Source: a bacterium
Lineage (GTDB): Bacteria; Arandabacterota; Arandabacteria; Arandabacterales; JALGWA01
Direction of reading: 5' to 3'
Length of the DNA: 10,268 bases
Assembly: GCA_050125095.1 (NCBI GenBank)
Contig: JASFEA010000114.1
Location: forward strand, 1-10,268
A model generated the notes under the pieces. That model searched no databases. It was given only the letters and a program-made list of their open reading frames with translations, and was not told where the DNA came from. This document shows, in pieces, positions 1 through 10,268 of this stretch. A program made the position numbers and the translations under genes. Every line of letters begins with the position of its first letter. The stretch's first letter is position 1.

Positions 1-495
<495 letters not shown>

Positions 496-505
496 TTGGC
501 GTCCC

Positions 506-511
506 CCTCCT
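506..511 (-). promoter_or_regulatory. Shine-Dalgarno site of tuf (AGGAGG)
   Basis: Minus strand reads TAGGAGGGGGACGCCAA-ATG; AGGAGG ends 10 nt before the ATG at 495. Confidence 0.85.
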
Positions 512-526
512 ACAGGCGTCCTGCGT

Positions 527-2647
527 TCAAATCATGTCCTCGATTCTCGCCGTCATCTTATCGGCGATCCTGTCCGGAACGACGTCGTACTGCTCGAATT
601 GCATTGTGAAAAGCGCGCGGCCCTGCGTCGCCGACCTCAGGCCCGTGGCGTATCCGAACATCTCGGAGAGCGGCACTGCCGCCCTGGCGACATGCCCGTC
701 GGCGCGAATCAGGCTGCCCATTATCTTGCCACGCCTGGACCGCAAATCGCCTATGACGTCCCCGACATACTCCTCGGGCACGACGACTTCAACGTCCATG
801 ATCGGCTCCAGAAGGACCGGCCTGGCCCTCAGGATCGCGTCGCGAATCGCCATCGCCGATGCTATCTTGTAAGCCACGTCCGTCGCCTCCTGGTCGCGGT
901 ACGACCCGCCGACCAGAGTCACCTTGACGTCGACGACGGGGTAGCCCGCCAGCAACCCGTTCTCGAGCGAGTCATGTACGCCCTGTTCGATGAACGGCAC
1001 GAAGTCCTCGGGAATTGCCTCCGGCTTCGCCTTCGACTCGAACTCGAAGCCCGTGCCTCTTTCCCGCGGCTCAATCTCTATAATCACGTGGCCATACTGG
1101 CCCTTGCCCGCCGCCGCCTTCACGAACTTGCCTTCGGCGCGGGCCCTCTCCGTTATACTCTCCCTGTATGCGACCTGTGGTTTACCGACATTGGCCTTCA
1201 CGTTGAACTCGCGAATCATCCGGTCGACAAGGATCTCGAGATGGAGCTCGCCCATCCCGGAGATAATCGTCTGGCCGGTTTCCTCGTCGATCTTTACCCT
1301 GAATGTCGGGTCCTCCTCCGCGAGCCTGCCGAGCGAACTCTCGAGTTTCTCCTGATCCGCTCTCGTCTTGGGCTCTATAGCCACCATGATGACGGGCTCC
1401 GGGAATGCCATCGATTCGAACATTATCGGGTAGTCGTACTCGCAGAGGGTATCGCCCGTCACCGTCTTCTTTATGCCCACTGCCGCCACGATGTCCCCGG
1501 TCAGCGCATGCTTGAGCTCTTCGCGCTTGTTGGCATGCATAAGCAGAAGCTTGGTGTTCCGCTCCTTATGCCCCCGTGCGTTCCATATGTTCGTGCCCGC
1601 CTTTATTTTGCCCGAGTAAACCCTTAAGTATGTGAGCTTGCCCACATAGGGATCGCTCATGATCTTAAACGCCAGCGCCGAGAAGGGCTCGTCGTCGCTC
1701 GGGCGGCGTGTTTCTTTCTCGCCGGTGTTCGGGTTCACGCCCTCCACCGGCGGTATGTCAATCGGGGACGGCAGGTATTCCACGACTGCGTCAAGGACCT
1801 TCTGTACGCCCTTGTTCTTAAGCGCGGCCCCGCAGAGAACCGGCACGACCTCCGCCCGGAGCGTGCCATTTCGCAGGGCTTTCTTTATGTCGTCATCGCT
1901 AACCTGTTTGCCGTCGAGATACCCGGCCATTGCCTCGTCGTCGAACTCGACGACGGACTCGACCAGCCTCTCTCTCGCAAGGGCCGCCTCATCCCGGTAC
2001 TTTTCGGGAATCTCGGCGACGTCGAATTTCATTCCAAGCGACTCCTCGTCATACATGTAGGCCTTCATCTCGATCAGGTCTATTATGCCCTCGAGTTCGC
2101 GGCCGCTTCCCATGGGCATCTCGATGGGGACGCCGTTCGAGCAAAGCCGTTCTCGTATCATGCCTACGGCCCTCTCGAAGTCGGCACCGATGCGGTCCAT
2201 CTTGTTGATGAAAGCGATCCTGGGCACCCTGTAGCGATCAGCCTGCTTCCAGACCGTCTCTGACTGGGGCTCGACGCCCCCGACTCCGCAGAAGACCACC
2301 ACGACCCCGTCCAGGACGCGCAGCGACCTCTCGACTTCCATCGTGAAGTCCACATGTCCGGGCGTATCTATAATGTTGATGGCGTGATCCCTCCAGAAGC
2401 ACCTGGTAGCGGCCGACGTGATGGTTATGCCGCGCTCTTTCTCTATTTCCATCCAGTCCATCGTGGCCGCGCCGTCGTCGACGTCGCCGGGCCTGTGGAC
2501 CCGCCCGGTGTAATAGAGAATTCTCTCCGTGAGCGTGGTCTTGCCTGCGTCAATATGCGCGGCTATCCCGATGTTTCTCACTTTCTCAAGCGGGATGGTT
2601 CTGTCGTCTGCCAATTTCGTCCCACACTCTTTGGTTAAAGTCGCCAT
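527..2647 (-). CDS. fusA: Elongation factor G family protein (str-operon copy; atypical domain IV, possibly recycling-type EF-G2)
   Basis: 706-aa ORF with [47 protein letters not shown] and [17 protein letters not shown], located between rpsG and tuf. The start is uncertain: ATG at 2647 or in-frame TTG at 2614 (codon 12), which gives a more typical N-terminal length. Confidence 0.97.
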
Positions 2648-2680
2648 CTATACACTCTCAAACACATACCCAACCGCTCA

Positions 2681-3151
2681 TTACCACCTGTAATGCGCGA
2701 AGGCCTTATTGGCCTCGGCCATCCTGTGCGTGTCTTCCTTCTTCTTTATCGCCCCGCCCTCGTTCTTGGACGCCGCTATTAGCTCCGCCGCCAGTTTTTC
2801 CTGCATTGTGTGCTCGCTCCTGGCGCGCGCGTAGCCGATTAACCAGCGGATCGCCAGCGCCGTCTTCCTCTCCAGCCTCACCTCCATGGGGACCTGGTAG
2901 GTTGCTCCGCCGACGCGCCGCGGCCTTACCTCCAGAACAGGCTTCACATTGGTCAGAGCCTGCTTGAAGACCTGTATGCCGGCCTGCCCCGTCCTTTTCT
3001 CGATCATGTCGAGGCTTGAGTAGAAGATCCGCTCCGCAGTACTCTTCTTTCCCTTCGACATCAAGCTGTTGATGAACTTGGTGACGAGAGGGCTGTTGTA
3101 CTTGGGATCCGCCATTACCTCTTTCTTCTTAATGAGTTTTCTTCTCGGCAT
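2681..3151 (-). CDS. rpsG: 30S ribosomal protein S7 (uS7)
   Basis: 156 aa, MPRR...[11 protein letters not shown]...[15 protein letters not shown]...[21 protein letters not shown]. The TAA stop is followed immediately by a second in-frame stop, TGA (2678-2680). Confidence 0.99.
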
Positions 3152-3158
3152 ATTTCGT

Positions 3159-3163
3159 CTCCT
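3159..3163 (-). promoter_or_regulatory. Shine-Dalgarno site of rpsG (AGGAG)
   Basis: Minus strand TAG-ACCC-AGGAG-ACGAAAT-ATG; 7-nt spacer to the ATG at 3151. Confidence 0.85.
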
Positions 3164-3167
3164 GGGT

Positions 3168-3563
3168 CTAGCCGCCTGCAGCCGGGGTCGTGCTCTTCTT
3201 CATCTTGGTGCCGTACTTGGACCTTGACTTCATACGGTCCTCAACGCCGCTGGCGTCAAGGGCGCCCCTTATGATGTGGTAGCGCACACCCGGAAGGTCC
3301 TTGACTCGGCCGCCGCGCACGAGCACGATCGAATGCTCCTGCAGGTTGTGCCCCTCGCCCGGTATATAGGCCGTGACCTCAATGGTATTGGTCAGCCTCA
3401 CACGCGCGACTTTCCTCAGCGCGGAATTGGGCTTCTTGGGCGTCGTCGTGTACACTCTCGTGCAAACGCCGCGCCTCTGCGGGCAGCCCATGAGCGCAGG
3501 GGCCTTCGTCTTGGACTTCTGCACGTCCCTGCCGCGTTTAACTAACTGGCTGATTGTCGGCAA
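3168..3563 (-). CDS. rpsL: 30S ribosomal protein S12 (uS12)
   Basis: 131 aa with a TTG start; MPTISQL...[21 protein letters not shown]...GHNLQEHS...[13 protein letters not shown]...RSKYG. It has a short C-terminal extension (STTPAAGG). Confidence 0.99.
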
Positions 3564-3569
3564 ACTTTA

Positions 3570-3576
3570 CACCTCC
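3570..3576 (-). promoter_or_regulatory. Shine-Dalgarno site of rpsL (GGAGGTG)
   Basis: Minus strand TAA-GAACAGT-GGAGGTG-TAAAGT-TTG; strong anti-SD complement with a 6-nt spacer to the TTG at 3563. Confidence 0.9.
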
Positions 3577-3583
3577 ACTGTTC

Positions 3584-7705
<4,122 letters not shown>

Positions 7706-7708
<3 letters not shown>

Positions 7709-7724
7709 GGAGACTACCTCCCTA
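7706..7724 (-). promoter_or_regulatory. rpoC ribosome-binding site (AGGGAGGT, 7716-7723) inside a predicted hairpin that includes the UUG start
   Basis: mRNA UAA-A-UAGGGAGG-UAG-UCUCCUUG. The SD lies 7 nt from the UUG, and UAGGGAGG can pair with UCUCCUUG (8 bp including 3 G-U) around a UAG loop. The SD is clear; formation of the hairpin is a prediction. Confidence 0.7.
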
Positions 7725-7725
7725 T

Positions 7726-10268
<2,543 letters not shown>

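What the first reader, a model, noticed from the sequence alone, without database searches (positions are those of the whole stretch)
881..1120. str-operon EF-G has lost all three conserved domain IV tip loops: candidate translocation-deficient, recycling-type EF-G
Seen: numbering from ATG 2647, loop I reads K510-AAAGKGQY (nt 1094-1120) versus canonical KQ(S/T)GGRGQY. The GGVIP loop reads P542-EAIP (nt 1010-1024). Loop II reads Y-R584-DQEAT (nt 881-901) versus canonical YH(D/E)VDSS. The flanking strands ([23 protein letters not shown]), the G-domain motifs, GMGELHL and domain V remain conserved, so the loss is localised rather than general decay. Established: these loops contact the tRNA anticodon-mRNA duplex, and the E. 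coli Q507 and H583 equivalents are needed for fast translocation and reading-frame maintenance. Some lineages split EF-G into a translocase and a recycling factor (mitochondrial mtEFG1/mtEFG2, Borrelia EF-G1/EF-G2, the spdEFG1/spdEFG2 groups). Inference: this organism's ancestral-position fusA has specialised for RRF-dependent ribosome recycling, with a paralog elsewhere doing translocation. In an apparently FCB-like lineage this may be an undescribed or independent case. If no paralog exists, it would be a highly unusual translocase.
Basis: partly seen in the sequence, partly recalled or inferred. Interest (0 to 1): 0.75.

Follow-up and report, generated by a model that had tools for sequence, protein, structure and literature searches.

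The report
Tip-altered EF-G in the str operon
The elongation factor G gene at the usual ribosomal-operon position has a rewired ribosome-probing tip while two other copies in the genome keep the standard tip, so it is most likely a recycling-type EF-G of an already described kind, found in a little-studied phylum.

Summary
Observation confirmed. The fusA between rpsG and tuf (530-2647, minus strand) reads [14 protein letters not shown] and YRDQEAT where E. coli has KQSGGRGQY, GGVIP and YHDVDSS. Its GTPase motifs and other domains are intact.

The genome holds two more EF-G genes, both with canonical tips. One is EFG-I-like (P2). The other is EFG-II-type (P3).

The same trio was found in 13 of 13 genomes of the order that are at least 85% complete. 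Overall constraint on the str copy and P2 is equal (pairwise identity 0.77). Loop I identity is 0.60 in the str copy against 1.00 in P2.

The case is not independent of the known spdEFG split. One genome of the sister order carries an spdEFG1-type paralog. In trees the str copy groups with the tip-altered partners of spdEFG1 from other phyla, with SH-aLRT 98 or 84 depending on the model.

Best reading (about 0.55): an spdEFG2-like EF-G relieved of routine translocation and working with RRF. Its translocase partner here lacks the spdEFG1 insertion. No activity was tested. This is a new member of a known kind, of moderate interest.

The parts
527..2647 (-). fusA, the str-operon EF-G: 706 aa, coding 530-2647, stop 527-529. 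All five EF-G domains are present. The GTPase motifs are intact and the domain IV tip is altered.
   Evidence: (TIGR00484 1030.4 bits, cut-off 659.4)
1766..2584 (-). G domain (Pfam GTP_EFTU, residues 22-294) with [18 protein letters not shown] and NKMD. There is no 3-residue insertion in switch I.
824..1180 (-). Domain IV (Pfam EFG_IV, residues 490-608). It scores 117.6 bits against 149.3 and 154.3 in the two paralogs.
1094..1120 (-). Loop I of the tip, K510-Y518 KAAAGKGQY (E. coli K506-Y514 KQSGGRGQY). Across the order this is the least constrained loop, and 9 of 16 copies carry a 2-residue insertion.
1010..1024 (-). GG loop, P542-P546 PEAIP (E. coli G541-P545 GGVIP). The Gly-Gly pair is lost in 16 of 16 str copies of the order. 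The second Gly is Glu or Asp in 15 of 16.
881..901 (-). Loop II, Y583-T589 YRDQEAT (E. coli Y582-S588 YHDVDSS). Its length is kept. V585Q is found in 16 of 16 copies. His583 is kept in 12 of 16 and is Arg in this genus and one other genome.
2681..3151 (-). rpsG (S7), directly upstream of fusA.
3168..3563 (-). rpsL (S12), with a TTG start in the ORF listing.
1..495 (-). 5' part of tuf (EF-Tu), downstream of fusA. It continues on contig C11, which carries the S10-spc-alpha ribosomal protein genes.
3584..7708 (-). rpoC. This name is my reading from its size and position; I ran no family search on it.
7726..10266 (-). rpoB, truncated at its 5' end by the window edge. This name is my reading from its size and position; I ran no family search on it.

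Best explanation
The gene is the ancestral-position (str-operon) EF-G of a small FCB-like candidate phylum. One relative's record is labelled Candidatus Eisenbacteria.

It belongs to, or behaves like, the spdEFG2 / EF-G2 class. These are GTPase-competent EF-Gs that have been relieved of routine tRNA-mRNA translocation, because another EF-G with a canonical tip does that job.

In this genome the likely translocase is paralog P2 on contig C108. An EFG-II-type paralog, P3 on contig C1, is a possible back-up.

Proposed mechanism (inferred, not shown):
- The protein still binds the ribosome and hydrolyses GTP.
- Together with the genome's single RRF it splits post-termination ribosomes.
- For that it needs the body of domain IV and a length-conserved loop II.
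[quoted passage not shown] They are no longer under that selection and drift.
For: 1. Three full-length EF-G genes are in the genome. P2 reads KQTGGHGQY / GGRIP / HEVDSS and P3 reads KQTGGRGQY / GGAVP / HPVDSS. P2 has intact G motifs and TIGR00484 scores 994 bits.

2. The trio is present in 13 of 13 order genomes that are at least 85% complete. Across all 16 order genomes, P2 was found in 15 and P3 in 14. All str copies lie between S12-S7 and tuf wherever the contig reaches that far.

3. In the same 13 genomes whole-protein pairwise identity is 0.771 for the str copy and 0.772 for P2. By loop, str against P2: loop I 0.595 against 1.00; GG loop 0.513 against 0.85; loop II 0.725 against 0.768.

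4. Loss of universally conserved residues is concentrated in domain IV: 17 of 47 columns against 13 of 228 elsewhere; 9 of 31 against 5 of 179, p = 1.3e-5.

5. E. coli mutagenesis matches this pattern. Deleting loop I keeps polysome breakdown with RRF. Deleting loop II abolishes it. H583K, S588P and E589A impair translocation (PMC4666400, passages). H583R and Q507 mutants are dominant-lethal and frameshift-prone (PMC7749637, passages).

6. Recycling-only homologues carry comparable loop I changes. In Borrelia EF-G2 the first loop-1 Gly is Ala, as here. In EF-G2mt the second Gly is Asp (PMC8203779, passages).

7. Sister-order genome G016 has an spdEFG1-type paralog. In trees with the tip columns removed, the str copies group with the tip-altered partners of spdEFG1 from other phyla. 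Support for the 17-row clade is SH-aLRT 98 under LG+G4 and 84 under LG+C20 PMSF; a 19-row version has 92.

8. In 7 of 10 spdEFG1-bearing genomes examined, the partner EF-G sits in the str operon. Its tip ranges from canonical (2) to altered in all three loops (2).

9. Precedent for a str-operon copy not being the translocase: P. aeruginosa EF-G1A (PMC3832671, abstract and passages).

10. The genome has one RRF gene.
Against: - No activity was measured.
- G017 of the sister order (96% complete) shows only a str-type copy plus an EFG-II-type copy. That str copy has already lost the GG pair and has V585T, so those changes are compatible with being the main EF-G.
- In 5 of the 16 order str copies both Gln507 and His583 are kept.
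- E. coli H583R is only about two-fold slower in vitro.
- Codon usage does not mark P2 as highly expressed. P2 lies at the 2nd-4th percentile in two measures and the str copy at the 58th-66th. Control genes are not separated either, so the test has little power.
- The gene sits between rpsG and tuf, where transcription should be high. In E. coli, tip mutants are toxic when overexpressed.
- No spdEFG1 is present in this order, so the defining spdEFG1/spdEFG2 pairing is not met in this genome.
- PDB bit scores show no special affinity to mitochondrial EF-G2: 485 of 866 for the str copy against 499.5 of 871 for P2.
- Support for the spdEFG2-like clade falls below 95 under the better model.
Confidence: 0.55

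Rival explanations
1. The str copy is still the main, dual-function EF-G (translocation and recycling) with a lineage-specific tip. P2 and P3 are accessory or condition-specific factors.
For: - G017 has only the str-type and an EFG-II-type copy.
- Loop II is as conserved as in P2, and His583 is kept in 12 of 16 copies.
- E. coli H583R is only about two-fold slower.
- The gene sits in the str operon next to tuf.
- Codon usage of the str copy is nearer the ribosomal-protein set than that of P2, although the test is weak.
Against: - Loop I and the GG loop vary freely among close relatives, and 9 of 16 copies have a 2-residue insertion. In the same cells these loops are invariant or nearly so in P2 and P3.
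- Of the 148 nearest domain IV representatives, 112 keep all three motifs and only 7 keep none.
- The three genomes in my sample with a single EF-G all have canonical tips.
- Tip mutants at the same positions are dominant-lethal and frameshift-prone in E. coli.
Confidence: 0.25
2. The rewired tip serves a new function other than recycling, for example a stress, rescue or ribosome-protection role.
For: New residues are fixed rather than random. V585Q is in 16 of 16 copies, G542 is Glu or Asp in 15 of 16, and R361K and L405F are in 16 of 16. Ribosomal protection proteins are EF-G relatives; that they act through altered domain IV loops is recalled, not from a call.
Against: - Tetracycline-protection models score far below their cut-off (392 against 775 bits).
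- Nothing in the neighbourhood suggests a special role.
- The closest functional precedents with similar loop changes are recycling factors.
Confidence: 0.12
3. The gene is decaying, or the pattern is an assembly or contamination artefact.
For: The genome is a 268-contig bin with 3.45% estimated contamination.
Against: - The frame is open in all 16 order genomes (13 are 706-742 aa; 3 are cut by a contig end), and the G motifs are intact.
- Overall conservation equals that of P2.
- The branching orders of the P2 and str-copy clades within the order largely agree, so P2 is not a contaminant.
Confidence: 0.02

Closest known systems
spdEFG2 / bacterial EF-G2 of Borrelia burgdorferi / mitochondrial EF-G2 (RRF2mt): recycling-specialised EF-G paralogs (Margus 2011, PMC3150367; Atkinson 2015, PMC4342817; Koripella 2021, PMC8203779)
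   Same: - A full five-domain, GTPase-motif-intact EF-G whose domain IV loop I has lost the conserved Gly-Gly context. The first Gly is Ala, as the paper reports for Borrelia EF-G2.
- It coexists with a canonical-tip EF-G.
- It groups in trees with the tip-altered partners of spdEFG1.
- One sister-order genome holds spdEFG1.
   Different: - No spdEFG1 is found in this order. The canonical-tip partner, P2, lacks the switch I insertion and is more like Thermus EF-G than mitochondrial EF-G1 (871 against 567 bits).
- An EFG-II-type copy is present as well.
- No named spdEFG2 sequence could be put in the tree.
- The score against mitochondrial EF-G2 is not raised.
- Recycling-only activity is untested.
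Pseudomonas aeruginosa EF-G1A (str operon) and EF-G1B (Palmer 2013, PMC3832671)
   Same: The str-operon copy is the poor translocase with a proposed recycling role. A second EFG-I-type gene elsewhere is the translocase.
   Different: The Pseudomonas pair is 84% identical. The passages I read mention only a 5-residue insert in domain IV and divergence in the C-terminal region assigned to domain IV. Here the pair is 52% identical and the tip loops themselves are rewritten.
EFG II subfamily (Thermus EF-G2, Bacteroides EF-G2)
   Same: A second-copy EF-G that accompanies another EF-G. The genome's P3 belongs here: SHGGAGKTS, RKITL and DTPGY, with NF009381 as best NCBIfam model at 931.6 bits.
   Different: The window's gene is not of this type. 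It has canonical G1-G3 motifs, and it lies outside the EFG-II clade, which is 100-supported. EFG II keeps canonical tips.
Tetracycline ribosomal protection proteins (Tet(M), Tet(O))
   Same: EF-G-derived GTPases. That they have altered domain IV loops is recalled, not from a call.
   Different: The NCBIfam tet_protect model scores 392 bits against a cut-off of 775. The str-operon context and 55-61% identity to canonical str-operon EF-Gs of other phyla argue against membership.

Membership tests
EF-G (TIGR00484 equivalog) | Whole-protein score above the curated cut-off, and the five-domain architecture G/G', II, III, IV, V | tested here: met
   1030.4 bits against a cut-off of 659.4. Pfam finds GTP_EFTU, EF-G_D2, EFG_III, EFG_IV and EFG_C.
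EFG I (Margus 2011) | [quoted passage not shown] | tested here: met
   The definition is taken from PMC3150367.
EFG I (Margus 2011) | Groups with single-copy EF-Gs rather than with the spdEFG groups | tested here: inconclusive
   It lies in a 25-row group (SH-aLRT 94) that also holds canonical str-operon EF-Gs. Within that group it sits with the tip-altered partners of spdEFG1 (98 or 84). The paper itself says some EFG I and spdEFG2 assignments are ambiguous.
spdEFG2 | Co-occurs with spdEFG1 in a genome that lacks a separate EFG I | tested here: not met
   No spdEFG1-type gene is in this genome or order. It is met only in sister-order genome G016.
spdEFG2 | Phylogenetic grouping with the partners of spdEFG1 | tested here: met
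   The 17-row clade has SH-aLRT 98 under LG+G4 and 84 under LG+C20 PMSF; a 19-row version has 92. Tip columns were removed.
spdEFG2 | Grouping with mitochondrial EF-G2 | tested here: inconclusive
   Only bit scores were available. Against 7l20_w the str copy scores 485 and P2 499.5; against Thermus EF-G they score 866 and 871. No tree with mitochondrial sequences was possible.
spdEFG2 / EF-G2 function | Active in RRF-dependent ribosome splitting and inactive in translocation | not testable with these tools
   Needs biochemistry.
spdEFG1 | Three-residue (KDG-type) insertion in switch I | tested here: not met
   Absent from the str copy, P2 and P3. Present as RDG in G016 paralog L063. The feature is taken from PMC3150367.
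EFG II | Degenerate G1 and G2 motifs (no RGITI), and membership of a separate clade | tested here: not met
   The str copy has [13 protein letters not shown] and DTPGH and lies outside the EFG-II clade, which has 100 support.
Tetracycline ribosomal protection proteins | Score above the NCBIfam tet_protect cut-off | tested here: not met
   392.2 bits against 775.

The most novel reading that the evidence does not exclude
In several phyla the ancestral str-operon fusA, not the extra copy, is the one that gives up translocation.

In this order its original translocase partner, spdEFG1, is still present in one genome of the sister order. Here it has been replaced by a different, insertion-less EF-G lineage (P2). 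The same lineage also partners a str-operon EF-G with a strongly altered tip in a second, tiny phylum (G030, G031).

If so, split EF-G systems can exchange their translocase. The conserved new tip residues (V585Q in 16 of 16 copies, G542 to Glu or Asp in 15 of 16) would then mark a recycling-optimised domain IV rather than mere decay.
Probability: 0.35. Interest if true: 0.5.

Novelty: new member of a known kind. Interest (0 to 1): 0.35.

Why it matters
Splitting EF-G's two jobs between paralogs is known from mitochondria, Borrelia and the spd groups.

This case adds a candidate phylum in which three EF-G genes coexist: one tip-altered in the str operon, one canonical, and one EFG-II-type. Constraint on the first two can be compared in the same cells. 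Loop I and the GG loop are free to drift in one copy and frozen in the other, while loop II is kept in both. That is a natural counterpart of the E. coli mutagenesis result that loop I is dispensable for recycling and loop II is not.

It also argues against the working assumption that the str-operon copy is always the stable, dual-function EF-G (PMC3150367). This matters for automatic annotation and for choosing fusA as a phylogenetic marker.

Tried and rejected
1. Codon-usage proxies for expression. I used CAI, Karlin E(g) and a log-likelihood ratio against 20 ribosomal-protein and rpoA genes, with 1758 background ORFs. Bias is weak, and known highly expressed genes (rpoB, rpsL) are not separated. 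P2 scores low in two of the three measures. I treat this as inconclusive and slightly against P2 being highly expressed.

2. Shine-Dalgarno inspection. rpsG, rpsL, rpoC and tuf have GGAG-type sites. The str fusA has only GAGAG and P2 has none. This does not discriminate.

3. Bit-score affinity to mitochondrial EF-G2 in the PDB. There is no excess for the str copy, so it is not informative.

4. AU test of an in-lineage duplication, holding P2 and the str copies as one clade. The log-likelihood is 30 lower and p-AU is 0.21, so it is not rejected. P2-type plus spdEFG1 as one group has support of only 55 or 80. The origin of P2 stays open.

5. Test for convergent loss of recycling-specific positions in P2 and spdEFG1. 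The overlap (odds ratio 2.5-3.3) is no higher than the background between any two groups. The overlap between the str copies and the tip-altered partners is higher: odds ratio 14, or 18 without the tip columns. The partner set was chosen by its altered tips, and several shared positions are labile in all groups.

6. Search of 1.84 billion representatives with domain IV alone. Most hits are fragments without context. I used it only for motif frequencies.

The 14 named control genomes include no spd lineage.

8. Supplementary files (Margus Figure S1 and S2, Atkinson Additional files 1-2) were not seen. They may already list spdEFG-type genes or gene contexts in FCB-like phyla.

9. Literature searches. 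'Eisenbacteria' plus 'EF-G' returned 0 papers. 'spdEFG1' or 'spdEFG2' returned 4 papers; I read passages of three of them. The Atkinson and Baldauf 2011 paper was not in the library; I know it only through citations.
Full report
OBSERVATION

The minus strand of the window carries, in order, rpoB (cut at its 5' end), rpoC, rpsL, rpsG, a 706-codon fusA (530-2647) and the start of tuf. rpsL, rpsG and tuf are named from their matches to E. coli S12, S7 and EF-Tu and their conserved order. rpoB and rpoC are named from ORF size and position only.
- KAAAGKGQY, residues 510-518, nt 1094-1120.
- PEAIP, residues 542-546, nt 1010-1024.
- YRDQEAT, residues 583-589, nt 881-901.

I aligned the protein to E. 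coli K-12 EF-G, using E. coli numbering without the initiator Met as in PMC7749637. The changes are Q507A, S508A, G509A and R511K in loop I. In the GG loop they are G541P and G542E. In loop II they are H583R, V585Q, D586E, S587A, S588T and E589D.

The G1-G4 motifs are canonical. Pfam finds all five domains. EFG_IV scores 117.6 bits against 149.3 and 154.3 in the two paralogs, while the other domains score alike. TIGR00484 scores 1030 bits against a cut-off of 659.

One reservation: ATG 2647 is unverified as the start, and an in-frame TTG lies 11 codons downstream.

PARALOGS

The genome (91% complete, 268 contigs) holds two further full-length EF-G genes.
- P2, on C108, is 694 aa and 52% identical. 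It has canonical G motifs and reads KQTGGHGQY / GGRIP / HEVDSS. TIGR00484 scores 994 bits.
- P3, on C1, is 695 aa and 39% identical. It has SHGGAGKTS, RKITL and DTPGY, which is the EFG II signature, and canonical tips.

There is one RRF gene.

RELATIVES

The collection holds 18 genomes of this phylum: the window's order (families f1 and f2, 16 genomes) and a sister order (f3, 2 genomes). One relative's record title reads Candidatus Eisenbacteria.

All 13 order genomes at least 85% complete have the three genes; in G009, P2 is split over two contig ends. Over all 16 order genomes P2 was found in 15 and P3 in 14. The misses are bins of 83% and 57% completeness. Every str copy lies between S12-S7 and tuf where the contig allows.

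Loops in the 16 str copies:
- No copy has a canonical loop I. Gln507 is kept in 6, and 9 carry a 2-residue insertion.
- The Gly-Gly of the GG loop is lost in all 16. The second Gly is Glu or Asp in 15.
- V585Q is in all 16. His583 is kept in 12 and is Arg in this genus and in G009.

The 15 P2 copies all read KQTGGHGQY and H[ED]VDSS, and 12 have GGRIP (3 have EGRIP). All 15 P3-type copies of the phylum (13 from the order, 2 from the sister order) read KKQTGGRGQYGD and H.VDSS. The sister-order str copies read RQMGGHGQF, ADEIP or GDLVP, and HETDST. They are only partly altered.

CONSTRAINT

In the same 13 genomes, mean pairwise identity over the whole protein is 0.771 for the str copy and 0.772 for P2. 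By region, str against P2:
- Loop I: 0.595 against 1.00.
- GG loop: 0.513 against 0.85.
- Loop II: 0.725 against 0.768.

Of 275 columns at least 90% conserved in 10 canonical EF-Gs, the str copies lost the canonical residue in 30, of which 17 fall among the 47 domain IV columns. An earlier version with a slightly different reference set gave 9 of 31 against 5 of 179, p = 1.3e-5. P2's own 34 losses are spread over all domains, including 8 in domain V.

So the str copy is a well-maintained protein whose loop I and GG loop have been released from selection, while loop II is kept with a new consensus.

Among the 148 nearest domain IV representatives in a 1.84-billion-protein library, 112 keep all three motifs and 7 keep none.

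WIDER PICTURE

Sister-order genome G016 has a paralog with a 3-residue insertion in switch I. Its best PDB match is mitochondrial EF-G1, at 787 bits against about 625 for E. coli and Thermus EF-G (the best bacterial chain, 6not_A, scores 638.5). That insertion is the spdEFG1 signature given by Margus 2011.

spdEFG1-like genes (E at most 1e-210) occur in 32 of 301 genomes sampled at 90% completeness or more. That is 31 of the 290 outside the phylum, 0 of the 9 order genomes sampled (the window's own included), and 1 of 2 in the sister order.

I examined 10 spdEFG1-bearing genomes. In 7 the partner EF-G lies next to S12-S7. The tips of those 7 are:
- Canonical in 2.
- Altered in the GG loop only in 1.
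- Altered in loop I and the GG loop in 2.
- Altered in all three loops in 2.
The other 3 genomes have tip-altered partners elsewhere in the genome.

A second tiny phylum (G030 and G031, 2 of 2 genomes) has a str-operon EF-G with a strongly altered tip. It has Gly-Asp in loop I, the change reported for EF-G2mt in PMC8203779. It also has a canonical, insertion-less partner that groups with P2 (support 95, 87 or 61), and an EFG-II-type copy.

TREES

The trees used 68 rows (quick IQ-TREE, LG+G4) and 52 rows (LG+C20+F+G4 PMSF). Near-duplicate order copies, fragments and, in the second tree, most EFG II rows were left out. Tip columns were removed.
- spdEFG1 is a clade with support 100 in both trees.
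- The phylum's str copies sit in a 17-row clade with six partners of spdEFG1, the G030 and G031 str copies, and two further tip-altered paralogs. Support is SH-aLRT 98 in the first tree and 84 in the second, and 92 for a 19-row version.
- P2-type plus spdEFG1 as one group has support of only 55 or 80.
- Holding P2 together with the str copies is not rejected: p-AU is 0.21.

So the window's EF-G is best described as spdEFG2-like. The origin of P2 is unresolved.

Every genome in which I saw a tip-altered EF-G also held a canonical-tip EF-G-family gene, with one exception: the 83%-complete bin G001. The three genomes with a single EF-G (G022, G025, G029) have canonical tips.

MECHANISM

The mechanism is inferred from E. 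coli and mitochondrial work.
- In E. coli, deleting loop I leaves RRF-dependent polysome breakdown intact. Deleting loop II or introducing S588P abolishes it. H583K, S588P and E589A impair translocation and are toxic when overexpressed (PMC4666400, passages).
- Q507H, H583R, D586V and mutations at S587 and S588 are dominant-lethal and raise -1 frameshifting several-fold. H583R is only about two-fold slower (PMC7749637, passages).
- EF-G2mt and Borrelia EF-G2, both recycling-only, have lost one of the two loop-1 glycines (PMC8203779, passages).
- In P. aeruginosa the str-operon EF-G1A is 75-fold less active in poly(Phe) synthesis and is proposed to act in recycling (PMC3832671, abstract and passages).

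The pattern here is a free loop I, a constrained loop II of unchanged length, a Ser588-equivalent that is Thr, Ser or Asn, and intact GTPase motifs. That is what a recycling-dedicated EF-G would be expected to show.

LIMITS AND EVIDENCE AGAINST

- No activity was measured.
- G017 (96% complete) has only the str-type and an EFG-II-type copy, so loss of the GG pair and the change at V585 are compatible with a main EF-G.
- Codon usage and Shine-Dalgarno inspection do not single out P2 as the abundant factor.
- The defining spdEFG1/spdEFG2 pairing is not met in this genome.
- Clade support drops under the better model.
- Supplements of the two survey papers were not available.

VERDICT

The case is a further instance of the described EF-G split, not an independent invention. 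The new elements are the phylum, the clear demonstration that the str-operon copy is the relaxed one, and a partner without the spdEFG1 insertion.

Noticed in passing
G028 loci L033 (G028:C3:4086-6140) and L082 (G028:C14:48523-50595): A 98%-complete genome of another lineage shows only two EF-G genes at E at most 1e-100. One has a fully altered tip (RSLGDSVQF / EDKLFP / WSEDSST) and intact GTPase motifs, and is not next to S7 or S12. The other is EFG-II-type with a canonical tip but DTPGY. No gene combining a canonical tip with the catalytic His was found, so the EFG-II-type copy may be the translocase there.
   Followed up: partly
G030 (L062/L097, L034, L083) and G031 (L095, L094, L096): A two-genome phylum has the same three-gene layout. 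The str-operon EF-G has Gly-Asp in loop I and a 1-residue shorter loop II. The canonical partner groups with this window's P2 (support 95, 87 or 61), and there is an EFG-II-type copy.
   Followed up: partly
G016 locus L099 (G016:C216:955-2994): One sister-order genome carries an spdEFG1-type EF-G with an RDG insertion in switch I. Mitochondrial EF-G1 is its best PDB match. spdEFG1-like genes were found in 31 of 290 sampled genomes outside the phylum, spread over many families. That is wider than the name 'spd' suggests.
   Followed up: partly
G000 C1:49768-51801 (L003:1480-3564): The third EF-G paralog is EFG-II-type, with the catalytic His replaced by Tyr (DTPGY) and a canonical tip.
   Followed up: partly
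window 2648-2680 and upstream regions of rpsG, rpsL, rpoC and tuf: rpsG, rpsL, rpoC and tuf each have a GGAG-type Shine-Dalgarno site 6-12 nt before the start. The str fusA has only GAGAG. rpsL and rpoC are listed with TTG starts.
   Followed up: partly
window 2575-2647 (residues 1-24 of EF-G): The order's str copies have an N-terminal extension of about 14 residues relative to E. coli and the sister order. In family f2 an internal Met is conserved at the position where other EF-Gs start, so the true start may differ between families. In this genome an in-frame TTG lies at codon 12.
   Followed up: no
window 1-495 and G000 contig C11:21979-38916: The window's contig abuts contig C11. The tuf 5' part is 99% identical at the C11 end, and C11 continues with rpsJ through rplQ (the S10-spc-alpha genes).
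   Followed up: partly
L002:1-1350 (G000 C108, next to P2): The gene next to P2 encodes a protein with many CxxCH motifs, so it looks like a multihaem cytochrome. I saw no translation-related neighbour for P2.
   Followed up: no
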